From assembly GCA_951406725.2 (NCBI GenBank), contig OX597818.1:75020001-75084000 (forward strand): DNA of 64,000 bases. The letters run 5' to 3'. How positions within the stretch are numbered: the stretch's first letter is position 1; every line of letters begins with the position of its first letter. The position numbers and the translations under genes were made by a program. This DNA comes from Octopus vulgaris. Taxonomy: Eukaryota. Shown here piece by piece: positions 1 to 64,000 of the stretch. The notes below the pieces were generated by a model. That model was not told the DNA's origin and made no database searches. It worked only from the letters and a program-made list of their open reading frames with translations.

Positions 1-113
1 CATCCTTTTAGGGTCGATAAAATAAAGTAGCGGTTGAACGTTGGGGTCGATGTAATCGACTTATCCTTACCCATACATTGCTGGCATTATGCCAAAATTT
101 GAGGCTATTATTA
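1..113 (+). mobile_element. SINE family A, 3' part
   Basis: Matches other copies in the window (catcctt..gggtcgataaaataa..ggggtcgatgtaatcgactta..gccaaaatttga + ATT tail), e.g. 30032, 36093. Confidence 0.8.
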
Positions 114-184
114 TACATTGTTTAAGTAGTTGCACTGGCAGAATATTTACCGCGCCGGATAAAATGCTGTTAGTGATTTTAATG

Positions 185-685
185 ACATTTGCATCCAGAA
201 CGTAAAGCCGGTAAAAAGTACAACGAAGTTCTCGGGGAGATTCTGAACGCCGACAAGAACGAACTGGTTAGTCTGTCCAAGAGGGCTTTCCGGTCAGGAA
301 CTATCATGGATAATTTTCAGTTGTCCTTAGCCTGGCAGTGCTACCGGTTCGAGATAAAATCCACAGGCACAGATGTGCAGTCGGATTTGCGCACAGAATG
401 ACGAAACCGTTCTATACCGTAACGTGTGGGACGGATCCGTCTGTCGGCCGAGTATGCAAGCCAGCTTTCCTTTGCGTGGTGGATGTGACGAAAGTGGTTG
501 TTTGGTGGACAAGGCTGAAAGGCATCAGGACAGATACATTCTTTTTTGATAGAGCTCTCATCGACTTCTTCAAGTTTCACTTGAAAAGAAAATTGAGAGT
601 GGATAGGGAAGTGCTGTCCTCAAGCGAGTTTATTGAAAGGTGGGTGAAAGTGTGCGGTGTGCTTCTGTTCAGATTGCCTCCTTAA
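185..685 (+). mobile_element. L1/Tx1-like LINE ORF2 C-terminal relic (zf-RVT region), frameshifted
   Basis: SLAWQCYR / LPVRDKIHRH..RC followed by VVWWTRLKG..FFKFHLKRKLRVDREVLSSSEFIERW, a pattern typical of the post-RT end of L1/Tx1 ORF2. Confidence 0.6.
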
Positions 686-699
686 TGCATAGTCATAGG

Positions 700-1530
700 C
701 GTTTATTACTACTCTATAATCTTCTCGGGTCCATTTGATCCTCTTACATTTTTCTTTCTGTGGTAGATGTGGTGGTGGACATGGAGACTCAAGTTGGGAC
801 AGTTCCCGTTCAAGTCACCATCCAGATTCGTATTCAGAGAAGAGTTTGTACCAGTGGGTGACTTTTTCACCTCAGGCTGGCTCTCTCCTGGGGAACGTGC
901 TTCCAGATTAAACATAAGAGAAGCAATTTGGTGTACTGTTGTAGTTTTCCTTTCTGTTTCGTAAGACATATATGTGCTACATTAAAATTATTAGTATTGA
1001 ACCCTATGTGACAGATGTAAAGACGGTTTTGTCTCTGCGACTATTGCCACCTCCGCCATGAATGCCGTTACAGCTCCTTCAACCTTGAAATTGCAGCATT
1101 GTTCATCGTTAGTTGCCACCAATTGTGCCTTGATCTGTATCGCTGTGTCTAACCTTTGTAGCCATGGCGACTCAATAACTGTTATTTAGGTAAGTCTACC
1201 TTCTTTGCTCCTACAACTGTGTGGTATTATTAAATATTGTTTAGTTTCGACTTTTGTCTTGTACTTGAGATAAGCATAAATAAGTGAGGGTTAGAGAGGA
1301 TAGCAGGAGGAAGAAAAGCATATTGGTGAATAGACAAAATTCCGCAGGTCTGTAAATATTTTCGGCAGATGGTGAGAATGAGATCAACAATGAGTCTTCG
1401 CATTTTTGTACGATCAGGAGACAAAAGAAGCGTCACACGCTTGCGGTCAGCAGAGGTCAAATGTATTTACAACTAGTAGTGATCGATGGGAGCGCTAACC
1501 TTGGCCTTGGAGAGAACCAATTCACCTTGT
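700..1530 (-). mobile_element. Possible decayed LINE ORF1 (gag-like) relic
   Basis: Broken coding-like sequence ending in a degenerate knuckle-like segment (VAETKPSLHLSHRV) followed by an S/T/P-rich stretch; weak. Confidence 0.2.
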
Positions 1531-2167
1531 TCTGTTTTTAATTACTGATAGAAAAATAATAATATATATACTGATGTTTACATCGTTGAATTTTTGAACT
1601 TTTGAATTTTTTGAATTTTTCTTTTCTTTTTATGGGTAGTGCTGTGGTTTACAGTTTGTGTAATTGTGCAGTTTGTGTATATTGACAGGTGTGTATCTCC
1701 TTAATTTTTATCGTGTGATTAAGCGTGATGCTGCAATAAAAGTTACGTTTACACATTCGAGTAGTCAGGGAGAAAAGAAGGGTAAAATTTTCACAGAAAA
1801 ACAAAACTTTTAAATTTTCTAAAGATGTCCGAAAAGAGAAGATTGTAGTGGTCTTGCAATAAAAAGGATGTTAGCATTTTCTAATAATCAGGGAGAAAGC
1901 AAAGGACAGATATTCACAGAAGTTTTAGGAGCTTTAACACTTTAAAAGATGATCGTTTGTGTGTTCGTCCACAGAAAACTGTAGATATGCAAGTTTTTAA
2001 ATTTAGTTTAAGAGAAATTTTTTAAAAACTCACTGGAAATTGTAGACGTTCTTGTTTTTTAGTTATTTTTTAGTTCTTCTGTTGGGTTTTATTGGTGTTT
2101 CTTTGTCTTCGGCTGCTGATTGATCAGACCCCCGAACACGTCCAGGCGCTGTCAAGGCTAGAGCTCT

Positions 2168-2169
2168 TA

Positions 2170-2245
<76 letters not shown>
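2168..2245. repeat. (TTA)n microsatellite
   Basis: Direct observation. Confidence 0.97.
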
Positions 2246-2246
<1 letters not shown>

Positions 2247-2596
2247 TACTTTTAATCTGAATGTTGGTTATAATCACTTGCCGAAACAAAACCCAGTGTT
2301 CTGGAGGGAGTGAAGGATAAAAGATGTTACAGTATGACTGAAATCTTGGAGAGGGGAAGTAGCGAAATAACCTCATGGAAAACAATGCATATATTTAAAT
2401 GGATATGGGTTTTCTAAGGATATGGGCAGTACTTGTCCGTGCAGTCTTTTGGATTTCTCTGAGACATGGTTCTCCTGGGATCTTATCTAGATGTTTCTGG
2501 CATCCCTTTTTTATCACACATAGGGCACGTACAATAACAGGAACACTTCTCGTTTTAAGATGCCACATCTTTTGTAGTTCAACTTCCAGGTCCTTA

Positions 2597-2597
<1 letters not shown>
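2246..2597 (-). mobile_element. R4/Dong-like RLE LINE, 5'-truncated 3' end (copy 1)
   Basis: Minus-strand translation YKDLEVELQKMWHLKTRSVPVIVRALCVIKKGCQKHLDKIPGEPCLREIQKTARTSTAHILRKPISI* matches the C-terminus of the restriction-like endonuclease; TAA tracts on both sides. Confidence 0.85.

Positions 2598-2656
<59 letters not shown>
2598..2656. repeat. (TTA)n microsatellite between two R4/Dong copies
   Basis: Direct observation. Confidence 0.97.
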
Positions 2657-2658
<2 letters not shown>

Positions 2659-4168
2659 GTTTGTGTTTTGGTCTCTGTCTATACAAGTTGACTCTAAGTT
2701 TCCCCAGAGACCTCAAGAGACAACTTAGAAATTCAAGTCGGTATTATGACTAGAGTGCAATATTTTTTTATTTGCATTGAGAGTGTTTTTTTTCTAAGGA
2801 ATATGTCAAAACATCAGAAAATTAAAATTTTGTTTCAAAAGTAATTTGATGATAAGATGATAGTGTGGTCTTAAGATGACAGTAAAAAGTGTTTGCTATT
2901 ATGTTCATTTAGAAGTACTTTTGATATAGCTTGCAGATTAAAATGTTTTTGGAATCACGAAGACAATAATTTTCATAGGATTTGTGTAGTTCCCATGAGC
3001 ACTATTTTTTTGAATTTCTTCTATTTTTGGATATACTGGTATCTGAAACAGGTAAAAATCAGCCCTTTTTCAGAGTACCTATGACAACAGGTATTGTTCT
3101 AGTCTTAAGGTTCCAAATTTTGCCAATTTGTATTTCAAGATATTTATATTTGCTCAGTTTTTGACAGGTCTTGATAGATACATTATGTCGATTGGGACAG
3201 TCATATCGATGAGGAGGGTGATTTGTGTCTGAAATCCTTCAACATAATGCCTGGCCTATTTGCATCTATCTGTATGTTAGTTTGACCAGTAAAGTTTCAA
3301 ATCAGTGAGATCTGATCATTTTCAAGCTCTGTTGAGATAATCTTTGAGTACAAGAAGGCTGCATATGGAGATACTATGATCGATGTTTACATACACATGT
3401 TGGGCTCCTGCCGTTCTTTAACATGTTCGCTTGGTAACGTCTTGTCAGTAGGCATTGATCGTGGGCTGCTATGATAAATCCTTCTGTCTCTGATTTTAAA
3501 CCAGAGGACACTAACCATTGGTGGATAAAGGCTTTGTCAACATAAGCATTATTAGCACTCTCTGGGTATTTGCTATTGAGAGGTTTTTCTTCCCTTTTAT
3601 CAGTGAGAATATCTAAGGCAGCAGTTTTAACAAGGGTTTTCATACTGTTAGCTTTTTTCTGTGTTTGTTCCCAGTACATCTAATTCTGAGATCTGCTGTA
3701 TTTGTAATTCCCTTAAATATTTCCGTGCCTATTTTGTTACTGAATACGAGGTTTTCTCGTTTTCGTGGTTTAAGATACATTTTAGCATCTAGTCATTAGA
3801 AGTGTTCAGATAAATGTTTAGGCCAATTGTGACAATTTTCAGTCTCAATTCAAGTTATAAGAATCCATGACCAGTCTCTTTTCTTGGTAAGTAAAGTCGT
3901 TCTACATCTGCCTTTGGGTGGTGCATTCTATTCATTGTCAACAATTTTCGAATTTTTGTCTCAGACTTACAGATTTCAGTAATTAACCAGTTTATAATAT
4001 TGATTCTAAAAGCCACGACCGGCATGGTTAAAGTATTAATCGCTTCGATCCTGTTTCCTTTGTTTAGCTCTGTCTTGAGTATTACTCCTACCTTGCGATA
4101 ATATTGTCTTCTGATCTTTTCTCTCATCATTGAATGTTTGATTCCATCATTTTCATATACCCCTATAC
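2657..4168 (-). mobile_element. R4/Dong-like RLE LINE relic (copy 2): RT C-terminus to endonuclease, with stops and frameshifts
   Basis: ORFs 3855-4130 (LKTELNKGNRIEAINT..MHHPKADVERLYLPRKETG), 3374-3679 (QWLVSSGLKSETEGFIIAAHDQCLLTRRY) and KYKYLEIQIGKIWNLKTRTIPVVIG. Confidence 0.9.
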
Positions 4169-4339
4169 ATGCATATTTTCATACATTGATGTTAGATAAA
4201 GTCTAATAAAATCCCTATTCACACATTTTTCATACGTGGACACGTAGGTACATATAAATTTGCATACATACATGTATACATACATATATCTATACGTGCA
4301 TGCACATATACACATGTATGTATACATTAATTTTTTTTA

Positions 4340-4590
4340 TTTAGTTTGTCCGTCATTTTTGACGATGACCAAGGTCATCCAGTGGTAAACGGTGTGTCCG
4401 GCTGTGGCCGATCAGTCCGATGCATGCTTGGAAGGGTCTGAGCAGGTTTGGCATTGGTGAGCTACCTGGACTGAAGGCGAGAATTCGGTTCTGGTCTTGC
4501 ATAGTGCGCGTTTTCTTTCAACCCCTGGAATCGTGCTCTATGCGAAGGAGTTGGTACCGCCTGTTGGTGCAGTTTTTCCAGGAAGGGCTG
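4340..4590 (-). mobile_element. RTE-clade LINE 3' end
   Basis: Degenerate C-terminal CQTC..IGLIGHSRTH zinc motif, then short 3'UTR with gatgaccttggtcatc hairpin and A-rich tail. Confidence 0.65.
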
Positions 4591-4729
4591 TATTGAATAT
4601 ATGTGCACAATTATGTATATAAGTGCGTGCATATTTACAAATGCTATGAAAAAGTCTTGAAAGTGGATTCGAAACTGACTTTTGTAGCGGAGGGAAATTC
4701 GAAAAATTAAACCAGAAAAACAGCCATAT

Positions 4730-6128
<1,399 letters not shown>

Positions 6129-8939
6129 ATTCTTTAGAAGTTTCTAAAGCATTCCGTAGGTAAAGTATTCAATCAATAATACTGTTCAATCTTCTAATTC
6201 TATCGAGAATATTCCTCGATTTTACTTTTCCATTTTCTTTTCATATATTTTCCTTGTCATAAAAAAACGGAACATTTTTCATTTATATATTTGGTTAAAT
6301 GTCGCATATTTTTCCCCTCTTAAGCTTTGTTTGTTTGTTTTTTTATAATTTATGGAATACATTTGCAAAAATAATAGCAACATAAAAGAAGTCACTTGTA
6401 TAACAACATGAAATATAACTAAAAATATTTCCGAAGATGTTAGATAAATATATAGGACGTTTAATGTTTGTAAATCATATATTACATAAGGTGTTTACGA
6501 CCAATAAAATGCAGCGAAAAAAAGCATAACACCTCACCTCAGCGACCAAACACGAAAATATACACCTGCGCTCTGTAAATTACCGCCGGTTAACCGAATG
6601 CGGCAAATAAAATACATATATACACACACACCCATATACACGGACGTACGCAGATATACAACACATACACACACTCGCGCGCACGCACACAAACAGCACA
6701 TTTTAATTTCTATTTTAGAAAAAATTTAGTATGCAGAATATGTGTATGTATGTATTTGTATCTCTGTATGTATGTATGTATGTATATACATACTTATATT
6801 CGTGTGTGTGTGTGTGTGTGTATACATGTATGTGCATGTGTGTGTTTACTTATGCCACTGAGTTCTATTTTCTTCCGTTTACAAAACAGACTATTTCATA
6901 AACAATACACAGACATGCACATATATGCACATATATATATATGAATATATACGCATGTATCGACGTGTGAATGTGCATTTGTTTGCATATAAATATATAT
7001 ATATATATATAAATATCTATACATATGTGTGTGTTTGTGTATGCATGTATATATGAATGAATGAAAGAACAAAACAGGAAGAAAGAAAAGGAGGTTGAGG
7101 ACAATACGGTGCCAGTAATTTCTTGGTTCAAGTTTGATATTATTGTAGAATAACTACAATAACAGAAACAACATGCATCACCAACAACATCAATGACGTA
7201 AACAATGGTCTACTGTAGGCGGCATCAAACCAGTCACATGTATAAGATGTATTGCTGAAAAGAACCATATCGATTATTTTAGTTATTTCAAGTAACAATA
7301 CATCCTGTATTCGACACTTCTCCAGTATATCCTAAAGGTTTCTACAGCTGACAATATATGCTCAAACATGATCCTGTTTATATATTTGAAAAGAAATGCA
7401 TCTAAGTTACGTTTGTATTTGTATTCGTGACAAAATAATGATTTCGAATGAAGCTGCATGGAGAAACATTGCAGAAGAGACGTAATGTAGATTGAATCGA
7501 CCATAACGTATAATCGGTGCTTGTTTTAATCGAATCCAAAAAGATAAAAGGCCGTATTGATCTTAGTAGTTGAAATGTGAATATTTCTAAAGCGAAACTA
7601 AATCTAAAATGTAAAGTAACTCATCCGGTGTTCAGTGGTTTGTACATTTTTATTATCGTAGTGGGGGTGGCGGCGATGGTGGTATTGATGGTGGTGGTGG
7701 TAATGGCAAAGGTAGTAGTAGTGGTTTTGGGTGGGATTTTTTTACACCATTTCAACCGCCTCTTTCAGATAAAAATATCGTTGAACACTTGAGGGATTTC
7801 GGAACGAATGACCATAGTTTTAAGGATCGTTTCTTAAGTATGTCCTGAAACAAAGTAAACAACAGTGGCTACAATCCGTAATTGGCACATCTACATATTA
7901 AAGAATTACAGAGTTATTCTGTATTGAAATATCTAAGGAATACAATCACGTCTGTCATCGTGATTGTAATATTTTAGACAAAATAATATTTATTGGCCAT
8001 TGTACTTAAATAACAGCTGCCTGGACGAGAATATAATGTAAATTTAATCGCCGCCTGATATTATAGTTAATCACAACTTGCACCAAAAGTACTGATAATA
8101 CATTATCGGCGTTGTAGAAAGAGTCTCTTTGATATGTATATTTCTGATAATATCCCTTTGAAGAGATTAGTTAATCACCAAAACACAGCAGGGTATTAAT
8201 AAGAGTTAGTAGATAAGTTCAATGGGTTGAATCGTCGCCATAAAGAAGGAAGCTCGTGTTTCAAATTTCTGTTTTATTCAGAGAAAGAGACAGAGAGAGC
8301 GGAAGAGAGACGAAGGTAAGAAGTGAGGGTTAGAACAGCAGTGGTATCATTAAGGTCGTAAATTGCGTATGAGAAGATGAAATAAAGGAATGACGTGGAG
8401 TGGTATATATATATATATATATTAGGAAGGGCTGACAAAATACTGAGAGACTTTGTGAGTATGATGAGGGGGAAAGAAATTGTGTAGGTGAAGTCGTATA
8501 ATTATGAGATAACTTTTATGCGTAATTACTGTTTCATTCATAACAACGGAAAGGCAATTCTGAAACCCCTAGCCCCACACATTATCCCATAAGATTACTT
8601 CTCTTACAACTTCTCAATACGCAGCTTATCCTGAACCTTAGCTCTATTAAGACCAGCATATAAAAGGGGAAAACCTTTACCATCAACTTGAGTAGCACTA
8701 TTTCAAGGGAACTAAATGTGTCCAAACTCCTGTGGTCTCTCTCTTTTATTCTCTTGATCTCCACCCGCAAAACTATTTTTGGTGTTGCACCTCTTATGTT
8801 TCTTTGCATTGCGATATATATGTGGGAGATTGTATGGGGAGTTGTAGTGTGTGAGGGGTGTATGTATGTGTGTGTTTGTGTGTGTGTCTGTGTGTTTGTG
8901 TGTATGTGAGAGAGTCCGCGTGTGTGTGTGAGAGAGAGA

Positions 8940-9060
8940 GAATAGATGATATAGATGCAGACAGACAGACAGACAGACAGATATATAGACAGACAGACAG
9001 ACAGACAGGCAGATAGATAGATAGACAGACAGACAGAGAGACAGTTAGATAGATAGATAA

Positions 9061-9152
<92 letters not shown>
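8940..9152. repeat. (AGAC)n/(AGAT)n microsatellite
   Basis: Direct observation. Confidence 0.95.
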
Positions 9153-9153
<1 letters not shown>

Positions 9154-9331
9154 CAGAAAGAAAAAGCCAAGGCCAACTTAATGCATCACAGTCCGATGAT
9201 CGCTTAAGCAGTCGGAATTTCGAAATCACTGTTAATAGTATTCTTGTTAAAGAATAATAATTTTGCACTCTACAAAAGTAAGGAGTATCATTTGAGATTA
9301 ATGTTAAATCGTTTTTATTATAAATGAACAT

Positions 9332-9527
9332 AAGGTGGTGAGCTGGTTGAGTCGTTAGCACACTGGGCGAAATGCTTAGCCGTATTTCGTCTGCCGCTAC
9401 GTTCTGAGTTCAAATTATGCCGAGGTCCACTTTTCCTTTCATTCTTTCGGGGTCTATAAATTAAGTACTAGTGAAACACTTGGGTCGACGTGATGAACTT
9501 AACCCATCCCCAAATTTCAGGCCTACT
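9332..9527 (+). mobile_element. tRNA-derived SINE family A
   Basis: A-box-like ggtgagctggtt, B-box-like gagttcaaatt; body shared with >8 copies in the window. Confidence 0.85.
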
Positions 9528-10112
9528 ATATCAGTTCTTTCAAACCTCTAAGTTATGGGGGTGTAAATACACCAGCACCAGGTTTCAAATGGTGGGCGTG
9601 GGGAACAAAGACACTCACGCATATACATGTGTATATACTGTACATTCGTATACAGGTGTAACACAGCTACCATTTTAACATATATACCAGTCCAATACAC
9701 GCATATTTATATCTCTATTCACTGCGTCTATTCTTGTCTGTCCTTATTTTTTTACAATTCTCTTTACTCCTTCCGTCTAGACCTTACTTTTATTCGTCAC
9801 TCTTTACTTTCTTTGCTTCCGTTTTATTCTTCTTGTCAATTTTTCTTCATTTTTTTCTTCTTTTTCTTTCTATTATATATTCCATATTATTCCGCCATTC
9901 TGGTTCTGCATTCTTTGCTTGTTTCCTTTTCATGCTTCATATATTTTCTCTATAACTATACATTAAAAGGTTTCTATATATATATATGTGTGTGTGTATG
10001 TACATATATTACGTTTATGTGTATGTGCGTGTGTGAGATATGCCACTGTGCTTGTGCTTTCGTTGCATATCTACCGCTTTGGTTATGAACATACGCATAT
10101 ATACATACATAT

Positions 10113-10161
<49 letters not shown>

Positions 10162-10172
10162 TATATACATAC

Positions 10173-10220
<48 letters not shown>

Positions 10221-10863
10221 TAGCTGACGTACCCAGTAAATCCCGGAAAAGCGGGTCTTATCCCTTGGTTCCGTTCTCATAATTGTTTAGCTAATCAATT
10301 AACAACAATACAAAGTATGTAGCCTTTAAAACAGTTTTTGTGCACTTACAGAGAATACCGAACTGTCTTACATAGGATCCTGTTTTTAGGAATTCCCAAT
10401 AAGTTATGAATACCCAAATCCTGAAATCAGTTACGTAATAACATGAAATTAGTTACCCGATAGTAAGAATTCAAATAAAGTAGCCCCGAAAAAGGGCGTT
10501 AATGGGTTCCCAGAGTATATGGAGCTTAGGAAGAAATATCAATAAAGTATGTATACCAAAATCGCGAGGCATGTTACGTAATAACAGGTTAATCAGATAT
10601 GAGATAATAACAATTCAAAGTAAATAGTTCTGAAAAGGACTTTTGTACGTTCCCAGAGAATATTGCTGTCAGGGGCGCTAGTGTTGAAATAGAGTTACAA
10701 TAAATGTAGAAACAGACTGAGATTCAGTTTTACAGTAGACGTACAAATAAATTTGCATATAGATTTTAAAATAAAATAACATGTAGATTATCAATACATT
10801 TACAACACTTACAAATGTTACAGTTAAAAATCAATACCCTATGATTTGGTGAATCTTTCTAAG

Positions 10864-12370
10864 TTACCAAAGCTTCTTGGTAAACAACATTTTCCTTGTG
10901 GGGCATAAAAAACAAATGATTAGGATTGACGACTCTTGCAATCCCACATATAGTTGGCCATGGGATAAAACTGGTTCCGCAAGGTTCAGACCTAACACGT
11001 TCGAGGACTGTCCCTGGGCCTTGTTAATGCTCATTGCAAAGCACAGTTCCAACGGGAATTGCAGGTGCTTGTACTAGAAAGGTATATCCGAGGGAATAAA
11101 TGGAATTCTGGAAATTAATACAGGCTCACCGCTTGCTTTACCAGTCAAAATTGTTGTCTCCAAGACAGTTGGTATCATCTTCTTTGTTACAAGTCGTGTT
11201 CCATTGCAAAGCTCACCTGGCAACTGTTCAAACCATCAAATTTCCACATTCTTTGGAGCAAAATCGCATGGGGTTTCAGCCTGTTGTGGCCTGTAAACTG
11301 TTTCCTCGGGTTGGGAAACACCTTATTCATTAGTTCCTTTAAATCAGGTACCATATTTCCAAAAGGCAAGCATACCCGGCCATCCTCCTCAACAACCCAA
11401 AGACCATCAACGACGTCCAACAGTTGCTTTCATAAGATTCTGTCTGCATCATCAGCACTGAGCTGCACTCTCATGTTGATTGTGAGTCTTAGTTTTTGCA
11501 CACTGCTCCATAGATAGGACGACTTTATACTGGCATTTCCTTCATCAGTTCTTGGAAACACGGGAAGAGTTTGTCTAAAATCTCCTACAAGCAAGACTGT
11601 GGCATCTCCCATGAGCGTGGTGTTGTGTCAAGAGCTTCAAACTAAACCTAATGGCTCATTGTCGCTTCATCCCAGATCATCAACCTCCATTCACCCAGAA
11701 GTTTGCCTTTTATAGAACCACGACTGATGTTGCAGTTTGCCTTCTATTTCTTGGAGAGGTCCAAAGGGAGTTTGAAACAAGAATGTGCTGTGCAGCCATC
11801 ACTTAGCAGAGTTGCAGCTATTCCACTTATCGTCACTGCTATGGCAATGTGTTTCATTTGGTGCAGTTTAACCAGAAGAAGGTTGATGACAAATATTTTG
11901 CCAGTTCCACCTGGAGCATCCAGAAAGAAAATACCTTCTCTTTCATGTTTCAGTGCTCGAAATAATGGTATTGTAATCACCCAGTTGATCCTCCATCAGT
12001 TTGTGTTCTTTATCAGCTATATATATGCCTCCATGTCCTCCATGTCATAGCTAATTTCTTGCAGGTACTCAATTGCAAGCTTGTTTGCTGCCTGCTCCAG
12101 TTGTGGCAGACCAAATGTGGAACTGCCTTGCACTCGGGTGTTCAGGTCAAGTAATGCCTCATTGTAAATGGCATTATTGAACGTGGCAATTTCCACTGAG
12201 GTTTGCCATTAATTCCTTTGTAGGTTGTCCTCTGCCATGCTGGTTTTGTGGGTCGCCCAAAGCGTGAGAGGTTTACACAAGCCACATGTCATTAACATGA
12301 TAGAAAATAGCTGGTGCAGTAGAATTAGGGCTGTGCTGACTGCCGCCTCCTCCGGTATCTTGTCCCAGGC
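10864..12370 (-). pseudogene. Helitron RepHel PIF1-like helicase relic
   Basis: FFLDAPGGTGK (Walker A), SGIAATLL..GCTAHSCFKLPL, LLVGDFRQTLPV, CFAMSINKAQGQS..HGQLYVG; multiple frameshifts and deletions. Confidence 0.95.
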
Positions 12371-12599
12371 AATATATGCATATATATTGACTAGTCACAT
12401 TGATGATATTCAAACCTCGTATAGGGATATTTAAGTATTTCATTTATTTCTTATCGTATTTCCTACTGAAGAGGGAAGAATCCATAGGATTAATCCCGAG
12501 ATTTATTCAATATAGAAATAACGAAGTATTTTTTTAAATTCTGTTGGCTAGCTTTCTTCGATTTCAGCACGACGTGTATTTATAGTGAATGTATAATGA

Positions 12600-12861
12600 A
12601 ATGTGGAAATTGACAATTTAAAGTCTATTCTCAGCATATTGGCATAAAAATCATGTTTCTTTTGACCTTGTTCATAAGTTCTATATATATATATATATAT
12701 CCATGGGGTAAAGAAAATGATTGCTGCCATATTGCAAAAAACTGTCATAGACAAATTAGAGGGTCCAACAGGTATGAAAATAAAATTGTAAACAAAATTC
12801 AAAAAGTATACACTTTTAATATATATAAAACACGATAAACATAATTCTGGGACACCCTGTA
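12600..12861 (-). mobile_element. Tc1/mariner-like terminal fragment nested in the Helitron
   Basis: Minus strand TA-CAGGGTGTCCCAGAATTAT at 12861, a typical Tc1/mariner TIR start; no partner TIR seen. Confidence 0.4.
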
Positions 12862-14284
12862 TTTACTCGTCTGACTAAACAGGGGAGGAACTAATTGCAG
12901 GTGGTGAGCGTAGCTTCTGGAAGTGGTCACGTGGTCAAACTCAAATATCTGTGAGTCACAACAGCACTTTGTTTTTTAGTATGAACATTTTTCATTATAT
13001 AGTTCAGACATGGCTGACATAGAAAGCGGATATGCTGCCGGGATTGGAAACGTGAAACACCAACAGGGCACTTCTGGAGAATGGATGACTGGGCTTGTTC
13101 CTTTACCCAGCCGCATACACATGCACAAGGCCCGGTGGTATGTGGGATAGTAACATGAAGCACCAACACGGTGCCGACAAAGATTTTAAAGTTCTAATTT
13201 CCTCTGCCAAATTGGACAAAAAGGCTTCCATGAAATATTATACGCTACTTATAGTGCAAAAGTAGTGTCAATAATTCATCATCGGAAAATCGCTTAAAGC
13301 AAAAACCCAGCGCAGTATATTCAAGTCTGATTAATCTGCATTTTGGGGGACCCATAATCGGTGTCGGAAATTTTTTTAGTCAACCGCAATTCGAGGAGCT
13401 TGATTAATGCTTGTGGCAAATTTGTAAGTGACTGAACATTCTTCAAGTAATGGGCCTTAACGCTGCGAAAATGCTTTAAAATGCGGTTTATCTGCCCCTG
13501 GGTCCGCATTATACCAGAAGTTGAAAACTGTTTTGGCTCATGACACTCCATGGACCCTATGTAATGCAAATTTAAAATTTCCTTAAAACCGGGTGGGTGG
13601 GTCTTGAATTTTAACGACATGACAAACACACAGACAAACACACATCCTGTGTTTCACACACACATATATATGTATATATATATAAGGATAAGATCGTTAA
13701 CCTTAAAATAAAATAACGATTTTACCAAGTGGTCAGCATGGAAAAATTTTTTGTCAGTATTAATCATGCCTGTAGCGTTAGCTCTTTATTTGTACAATTC
13801 TATGGTTAAAATGAGAGATACGTGGGTTACCTACCATTCTCTACTGGGAGATTTAATTTTACATACATTATAATTGGAAACATTCTGATTGTTTTGAGTG
13901 ATATCAATATTGTAAATATTTTTATTGTTATAGAAACTAGTCATTTTCTTATTATTAAGGGGAAATAATCAACCATACTAGATCCTATAAAATAGATGAT
14001 ATCCGTTGTAATCTATGTATTATTGAAATCTTCCAAATTTTAGAATCTAAGCACTGTCTTCTTAACAGTAAGCGTAAAAAGGTGTATCATGTGCTCATTC
14101 AAATAAATATGTATTTAAAAACTACAAATAATAATAAAATAAAAAGTAGATTCAAATATAAATTGGATAATCTAATAGTTATAAATATGTATTATAAAAT
14201 ACAATTAAAGCAAAATAAAGTTATATTAAAATAAGTCGAATAAAATATAACACAATTAATAGATATAATCGATTGACGATCACG

Positions 14285-14326
<42 letters not shown>

Positions 14327-14721
14327 TATTTCACCCGTATATTGACTTCAAAAATTTGTCTAATGATAAAAATATATTTGCAACACGTAGAATACAAATA
14401 CCATACATGTAGTGAGAAGTACATTCCAGCAATATCACATGATCAAACGTATTAGCGTAGATATACACTAAACAAATAAAGTCAAAGCATGTACGCAAGT
14501 AACAGCGTTTTAAAAATACTAATACGCACAATTGCAAATAAATTTAAGATGCACACACACACACAAATAAATAAAAACAAATGACATATACATATATAAC
14601 AGTTTTCTAAAAATATTAACATGCACATGCACATATATATATACGAATATTGATATGTTGAGTCTGCTGATGATCACCCGATCACGATCAATTATGATGT
14701 GATTCCTTCTGTGTCTAATTC

Positions 14722-14819
14722 TTACTCTGATAAAGTATTGAACTCGGTATTTTCAAAATGCAACATAAGTTAATTAATTTGTAATTGAATGAGTTAAGTA
14801 TGGAAACAATTGTAGGTAA
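14722..14819 (+). ncRNA. Degenerate type-I hammerhead ribozyme, long loop II
   Basis: ttact-CTGATAA-(tattgaactc..gagttaagta)-GAAA-caattg-TA-ggtaa; stem I ttact/ggtaa, palindromic helix III ACAATTGT; G8>A lesion. Confidence 0.5.
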
Positions 14820-14933
14820 CAAAGAATTGACGATAGTTAAATAAATTGATGCATATACATATATGCACATTCTGTACACATACATATATTTACACACATA
14901 TATATGCACAGAAACACAAATGCATATATATAT

Positions 14934-14993
<60 letters not shown>

Positions 14994-15682
14994 TAATCAA
15001 TATAGGGTGGCAAAAAATTTTGTAGAATTTTTTTGCCACCAGCGGCCTAGTGGGAAAAATTAAATAGTCATAGACCATTTATAAGTTCAACATCACAATC
15101 AAGGAACGGCCATAATAGGCCATTCACCCACTAGAAATAACAGCCAAAGCTTCAACCGCAAAATAACATTAATTCCGCAAACCAGGAGAAAATTAAAAAA
15201 CATTTACCCTGTAATTTCTTATACGATGCACCGTTTCATCTATTGTTTAATGGTAAACTAACCTGATTAAATTAAATCAAGCCAATCTTCCATAGGCCGC
15301 TAGATTCGTCAGTAAGAAATAGCCAGATCGGAACAGATATTTTCTTGCAAGATAAAGGACGCCGTGATGGCGTCAGGCCTATCTGGTGACGTTGATGTTC
15401 GCCTGGGGCTAAATGCAACAGTGACACCCCCACCACCCTGCCCTGTCCCTAGCCATATTCGGTTGGCTAATATCCCTTATATTATATATATTTACATATA
15501 CATAAATACCTATGCATATATAGCATAAATATGTGCGTGCACAAATATAATCAGTTTTGCAATTATATTATTAACTATCTACGTACATAGACACGCACGC
15601 TCTCACATATACGCTTGTATGTTAGTCTTCTCATCGATATACTGATATATATACACATATATATGTATATACACCTATATAT

Positions 15683-15729
<47 letters not shown>

Positions 15730-16399
15730 CGTGTGTGTGTCTGTGTGTGAATGCGTCTGTGTGTGTTTGCGTATTCTTATGTGTGCCTTTACATGCTTTT
15801 GTGTGTATACAACTGGGTTTATGTATATTCTTGCAAAGAAATCAACAAAAGTAGAGTGAGCCAGAGAGAGCTAGAGAGAGACACAGAGAGAGAAATTCGC
15901 GAAGAGTAGAATAGCTAGATGTGTTCCTATTTTACATTCAATAAATTAATGCCGAATTCTTTGGAAACGTTCCAAGTAGTTCAGGTATGACTGTTGCAAT
16001 CAGAAATATAAATACGCCGCCATTAAGTCTGTAAATTTACCGAACTTCTATTGGGATTCATCTTCTGATATTTATAGATTCTAAGAATGGTGTCAATGAG
16101 AGAAGCCTGTTTCATCGATATCTCGCTCATTTATGTCCAGTTTCGAACGTACAGAACTAGTTATAGAAATGTTCAAATATATCATTACTTCACTTCATCT
16201 AATAAATGACTAAAGTCTTGATTAAATATTGGTCGATGCTCGTTGCGTTCATTACTGTCACTCTTTCTTCTTGTGCGTATATATATATATATACAAACAT
16301 ACATACAGGCGTATGTATATAGATACATGCATACATGCATACATACATACATACTCATGTATAATGATGTCAGAAGAAAATTTTTCGTTAGACCTACAC

Positions 16400-16432
<33 letters not shown>

Positions 16433-16599
16433 TGCACACCAACACACATACATTATATATATGATATACGTATAGAAAGAGAGAAAGAGACAAGGGGAGG
16501 GAAAGAAAAAGAGAGAGAGGATTCTCCGAGGTATGCATACACTCGTAATTTAAAGGGAAAGAAAACGTCTAGAAATATTGTAATACTAATTTTATCCAG

Positions 16600-17945
16600 A
16601 CGTAGTATGATTAAAAGTTACCCATAAACTTTTGTTGGAGGCTTTTGCAATGGAGTTGGCTTCTCTAAAGTTTTGTTTTAATTCAGTGAAAAATTTTCAT
16701 AAAGAATTTTCATTCAAAAAAAAAACTGTATATTTTGTTGTTGGTGAGGTGGGATACTGAAAAAGTTAGGTTGCATTTGATCAATTGCTGACGATCGAAA
16801 TGATCAATGCGCATTATGTTGAGATTAAAAGAACTGGAAACTTTCATATCTTCTTGATTGTATTGTAAGCAACTGAGACAAAATGGCAAAGGTACTGTTG
16901 CCGTTTAAGGGACGTAAGACTACTCAATAGCGGCATTTCAAATTTGGAAATGTTGCTGCAGTTCAACGACAATGGAAGGGTGATTTTGGAATAGAGCTAC
17001 AAAACCTCTACGTCTGGCAATTTTACAGATTCCTGATAAGTCCGAAACACATGGTACCGTGTGTGGTGTACAGAATGGGAAACCCGGCAGCCCTCGTAGA
17101 GTAACTAATGCTACTTCCTTGGCTATGGTGTTTGAACATTTCACACACTCCGCACAAAACTTTACTGCTTAACGTGTATTTGAGACGGGAATAAGCAGTA
17201 CAAGAATAGGGCGCATTCTTAAAAGAGCTGAAGATTAAGAGTATTTACGTCTCACGATAATTACAAGCAAGTAACGATGACGATTCTGATCAAAGAATCG
17301 ATACTTGTGAGTGGCTTCTGAACATGGTAGGCGAGAACAATTTTGAGGCGTGATTAAGCACAATTTAAGCTAAATGAAAGAGTGAACCGGCATAATTGTG
17401 TTTACTGGGCACCAGAAAATCCTTGCTTGAATGTAGACAAAACAGTCCATTTGCAGGGAATCAATGTCTGATATGGACTGTCATAGAGAGATTTAATTAA
17501 GCCATTCATCTTTGAAGGTGCTGTTAATAATCAAGTGCAACTACACATGCTATATACGTCCATTTTACTTGCCATACATGCACTTAATGGAAATTACACA
17601 AACCGCCCCAAACTGTAAAAACATGAGAGCTTACTTGGATGAGAATTTGCAGGAAGAAGTGCCGTTGAGTTCTCCGAACATTCTCTTGATTCAACACCTG
17701 CAGACGTTTGGGGTGCCCCAAAGGATATGCATCGCAGAAAACCGGCTACACTGGTGGTCCTCCGAGAAGAAATTGGAGCGACATGTGCAGTTATCCAACT
17801 GGACACTTTAGCCAACGTCACCCAAGCAGCAGTTCACCGTACTAAGTACCTAGAAGCAAATGACTACTACTTTGAAGATCTCTTGTAAATGTAAAAGTTA
17901 AAGATAACTTGTATTGGTCCCGTGATGTTTGAACAAATTTAGTAT
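16600..17945 (+). mobile_element. Tc1/mariner-superfamily transposon relic (DUF4817-type HTH + DDE)
   Basis: [64 protein letters not shown]; many stops. Confidence 0.8.
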
Positions 17946-18006
17946 TAAGATATTTCTGTTTTCCTTTTCTTGAAGTGTGTATACATATTTTGGCGAACTC
18001 TCCCTC

Positions 18007-18037
<31 letters not shown>

Positions 18038-18041
<4 letters not shown>

Positions 18042-18387
18042 GGAGTGGCTGGGCAAGTGTCTTCTACTATAGCCTTAGGCCGAACAAAGCCTTGTGAGTG
18101 GATTTGGTAGACGAAAACTGAAAGAAGCCCGTCGTATATATGTATATGTGTATGTGTGTGTGTGTGTATCTGTGTCTGTGTTTGTCCCCCCAACATCGCT
18201 TGACAACCGATGCTGGTGTGTTTACGTCCCCGTAACCTAGCGGTTCGGCAAAAGGGGAAGATAGAATAAGTACTAGTCTTACAAAGAATAAGTCCTGGGG
18301 TCGATTTGCTCGACTAAAGGCGGTGCTGCAGCATGGCCGCAGTCAAATGACTGAAACAGGTAAAAGAGTAAAAGTGTAATAAAGAGA

Positions 18388-18390
<3 letters not shown>
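18038..18390 (+). mobile_element. SINE family B (internal microsatellite), head largely deleted
   Basis: gggcaagtgtcttctactatagcc..gtgagtggatttggtagacg..gcatggccgcagtcaaatgactgaaaca; ~10 copies in window. Confidence 0.9.
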
Positions 18391-18421
<31 letters not shown>

Positions 18422-18654
18422 GTGTGTATGCGTGTGCTTGTGTGTACGTATGCAAGCATAAATATCGAGCGATTCCCAATTGTTCAGATATCTGATTTTC
18501 ATTTTATTAGTAGACACTTTTCTACGTCTGCAGTTGCTCAGTAAATTTTACGCTACCAATGTGATTGTGAGATAAGTCATGAGTAGAAGACCAATCTTCT
18601 CAATATAATTTATTTCAATACAATATATTTCAAGTCATTTTAATACTTCAGTGA

Positions 18655-18957
18655 AGGGGCGTGGCTTAGTGGTTAGGGTATTCGGCTCACGATCGTAAGG
18701 TTGGGAGTTCGATATCCGGCGGCACGGTGTGTCCTCGAGCAAGACACTTTATATCATGTTGGTGTAGCTAACTCAGCTGACGAAAATGAGTAGTACCTGT
18801 ATTCCTAAAGGCCAGTCTCGTCACATTCTGTGTCAAGTTTAATCTTCCTGAGAACTACGTTAAGGGCACGCGGTCACTGTGGATTGCTCAGCCACTGGCG
18901 CGTTGGTTTTACGTGCAAGATGTTCCGTTGATCGGATCAACTGGAACCCTTGTGCCG
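18655..18957 (+). mobile_element. tRNA-derived SINE family C
   Basis: gcgtggcttagtggttaggg (A box), gagttcgatatcc (B box), tgtgtcctcgagcaagacact core; homologous to 46158-46474 and 50822-50990. Confidence 0.85.
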
Positions 18958-18959
18958 GT

Positions 18960-19480
18960 TGATGCTTCATAAAGTATTAAAATGATTTGCAAACTTAAAA
19001 TATCTAGTTTCCTCACCTTTTCGAAGGATTTGTTTGTTTCGGGGATAGTTCAAACATTTCGATAATGTTTTCTTATCCTCGGTGCATAAATGAAGACATG
19101 AATTTTGCAGCATTGCAGATGTTCTTGTCATGTGCTTAGTCGTAGATCATTTCTAGATATTGTCGGGAATGTAGATGAATGTCTTCAACTATCTTAATAT
19201 ACAACATAACAGATATATTGTTGTATACACGAAAGTTGTATAAAGCAAATTTTTCATTTTGTGTGTTTGACTGGCAACAAGTTAAAATACAATAGATTCA
19301 AAGTAGAAAAGTGTGTTGGTATGGCTTTTATTGAAATATCCACATATATTATTGTGTTCCTTTGGCCCTGCATCATTTGTCTCATATTACGGCAGTTGCT
19401 GTGTGTTGCTAAGTTATTTTACAATATGCTTGATTGCCCACTATGTCCCGTGGGTCTTAAAGAAAATCAGACATGTGATG
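18960..19480 (-). mobile_element. Possible Penelope-like GIY-YIG endonuclease relic
   Basis: Broken frames giving YVVY..RL..HMTRTSAM..HL..TNPSKKVRKLDIL, loosely resembling a GIY-YIG domain; heavily decayed. Confidence 0.25.
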
Positions 19481-19735
19481 TAACATTTAATGATTCAGGT
19501 TGTGTGTGTGAGAAGGGTAATGAAATGGGTAACGGAAAGAGGATATGAATGAGTGAATTGATGAGTGAATGAGGGAATGAGTGAATTGATGAGTGAATGA
19601 GGGAATGAGTGAATAAAGAAATGAATGAGTGATGGAGTGAGTGAATGCGCGAGTAATAGAATGAAAGGATGAGTGATTTGGATAAATGAGTGAAAGATTG
19701 TCTGAAACTGATGATATTACTAATAATAATAATAC

Positions 19736-19808
<73 letters not shown>

Positions 19809-19809
19809 C

Positions 19810-19967
19810 TGGATGTGTGATAGGAAGCTTGCTTCCCAACCACATGGCTCTGGTTCAGTCCCACTGCGTAACACTTTGGGTAAGTGTCTTTTACTACAGC
19901 CGCGGGCCGACCAATGGCTTGTGAGTGGATTTGGTAGACGGAAACTGGAGGAAGCCGTTGTGAATAT

Positions 19968-20017
<50 letters not shown>

Positions 20018-20220
20018 TTGGGTGCGTTAGTGGTTGTCTCTCTACCAACGCTTGATACCGATGTTGCTGTGTTTGAGTACCCGTAAATTAGCGATTCAGC
20101 AAAAGTGGCCGATAGAGTATGTACTGGGCTTACAAAGAATAGATCCTGGGGTCGATTTATTCGACTAAAGACAGTGCTCCGGCATGGCCGCAGTCAAATG
20201 ACTGAAACTAGTAAAAAAAA
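19810..20220 (+). mobile_element. SINE family B, near full length, preceded by (AAT)n
   Basis: tRNA-like head (ggttcagtcccactgcg) plus family B body and tail. Confidence 0.9.
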
Positions 20221-20329
20221 AGTGTAAAGGAAAAAGACAACATCAGGAACATGGTGAGGCTGCCAAGATAAAAAAAATACCTACAGACCCTACCTTACCT
20301 CAGTTTTTCAAAGACATTATTTTACAGAA

Positions 20330-21030
20330 GCCCAAGAGATAACAGCGTAAATAAAGACTTTTAAGAGAAGGTCTCGCGCTCGGCAGTACTTCAGTACAGA
20401 TACAGACCGACTTCCGTTAATATTCTGAGACAGTACCAGTATATAATATTGTAAGGAGGAGGGAAGGGGTAAGCGAAAATAACAAGGTGGTGATGCAATG
20501 CTACTTCGAAAGTGTGGCCGTAGTTTAAACTCTTTTGCCATGTCTGTTTCTAAAGCTAACATGTTATTTAGTTATACCTTGTTCGAAGAATAGCTTCATA
20601 TGTTCTAGGATAATGATCAAATACTTTATTTGGATGTGATATCAGAGCGATTCTTGATAATTCTCACACATAGGCAGGCATTTCCCTTTGTCTATGGGTA
20701 CATATACTGCTGTGCAGCAATCTGACGGCCACTCTTCATGCCTCCAGATCTCGCAGTAGGTTGTGGTGTATTGTTATGGTACTCTCTCCTGACACTTGAC
20801 CAGTTCAATCGCCACTGCATCTAGATCTAGTACCTGCCCGTATTTTGTCTTTGCCGGAGCCCTTTCTACATCACTTGCTTATGGTTGATTCTCATACCCT
20901 AAATCTGTGTCGGCCACATATCAATGAACCATGCGCTTTCTTATCCAGGAATCATATCCACAACTTCCTAATCGTGAGCCAAACAATCGAATCAAATATT
21001 TATTTTAACAAACTCACATGTCTATAGATG
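20330..21030 (-). mobile_element. RTE-clade LINE reverse transcriptase relic
   Basis: DAVAIELVK..CEIWRHEEWPSDCCTAVYVPIDKGKCLPMCENYQ..IIILEHMK..SFRNRHG corresponds to RT domains 0-2 of RTE-type ORF2. Confidence 0.75.
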
Positions 21031-21759
21031 TTTGAATATTTATGGATCGTTTTTATTGTATGTTTTTGTGTTGCTCGAGTATATAATTACATACATGTAC
21101 ATATATGAATGTCTTTGTGTGTGTGAGTATGTGTGTATGTTTATGTAAATACATAGGTTTCCAAACATATTGCACAAATAAACAGAAAACCAGATATATA
21201 AATATATGTATGTGCGTGTGAAGATACAGAAGAAGGAAGATACATCCATGCATACGAACACATATCCGAAGTACGTACATACATAATTAAATGCCTATAC
21301 GTAGATTAATCCTTGCATATATCAAGGATCCATTCTGAAGTAAGCCATAAACATAGATTAATCCCATGAAATAGCAATGGAAGATAACAGAGGGTTAATA
21401 TTAAACATTAAGTCCACTTAATAATAACGTTGTGGACATTGTATTAATTCCTATTCACACCAATATAAAAGAACGAATACTTATACATATCTAATATTCG
21501 AAATATTGTAATTAAATTAGTTCGGACGTGAAATTGTTGAATATAGTTTGTATAATTCCAATATTCAAGCACATTCTGGATACTCAGAAATATATATATA
21601 GGCCAACAATAATCTATCTTAAAATAGTCTTCTGTTAATTCAACGCTAAATCTATTTTTACTCCATAAATTTTATTCATGATTTTAATGATATCGATGAT
21701 TTAAGTTTTATCATCGTCTTATCAGCATCATCACGATCTTCTACACGTCTGACTGTATA

Positions 21760-22440
21760 TCAACAGCCATTAAGATCTATATCATTTGAATAACCTCCAC
21801 TAATATATTATTACCTACCGCCACCAACACCATCACTATATATTTTTAAGCCGGCAACATCAGTCACCACTAATATTACAACCAGCATCATCATGACATC
21901 AACTAGCAACAACTGCAAAACAAACAGCGAACAATAACATCTACGTCAGCAATAATGTCAGTGGTATGAACATTCGAAACACCAATATCACCAGCGCAAC
22001 TACAACACCAACATCAAGACAACCAAAACACTAATACGAACACCGGCTACAACACAGACAACCCCAGCTGTATTAATGCTACTGCCAACGACATTAACAT
22101 TCGAAACACTAAATACCAATTAAAAGCACCAATGCAAAAACAACAACCCCGATAACAGCATCAACACAGCTCTAATCAAAATATCAAGACAACGACATCA
22201 CCAAAACCTGTAAACAACGACACGACCACCATATGGACATCAACGCAATATCCACATCAACACCAAAAGGACGACACAACAAAACAAAAATACCAACCAA
22301 CATCATCCCAACAGGAGTATCACCAGCACAACCAACAAAAGTAACACCATAAAAGAAAACACAAACATCAATGCCATCGAAGACATCTCCAACAATAACA
22401 GAAACACAAACGTTATCAATAACCATCATTAAATAATACA
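21760..22440. repeat. (CAA/CAC)-rich low-complexity tract
   Basis: Direct observation. Confidence 0.8.
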
Positions 22441-22706
22441 AAAAGAGAATAAAATGACAGAGAAAACAGGGAGTAATCGATACCCCAATTGCTAAGTGCT
22501 GAAATGTTAACGACTTGTCTTATATGCAAATAAGATATTTCTTTCTTTCTTTTCGTAGTTGAGAGTAATACTTCTTCGTGGATACTGAATTGAAGTAGGA
22601 TATCTAAGAGACAGCGGGGATATCTTAAAGACTATGGTAGAAGTAGAATATCTTACAGACACCAGAAAGCATAATAGACAAACAAACCGTAGAGGTGGAA
22701 GTTATA

Positions 22707-22813
22707 CGAGGTGTGTATGAAAAGTTTTGAGCTTTCAAGGCCTTGTACCTTCATCAGAAGTCTTGTACCATGTTTTGTTTTTTAGAGGCTCAAAACTTTT
22801 CATACACCCCTCG
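22707..22813. mobile_element. 107-bp mariner-type MITE
   Basis: TIRs cgaggtgtgtatgaaaagttttgagc / gctcaaaacttttcatacacccctcg (26 bp, 1 mismatch); TA on both sides. Confidence 0.92.
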
Positions 22814-23149
22814 TAAAAGCAAAACTTACTAATGGGTCACAGCGCATAATATTATAGTCAAACTACAGACAAATGTTTAATAAATAGACCACAGAATAAA
22901 CATTCGAGTATCCTACAAATAAGCTGTAGTGGAATATATAAACTTTGAGACGAGCCATAGCAGAATACATTACATATGTACAGACTACAGTAGGTGATTT
23001 ACCTTGAAGGAAAGAGATGTCATAACAGCATATAAGGATTAACCCGAAATCAAAGCGAAAATGGGCATAACATTTTTTTTTCTTAACTAACATAAGTTGT
23101 TCAAATTGCATGTTACTGAGTTAATCTTCCTCTTTAGCAAATCTTCCTG

Positions 23150-24010
23150 TTCATCTTCATTGCAGGCATACAACAGGTTCCAAGAAGAAGCGATACACTT
23201 CCACTGAGTTCATGACAAAAAAGAGGTGTCCAACATCCACAGAATGCTACACGCTGTTTGTGCAGATAGATGAAGTTGTCTGAATACAAACCAAACACTG
23301 AGAGACCATCAACTACAACCACTGACACAAATCGCCAGTGAGTGGCTGAATTGATTGACGCAAGTAGACGAATCACAAATCCGTGAGCTTGAGCACAACT
23401 GGGCTCTGGCTACAATGTATTACCGAAGATAATGGAAGATTTGTGATATTGGAAACTTGGCAATTGACATCTGATTTGAATGAGAAAAGGGTGGAAAGCC
23501 GTTCTTATCCGTAGAAAGCATCTAAAGCAAAAGAAATCGGGGGTTTTTTTCGGTTAAATGACAGGGTATAAAACGTGAGTGTACGTTTAGGAATCATGCA
23601 TCAGATTTCTTCTCCCTCGTTCAGTAGAGAAAGTTATGATAACAGCACTTTGAGGATGACTTGATAACGTTGTTGAACAGTCAACAGCAAACAGTATATT
23701 TTGACACTCAGAAAATTTAGAGAAGCCGTTAGGAAGACCAGATCGGAGAGGAATTTGGAAAATATCCACGTTTCATGACAATGTGCAACCACACTCATCT
23801 TTGGCAACAATTGGCAAATTAGGATCTCAGTGCCCCACCCACCTCCGCTGTACTATCTGCATCTGGTACCCTTGTATTTATACGTCCAAGAAAAGACAGC
23901 ATTCGGAGACAACAATTTAATGATGCAGACAAGGTAAATGTAGTTGCAATAAGTGGATACAATAGTGTACACCTGAACTTTTTCAAAGATGACTCGAGAT
24001 TTGACTTGAA
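23150..24010 (+). mobile_element. mariner transposase relic
   Basis: RPSTTTTDTNRQ..ELIDASRRIT, MTGYKT (xTGDETW), KVMITAL, FHDNVQPH; similar to 45000-46700. Confidence 0.7.
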
Positions 24011-25225
24011 CAATGGCGTAAATGCATCACCTGTAATGAAGACTATGTTCTGTATCATATTTTTTATGGAGCAAGAATTTACGTTCAAGCTGAATGTCCT
24101 AGTTCAGTTACTAAAATATTATGTCTAGTTTTACATTACTTTCAGAAATCTAGAAAATAAGAGGTATAGACCACAGCACACTAATTTACAGGGCAGACAG
24201 CATTCAAATATATTATGGGTAGATACACCACAGAATAGGGTACAGAAAGCCCACAGAAGAATATAATTCAAACAGAGAAGTCAGAGCAGAACGATTTACA
24301 GACAGAGGGACAAAATAGAATATTAAAGAGTCAAACCATAGAAGGATATCATGCAGAGAGTAGTAGACACTAGATAATCTTACCGACAGGAGGATCAAAG
24401 TAGTATACAGACAGACAAAAACAACACAGAAAATATTTTAACGAATAGAGTATAGTGCAATGACCTACAGATATATCAAAGCAATACATCTAGAGACAGA
24501 ACAGCCATATTAGAGTATCATAGAAATATAAAGACGACAGAGGAATATCTTACAGGACAGGCAGACGACAGTAGTTTATTTTACATCAGAGACAGACAAC
24601 AATAGACTGTTTTACAGGCAGACATTTTATGTTCGATCGCTTTAGATTTAGAAGAGACGACGACGACGATAAAAATAATTTTCAGGTAGATTATAGCAGA
24701 ATATGTTATAAACTGAAGGAAAATAGTAGAAGAGCTCAAAGATAGCCAGATTGCATTAGCTTATCTAACAGACAGATCACAGTAGGATTACTCACAAACC
24801 ACAGTTAAATATATTGAATATATTATAGACATTTGAATATGTGATCATAGTTGAATCAAACGTGAACATCGTTGAATATGTGATCATGTATCTCAGAAAG
24901 GCATTACACTTATAGACGAAATCAACTAGTACTGTCTCCAATATAGAAAGTTTTTCACAGATGTTGAGATTTTGTTATGGTATTCTCCATAACTAAATTA
25001 TTTACAGCCAAAGAGCCAAAGTCTAATCTGTTGCACGACTTCGTGTTAAAATGAGCAAAATCTCTCAGAAATCACATCATTCTGTCTTAAATATAAGCAC
25101 ATAAAAGATAAGGTAATGCTATATATATATTATTTTATATAAATATCAGGATAGGCATGACTGGAGTACATTCAATCTTAGGTCTACTTTAATCATGACT
25201 GGTCTGTGGCTAAACAAAAGCACAA

Positions 25226-25465
25226 AGGATGGCGGAATATCGGTAGAATAGTTACAGTACCCGATATAATGACACGCGTAATTTGTTTCGTCTGCCATAC
25301 GAGTTCAAATCGCGCCGCGATCAAGTTTACCTTTCTTTCTTTCTTTCGGAGTCGATATAAAAATGTAGCAATCCAAAGCAAAATACTGGTAGAAATGTGA
25401 GGACGCTGAATGTCTTGTGTTATCTATTACGGCTCATTGGGTTCTGAGTTCGAACCCTGCCATCG
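25226..25465 (+). mobile_element. SINE family A, two decayed tandem fragments
   Basis: gagttcaaatcgcgccgcgatcaagtttacctttc and gttctgagttcgaaccctgcc. Confidence 0.6.
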
Positions 25466-25904
25466 CTTAGGTCTATGGTAGACGTAATCTGTCAGCCGAT
25501 TTAACCTCACCATGTATTTTTAGCAGAATCCACTCTGTTGCCAGCATTTGGGACAGGATTCCGGTTTGAGAATAGCTGTTTTCATCCCACTGGTAAGAGA
25601 TTCTGTCACAGTTCCAGGATAGTGCACTCCCTCAGGATTAAAATACAAAATAAACTACATTATAGTTTTTTTTTTAATCTAATGTTTTATCTCTTAATTC
25701 ATTCAGTCATGGGATTGCGGTCATACTAAGGTTTTGCCCTGGTGGATTTAAGTCGAACAAGTCGAAAACAGTATTTAGTGTTGTACGTCTGGTACATATT
25801 ATATATGTATATATGTATGTGAGAGTATTTGGTAAAAGAAAACTGGAAGACGCTCATCGTGTATATATATATGTGTGTATGTGTGTGAGCCTGTGTGTGT
25901 GCAT

Positions 25905-26305
25905 AGGCACAGGTGTGGGTGTTTGATAATCACATGGCTCCAGGTTCGTTCGCATTGAGGGGCATCTTTGGCAAGTGTCTTCTACTATAGCCACGGGTTG
26001 ACCAAATCCTTGTGAGTGAATTGGTAGGTGGAAACTAAAAGCCGTGCAAACATATATATATATATACACACACGTGTGTGTATGTTTGTGTGTGTGCGTG
26101 TGTATCTTTGTCACTGTTTATCCCCCACCACCACTTGACAACCAGTGATGGTATGCTTGCGTCACGTCCCCGTAAAGTAGCGGCTCGGAGAAACAGACCG
26201 ATAAAATATTTACTAAGTTTAAGAAATAACTCCTAGGGTCGATTTTTGTGACTAAAACCATTCAGAGCACTGTGCCAGCATGGCAGCACTCACATGCCTG
26301 AAACA
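25905..26305 (+). mobile_element. SINE family B
   Basis: ggcaagtgtcttctactatagcc..gtccccgtaaagtagcgg..gcctgaaaca. Confidence 0.85.
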
Positions 26306-26619
26306 ATATATATGTGTGTGTGCGTATGTGTGTGTGTGTTTGTGTGTGCGTGTGTGTGTGTGTGTGTGTATAGAAATAATACATTTCTAAATCTCTCGGA
26401 GAGATTTATGCAGTAGCAGCACGATAAAGGATGGATGGATAGATTGACGGATGGACAGTGGATGGATGGATGGATGGGGAAAACTGATTGACTATTGATT
26501 TAGCCCTATGGTAAACAGCCGTCTAACAAGAAACGGTGTTTCCTATGGCTAAATAACAGTAGCATTCTTCCCTTTCATGGGACAGTCACAATAAGTTGAT
26601 AACATACTATCATATATAA

Positions 26620-26650
<31 letters not shown>

Positions 26651-26918
26651 CATGCATGCATGGATGGATGGATTGATGGATGGATGGATGGATGGATGGA
26701 TGGATGGATGGATGGGTGGATTGATGGGTCGATTGACTGATTGATTGATTGATTTTACAAACTGGTAAAGGCGAGCCAGCCGAAATTTTGAAGTCACTGT
26801 TAATCTTTTCTTTCTATTGAGCAGTCCTTCAGTTTAATATGGAAACGTTTTTTTTAATAAATAACTTGAGATAAAAACAAATATTCATATGGATGTGTTT
26901 GTGTGTTTATGGTCATAC

Positions 26919-26994
<76 letters not shown>

Positions 26995-27013
26995 ATATAT
27001 GTATATATATATG

Positions 27014-27079
<66 letters not shown>

Positions 27080-28030
27080 ATATGTATATGTGTATATATA
27101 TATGTGCATGTATGTATGTATAGATAGATACACTGAGAGATAGAGAGAGAAGAGTAGAGAGAGAGGGGGCGAGAAAGGTACAAATGATATTTCACAAGTT
27201 TTGAGATATGAATATAATTATCTCCATCTTTGTTTGTACGGAACAACAGCTAAAAAAAACTGGGTTCGTAACGGTTGAAAAGGGTAATAGAAAAAACATC
27301 GGGAAAAACTATAAAAATTGCTATTAAAAATATTAATAAATTCTATCACGTAAAAGGAAATTCCACAATAAAGAAATATATAAACCACACGAACTACCGG
27401 GACCCGTGAGACTATACGTACTAAATCAACTTCTACTTATGTATAATAAATGTAAATTGAATAAACATTGTTACAAAGTAATATTCATATTAATGTAAAA
27501 ATATATAGGATAATTGTGCACAGGAATATAAAAACTCGACCAAATAAGAAAATGTGAAGTGTATAGGGTTATAAGTATCAAAACACAGAGAATAAGTATA
27601 AGAATAGAATAACGATAAAACATTATCAAAATATAGAAGAGCATCTCTGTCTAGTAATGTTTCGGATGTTTTTGTCTTTGCTATCTTCGTATTGTTTTAT
27701 GGAATGTTGTTATTGATTTGCCGGCTCCGTGTTTCTCTTGGAACTTCGCAATGTGTGTGTGTGTGTGTGTCTTTTACATGTTTCAGTCACTGGTCTGTGG
27801 TCATACCAGAGTACAACTTTGAAGATTTTCATCGAACGACACGACTCCAATAATTATTGTTTTTATTTCTTGTACTTCGTCTATCGATTTCCGTTACCGA
27901 ATCACTAAATTAAGATGCTGTAAATAAAGGTGTTTTGACTCTTATTTCTAGCAATACTGGTGCTGATTAGTGTCCTTTGTTCACTTTAGTGATGTATATA
28001 TTTCTGTTTTTAGGTTGTAAAAGTGCGAAT

Positions 28031-28449
28031 GGATCTTTACCTTTAGGTGTAGGCTTAGAGTTACGGAAAAAAATGAAAAATGAAGCACGAACGATTACGG
28101 TGGTGCCATGAAGTAAACATGCTTCAGATACACTCGTTTATTCATACAAACATAACTGAGATTAAATATGTCATAAATAACAGTGACAAGCGAAAAATAC
28201 ACCGCCGATAGTTGTTGTTGACAAACAACGGCAGTAATTTTATTCAGCTGAATACACGTCATTGATTGGTTGAAATAACCGAAATACGACAACTTTAACA
28301 AAAAAATAACTTCCAAAATACGGAATTTTCTCAACAACGCCAAGAGTAGAAGATGTTTTATGTGACACATTCTACAAGTATACGAAGTTTGAAAGTGTTT
28401 AGTTACAAAAAATTATTTTTTAAACCTGTCGGTCAAAAGGTAAACGTCC
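28031..28449. mobile_element. Non-autonomous DNA transposon with GG-starting TIRs and 8-bp TSD
   Basis: TIR ggatctttaccttt / aaaggtaaacgtcc (12/14); flanks gtgcgaat and ttgcgaat (7/8). Confidence 0.7.
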
Positions 28450-28573
28450 TTGCGAATATGCCGCCCATATATTAATAATTTTCACTTTTACTGTTTATGA
28501 ACTCAGGGTATGATTTCAACAGAAATCTTATAAACTGACAAAGCGAAATTAGTTTAATCCTAGGCGCAGTGAC

Positions 28574-28618
28574 AGTCACTGATGAGCATTAAAATGCGAA
28601 ACCATCGACGATCTGACT
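28574..28618 (+). ncRNA. Type-I hammerhead ribozyme, canonical core
   Basis: agtca-CTGATGA-gcat taaa atgc-GAAA-ccatcgacga-TC-tgact; stems I and II perfect; helix III near-palindromic (accatcgacgat) with mismatches; AUC site. Confidence 0.8.
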
Positions 28619-28771
28619 ACGTCCGCAGCTGAAGGAAGCTGTGCCTCCCTTGCCAGTCACTAAGAGGGTGATTTCAAAGGCTATCCAGTTGTTTTGACTC
28701 TTTATTTCAAGCAATACTGATGTTGATTAGTGCCCTCTGTGTGTGTGTGTTTGATGTTTACATATATGTAT

Positions 28772-29180
28772 ACTCTTTTACTCTTTTATTTGTTTCAGTC
28801 ATTTGGCTGCGGCCATGCTGGAGCACCGCATTTAGTCGAGTAAATCGACCCCAGGATTTATTATTTCGAAGCCTACTACTTATTCTATCTGTCTCTTTTG
28901 CCGAACCGCTAATTTACGGGGAAGTAAACACACCAGCATCGTTTGTCGAGTGATGTTGGGGGGACAAACACAGACACACAAACACACATATATATAAATA
29001 TACATATACATATATACGACGGGCTTCTTTCAGTTTCCGTCTACCAAATCTACTCACAAGGCTTTGGTCGGCTCGAGGCTATAGTAGAAGACACTTGCCC
29101 AAGGTGCCAAGCAGTGGGACTGAACCCGGAACCATGTGTATTGTAAGTAAGCTGCTTACCACACAGCCACTGCTGCGCCT
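28772..29180 (-). mobile_element. SINE family B, full length
   Basis: Reverse complement of family B with intact tRNA-like head. Confidence 0.92.
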
Positions 29181-30031
29181 ATGTGGATATATAACGTGTA
29201 TGTATGTATGTATGTATGTATGTATGTATGTATGTATGTATGTACGTACGTACGTATGTATGTATGTATGTATGTATGTATGTATGTATGTTTGTCTAGA
29301 TATGTATTTGTGCGGAGGTGTCGATGTAGATACCTTTTTACTTGAAACATTTTTCTGCCTGTCTATTCGTGTATTGCCTCCGTTCTCTTGCCCTTCTCTT
29401 CCTAATAACTAACTTATAGATACATATATTTGCTCCTTCGTGAGCTCATATTGTTAACACATCTCTTCCTCCATCATCAATACGTTTTGTATTTCTTTTC
29501 GCGTCCTAATTTTACTTTCCTCGTGTCTTCTTTCACTCGTTTTTTTATTTACTTTTCTATCTTCTTCTCCGCCTTCTTTTTGTCATTAGTTTTTAACCTT
29601 AATTCTCTTTCACGATTATCTTTTCTTCTCTCTTTTCTTTTCCTTTTATTTAATTATTTTTGGCGTATATTTTTTATTTCTTTGTTTACTTATTTCATCT
29701 AATCTACAACGTTTTAACTTTTACTTCTTAATTTTAATTCTAATATTCAGTTCTTTCACACTTCTTTTATATTCCTTTTACACTTCTATTATAGTCATTT
29801 TACATATTTGCAATTGCCTTCTGAACAAAGTCTATTTTATTTATATTTTTCTCACTTTTACGTAATGTTTTATCGATTTAATTATTGTTGATATTTTTAT
29901 TCCCCAACTAAAGTTTACTCTATTGCCAGCCCGCCTTAAACTGTTATATATTTTTTTAAAAATCAATTACCTAGTCAAGTTGAAATGCTTATTCGTGTGA
30001 ACTCTAAGACTATTTTATATTATTACTATAT

Positions 30032-30480
30032 AAGGTGGTGAGTTGGTACAATACTTCGCATGCCAGGCAAGATGCTTAACATTTCGTCCGTCGTTACATT
30101 CTGGGTTCAAATGCCGCCGAGGTCGATTTTGCCTTTCTTCCTTTCGGGCTCGATAAAATAAGTACCAGTTGAACAATGAAGTCGATCTAATCGACTTACC
30201 CACTACACCGAAATTGCTGGCCTTGTGCCAAAATTTGAAATCTATATTATATTATTATATAAGGAAGCGAGCTGGTAGAAACGTTAGCATGCCAGGCAAA
30301 ATGCTTAGCGGCATTTCTTCGGTCTTTACCCTCTGAGTTCAAATTTCACCGAGGTCGACTTTACCTTTCATTGTTTCGGGTCGATAAAATAAGTAATAGC
30401 TGAGGACAGGGGTCGATGTAATCAACAAAACTCCTGCACCCGAAACTGCTGGTCTTGTGTAAAAATTTCAAACCCATTAT
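30032..30480 (+). mobile_element. Two tandem SINE family A copies
   Basis: ~30032-30245 and ~30262-30480, each with A/B boxes and ATT tail. Confidence 0.88.
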
Positions 30481-30665
30481 TATAGCATTATATTATATAA
30501 ACTTACATCAGTATTATCGCAGCTGTTTGACGAACAGTCACGTGAACCCTGCATAACAGTTTCTGAAGATTTTTTTCGATTTAAAAAAATGCAGATATAG
30601 ATAGATACATGCAAACAGCAAAGATAGAACTCAATATATGAGTATATGTATATTTTTTTTTATAT

Positions 30666-30721
30666 TTAGCAGAAGCAGCAGAGTGACTCAAGGCCAAGAG
30701 TCACTCTATATCTTCTGCTAA
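30666..30721. repeat. Compact hairpin (two 10-bp stems)
   Basis: ttagcagaag-cagc-agagtgactc-aaggccaa-gagtcactct-atat-cttctgctaa. Confidence 0.85.
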
Positions 30722-31546
30722 AATATCAATAGTCATACATAGCTGCAGGTATGTATATGTATTTGTATATACTCAAAAGTATTCATAAATGTCTATCCTT
30801 TTGTTATAATAATCTTCTTAATAATCCTCTGAATAACCCTAAACTTTAACTGCATACAATATAGCAACAGTGTTTAAAATATTTAACAATAGTACTACAT
30901 GATAAGACTTCCCCTGTGGGCGACTCCCTTAATTGTCAGCTAACATCTTGTTTTAAGCTTTCCTTTATCAAGCCTCATGATGTTGCTTCTAATAAATCTT
31001 GATTTTTATGACTATACCAACTATGGTGTCTGTCTGCTCCCTCAGCCCTACCCCTACCAGATACTGCCGTCTGTTCTCTCAGGCTTAGATATACAAGGGT
31101 TTTGATAAACTAGTCTATAAATTAAAACAGACCCAATCAGTGACAGGCAGACTCTGTAACAATGTATATCTTCTTGAAAAGCTTACTAACTTCTATGCTG
31201 GAGTAAGAACAGCATGTTCTTTATCTATCTCTTTAACTTCTTGAAAATTTTAGGTATAATTATACTAATGTGTCCATCTGTTCTAATTTAATTAAATTCT
31301 ATGTCTTTGTGCAGCTAAAGATTGCTCTGCATTTCAAATTGATGTAATGATTGCATTGTTCAATTAAATGCAGTTGCATGAAACGATCGTACTGCATTAC
31401 CTTTGGATATCCTTGTTACTTATTTTGATTTTAATCATCTTACTTTGAAATTGTATGGATAATACCGTACTAAATTCTGGTGCCTCAACTTAAGTACCAT
31501 ATTCGTCTGAATCTACATTTTTGTTGAACTCATCTACCATACAAAA

Positions 31547-31617
<71 letters not shown>

Positions 31618-31619
31618 CA

Positions 31620-31665
<46 letters not shown>

Positions 31666-32152
31666 CTTATATACATATATACACATTCATACATACATGC
31701 ATACACGCATAATATATACATATATACATACATAAATGCATGCATGCATTCATACATATACACTCATATACCCTCATACATTCATATATGGTCTTTCGTC
31801 CAAAGAGAAACCGATGCTTTAAAACAGCGTTCCATCTCTCGGTCTGATCTCGATTCCGGTGCTGCTGTACACAGGTTATGTTGATCTGCAATCTAATAAT
31901 AGCCACGTCAGTTCGTCACCAATATCGATCTACACTGATCGAGTGAACAACGTATGTTAGGTGCTTAACGAGATGAGTTATAAGTCGAACAATAGATTTT
32001 GAAATGCAACGAGTCTATGAGAAATCGTGTATGGTGTGGGGGGGCGGAGCTCTTCTAGTGTTGCAACCGGCCTATATGAGGGCTTGATTGAGCCCTACGA
32101 CATGTCACGTTTGGTACCACTGATTCAAATTGGGAAAATGCTCCACTGACTC

Positions 32153-32300
32153 AAGAAGAAGAAGAAGAAGAAGTAGAAGAAGTAGAAGAAGAAGAAGAAG
32201 AAGAAGAAGAAGAAGAAGAAGAAGAAGAAGAAGAAGAAGAAGAAGAAGAAGAAGAAGAAGAAGAAGAAGAAGAAGAAGAAGAAGAAGAAGAAGAAGAAGA
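32153..32300. repeat. (GAA)n microsatellite
   Basis: Direct observation. Confidence 0.97.
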
Positions 32301-33476
32301 TAATGCGCTCTGTTCAAACGTTTGAACAGAAGAAAAGTTTATTTCTTCTTATAGATAAACAAACCTTTTTACGAATCTAAACAGAAGACAGTGTTAATGA
32401 GAAGAAATCTTTGGAGAGCGAATGGCTCGGATCATCGATCGGAACAATTTAGCTGACAGCTGTCATGATACATATATAGCAAATGGAATCGCTAAATCCT
32501 TTGCAGATCTTGGTTTAAATCATTGACAATTTATTATTACTTAGTAAACTTCAATAAAAGTAAGACTGTCAAGAAAATATGGCTGACATAAATTCTTTAT
32601 AAATAATTGTTTATTCATTCCTACGAAGTTTCATCTTCGAAATCACACGCCGTAATTTTTACAATCCGGATTGAAGTAAATATAAAAAGGAAAACGATAT
32701 GATATAATAATCAATAAAGCAGGATAATTACTTTTCTATCTGATACCTTCAATAAGTCTCCATTGAGTATTTAGAATAGAAACGGAGAAGCGGAGGTTAA
32801 TGGAAATCTTAAATTCTAAGAATCGGCAGCTAGGTTCAAAATGGAGTTAGTTGTGTGTCTCTCTCAGTGAACATTGCTTTGAAATGAAAAGCAGTATTGG
32901 CTGACTGGAAATTAAATGAATTAATGAAATCGCAGGGTAGGGTCATTGTAGTTAAATGAAGGGCTACTAATGTGCAGAGGTTAATGGAATTCAAATAACC
33001 CAATAGTAGACCGCTCTATGAGAAACGGTGCTGTATATCTATCGGAGAACAGTGCTTTAAAATTCAAATGAATTGATAGCCAGGAATGAAATGAATAACT
33101 TGAAGGATCACTGCAATAAATGAGAACGATTTGGATTTTGTATAGCGGATTTTCAAGCAAGGACATAAAATGAGTCTTTAACTCCATATAGAATATTTTC
33201 CACGTATATGAATATTTTTTTCATCTTTATTATAACATTATATATTGTAAAGAGTTCAACGCATCAAAAGAAAGTGATCGCTGTTCGGTTAGAAATATAA
33301 AGCTGTCATTTATCAAATATTGATGTATACATATAAAGCTTTCCCTTACTATTACTACTATTGCTGCTGTTGCTGCTGCCGTTGCCACCGCTGCTGCTGC
33401 TACCACTACAGCTGCTACTGTTACTGCAACTACTGCTACCAAATCTCATAATAATTGTTTCTAATCTGGACACAGA

Positions 33477-33670
33477 AGGCGGTGCGGTTGCGGAATTGTT
33501 AAAACGTTGGACAAAGTGATTAGCCATATTTCTTCCGACTCTTTGCGGAATTCAAATCCCGCCGAGGTCAACTTTGTGACTCATCCTTAGGGATCGATAA
33601 AATAACGTACCAGTTAAGCACTTGGGTCGATATAATCGACTTTCCCTTCAAAATTGCTGCCTTTGGACCT
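33477..33670 (+). mobile_element. SINE family A
   Basis: aattcaaatcccgccgaggtcaactttg..gggtcgatataatcgact. Confidence 0.8.
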
Positions 33671-33789
33671 TGCAACGATCCGGCATCCCGTTCAGTGAAA
33701 ATATTGTGGTCTTGTTCGCTCATACGCCATGGAAACTCTTTGACTAAACTTGTGACGTGTGGACCTCAAGACAAAAAAGTAGACACAAA

Positions 33790-33920
33790 CCAAGAGTACT
33801 TAATGGCCAGGAACAGATGAACGGCAAAATTGACAACAGCAGTATTTGAACTCAGAACTTAAAGAGTCAAGACAAATCGCACCAAATATTACTTTCGGAT
33901 GATATCACGGTTCTACCAAT
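33790..33920 (-). mobile_element. SINE family A, old inverted fragment
   Basis: atttgaactcagaac is the reverse complement of the B-box region. Confidence 0.55.
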
Positions 33921-34749
33921 TCATTGTTCTTACTATAGTATTATTAACAATGAGTTTTTTCTATTGAGCTAGTGATCATAATTCTTCTATGGTAAGACTA
34001 AATTTAGTGAGAGTTTACAGAGTAATCCAGGTAAACAAAACATAACACACGAAAAACAGACTCCAAACATAGAAAAAAGCGATAAACTCCTTTAAAAAGT
34101 CAGCCACATTCATCTAGATACATCAATGTGCAGGCCGTTCAAAAAACATATCTCAACCCGAGGATGGTCACCCGATACGACCACGGATCACGAAAGCGAC
34201 TGCAAGTCTTGTCCAGGTGCCGTCACCCATGTCGTCTTCTATATTCTAGGCTGTAGCCTTCAATAAAGGTTTGGGACAGTTGGGTCGTTATTAGGATGCC
34301 TCTTCACCCCAGGCACGGCAGTCGAGAATGTTTAAATCACAAGCCTTTTAAATCTAAGAGGACATATGCTGTACGTCACATCGAGTGGACAATGCGACAG
34401 TAACCAGAGTCACACTTGAATATACATGACCTCACTGGACGAACTGCTCGATTCAGGTTTCACCCACCATGGCCAGTACCCGAAAGATTTACAGGAAGAA
34501 ATAAGGCACCATGGCATTGTGTGCGATACTCACAACGCCCAAAACTGCCAAAGGCATCGGGAAATGTTATGCGTATAACCATGATTATTAACTCCATGGA
34601 GTCCGCACAGGGCCACTCATCTCTCCTGCTGTTTACTTATTGGTCTACGTCAAGATAATGTCTCCATGAAAGAGGATTCAGAAAATAGTAAGTAGGTTTC
34701 TCGGACTACTTAAGTTTATTCAGCCACTGCTTCAATCAGATCACAGAGT

Positions 34750-35830
34750 TCTTTTGAGTTTTACTGATTATAAACAGCATTCTCCTTGCCTCGTAGAATT
34801 TTTAACCTTACCTCGTATATCACACATGTGGCAATGTACTCTGCCACATTGAGATGCCGAGTACTTTGTCATTGATATTATACTTGATCTACTGGTGAAT
34901 TACGGTCATCCTGACGACGTGTGTCCACTGCGGTTTTTTCTCTTATTTACGGTAACACGTTCTACCAGAGGCTGATAGCTTTTTTCCAGGCCAAGAATTA
35001 AATTGAGTGGTAATATAAACTATAATCGAATTCCAGTCATACGTTTCCACATTCACGTTATTAGCTGTATAATCATCCCTGTCAGAAAGTTGTCGATGTA
35101 ATCTATATTTAGGTTCATAAGTTAAAGCGTTCTAGAACTTACTGGAGCATTGGGAGAGGAAATCCAAAATTCGGCTCGATTTTGAGGGCAGTAGGTGAGC
35201 GATGCACATGATTAAGGGGATGATGAGCAATATCTTTGCGAAATGATTAGATGCCTTCTAAATAACTGTTCATGCAGCCGGTGCAGGTTCGACATATGGT
35301 ATCTAACGTGAGAGTGAATAATGCATAGTTGGGGAATGTTAGTGAAGAATGAAAAGTAGTATCATCTGTGAAAGAGAGGTTGCTGTTGGCTGTAGCGTCA
35401 AATAAGTCAATGATGTAAAGAAAAAAAAAGGAGCGCGATAGACAAAAGTATTCCCTAGTGTACGTCAGTGTTGAGAGAATGACCTAACAGAAATAGCTTC
35501 GTCAACACAAATGGTCAGTAGTCCAGTCTGAGAGGAAGAGATGTCCCACCTTTCACGGATGGATCTCATGCTTTTGTATGATATGTTGATTTTGTGATTA
35601 ATCAAGCCCTTCCGAGAGTCGTCTCACTGTCTACTCTTTGCTTAGCAGAGCAGGAAGTTTTCCTTTTATAGTGGACATGACTGAAAGAACTACCTTTCAT
35701 CACATCCTCAATTGTTTTATTCATGAGGAAAGGGAGGCTGGAGAAGCCAGGTATATCTATACAGTAAATTTCAATAAGGATAGAGATAATTGTCTGCTTG
35801 AATGGACCGACTCTCAGCATGGAGAACGTA
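34750..35830 (-). mobile_element. CR1/L2-group LINE ORF2 relic
   Basis: ICVDEAIS..NTDVH*GILL (GVPQGS region) then FLYIIDLFDATANSNLSFTDDTT (FxxYINDL..YADDT). Confidence 0.65.
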
Positions 35831-36039
35831 GATGACATAGGACATTTGCCATTAAAAAAGAATGTATCCTTGAATGTATTGATTCATTGATAACCTCAAA
35901 GTTGCTACCCACCTTCAGATAATACATTTTATATATTTTGTATAGATTTACCTCCCATTCCTGCTTAATTTTGACAATTGTCTACCTTTTGAAACCTCTT
36001 CTCTTCAGTTCTAGTGGAAAATAAAAGGAATTATCAATG

Positions 36040-36090
<51 letters not shown>

Positions 36091-36092
36091 GA

Positions 36093-36488
36093 AAGGCGGC
36101 GACCTAGCAGTAATGTTAGCACGCCGGGCGAAATGCGTATCCGTATTTCGTCTGCAGTTACGTTCTGAGTTCAAATTCCGCCGAGGTCGACTTTGCCTTT
36201 CATCCTTTCGGGCTCGATTAAATAAGTACCAGTTACGCACTGGGGTCGATATAATCGACTTAATCCGTTTGTCTGTCCTTGTTTGTTCTCTCTGTGTTTA
36301 GCCCCTTGTAGGTAGTAAAGAAATATGTATTTCGTCTGCTGCTACGTTCTGAGTTCAAATTCCTCCGAGGTCGACTTTGCTTTACAACCTTTCGGAGTTC
36401 ATAAATTAATTACCAGTGAGCACTGGGATCGATGTAATCGACTATTCCTCTTCCCCAAAATGGCTTCCCTTGTGACAAAATTTGAAAC

Positions 36489-36490
<2 letters not shown>
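36093..36490 (+). mobile_element. Dimeric SINE family A embedded in (TTA)n
   Basis: Full unit 36093-36325 plus head-less second unit from gtatttcgtctg; long TTA tracts on both sides. Confidence 0.9.
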
Positions 36491-36560
<70 letters not shown>

Positions 36561-36849
36561 CATTATTACTTTCATTAGTTACAGCAGCAGCGATAGTAAC
36601 ACCTTAGCATTTTTTGCGCGCCGCTCAGAACATGGCCTACAGGCCAGCTTACGCAACATTCACGATGTTAACAAGTTAATTTCCTGCACGCTCATTTTCA
36701 TCTAGAGTTGGGAGTCGTAGATTAATAAAAGAGTGAAAAGAAGAGAAAGACAGACAGTGGACAGGAGTTGGTTTTTTATATTCTCTCCGAAGTCATTGCC
36801 AAAGTTATGGTGCTAAGCATCTCAAGTACACATATACTCAAAGCTTGAG

Positions 36850-36864
36850 ATATGCATACATACA

Positions 36865-36944
<80 letters not shown>

Positions 36945-37004
36945 TTCATATATATACATATATATATACATATATATATACATATATATATATACATATA
37001 TATG

Positions 37005-37051
<47 letters not shown>

Positions 37052-37505
37052 GCATATATATGTATATATATATACCCTAGGCTCAAATAAGCTATGAACA
37101 TTGAATTTACTTTATTAACTGCATTGTTCTATTACTTTGTCTACTCCAGTTATGTCAGGGTAGATTATTTTAGTACTATAATTAATTTATATTGAACTAA
37201 CAAAAGAGAACGAGAGAGAAACAACGTAAGAAAAAGTGAATTACGAGAGGCCATGAGAAAAATGAATTGTAATCTCTAACATAATTTTCAATAAACTGTA
37301 AAGAAAGGAAATTGAATTGGTGCTACAATTTCTTAGACAGAGAATTGTAGGAGAGGGGAAAAGAAAGAGTGGGTGACTTCAGAAAGAAGACAATGTAAGT
37401 AAAGAGAATAGTGCTATGAATGGTAAGAGAAAAAAGTAGAGAGAGAGAGAGGAACGTGAGATAAAACGAAAGCGTATGGAAATAAAGATTGAGAAGAAAC
37501 ATTGA

Positions 37506-37591
<86 letters not shown>

Positions 37592-38069
37592 GTATTTATA
37601 TTTATATGTATGTATGCATGTATGTATGCATACCTAAATACATATACATAGATTGACAATATACATATCGTACGTATACGTATGTATATGTATATGTGAG
37701 TATGAGTGTGTCTGTGAGTATATATATGTATATGCATATATATATATATATATATATATGTATATTTATATATATACATACACATATGTACAGAGATATA
37801 AACATATACGTATTCATACATATACACACACACACACATATATATATATATATGTATGTATGCGTATGTATATATATATATGTGTATATATATATATATG
37901 TATATATTACATATATATATACAGATATAGATATATAGATAGATATGTATATATGTCTATATATGTACGTATAAGTATGTATATGTATGTATGTGTATAT
38001 ATATATATGTTTGTGTGTATATATATGTGTGTTTCTGTGTATGTATATACATAGATAGATAGATATATG

Positions 38070-38132
<63 letters not shown>

Positions 38133-38165
38133 ATATATCTATGTATGTATGTATGTATGTATGCA
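36850..38165. repeat. Microsatellite field (TA)n/(TATG)n
   Basis: Direct observation; unique island at ~37080-37500. Confidence 0.85.
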
Positions 38166-38814
38166 TTGCTCGTGGCATTTTATTCGGTTTATTCAGCAAA
38201 GTTCATGTAGATTGTTTCATACTTTTGTCATTTTGTTTTGGAAATTGATAAGAAGGAGGAAATATTTAAACGATATGTTGTGAGTAAGAAATGTTCAGAA
38301 AAAGAAAACGAGTGTGAAATATAATAAAATAGATGTCTGTAGAAAATGAGTGATGTTGAGTAAATAGAACTCTGCCAAAAGATATATAATATATTGGCTG
38401 ACGAAGTGAGCTTTTGGAGGAGACGAGAGCTAAGTGATTGACAAAAAGGGAGATAAACGGTGAGATAGAAATAAAATTAGATATTAGAGAGAAAGTGAGA
38501 TATCTCTACAGGACGTTAGATTTTAATAAACTGCCGGCGAAATCTAAGTAAACGCCATCTTGAGGCGGTAAAAGAAAATGTAGTTGGACTTCCGACATCA
38601 TACTGACATGTTGTAATTATTTGACACGGAGTTCTGATATATATTAGGGAAATAATATAGCGAAATACCACGCTACAATTTTATTTTAGTCTGTTTCCTG
38701 CTCTCTTTCTCTCTCTTTCTCTCTCTCTTTGTCTTTCCCTCTCTCTCATTCTTCATTTTAATCATACGTATGAACCATACACACATGTAAATGTATATAT
38801 ATATATATGTGTGT

Positions 38815-38851
<37 letters not shown>

Positions 38852-39013
38852 TATACATACATGTATAGGTACACACACATATACACTTACATATATGCAT
38901 ATAAACATGTATACATGTATATATTTAGGTATATACATGTATACATATATATATACAAACACACAAAAGAAACACACAAAAGCCGTTCGATTCACTTCAA
39001 AATTTAAGTTTAA

Positions 39014-39064
39014 TTTGTCAAAATATTTTCGTCGCTATAAGACCGCGACCTGTTCACTGACAAA
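39014..39064 (-). ncRNA. Minimal type-I hammerhead ribozyme, G3-C8 core variant
   Basis: Minus strand: tttgtca-GTGAACA-g-gtcgc ggtcttata gcgac-GAAA-atat-TT-tgacaaa. Confidence 0.7.
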
Positions 39065-39471
39065 AATCCGTACTGCATCTGAGAAAGTAACAGTTAGTTC
39101 GTTATATATATGTACGTATGTATGTGTGTTTGTATGTATACACGCATGTATGCATGCATGTATGTATGTACGTACGTACGCCTGTGTGTATGTACGTATG
39201 TATGTATACATACATACATACATACATACACATACATACATACATACATACACACATACATAATACATACACACAGGCGTACGTACGTACATACATACAT
39301 GTGTATGTATGTATGTATGTATGTATACATACATACGTACATACACACAGGCGTACGTACGTACATACATACATGCATGCATGCATACATGCGTGTATAC
39401 ATACAAACACACATACACACGTACATATATATAACGAACTAACTGTTACTTTCTCAGATGCAGCACGGATT

Positions 39472-39522
39472 TTTGTCAGTGAACAGGTCGCGGTCTCATA
39501 GCGACGAAAATATTTTGACAAA
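39472..39522 (+). ncRNA. Minimal type-I hammerhead ribozyme, G3-C8 core variant
   Basis: tttgtca-GTGAACA-g-gtcgc ggtctcata gcgac-GAAA-atat-TT-tgacaaa; 7-bp stem I, 5-bp stem II, palindromic helix III AATATT. Confidence 0.7.
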
Positions 39523-39608
39523 TTAAACTTAAATGTTGAAGTGAATCGAACAGCTTTTGTGTGTCTCTTAAATGGCTTACAAACACCTTCCACGCTGCAA
39601 TTGCTATA

Positions 39609-39690
<82 letters not shown>

Positions 39691-39707
39691 TTTATATATA
39701 CATATAT

Positions 39708-39852
39708 ATACGACGTGCTTCTTTCAGTTTCCGTCTACCAGGTTTTTATCGACCCGAGGCTATAGTAGAAGAGACTTGCTCAGGCTGCCACACAGTGGGA
39801 ATGAACCCAAAACCATGTGGTTGGGAAGCAAGCCTCTTACCACGAGGCCACG
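39708..39852 (-). mobile_element. SINE family B, 5' part
   Basis: ctttcagtttccgtctacca..gaggctatagtagaaga..aaccatgtggttgggaagcaag. Confidence 0.85.
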
Positions 39853-40962
39853 CTATTATTATTATTATTATTTTTAATATTAATATTTTACTCTTATTAT
39901 GAAGGAATTTGAAATAAAAGCTATGGGCTGAATACCTACGGTATTTTGCTACAGTTATATATTTATATATGTATATTGTGTTTTTAACACACAGATTGCT
40001 ATTTACTTCAATTGTGATATAAATGTGCTATGGTGGGACCGGAATGTGAAAGAATAAACCCAACATTTTCTCTGCATGCCGTAAAAGGCGACCAAATGAG
40101 GTTGAGTCCACCTATACTGGGATATATATTCGCCTAGCTTACATATATATAATGCATTTTTAACAGAACATTTATGAAGCGATTTTCTCTCACGCTAAAA
40201 CCGCAGAAACATACCTATCAGTGGTGTATAAAATATATAAGTACGGTACACGGATGACCATAGAAATTCGAAGTTGAAGGCACATGTCATATACTAAGGT
40301 ATTTACACAAATATTTCGTTTAACTGAATGCGACATCATACTCGATAGGGCAATGAATCTGAATATGCCTAAAATGTACATGTGGTTGACATGTATAATA
40401 TATGAAACGCTAGTCATTAGTTTATAACTAATTTCATTTAAGTTTATCAAAGCTTAACAAAATCGCGTCAAATGGCCTCCAGTGAATAACATTTCCCGTC
40501 AATTTTGCAGACCATGAAATTAATGCATACTACTTTAGTAGACTATATATTTTGTTGTTCTTTTTTTACCCCGTTTCTAATTCAATTATATATACGGCGA
40601 AATTTCAAAGAAACTACTCGCTTCAGCACGCGTATTGATGTGATCAACCGCTAAGTGAGTCTGTCTACAGTAAATTGATTTGTAAATTTCACTTGTAACA
40701 ACATCACTGAAGAGAACAATGTCATACAATTAACTTCAGCAATATTATATTAACCACTGCTAATTATTTTCGTCGAATCAATATTATATAGATATAATGC
40801 GTGGGAGAACTGAGCACACTCAAATGCATACACCTGTGTGCGCACCCATATATGCTCAAATGCACAAATACACAACACACACACACACACACATTACAGT
40901 CGTACACTGTAATTACAATTCAAATCGATATGGGCCTATATACACAAAAATTTCTCAGTATA

Positions 40963-42231
40963 CTGGGTGCGGTGAATAAACTGTCATCTAAATTATTCAG
41001 AAATGAAAATAACAGACATCTCATTGTAACAGATATATTTACCAAAATTACATAAAAGTATCTTGAAATACTAAAGAACAAATTTATTCAATAAAATCTT
41101 CATTGGCTTCTACCACGTCCTCTAGACGACTTCGAAGTCTCCTGCAAGTCTTCTGAACGGTCTCCTTGTTTATGTTGGTAAATGCTGCTATAATCCTTGC
41201 CATCCGTTCAACTTTGGTGTGAAAAGGAATTTTGTTGGTCTCTCGCCCAACTGCGCCCCAAACATAAAAATGAAGGGTTTTGCAGTATGTGGCCAGATTT
41301 TAGGCGTGATGTGGTGACCGAAATTCTCTGGCAGTCATGGCTGGTTTCTCCTGCTTGTCTGGCAGATTTCTGTTGCCAGACATAGGGTCTTCCAGCAACC
41401 ACTCTTTTGACTCAAGGCAGCACTACCTCATCCAGGCACTTGATATAGGCTTCCACGTTGAATCTGATGCCGTGTGGAAAGTGAATGGAAGCACACCATC
41501 GCCATTATTAGTGATGATTCCAAGAACCATGATGTTGACTGGATGTTTGATTTTCAACACTGTTGGTACATGCTTTGGAGACATGGCAAGCCAACGGTTG
41601 TTCTGTGTATTCACTATCTGATTCTGCCCAAAGTTTTTTCTCGTCTGAGAAAAAACAAGGCATTTTCTGTTGGAGGGGATGTTTGAGGTTGTTCAAAAGC
41701 TTTGTAGCGCGGCATTTCCTCTTATCCTTCATGGCTTGGGATAAAAATTGGCTCTTTCTCATCTTTTACCAGGAATACCGATTACCTTCATGTACTACCT
41801 GTCTGATAAGAAACTCAAGACATTCTCATGTCCCTGGCGATGGACCTAATTGACTTGGAGGGATCGTTGTCAATCATGGCCAGGATCTCACCAATAAATT
41901 CAGGAGTTCTTTTCCTATCAGAACGTTCAGAATGAGTTTTCTGAGCTGCCGTACCAGTATAATCACCACCAGACTCATCCAACTCTTTCCGAATCTTCTG
42001 TACTGTCCTATGTTTGACACCCAAACACTGTGTTCGTATTGGAGCTTCCGGCGTGAATGCCAAGCAGTTACCAAATTTCTAGCAGAGTTATTTGCGTCAC
42101 GGTGCTGTTGTTTTCACAGCCGGTGCCCAACTGACCCTACTATACTATGCTGTCGACAAAATCAAAAACAAATAATGCACATGCGCGAAATTAAAGATAT
42201 AAAATAGCAACAATTTACGCAACGCAACCTG
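40963..42231 (-). mobile_element. maT/DD37D-like Tc1/mariner transposon, full length, decayed
   Basis: MIDNDPSKSIRSIARDM, CFFSDEKK, NTQNNRWLA..KHPVNIMVLGIITNNGD, GRPYVWQQ; degenerate TIRs (ctgggtgcggtgaataaa / tttacgcaacgcaacctg) with flanking TA. Confidence 0.88.
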
Positions 42232-42297
42232 TATATATGTGTATTTATATGTAAGAACTAGATGATGAAAAGTTAGATAAAGAAGCATAATTTCAAA

Positions 42298-42435
<138 letters not shown>

Positions 42436-42509
42436 TGCATATCATATCAGTCTATTTATGTGTATACGAGACATGGTGTATACATGTATACATATATTAT
42501 GAATGTATA

Positions 42510-42685
42510 CGAGGTGCGTTCAAAAAGTATCGACTTTATTTCTCCCACCAAAACTAATGCCGCGTGGGCAAAATCCTTTCAGTGGGAGGTGACACCACCC
42601 TTTCTGAGCATTTGAGAAAACTTTCGCAACGGTAAGCCGCATCAGTTCCAGGATGTTATGCCTAGAGTATAGACGTGTAGTGTCA
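42510..42685 (+). mobile_element. mariner left-end fragment
   Basis: TA-cgaggtgcgttcaaaaagt resembles the TIR of the 22707 MITE. Confidence 0.55.
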
Positions 42686-42701
42686 CACACACACACACAC
42701 A

Positions 42702-43062
42702 TATTTGGGTCACCCATAAATAATGCTGGTTTTTTTCAATTGCATTAACTAAAGGTTGGAAGAGGACGGGATAAACTACCTGCATCAACTTGCTATAAAA
42801 GCAGGTAGTAGTTTTATGTTGTACTTATTCTTAGTGCAAGTTTTGAAGAGTGCAGTTCGATTTTAACAGTTATTTTTTCAAAACTATAATGGAAGTCACA
42901 ACGGAATATATTCTTTACGAGTTCAATAAAAACAACAACGCAAAGGAAAGTACGTGGAATATTAATGCAATATAGGTGGGGATCAGACAATAAGCGTAAG
43001 CCAGTGTCAACAGTGGTTCCAGAAATTCCGTGTCAGAAACTACAGCCTAGAAGACAGGCCTC
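42702..43062 (+). mobile_element. mariner 5' fragment with HTH relic
   Basis: MEVTTEYILYEFNKNNNAKESTWNINAI..GDQTISVSQCQQWFQKFRVRNYSLEDRP. Confidence 0.85.
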
Positions 43063-43490
43063 AAAAAAAGTTACATCATAATATAAAATCCATCATCATC
43101 ACGTAAAATTTTAAGCAGGTACGTAAGATTTTAAACATCGTCCCCGACATAGCCAACATTAGCTGGACAAGTGACGCATTTGAATTCTAATTCCCAATAT
43201 ATATAGGAGAATTAGATGTAGCTTAAAACAGGTAAATAAGAAACAAAGAGGCCATAGGGATATAAAATCTAAATTCACCCAAATTAGACACCGATTAATC
43301 TAAGAATCAGTAGACATAGTTATGCCGAGGGTTGTAATTAAAAAGTCATCAGAACCTTAACAGATTTATTTTCAGTGAAAGAAGACATATCACGAAGTTC
43401 ACCAACCACCGTCATCAAACATTGAAGTTATTAACCTTCACCCATTCCTATCCACAGTTACGCACAACAGATTCACGCACACACGCACAA

Positions 43491-43530
<40 letters not shown>

Positions 43531-43555
43531 GCACGCGTACACACAAATACACGCA

Positions 43556-44592
43556 TATATATTGTTGTATTTCGGGACGGTCATTTTTTTTTGCCAAATA
43601 TGCACACGCACTATATATTCGTTCTTCACTCGTTTATTAATGTTCTTTTTCTAAGTCATGTCCGGAAATCTTTCGTCACACAGCGACACTTTCTGTCTTT
43701 GTGTGTGCTCTTGCTCCGATTGTTCCATTCCGTTCTTCAATGATACATATCTTTATATACGCATGCGTTTGCGTCTGTGTTTGTGTGTGTGTATAGATGT
43801 ACGTGTGTACATGACTGTGTGTGTGTGTCATTGTCCTTAATAACGCTATGACGCTCTCCTGACACGACACTTAGACAAATCACCGAGGCTACTCACATAG
43901 CAATTGACAGACCGAGCCTCAACTTAAAACTCGAGTGGGATAATAACACCCACCACTACACCACACAACATGACGACTAAAGACAAAGAGAGAAAGAAAT
44001 ACAGCTACAAACAGTGTAATACACACGCAATAGACAAATATGCACACACCTATGATAGAGATAGATTTTTTAAAAAAATTAATCTATATAGTGGGCATAG
44101 ATACAAACAACATAGGAATCTAACCCATATACACGCACAAACACCCATGCAGTAATTTCACAGACGGCTGCAACAGTATCAACAACACGACCAACAAAGA
44201 CAACAGCAACAGCGGTAGCAACAATGGCAACAACAACTACTACGAAGGCAGCAACGTGGGCGAACAAACAGAGAAATACAGGAACGGTACCAAATTGGGT
44301 TCAAGCGCAGCAGCAACAGCAACAGGAGAGGAGATGAGGTTGAGGGGAGGGTCATACTGATAGTAAGAACAATCGCACACACACACACATACGAAAACGC
44401 ATGTGCGGAGCAGGAAAACACACAAAGACGGAAAGTGTCGCTGAAGAGGTCACAGACGTGTGACGAAAGATTTCCGGACAATGGGCGTGAGTTAGAATAA
44501 GAGCAGTAATAAAAGAACGAATACATAGTGTACGTGTTTATTTGGCAAAAGAAATAAAGAAAATATAACAATCCCGAAATACAGCAATATCT
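43556..44592. repeat. Inverted pair of diverged HHR-bearing repeats (43556-43860 / 44342-44592) around a ~480-bp spacer
   Basis: ttgttgtatttcggga..tgtccggaaatctttcgtcacac..ctttgtgtg mirrors cacacaaagac..gtgacgaaagatttccggaca..tcccgaaatacagcaa. Confidence 0.85.
44436..44480 (+). ncRNA. Minimal type-I hammerhead ribozyme, canonical core
   Basis: tgtcg-CTGAAGA-g-gtcaca gacg tgtgac-GAAA-gatt-TC-cggaca; helix III AGAUUU self-complementary with G-U pairs; UUC site. Confidence 0.82.
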
Positions 44593-44781
44593 GTTTGAAC
44601 ACACGGTTTCACATCAAGAATCTTGCAACACAAATTCATAAACGTATATATATATATATATATATATAATTCTTTTATATGCTTCAGCCCTAATGTGGCC
44701 ATGCTGAAAAGATGTATGTACGCACACATGTGAAAGGGCATATGAAAATTAAAAACTGCGATACATACATACACATGTGCT

Positions 44782-44827
<46 letters not shown>

Positions 44828-45596
44828 TGTATCGGAATTCTAATTGACTAGCAAGTAACTCCATCTGAAACTGCATGTTCAAACTGAAACAATTACATCA
44901 AGGAAGATCTGCTCTAGCCATTAAACCTACAGAAAATCTATGCAGCTTACTTTCCTTAATGTATCGAACATTTGATCTCACAAATGCAATTTTTTTCACT
45001 GACACTGTTCCACTGTAACTCACGACAGGACCGTGTCAACGAACATATCGTATTTGTGGAGCTAAAACTTTGACACGACACGACTTGAAAAGATTTTGAG
45101 CATTTAAGTGGCTAGAACGGTTCTTCCAAGGACAGTGATCACAGATGGCTGAAGATGCTTGATTAAGAGGAAAACAGGATGAAATGTAATCCATGTAGTG
45201 GAAGAACATCAACTCCGACCACTGACACGAATCGCCAACAACTGGAAGAGTTTATTCGCGCAAACAGACAGGCTACAATTCCTGTGGGTTCAATGCATTA
45301 CAGAATATGATTGAAGACTTTGAGTATTGGGAAGTGTGTGCAAAGGAAGGACATTTGCAGTTGATACTCGGTTTGAAGGAGAGATGGCTATAAATCTGCT
45401 CTAATCTCCTGGAAGTATATGAAACCAATGACGCGTTCTTTACCTATCAGGTGACAGACTATGAAACGTCAGCACATGTTTATGATTCAGAAACGAAGGA
45501 TCAGTCTATGGGATGACGCCAACCTCTTCTCCAAGGCCTAAGAATTTCAAGAAACTGATTTGTACAGAAAGTTATGATGCTTGTATTTTTGAGATG

Positions 45597-45851
45597 GTGG
45601 AGGCGCGTTGCTTAGTGGTTAGAGTGTCAGCATCATGATCGTAAGATTATGGTTTCGATTCCTGGACCGGTCAACGCGTTGTGTTCTTGAGCAAAACACT
45701 TCATTTCACGTTGCTCCAGTCCAGTCAGCTGGCAAAAATGAGTAACGTTGCGATGGACTGGCGTCCCGTCCAGCTGGGGAACACATATGCCATAGAAACT
45801 GGGAAACCGGGGCCATGAGCCTGGCTAGGCTTTAAAAGGGCGCATTTATTT
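45597..45851 (+). mobile_element. tRNA-derived SINE with V-domain-like body and perfect 13-bp TSD
   Basis: TSD tatttttgagatg at 45584-45596 and 45852-45864; A/B boxes; gcgatggactggcgtcccgtccag motif. Confidence 0.9.
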
Positions 45852-46157
45852 TATTTTTGAGATGACAAGAATATTACTCTCCTTGATTTTCTGTAAAGTG
45901 TTAGTGCCGTGAACAACGCGCGATAGATTGAAGCACCCAAAGCTTAGAGAAGCTAATAGGAGGAAGAGACCGAATAAGAATTCACCATGTTAATGCCTAA
46001 CCCTAGACATCTTTGACAACAAATCAGACAATTAGCAAATTAAAACGATCAGTGATTTCCCATCCATTGTGCAGTGGAGCGCTCCGACCTCTACCCATTC
46101 GTGCTAATCACGGGTAATATTTGGAGACAACAATTTACTGGCAGAAATGAGATGCAG

Positions 46158-46474
46158 GCTTGCTCTCTGTTGGTTACGACGACGAGTATTCCAGTTGATC
46201 CGACAAACGGAACAGCCTGCTCGTGAAATTAACGTGAAAGTAACTGTGCACTCCACAAACACGCGTACCATTAGCGTAGTTTTCAAGATTTCAGTATAAC
46301 ACAGAATGTGACAGGGCTGGGATTTTGTATTACAGGTGCAACTCATTTCTGTCAGCTGAGTGGACAGAAGCAATGTGAAATGCAGTGTCTTTGCCAAGGA
46401 CACAATGCGCTGTCAGGAATGGGAATCTTACTAGTGTGAGCCGAATGCCCGAACCACAAATCCACGCGGTCTTC
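46158..46474 (-). mobile_element. SINE family C
   Basis: Reverse complement of the 18655 family; degenerate TSD gcagaaatgagat / gcagagatgagat. Confidence 0.85.
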
Positions 46475-47169
46475 ACTGCAGAGATGAGATAAAAGTAGCT
46501 GTGAAGAAGTCGGTACAGTTGTGTACAACTGCATTTTTTTCAAACATGCTTCGAAAGTTACGCTCAACAATTGCGCAATTGCATCGATTGTGATAAACAC
46601 TCTGTTGAGCAGTATATTTGTATGGAGGAAGAATTACATGTACAATTTGAACGACTTGCGTCAACTAATGAAACAGTTCTAACCGTTTTTGCACCACTTT
46701 CGAAAAAACCTGTAAAATGGTGTAATACAATTGTTGTCCAACGTTAAAGAGAATATCACACTCAACAAGCAGGCTACCAATATATATTTAACAGGACATA
46801 TTTTATCGGCCAACCATTATTCACGAAAAGTAAAATCATGATTTCTGGGGTTTAAACTATTGAGAGAGAATGAAAGAGAGAAAAGGAAAGAGAGAGAGAG
46901 CGAGGTGAAAGATATGTTTTTAGTCTTACCGTATGTTTCTAGTGCTTTTAAACCATCTTTCAAAGTAATGATTTCTATCATTGTCACGTGGGCCCTTATT
47001 TTCTGGGAGAGAACTGTCGATTAAATTCACCAAATACTACTACATTGCTATTGAGATTATCAACATACTTGATCCCAGCAAAATTCAAATTCGAATACGT
47101 AATAAGAGGGCCAGTTAAAACATGTTCTTCCAGCCTTTTTCTGAGACAGCCCACTTGATCACTCTGCCG

Positions 47170-47402
47170 GTCTTCCACTCTACTGTTTACCGAAATATTG
47201 TAGGCCAACGGCACGAAACTGACAAGACGGGATGGTTAACCAATTAAATGTAATCCTATACTTCACTGGTACTTTATTTTGATGGACTCAGATCTGCAAA
47301 AAGTTAAAGCTGATTTAGGCAGAATTTGAACTCGGAGCTTAATTGAAGCGGAACAAATACATATTTAGTCCGACAACCTAACGATCCTTCCAATCCACCG
47401 CT
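47170..47402 (-). mobile_element. SINE family A, decayed
   Basis: actggtactttattt..gcagaatttgaactcgg..ccaatccaccgc. Confidence 0.6.
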
Positions 47403-48075
47403 CTTGTTCATCAAAATATTTCGAGTGGAAAGGTGTGAAAGATGAGAGATGTAAGAAGAGATGTAATAGATGCAGAAACGATAAAGATATTGGTTTAAGT
47501 TAGAAGATAAAAGCGAGAAACAGAGAAACAGGAGACAAGTATGATAAATATTGATAGGGGTAAGATGTAGGGGAAATAAGGAGGAAGATTAAAAGGAAGC
47601 AGCAAAATACATAGGAGACGAAATAAGCAGCACAACAGAGGTAAAGGAAGGCGAAGGCGATAAAGGGAAAGAGGGAGAAAAGAAAGACATGAAAGAAATG
47701 CTTCTCGATAGCGTGTATGATGAGCGCGATATTATTTCTAGCAACGGACAGCAATTATACGACGCTATTTTACATGATGTCGAGTATTGCTTGGTAAACG
47801 TCACTGAAGAACAAACATGCAGTGTTGATTTGAAGCTTTATGCAGAGCTACGTGGACAACTGTTTAATTTGATACTATATCGATTCAGCAAACGTATACG
47901 TCCAATAACAGGCACGTTAGCAATAAACACAGCTTTTCTAATAACTTTTCAACTATGGATGGTATTATATTACAAAGACCATACGCTATTGTCGGTATGT
48001 GCAGATATAAACAAATAGACACACCTACATATATATGTGTGTGCGCGTGTGTCTCTGTATATATACATATATCTG

Positions 48076-48121
<46 letters not shown>

Positions 48122-48398
48122 ACATGTAAATAGGTCCAAACGAATGCCTATGTCCGTATATATGGATGTACAAATATAGATATAGACAAATAGATAGAAA
48201 GATAATACATAAATATATACAGACAGAAAAACAGCCATATGTAAATATATGTGTATACATATACGTGTACATGAGCGTGTCTATATCTATTTGAATATCC
48301 AAACAAGAAGAAAGAATAATAATTATACGCGAACAGGGTAAATATTTCAGGTAATGCTGCGATTACTCTGTTTCCACACTGAGCTTTGCTAGTATCGC

Positions 48399-48502
<104 letters not shown>

Positions 48503-48896
48503 GATAAACTTACTTGGAAATGTATGCGTGGCGTTCAATCAAACAATACTATAAATAATATATTTATACATGCATATATGCATAAATATACATATATATA
48601 TATGTATATATATATATACATACATACATACATACATACATACATACATACATACATACATACATACATACATACATACATACATACATACATGCATGTA
48701 TGTATGTACACACAATGCATATATGGGTACAGGACGTCACCAAACAGTAAGCATCATGAAATACGAAAGCAAATGAGTTCAAACAACGAGAGAAACAAAT
48801 GGAAAACAGGACAAGTAACACAAAGAATGACCCTTCGTCAGTTGTTGGCTGGCTATCTACTCCTCATTTCAAGCATTGAAAACAGTTGCTCCCATA

Positions 48897-49276
48897 CGTG
48901 CTAAAATAAAATTCGGGACTTATGGAGGGTCAAAGTTGGGAACAAATACAGGACAGTGCAGACAAACAAAGAAACCGAACGAAAACAAAAATGGAGAGTC
49001 GTTAGAACTAAACGAGGGTAAAAATAGCGAAGGCTGGAGAAATATTTTCTTTGAGAAGAGAAAAGATATAAGAGAGAGATAGGATACATGCTGTCGTGAG
49101 AGAAAGGAAAGACAGACAATCACGTGAGGAAGTGAAAGATGGACGGTGGTCACGTATGGTCTTCTTGCTAACGACCCACCATGTTTGTTTTCGTTCGGTT
49201 TCCTTGTTTGTGTCCATTGTCCTGTTTTTGTTCCCAACTTTGGCCCTCCATAAGTCCCGAATTTTACTTTGGTGCG
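48897..49276. mobile_element. 380-bp MITE with ~110-bp TIRs and TA TSD
   Basis: ta|cgtgctaaaataaaattcgggacttatggagggtcaaagttgggaacaaa..gtcgttag mirrors ctaacgac..tttgttcccaactttggccctccataagtcccgaattttactttggtgcg|ta. Confidence 0.92.
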
Positions 49277-49297
49277 TATATATGCGTATGTATACTA

Positions 49298-49447
49298 TGG
49301 GCTTCCACACACTTCCATCTACCAAATTCACATAACAAGGCCTGGAGCTTTATTGAAAGACACTCCGAAGCTGTCACGCACTGGTACTGAACACGAAACC
49401 AAGTGTTTTTCAAAACGAGCTTCTTACCTGTAAAGCCACATACCTGT
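49298..49447 (-). mobile_element. SINE family B, decayed 5' part
   Basis: ttccatctaccaaattcac..gaaagacact..tactgaacacgaaacc. Confidence 0.65.
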
Positions 49448-49458
49448 GAGTGAGCGTG

Positions 49459-49508
<50 letters not shown>

Positions 49509-49992
49509 CGCGCATATTTCAGTACTTCTGTGCGTGAGTGATTTTGTGTGCGCAGGTGCGGATACTGAAGTATATGGAAAAGAGGAGAAAGTATACATAC
49601 ATAAGTATCTATGTTTCTTCCCCCACCATCTGCACACACTTAAGAACGCACATCCACGACTAAGTTCATACACTTAGTTGCACACATTCAGCGTTATGCA
49701 TATGTACATACAGTGGCACAGACACACACGCTCATAATGTATCCAACCATGTATCTATATGTATTACATAAATACCTCTACATACATATCCCTATAATAT
49801 TTAAAATAGTATTATTATTATGTGTACAAGTGTGTATGGGTGCTTGCGTGCGTGCACATATAATATATATGTGTGTGTGTATGTATATATATATATATAT
49901 ATATATATGTATGCATGTATGCATGTATGTATGTATGTATGTATGTATGCATGTATGCGTGTGCGTATAAGCATATATACACAAATTTATTT

Positions 49993-50040
<48 letters not shown>

Positions 50041-50821
50041 TACATATACATCTGTGTGTGTACATGTTTAAATATATATCTGCGTGTGTGTCTGTATGAA
50101 TGTATGTACGTGTGTATGTGCGCATGTAAGTATTTATTATAGATATTTGACTGAAATACGCTGCCTGAATGTAGTCAAGTATCCATGTAGGCAAAAAATT
50201 TTAATAACCCGATTTATTAACATAGTAATGTAATGAAACGTAAAGCTCACTGGGAAGAGACCCGAGTTAGTCTTTTGTGATGGATTTTCAAGAATTAAAT
50301 ACATTGAGCACGGCGTTCTGTTTCGTTTAATAACTTTGCCTCCATTCATTTTCGATGTTCATTCATTGTTTGATGTTAATTATGTTTTGATAACAACCAA
50401 ATATCGATTTCTACAGTTATTGTGTTATTTCGATATATAAAACTGCCAGAGAAACTACCGTTATCTCACATATCACTACTCCCCCTCCCACACTCTCTCT
50501 CAATCTCTCTTTCCCTCTCTACCTTCCTACTATTCATGTAAAGTCATATAGTGTCTTTTTTATGAAGTTCTCTCTTATTGTTTGAAAACCCATTTTCCCA
50601 ATGATGTTGGAAATGTGTTCAAGATGGCGAGATGGTTATTTTATAGAACAGTTACTAAATGAAATTGGAATTCGTGCTATATTTTCAATATTTTCCCTCA
50701 AGTAAATGTTTGCTATCTCTTTGAAAGTAGTATTTTTTTTCTTCTCTCCAGCATGCTTAAACATCTCTATCATAACGAGCTATAGCAGTTTTATCTACAG
50801 AGAAATTTTGATCGAGTCTCG

Positions 50822-50990
50822 GCTCCGTTTCAACGAATGACTATTCTAGTTGGTCGATTCACAGAGTAAGGTGGTCGTTGTATTGAAGTGTAAGTAATTG
50901 TTAATTTCGCCGGTATATGTTGCACTAAGTCGAATATCGTATCCTCAGTAGAATTTCTGCAACACTGTATCTGACAAGGCTGACTTCTCG
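50822..50990 (-). mobile_element. SINE family C, decayed 3' part
   Basis: Similar to 46165-46340. Confidence 0.6.
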
Positions 50991-51382
50991 AATTACAGAA
51001 ACAATAGTACAATTCCGCGTATGTGTTTGTGTGTGTATACACACACCCAAACACAGAAACACACACATATATATATAATAGAAAGATTGAAAACGATGAA
51101 CCACCTGTGTAAGTCTTCATTATCATTGAAATACAGGGTTATACGTAATATATTATACAAACATGGAGCAATCACATAGAGTACTTCGAGGTTCCCGATT
51201 AGCCACGGGCATGAAGTTATCCGATTTACAATCTGATAAATTCAAGCTCCGTGTGTTGTACATGAGTGTTTATACGTACATATATGAGTGTGTGTCTATA
51301 CATATATACATACATACATACATACATACATACATACATACATACAAACATACATACATACATACATACATACATACTATAT

Positions 51383-51540
51383 GATTCTTTTCAGTTTCTG
51401 TCAACCAAACCCACTCACAAAGCTTTGGTCACCCTGAGTCTATAGTAGAAGACACTTGCCCAAGGTACCACGCAGTGGGACTGAACTCGGAACCATGTGG
51501 TTGGTTAGCAAGCAACTTAACACACAGCAACTCCTGCGGC
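51383..51540 (-). mobile_element. SINE family B, 5' part
   Basis: tatagtagaagacacttgcccaagg..gtgggactgaactcggaaccatgtgg. Confidence 0.88.
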
Positions 51541-51788
51541 TATATATATTTCGAAATGCGGAGTAGATGAAACAGGGACAACTGATGAAGGGGAATATTA
51601 TTTATATTGCATGTCTCGTTTGTTTTTTTTCGTTGTTCGAAAAAAAGTTCGTTTTCTGTTTTTGTTTTTATGTTTTCGTTTCTCATTGTGTTCAACGTTT
51701 TCTTTTATGTCCTGTAACCATATATTCATGTAAATGTACATATATATGTAGCTACGTACATATATGTATGTATATATGCATATATATA

Positions 51789-51825
<37 letters not shown>

Positions 51826-51978
51826 AAGTTGGGAGATGAGTCCAGGTAGATATAATGTATGCCTCAAAAGAGGACCGAAGCACATATAGTATTTCCAACA
51901 ATTAGATTTGTCTTAATATATGATGTACATAGGTTCAAAGAATATAAAACAAAGTTAACAATGGAAAAAAGGTATATT

Positions 51979-52009
<31 letters not shown>

Positions 52010-52056
52010 GTTGTATCTATAACATCCCAAAAATATAGACATCAATAAATGAATAA

Positions 52057-52177
52057 AACATCCTACATATGTTTCAGCTGATTTACTAAGAGCATATCCA
52101 TTTATAACGATATAATTAGATAATTAAATAAGTAATCAAAACAATCTATTGAGTAAAACAACTTCATCAGGCAATTT
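52057..52177 (-). ncRNA. Type-I hammerhead ribozyme with ~65-nt loop II, intact core
   Basis: Minus strand: CTGATGA-agttgttttact..agtaaatcagct-GAAA-catatg-TA; helix III ACATATGT palindromic, GUA site; stem I poorly paired. Confidence 0.6.
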
Positions 52178-52205
52178 AAGTAGTTCGTAGTTACACAATA
52201 TATAC

Positions 52206-52236
<31 letters not shown>

Positions 52237-52354
52237 AACACACACACACACACATATGTATGTGAGTGTGTGTGTGTGTGAGTGTGTGTGTGTGTGTGTG
52301 TGTATGTGTGTGTGCGTGTGTATACAAATATAGGGAATGGAGTAGATAAAATCC

Positions 52355-52441
52355 TGATTGCATATGTTTCGTAATTAGCGGAACTTCAGAAATAGTATTT
52401 ATCCAAACGAGGGCTAGACTGCAAGCTACTCTTCAGGCCAA
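52355..52441 (-). ncRNA. Degenerate type-I hammerhead ribozyme, long loop II
   Basis: Minus strand: ttggc-CTGAAGA-gtag..ttac-GAAA-catatg-CA; U16.1>C lesion. Confidence 0.45.
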
Positions 52442-54229
52442 AGATACCTTGATTACATGAAGATTACATGAACTTTACACGTTAGAAGATCCCATGTTAT
52501 GATATTGTGCGTGTATGTGTGTGTTTGTGTGTGTATGTGTGTGTACATATTCTGCCTATCCAGTTTCACTTTGCACCACATTAAATGACCTAAATTCATG
52601 ACAAAGTCTCATTCCGAAAGTGTTGTACTGTGAAGCCGAATCCATATTCTTTCTATTTGAGAATGTAAGTTATTAATCTCTCCACCATACGCCCAATATC
52701 TCGCGCCTTGAATTAAATCCAAAAACATGTAACTGAGAAAGCAAATATATCATTTTCTTTACTATGCAATCGATCTGCTGTACAGTTGTTTCGAACCCAG
52801 AACCTTGTAAAAGAGAAGTAAATTCCTTAACAATTTCACCATGTGTCATACTGGAATTTTTCACATCAAAACATCGAATTGTTTTGTTCTGTTAAATTTC
52901 AGAAAAACCTTTTATATTTTACATGGACATTTTAATGGTGCTAGTAAAACTAAGCAGATGGTGATGACGTCTTTATCTAGCTAAATTCGCTGTTTTTCAG
53001 TTACCATCAGGTTTTGGAACAGAACACAGCCTTCGTTTGCTGTTCAAAACTTATCAAGAACAGAGAATGAGAGAGATTTTTGACGCATCCTATATATTGC
53101 TATTAAAATGGGGGAACATAAATACTGGTTAAGCTGCAGATTGAATATATATGATATGAGATGATATGATTGACTGAATGGGATTCTATTCGCTTTATTC
53201 ATCAAAGTTCATGTGGTTTGTCTCATACTTTTGTGATTTTGTTAGGGAAATTGGTAAGTGGGAGGAAATATTTAAACGGGAAGTCGTAAGAAATGTTCAG
53301 AAAAAGAAAATGAATGTGAAATATAATAAAATAGATGTATATTCCTGTTCAGATGGTAGAACATCAATAATGGTAAAGCTGCGGGTTAAATCTCTTCTAT
53401 CAGTTAGTTTTGTTCCTTTCTTTCAACTACTGTTGATAAATACAATAGCAGTAACGTACTGGAGTTTGTCGAAATGATTTTAACTTTCACCGACATATGT
53501 TCTGCCCTATTGCAAATTGATACACCAATATATCTGCGTGTGTAAATACAGAATACGCAAAGTGAGGCAAATCAAATTGGCAATCAGCTTGGTTTTGTAC
53601 AAAAGTAAAAGAATAAATGTATATCATATAACTTACTTGTTTAATTCTTCAGTTTTTAAAATTATTTTTGCGGCGGCAGATGAATAAGCGAATGTCTAGA
53701 GGCAATTGTATTTCTCCCACAATAGATATCACTTAGATATAGACAGCAAAGCGCGTGCAGACACAGGCACAGATACACTCACACACATACAAACACACAC
53801 TCACTTGCACATGCATACGCACACACATATACATACAAACGCATGTGTGAATATATGTATATTTTTCTTATAATTTCATTTAAGTCCTTGTTAAGCGAGT
53901 TCAAGCCATAATTCTCATGCATATAATTTGTCACTAACAAAGTGACAAAACATTTTGAGTTAAGAGAGCACCCGCTGTTTGCAAAGATGTCGTTGAATTG
54001 GTGTGTTGGTTGAGTTGTCGATGCATACAACCACGTGTGTGCATCTGTTCACCTAAAGAATTTCAGATGGAAAATCTTTAAGATGTCTTACAAATCTTCA
54101 TTATACCGTCATTTTTCTTTGCTCTTTTTTTTTAAAAAACCTAGTTTTTGTAAGTTTTGTGTATATTTGTAAGTACATAAGCCTAATGCACCTATTAAGG
54201 TGGGTACAAATGAAAATTTGTAATTAGAG

Positions 54230-55300
54230 TACAAGAACTGCAACTTTCGCACTAATTTATCATGAATGTTCTTTTTTACCTGGATTCTTGATGATACATA
54301 TACATTCGCTGCGCATCTGACCTCTATAACGGCGCATGGATTTTGTTCCCTGTCCCACTGAACAATATTAACTCTTTAATTTTTCCTCCGAAATTTTTGG
54401 GTTTTTTTATGGAGTGTTCTACCAGTATTCCTTGTTTTTAGATGTGTGTGTGCGTGTTGGTTCTGACAGGCCTTTGATGTATACATCAGGGCAATCCCTC
54501 CTGTGAAATAGCATTGTAAGTAGTTTTTGCAACTATATCAGGTCTTAGAGGTAGATTGTATCTCGTAGACATTTTGGGGCAGCTGCTGATATGATGGATG
54601 ATATTTTCCACATAGGTATAGCGGAGCCTACAAATTTTTATCAAAACGTGGAGACTTGAAGGTATCTTGGTTTATTTAGTAGATATCTCTTGTTCCTGGA
54701 TAGCGAAGGCATATACTTCAAGTGGGATGTAGTGTATCTATCACTGGACCAGGAGAGGCTACTCTTCCTATCAAATGCTGTTGTTGTCCTCTAGCTTACG
54801 GGATATGTACCCATGCATGGCTTTTTGGTGGTGTGATGCGTGCTTCTTCTTCAAGTTTCTGTTTAAGTAGGCCAATCCAGCCTCCTTTTGATTGCATCAG
54901 GCGGTTGTATTCCTAGAGTACCTACCCAGCAGTTCTCCAACTCTGAAGATGTTGCTGCTCTCACTTTTGAATATGCATGTAATATATTCGTTTCCTTCTT
55001 TGCTGTTCAGCTGAGGTTGCCTGAGTGATACAATGCGACAATCAAATGTTATTTGGGCTAACATTATGCCTTTGCGCACAGATTCTGTCGATGTCGTACT
55101 TGATGTGGAAGTTGCCAGTTATGGTCAGTATCTTTCTAGTTTTGATGTCTAGGTTGCGGATCTCGTCAAGAGACCATTCCAATATCCCAAATTTTAGTAC
55201 TAGCACTGGCATTTCAAGGCCTTGTATGATATAGCATTGTTGAATGCCGATAGCTCTTTAGCTGTTCTGGTTTAATCACAACTTCAACGTATGCAGCATA
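54230..55300 (-). mobile_element. R4-like RLE LINE relic (second family)
   Basis: FGILEWSLDEIRNLDIKTRKILTITGNFHIKYDIDR and DKICRLRYTYVENIIHHISSCPKMSTRYNLPLRPDIVAK (CCHC knuckle + RHD region). Confidence 0.85.
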
Positions 55301-55699
55301 CTCATCGATTCGATGATACTTATAGTTTTCATTATATACATAATATTTGTATGTACGCATGTATGTATACATTCCTACGTGTATGTATGTATATGTATAT
55401 ATATATATAGATATATATATATATATATCGGAAAAATCCGAAACCGGTACTGCATTATCCGCTATCTAGGTTTTTCATTTTTCAGATGTTCTTCCTAGAG
55501 GTAAGACAATTTTCTTCATGTTTGTTGCACACACGCATCTTTACTAGTACATACACAGTGAAGCTATACATTAGCGTCGTATTTATTACGTTCGCTATTT
55601 CCAGTAAATATCGGTACTTCGTTGTACCATTTATTTACTTTTATGTATATATATATATATATATATATATGTCATTATACAGTTATATTTCAAATGTCT

Positions 55700-56130
55700 T
55701 GCCAATAGATAAAGAGCCGGTTTTTAACCTAGGTCGAAGGCTCCTTCATTAGAATTTCAACAACATTCACAGGGTATTTTTGTCTGTCTGTATGTATGTA
55801 TATGTGTAGATTTGTATGTTTTGTTTTATGCATGGTTTCTCATGCATATAATTGCATGTCTAGGCATGCACGTATATACTTAAATGATAACTTCAGGACA
55901 GTCGTACAGATTTTTAGTTCCAGTGATGGCTTGGATCTGTAGTCTTCGAATTAGCTTTCTCTTCTCTGGTTTTGAGAAGCCTAATTTCTTAAGATTGGTA
56001 TTTAGGCAATGTGTTATATATCCCAGTGTCCCAATAATTACAGGATTGAACCTGAACTTGTAATCTGGATAGAGTAACTGCAAATTTCTCTATAGTTCAG
56101 CATAGGTGTTCTCTTTTTCACTGATCTTTA
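55700..56130 (-). mobile_element. R4-like RLE LINE 3' end
   Basis: LQLLYPDYKFRFNPVIIGTLGYITHCLNTNLKKLGFS..LIRRLQIQAITGT plus 3'UTR. Confidence 0.8.
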
Positions 56131-56189
56131 GATTTATATATGTATGTATATATATTTGTATGCATTCATCTATTTATCTACCTATCTAT

Positions 56190-56378
56190 TCTTTTCTTTT
56201 CTTTTACTTGTTTCAGTCATTTAACAGCGGCCATGTTGGAGCACCGCCTTTAGTTGGAGAAATCAACCGCAGGAATTATTCTTTGTAGACCTAACCTCTT
56301 TAGCCAAGCTGCTAAGTTACGGGGATATAAACACACCAATTACGGTTGTCAAGCAATTGTTGGGGGCAAAAACAGACA

Positions 56379-56448
<70 letters not shown>

Positions 56449-56465
56449 TAGATAGATAGATATAG

Positions 56466-56522
<57 letters not shown>

Positions 56523-56686
56523 CGCTGGTCTTCTTTTAGTTACCGTCTACCACATCCACTCACAAGGATTTGGTCGACTCGAGGCTATAGTAGAAGACAC
56601 TTGCCCAAGTTGCCCCACAGTGGGTCGGAACCTGGAACTATGAGGTCTGGAAGCAAGCTTCTTACCACACAGCAACGACTGCGCCT
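56190..56686 (-). mobile_element. SINE family B with expanded internal microsatellite
   Basis: Tail at 56190-56375, (CA)(TA)(GA)n in the middle, head at 56520-56686. Confidence 0.88.
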
Positions 56687-56771
56687 GTATGTATGTATGT
56701 ATGTATGTATGTATGTATGTATGTATGCATGTATGCATGTATGTATGTATGTGTGTATGTATGTATGTATG

Positions 56772-56805
<34 letters not shown>

Positions 56806-58471
56806 TGTATGTATGTATGTATGTATGTATGTATGTATGTATGTATGTGTGTATGATTCTATACACGTACCAAATTGTATTCACGTAAAGATGTTAGGTC
56901 GCAGTTCCTGAGCACACTCTGGCCTTAAAACACAGGCATTAATATGAATTGTTAAACAAATGACTTTTTCAAATTCCAATCGCAAACATGTTATTTATAA
57001 GAGATTTTTCACTTTATTCCTGAAACTATATTGTTTCAGATATATAATGTGCAGAATGTAGCCACAGTTTTCCTGTTGGTTTCCATTAACATCAAACTCA
57101 CTGCAGAGTTAAAGTAAATTCTGTATATCATATATATATATATTTCAGGAGAGAACGCCATATAATTATCTAATTAATCAAAACACAAACTGTAAAATTT
57201 GGTTAACTTCCAAGGATTTATTTATATTGTCTCTATGCGAATTTTTAAAATGTTCGTTTCTTTTTGTCACTTATATAATTAAATGGCCATTTTCTGATAT
57301 TTTTTGTTTTGCTTTTGTATTTTCCTTTCATTTTCATGTTTAGAATTCAATATCTTTCTTGTAATTAGAGTAATCTGCCACTGAAACGTTTCTGATTGTA
57401 CCAAACCATACTAAAAACGATTCCGATTCAAAATATCTTCTATATGTAACTTACGCAGGTATATCGAGAACGTCTCCAATGTATTCCATTTGTAATGTAT
57501 ACAGTTATATATTTCAAAGCCAATCAGATGTATAAAATACCCATGAATTTTTGTATTACTAGCCTAATACCTGGTCTACAGATGAATAAAACTAAATGTG
57601 AACAGAAGTCTTTCACTAAGATATATTAACATTACATGACAACTTTATTGTATCAAAACACAAATTAGGAATATTTTCAAAGAAAATGTTTTGAATTTAA
57701 TTTAAGAACTGTATTTTTTGCAATTCATGTTAAAGGCCAAAATATTTTACTAGTTTGCTTCATATTGCATTTGTTATCGTCTATTACAGAAAGCTAAAAT
57801 GCCGGGTAGAAAACTTTTCATAGACTAAAAAATAGAGGAAATGAATGTAAAAAATATTAGTAATGTACTACTTTCTAATAGCACATTAGATGTAAGGTCA
57901 TAAAATATCTAATTTGATTGAAACAGAACAAATATGATGGATTAATGTGAGTTGAATCTTCTCTCGGTAAATACGAAACATTGCCGTTTCAATAGTTGTT
58001 TGCTTGTGATTTTTATGATATATTTAGTAACGTATGCATTTGAAGAGTCATGCCACACAAGTTAAACAATATTTAATATAATTAATTTATTTGTGGAAAA
58101 AATAAACAAAATATTTGCGTTGATGGGACTGTCGCTGTAGAGGAGGTAGAAGTTGCCGGTTCTGTTGAATGAATAAAAAATACGAAACTTGAATGTAACC
58201 ACCGTTGCTTTCTTCATCAATGTCTGTCATAGAATTGTATGCTTTAACACCTAAAATTAAAAGTAAAAAATGCCGGAAAACTTGTGAATTTTATTAAATC
58301 AATACCTCTAATTTCCGAAAATTCATTTTATATTAAAATATAGGAAACCTACATGCAACTGGTTATCGCACGGAAAACAGTAGGTGAGATTTTCGAATTG
58401 CATGACGAAATTGAGTTACTTCAATCTGAGCCAAAAGATTGGTTCTGGGTGGGGAAATGTTATGTTTCTCT

Positions 58472-58532
<61 letters not shown>

Positions 58533-58877
58533 GCTTTACTTGAATGTATCTATTCTTGTGATGTAGAGTACCAACGTAGCATGCTTGAAAGTCCAATGTT
58601 TGATGAATGCCGAAGTGTGACCTAAAACTATAACGAGAATGGTGAGTTTGGTTGTTTTAAACGGCTAAGGACAGACTTTTAAAATTCCTTCGTTTATCAG
58701 TGAGCATTTCTCCAAATTATAAATACAACCAATTTAGTTTTGCAACATTTATCTGTGATGTGTAGGCCAAAAAAGGAATAATAATTATTTTCAGATAACT
58801 TTTTAAGAAAATGTTTCCCAATCAAAGGGCATGCATGAAAAGATTACCCTAACACAATGTTATAAAGTGGCTGCATA

Positions 58878-59299
58878 CTCTCTTTTTACTCTTTTACTCT
58901 TTTATTTGTTTCAGTCATTTTACTGCGGCCATGCTGGAGCACCGCCTTTAGTCGAGCAAATCGACCCCAGAACTTATTCTTTGTAAGCCTAGTACTTATT
59001 CTATTGGTCACTTTTACTGAACCGCTAAGTTACGGGGACGTAAACACACCAGCATCGGTTGTCAAGCTATGTTGGGGGGGACAAACACATATACATACAT
59101 ATACATATATACGACGGGCTTCTTTCAATTTCCGTCTACCAAATCCACTCACAAGGCTTTGGTCAGCCCGAGGCTATAGTAGAAGACGCTTGCCCAAGGC
59201 GCCACGCAGTGGGACTGAACCCGGAACTATGTGGTTGGTAAGCAAGCTTCTTACCACACAGACATTCCTGAGACTTACTTACCACACAGCCACTCCTGT
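58878..59299 (-). mobile_element. SINE family B, full length
   Basis: Closely matches 28772-29180. Confidence 0.92.
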
Positions 59300-59854
59300 A
59301 TGCAATATTTTAAAACTTAACATCAGAGTATTTTAAAAGCGGTGAAATACAACTCCATATTTCCGCTCCCCCTTTACACAAAATTGATAGTTACATGTGT
59401 GTGTGTGTTTATCCAAATGGTGAATGTTCATTAAATCTCAGCAGAGAATTTTCACGCGCGCGCAAACCCACTCACGACACGTACACACGCTTTGTTGCGT
59501 GTTGCTCATTTCATTCTCATCTGGTTAAGATTTCATATAAACTCTTCGGATAATCGGATACAGTTTTCCAGCTTTATTTTAGCACAATGATTGTTCACTG
59601 CAAATCGTGTGAATTAACCGATACCCGTGGGGGGCTTTCTAAGTCAAAGTACAAGGTTTATACTCAAACTGAATTTATACTCACACACCTTTATATATAT
59701 ACATATAATATATACAGTATATACACACCTTTATATATATATACATATAATATAAACAGTAATATTTCATAAGCTTATAAGCGTTCACCGTGCAATGACT
59801 ATAGAAAATAGTCTCATAATGGGGTATATAAACCCGCGACGAAAAAGTATGTTT

Positions 59855-59930
59855 TCCAGTACGTGTGGGACTCGAACCCACATCTCTTTGTTTTCGTGAC
59901 AAGTGTGTTAGCCGATTACTACAACGTACA
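59855..59930 (-). pseudogene. tRNA-like sequence (part of an inverted pair)
   Basis: Perfect T-arm gtggg-ttcgagt-cccac, acceptor-like gtacgt/acgtac, stem ttgt-cacgaaa-acaa; D-arm defective, no U33. Confidence 0.55.
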
Positions 59931-60810
59931 ACCATGCTAGGTTTTTCCGTAGCCGTATTGTTATTTACAGAAATGTAAAAATCGACGCTGTTTAACAAAA
60001 ACCATCGCAGAAAAAGCACACGGAAGTTTGTTTACAAAACAATACTATGAACGAATTATAGTTCTTAAATCTGATGGCTAGCAATTGGCTAGCATACTTG
60101 TCGCGAAAACATAGAGATGTGCATTCCCATGCGCACGGGAAAACGTACATTTTTTTCCGCCGAGCGCTTACATGCCCGTTTAGTAGACTATTTTCTTTAG
60201 TCACTGCACAATGACCGTTTATCAATAATATTAATACGCTAACTTTTTTCTTGTACCAAGTAATGGAAGAAAGCATTAAAAACAATTAAATTCATAGAGC
60301 TGAACAAAATTAAAAAATATTTATTCTATTTTTACCCTTTAAGAGCATACTAACAAGAGAGATTTGGCCGTTGTCTTTACAACACTCAACAGCCACAGAG
60401 TTGTTCAATAGACTCATTTGTTGATGTGCATGAGTAAGAAAAAACTAAAAGACACATGCATACATATATGAATGTATGTGTGTGTGCGATAATAAGTGTC
60501 GCGTGGTGGAAATAAACACAACTTTCTCTTTCTATATTTTTTGTTAACTTAGAATTTCTCAGTTGGTTAGGATTTTTGCAAGTACATTTTTCTTGTATCA
60601 AGCAATTGACGAAAACATTAAAAAACTTAAATTCATAGAGCCGAACAAAATCAAAAATATTAATTCTATTTTGTCGAGTATGCCAGAAATATTTTCACAT
60701 TTTAAACAAAAACTGTCTATGACATACATATATGTTTTTCAACTGAAACACTCTGAATCATTTTGGAGATTTATTGTTTTAATAACAAGTTTTAAAATAT
60801 TGATAATCGC

Positions 60811-61130
60811 ATGAGGGACACAGCACGAGAGCGTCAGTGTAGACGAAGAGAACGGCTGCGCAAGGAACAGAGGGTGGAAATAATGAATCAAAATCGCGCG
60901 AGGGTGAGAAAGAGAGGAAACGAAATAAGTCAAGAGGAGTGGGAGCGTATCCTACGGCGTAGGAGGGAAAGAATCAGCAAAAGGTAGAACAAATGAGCCA
61001 GGACTAAAGAGAAGTGTATTTTCAAAATAAAAGAGATAGATATCAACAGAATCGAGAATGCATGAGTCAAGAGCAAAGGCAACTGTACTTAGAAAATATT
61101 AGAAACAGAGTTGCATCTCTCTCGGCATAC
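60811..61130 (+). pseudogene. STPR-like charged-repeat coding relic (Helitron N-terminal type)
   Basis: MRDTARERQCRRRERLRKEQRVEIMNQNRARVRKRGNEISQEEWERILRRRRER / MSQD*REVYFQNKRDRYQQNRECMSQEQRQLYLENIRNR; ~23-aa periodic SQE..R units. Confidence 0.5.
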
Positions 61131-61374
61131 CAACACACCACAATCGCACCAGCCAGCATCCCCACCACCTCCAAACCGGTCATATTTATATATGAGTGTG
61201 TTTGTGTGCGTCTGTGCGTGTATGTGTGTGTATGTATATATACACACACATATATATATATATGTATATATATATATGTATATATATATATATGTATATG
61301 TATATATGTATATGTATATATATGTGTATATATATATACATATATGTGTATGTATATATTTATGTGTGCATGAT

Positions 61375-61598
61375 TGTGTGTGTCTGTTTGTCCCCCACAC
61401 TACCACCACCACCATTGCTTGACAACCGACGTTGGTGTGTTTGCGTCCCTGTAACTTAGCTTTTCAGCAGAAGAGACTGATAGAATAGACACTAGGCTCG
61501 CAGGGAATAAGTCCAGAGGTCAATTTCTTCGAATAAAGGGTGGTGCTCCAGCATGACCACCGTCAAATGACTGAAACAAGTAAAAAAGAATAAAAGAT
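61375..61598 (+). mobile_element. SINE family B, 3' half
   Basis: tttgtcccccac..gcttgacaaccga..gtgctccagcatg..caaatgactgaaacaagtaaaa. Confidence 0.85.
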
Positions 61599-61907
61599 TA
61601 CCAGAAAAACGTTCCGAACCTCTAAATCAAGATGGTTCTCTGAATATGTACGATATATTTTAATGCTAAATAGTAATTCTCTTTACATTTGCGTAACTGA
61701 GATATTTTGGTTGGATTATATAGTTATCGGTTTTACACTTCTTTCTATATTCTGCAACTGTCGCAATATGCTTTTCTACTGTAGGTACAACTCCTCAAAT
61801 TTTTGTGGGGAGGGGCCAGTCAACTAGATCGACCCCAGTACGCCACAAAGGATACATAGTTTATGTTTATGTTATTTGGTGTTATGGCTTTCCCATAGTT
61901 CTGTCTT

Positions 61908-62524
61908 CATTGTTTGGTTGTAGGAGGTGACGTGTGGTTGGATTTTGTTTTTGTTGTTGTTGTAGACCTCCTCTGTTGCTGTTTATATTTATTTTTCGAT
62001 CGTTTTGTGCCCTTCAGATGGTGGTGGTTGCATTCTGGGTTCAAGCACATCCTAAGTGACACAGAATTTTGGCACAGTTTCGGATGGAAGAAAGTGCATC
62101 CATTACCTTTTGTGCACCCATATTTTGGATCAGGGCCATGGACTCTGTATTTAGGACAGTCTTTGTGGTGAAGGTGAAGGCAGTTTTTTTTTTTTCGGTT
62201 ATACCATATGGACAGGTGACTTTAACAAGTCTACGGCATAAGATAGGATGGAAAAAGCACAGCGTCCCTTGTTGTTGATGTCGCTGGGTCCAAATATACA
62301 GTTACCTTGAGAATGGTAACGACAGGGTTTTTGACGTGGGCATAGTAGACATTTTTCTATATTGGCAGGCTCATTGGTCAGGGGTCCTATTGTAGTAGTA
62401 GTAGTAGTTGCAGATTGTTATTGTTGTTGCTGTTGTTGCTGAAGTGACTGTGAAACTTGACTTTCAACAGAAGGGCTGCGTGGAATCAGGTCAAATAGTG
62501 GTGCCAAACATTGTGATTCCAATG
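61908..62524 (-). pseudogene. Tandem CCCH zinc-finger coding relic, probably a CR1-group LINE ORF1, two frameshifts
   Basis: CRYHSQGNCIFG..CAFFHPILCRRLVKVTCPYG..CLHLHHKDCPKYRVHGPDPKYGCTKGNGCTFFHPKLCQNSVSLRMCLNPECNHHHLKGTKR; missed by the ORF track. Confidence 0.7.
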
Positions 62525-62526
62525 TA

Positions 62527-64000
62527 CAGTTGCGGCCAAAATGTTCAGAACGGCATTGTTTTCGTCAGAAAATTAAGTATAAGTTTTTATCAAAGTTGTT
62601 TTATATTCTATAATTTTCATAGACAATAAATACGATATTATTTGTTATTGTCTGAGATTTTGGTGTAATTTTAGAGGACAATACAAAAGCTATGGATGAT
62701 TTAGTGATTTACTGCAAAAACCCATGGCGGCCAAAATGATCAGAACGGTTGCGTTTAGTCCGTGTTTTAGTATATTTAACCGGCGAACTCTAATGTTTTG
62801 AATTTGTTTACGTGACGGTTCGTTTACTAAACATTAGTAAGAATATCTGCAGTGTACTTTGTTAATATAATGCCACTTACTCCGTTACCAATTCGTCAGC
62901 AGATTATTAAGCTTCGAAAGAAGGATAATTTAAGTATTGGGTCTATTGCAACGATTGTTAACAAGTCAAAAAGTGTTGTTCACGGTATTCTTAAGGTCTA
63001 CGATGATTGTGGTTCGTGTGAAGCAAGAAAGTCTACAGGTAGGCCAAGAAAACGACCAAGAGATAAGATCGTGCTATGGTAAAATTGGTTAAAAAGGACA
63101 GATTTAAAACTGCTGCTGCTGCTGTTTCTCGGAAAATGAGCATTGTACTGAAGAAAACTTTATCTCGAAAAACTGTGTTTCGTCGTTTAGTTGAACATGG
63201 CCTACAAGCAAGGTCACCTGCAGTGAAGCCACTGATCAGCTCCAAGAATAAAAAGTGTCGTCTTACCTTTGCAACCGAACATGTGTTGTGGTCTCAAGAA
63301 AAATGGCAAATGGTGCATTTCAGGGATGAATTTAAGTTTATGTTATTTGGCTCAGATGGGAAAAGGTATGTTCGTCGAAAAGTAGGTGAAAAATTGTCGC
63401 CTAAATGCCTTAAGACTAGTGTTAAATTCGGTGGAGGAAGTGTCATGGTTTGGGGGATGATATCTGGAGATGGTGTGGGGCCCTTTGGTGAAATTACATG
63501 GAAAGGTAAATGCAGGAGTTTATAAACAACTTGTAAAAGATCATGCCTTGACTGTGCTAAGAAATACAACTAAGCGACCACCCATATTCATGCAGGACAA
63601 TGCCCCATGTCACAAGGCTGAGGTGATAATGAACTTTCTCAAGGCTGAAAAGGTTATTGTTATGGATTGGCCTGCTCAAAACCAAGATCTCAATCCTATT
63701 GAAAATGTGTGGAATATTCTAGGAGACCGTTCGAAAGCCAGAAATCCTAAAACAACTGAGCAATTATGGAATGCCCTTCAGGAAGAATGGAATAAGATCA
63801 CCCAGCAAGAAATTGAAATTTAATTTCCTCATGCAGTCGAAGATATCAAAGTGTGATTGAAGCTAAAGGGCTTCACACTAAATATTAAATAATTCCAGTA
63901 TCCTCTGTCCTTTTTGATTATTTTGTTATATTCAACCGTTCTGATCATTTTGGCCGCCATGGGTTTTGCAGTAAATCACTAAATCATCCATAAGTTTTGT
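62527..64000 (+). mobile_element. Tc1 (DD34E) transposon with long IR-DR terminal repeats; right TIR runs off the window
   Basis: TA|cagttgcggccaaaatgttcagaacgg, inner DR gcggccaaaatgatcagaacgg at ~62727, mirrored at ~63936-64000. Confidence 0.95.
62870..63888 (+). pseudogene. Tc1 transposase, three frameshifts
   Basis: TGRPRK, VHFRDEFKFMLFGSDG, KFGGGSVMVWG, FMQDNAPCH, DWPAQNQDLNPIENVW; frame breaks near 63055, 63480 and 63820. Confidence 0.93.

Follow-up and report, generated by a model that had tools for sequence, protein, structure and literature searches.

Can a hammerhead ribozyme in which the two partners of the 3-8 core pair have changed places be a natural and working RNA, and what kind of element would carry it? 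The question is raised by positions 39472-39522 of the window, as we call the whole stretch of 64,000 nucleotides of Octopus vulgaris DNA analysed here, which lies in a microsatellite-rich genome of 2.8 Gb. An earlier note had described there a 7-bp stem I, the core strand GTGAACA, an extra G, a 5-bp stem II, GAAA, the palindrome AATATT and a UUU cleavage triplet, and every one of these elements is found in the sequence. The motif, whose family is referred to as A and whose sister families as B, B2, C, D, E, F and F2, is laid out as follows.

39472-39522, + strand: type I minimal hammerhead motif, G3-C8 variant, family A, assigned from sequence and fold
39479-39485, + strand: core strand G3 U4 G5 A6 A7 C8 A9 (GTGAACA), with G3 at 39479 and C8 at 39484
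39486, + strand: extra G between A9 and G10.1, common to all sister families aligned
39487-39505, + strand: stem II (5 bp; arms 39487-39491 and 39501-39505) with a 9-nt loop II
39506-39515, + strand: G12 A13 A14 A15.1, helix III AATATT and U17 (GAAA 39506-39509, AATATT 39509-39514, U17 39515)

Stem I pairs 39472-39478 with 39516-39522 over 7 bp, and hammerhead numbering predicts the cut between 39515 and 39516. Compared with CUGANGA-GAAA-UH, the sequence departs at positions 3 and 8 and nowhere else apart from the extra nucleotide, so that the earlier claim of core deviations confined to 3 and 8 is correct if that nucleotide is counted besides. U4, G5, A6, A9, G12, A13, A14, the A15.1-U16.1 pair and H17 are all in place, here and in 30 of 30 copies picked by the element's protein; the literal C3 and G8 of CUGANGA are replaced by G3 and C8. 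The minimum free energy (MFE) fold of the motif consists of stems I and II (-13.8 kcal/mol, z-score -2.6, 3 of 200 shuffles as good), and these two arms of the three-way junction also covary between families. Helix III exists only as a 6-bp intermolecular palindrome, a duplex that by itself amounts to only -0.2 kcal/mol, and when two strands of the family A motif are folded without constraint the MFE structure differs from the hammerhead dimer. The ground state predicted for the motif has G3 paired with U17. Rfam returned no hammerhead match at E<=10 for the 171-nt region 39430-39600, as had been expected of CUGANGA-type models, and for the whole window only matches driven by simple repeats among the 150 listed of 395. 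Our own descriptor (a Watson-Crick 3-8 pair, stem II of at least 5 and stem I of at least 5) matches two sites in the 64-kb window; any match at all was obtained in 1 of 200 dinucleotide shuffles.

Judged by its coding sequence and copy structure, the motif is hosted by the pLTR of a Penelope-like element (PLE) of the EN+ type, which is young and autonomous. A 119-nt motif region gave 1977 first-look candidates genome-wide. The open reading frame (ORF) was located by a search with upstream DNA, the first 30 loci, taken with 1.5 kb upstream, being truncated and so without an ORF. The longest open frame of family A has 1025 aa and contains YVDD and YIGET motifs (read by eye) and, before the endonuclease (EN), the linker CQSNCAVC, which has the form CX3CxxC and falls within CX2-5CxxC; a single ORF with reverse transcriptase (RT) and C-terminal GIY-YIG endonuclease is the arrangement of EN+ PLEs. 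When the genome was searched with the C-terminal 219 aa, dozens of coding copies 98-99% identical appeared among the best 150 of 8589 candidates that were scored. The family A protein itself matched no Pfam family significantly and nothing significant in the PDB; in Pfam, its homologue P0098 matches GIY-YIG at E 1e-6 and its homologue P0006 RVT_1 at E 0.004, below the cut-off, and among the members of Atlas neighbours at 0.95-0.96 some have RVT_1 or GIY-YIG. In all 30 loci picked by the EN protein the motif lies about 1 kb 3' of the stop codon, on the sense strand, behind the RT-EN ORF, and the association with PLEs proposed in the earlier note is thereby confirmed. The next start codon (ATG, 39572) stands 56 nt past the predicted cut, an offset taken from locus L323, and locus L318 runs continuously from the 3' part of the motif through the ATG into the ORF. 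On the 3' side, copies stop at either of two preferred points separated by about 60 nt, in most cases within (TA)n; their 5' ends are variable, often with inverted arms. A family A tandem with both motifs intact was not seen among the loci examined.

These properties place the motif among known systems, for which papers are cited here and below by the portions available to us. Like the minimal type I hammerheads of metazoan PLEs (Cervera and de la Pena 2014, PMC4209133), it occupies the sense strand of the pLTR, has a short palindromic helix III, an extra nucleotide between 9 and 10.1, a G10.1-C11.1 pair and the U17 that is common in that group, and it occurs mostly in single truncated copies and close inverted pairs; it differs from them in having G3-C8 in place of C3-G8 and an extra G where the published consensus gives H. 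The element resembles EN+ PLEs with a CX2-5CxxC linker (Neptune, Nematis; PMC8557442) in its one ORF with RT followed by a C-terminal GIY-YIG-type EN, its DK(S)G motif, CX3CxxC linker and CCHH-type residues, its pLTRs, its tandem or inverted 5'-truncated copies, its optional tail and its (TA)n targets, and by the linker motif it appears to be of the Neptune/Nematis type. Unlike those elements, family A has a long microsatellite-like 3' UTR and an optional tail of about 60 nt rather than 30-40.

Is the exchange a property of the family or an accident of one copy? The earlier note had asked for conservation of G3 and C8 among the copies, and had named their loss, or that of GAAA, from the family consensus as grounds for giving up the reading; no such loss was found. 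A genome pattern search with a fixed 12-nt flank gave 2209 family A matches, of which 2063 are G3-C8. The other cores are G3.G8 (66, 3%), G3.U8 (25) and G3.A8 (9), and 46 matches have a letter other than G at position 3 (A 32, T 7, C 7); C3-G8 occurs in none of the 2209. Loci chosen by the EN protein, regardless of the motif, had G3-C8, AATATT and U17 in 30 cases of 30. Among 30 loci chosen by upstream DNA the motif was reached in 24, comprising 19 with G3-C8, 3 with G3.G8, 1 with U3.C8 and 1 with A3-U8. Loop II differs between subfamilies. In contigs from 4 of 24 listed public runs (organism labels A, B, C and D), no letter other than C reaches 1% at position 8 in any of the four, and no letter other than G does so at position 3 in three of them, run X3 having three G>A places (per-run tallies). 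G3-C8 dominates in the runs of three other organism labels, the variants within the motif fall at CpG sites, in loop II and in stem I (U-A to U.G), and the RNA-guess run alone shows, besides, a small number of A>G or T>C changes at roughly 1-5%.

Two groups of exceptional copies were observed. G3.G8, which has the core letters of the inactive C3G single mutant, outnumbers the other transversions at these two positions about ninefold (66 against 7, 7 and 9). Its copies (L063-L082) span several loop II types, 12 of them on C27, and are skewed towards smaller contigs (8 of 66 on C1-C10, compared with 36 of 80 other changes; P 1e-5); in the four public runs G3.G8 stays below 1%. The excess may reflect a transposing mismatch lineage or assembly error. 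Locus L062 is a family A copy with a different flank and the canonical C3-G8 core, and the inverted arms next to it have G3-C8; its position 3 forms the centre of an interrupted palindrome, and a strand switch could flip it.

The sister families provide the background against which the exchange can be read. The 3-8 pair is G-C in families A and C, C-G in B, D and E, and a wobble or mismatch in F and F2. Family C, older than A and related to it, combines G3-C8 with C7, a different loop II and the 4-nt palindrome AATT, its commonest helix III (11 of 24); when searched with 3, 7 and 8 left free (n=25), it had G3 in 21 of 25, C8 in 19 of 25, both in 16 and C3 with G8 in none. Its tail is 73% identical to that of A (E 9e-19). 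Families B, B2, D and E have the scaffold and tail in common and carry C3-G8, assignments that are founded on the first 100 listed of 1546 matches to a non-G3 scaffold pattern; the proteins of A and E are 55% identical. Family F is mostly U3.G8 (14 of 20 loci), and the six loci of F2 all have A8, with U3 in 3, C3 in 2 and A3 in 1. A U3-A8 family had been considered as well and was dropped when unbiased patterns gave mostly U3.G8 (F) and the small, mixed F2. Families F and F2 (L337-L366) are old, and one PLE clade thus covers C-G, U.G, U-A, C.A and G-C at 3-8. Families C and F were placed by tail DNA only, tblastn having found no ORF remnant near their loci. A search for an independent G3-C8 family on another scaffold yielded only A, C and background among the first 100 matches of 201, 297 and 245.

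Trees, rooted at the midpoint only, join A and C (100/99 for motif plus tail, 100/100 for the tail alone) apart from the C3-G8 and U3.G8 lineages; a row labelled B2 (L368) is the A-family motif from the same locus and not a misplaced B2. Published PLE hammerheads as a rule have C3-G8, and from this we infer a single derived swap at the base of A and C. Positions 3 and 8 are paired in 25 of 25 aligned rows (GC 15, CG 8, UG 2), rows that were hand-picked, are related and in many cases were obtained with patterns fixing 3 and 8; they show the pattern and constitute no test, and the counts are not independent because the swap is one event on one branch. The covariation that had been sought in the stems is present: between families, pair 10.4-11.4 of stem II changes on both sides in the 25-row alignment and pair 2.3-1.3 of stem I is U-A or C-G. 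In helix III, too, both sides change between families: pair 15.2-16.2 is A-U in A and C and G-C in D, E, B2 and F2. The extra G is invariant in 25 of 25 rows, most of them found with patterns containing it, and is also present in all 30 loci picked by protein. Along the A stem (about 0.35 changes per site) 11 core sites show no change, with a rough P of 0.02; for G3 and C8 alone, to have stayed unchanged has a probability of about 0.5 by chance. Family E, by its side, is young, with intact 1312-aa ORFs about 99% identical and tandem copies on C19. In about 2,969 matches its A9 is replaced, by C in 99 of the 100 listed (for instance L308:5218-5266, + strand), and the lineage can thus thrive with a damaged core.

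The base at the cleavage site differs between the families in a way that bears on the exchange. All 51 loci of A and 21 of the 24 loci of C have U17, and C17 occurs in neither family; C17 is the base in 27 of 28 loci of B and in 6 of 7 of D, and B2, E and F mostly have U17. Pairing between 3 and 17 has been proposed as a trap for G17 ribozymes, and G3-C8 is stated to be more active without C17 ("data not shown"; both PMC3884650). With only one swap event to go by, our hypothesis is that U17 preceded the exchange and made it possible, since a C at 17 would hold G3 in a Watson-Crick pair across the cleavage site.

On this evidence we think it rather probable that the motif is a hammerhead carried in the pLTR of an autonomous PLE family with G3-C8, and that it would self-cleave, at a predicted rate that is likely weak, after U17 in transcripts of intact elements. 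Positions 3 and 8 form a tertiary Watson-Crick pair; G12 serves as general base and the 2'-OH of nucleotide 8 as acid (PMC3884650, PMC6155905). G3-C8 would rebuild this pair with its geometry kept, and the rebuilt pair would hold the 2'-OH of nucleotide 8 against G12. Two motifs would then associate through the palindromic AATATT helix III into a dimer, probably aided by the element's own RT-EN protein, and the cut after U17 would separate the units of a tandem transcript, the new 5' end lying 56 nt upstream of the ATG. The engineered C3G/G8C exchange has been reported to rescue in part a PLE hammerhead that requires PLE protein (the PAc PLE, PMC11167929), and partial rescue of a Schistosoma ribozyme is cited both there and in PMC8495972; family A shares the base swap with these mutants and differs from them in that its swap is natural, present in thousands of copies and set in a U17 background. 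PLE minimal hammerheads are described as weakly active as dimers (PMC4209133, PMC6765202), an extra G after A9 is strongly harmful in the CChMVd hammerhead (reviewed in PMC3705267), and for PAc a search of RNA-seq reads turned up none ending at the cut (PMC11167929). Cleavage is probably helpful, and not essential, for transposition.

The swapped-core motif is a natural G3-C8 variant of a known ribozyme and is probably weakly active. In the portions of the literature available to us, natural 3-8 Watson-Crick pairs are C-G and U-A, and G-C appears only as a partly rescued laboratory mutant. Natural U3-A8 hammerheads (Perreault 2011, PMC3088659; the Schistosoma Cercyon PLE, PMC4209133) resemble the present case as natural covariation at 3-8; U3-A8 can be reached by two transitions, whereas the G3-C8 of family A needs two transversions, with a purine at 3 and a pyrimidine at 8. 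A full-text literature search provisionally found no natural G3-C8 hammerhead in print: the available portions of PMC3088659 and PMC7151607 give natural U3-A8 and other variants and no natural G3-C8, those of PMC13282606 do not mention ribozymes, and supplement 2 of PMC4209133 has only C3 or U3 cores in the places listed. Because it is fixed in a young family that exceeds 2,000 copies and has homologous canonical sisters, G-C lends natural phylogenetic support to the 3-8 pair and shows that PLE ribozymes are undercounted by standard descriptors. What PLE hammerheads do also becomes directly testable with the matched natural variants of this clade, which include an apparently core-broken and very successful family.

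A bolder proposition, which we hold tentatively and at somewhat short of an even chance, is that G3-C8 with U17 is a working alternative natural core, reachable by epistasis with the cleavage-site base, present in thousands of copies, recurring in the PLEs of other genomes and invisible to CUGANGA searches. If it is true, the octopus clade, with its C-G, U.G, U-A, C.A, G-C and A9C cores in families that transpose, would be a natural series on whether PLE ribozymes must cut.

Rather doubtful, and yet to be taken seriously, is the converse reading that the motif derives from a hammerhead and no longer cuts usefully, its fold being kept as an RT-EN binding or folding element or as pLTR promoter sequence, with G3-C8 structural or a chance product of relaxed catalytic selection. 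That A9C is fixed in the active family E, that U3.G8 and C3.A8 lineages exist and that G3.G8 copies are in surplus would all follow from it, as would the invariance of stem II letters outside the catalytic core; U4, G5, A6, G12-A15.1 and U16.1 are nevertheless the commonest letters in all lineages, in part through the choice of search patterns, and it is N7, loop II and the flanks that vary. Killing the ribozyme of PAc left insertion in vitro unaffected, so that cleavage was dispensable there (PMC11167929), and PLE minimal hammerheads cut poorly even as dimers (PMC4209133). Against these points, the transversions at 3 and 8 are complementary, helix III has remained palindromic despite a change in length, and the bias towards U17 fits an active-site constraint, which leaves the hammerhead of weak predicted activity as the reading we prefer.

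The earlier note had placed the motif in a non-autonomous, retrozyme-like family, and a related possibility is that a non-autonomous retrozyme or SINE-like family spreads via small circular RNAs, a reading to which we give very little credence. Most copies, that in the window included, are indeed short and without an ORF, and non-LTR retrozymes also have a type I hammerhead of PLE origin (bioRxiv 10.64898/2026.07.22.740005). However, copies extend 5' into a same-strand RT and GIY-YIG ORF, the short ones are 5' truncations with variable ends and inverted arms, and no head-to-tail monomer arrays were seen in 30 loci, the extra copies being inverted. As retrozymes are non-coding tandem repeats in that preprint and family A is coding and dispersed, membership among the non-LTR retrozymes was rejected, and the label of the earlier note does not stand against a 1025-aa ORF with dozens of near-identical coding copies. 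A chance hammerhead look-alike in AT-rich repeat DNA, for which the silence of Rfam and the fall of the motif's fold z-score to -1.0 with 12 nt of flank on each side could be cited, is refuted to the point of negligible probability by the scarcity of descriptor matches in shuffled sequence and, above all, by column-by-column alignment with homologous canonical C3-G8 sister hammerheads at the same place in the element.

The preferred reading, that of a pLTR hammerhead of an autonomous PLE, concerns the family; the copy in the window has a history of its own, as the following features show.

39327-39603, + strand: right arm, the 3' end (pLTR) of a 5'-truncated Penelope-like copy; left boundary approximate
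38967-39206, - strand: left arm, a truncated and inverted copy of this pLTR; right boundary approximate
39014-39064, - strand: second G3-C8 hammerhead motif, in the inverted arm (96% over 140 nt)
39572-39603, + strand: start codon and first ten codons (MAYKHLPRCN) of the RT-EN ORF; the insertion ends at 39603
39605-39710, no strand: (TA)n microsatellite, the typical insertion target of family A, adjoining the insertion
44434-44482, + strand: canonical C3-G8 hammerhead of the homologous sister family B, a natural control for the swap

A family A element is present here as a fold-back insertion with a truncated 5' end. Its inverted twin motif at 39014-39064 (- strand), which is the second of the two descriptor sites, is absent from the earlier note. 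A + strand transcript spanning both arms is predicted to fold into a hairpin of -447 kcal/mol that buries the 39472 motif, and because the inverted twin would sequester it, the genomic copy at 39472-39522 is probably silent. The motif near 44436, a member of family B, has C3 at 44441, G8 at 44446 and the same extra G as the 39472 motif, so that the likeness in topology to a canonical hammerhead, extra G after A9 included, which had been pointed out before, is real; its stem I is bulged, and the strict descriptor scan therefore passes over it.

Several further observations concern the insertions and their surroundings. The arms of one inverted insertion often differ in loop II type (L065, L068, L070, L073, L081), which suggests template switching between element RNAs during insertion. 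On C1 the arms of many inverted pairs join 8-35 nt upstream of the stem I flank, close to a short palindrome; the short stretch just upstream of the ribozyme motif is a fold-back hot spot. At L045:2398-3200 (+) a mariner-like transposase frame (by eye) interrupts a family A copy, and at L142:740-1879 (-) a 380-aa hydrophobic multi-pass frame, chemoreceptor-like by eye, adjoins one. At 43630-43718 (-) and 43861-43944 (+) the window has a second fragment of family B, which lacks the core and is oriented oppositely to the 44436 copy, and between them a weak remnant of the EN C-terminus (E 0.019). Further along the window, at 63067-63823 (+), two overlapping frames resemble, by eye, a broken Tc1/mariner transposase.
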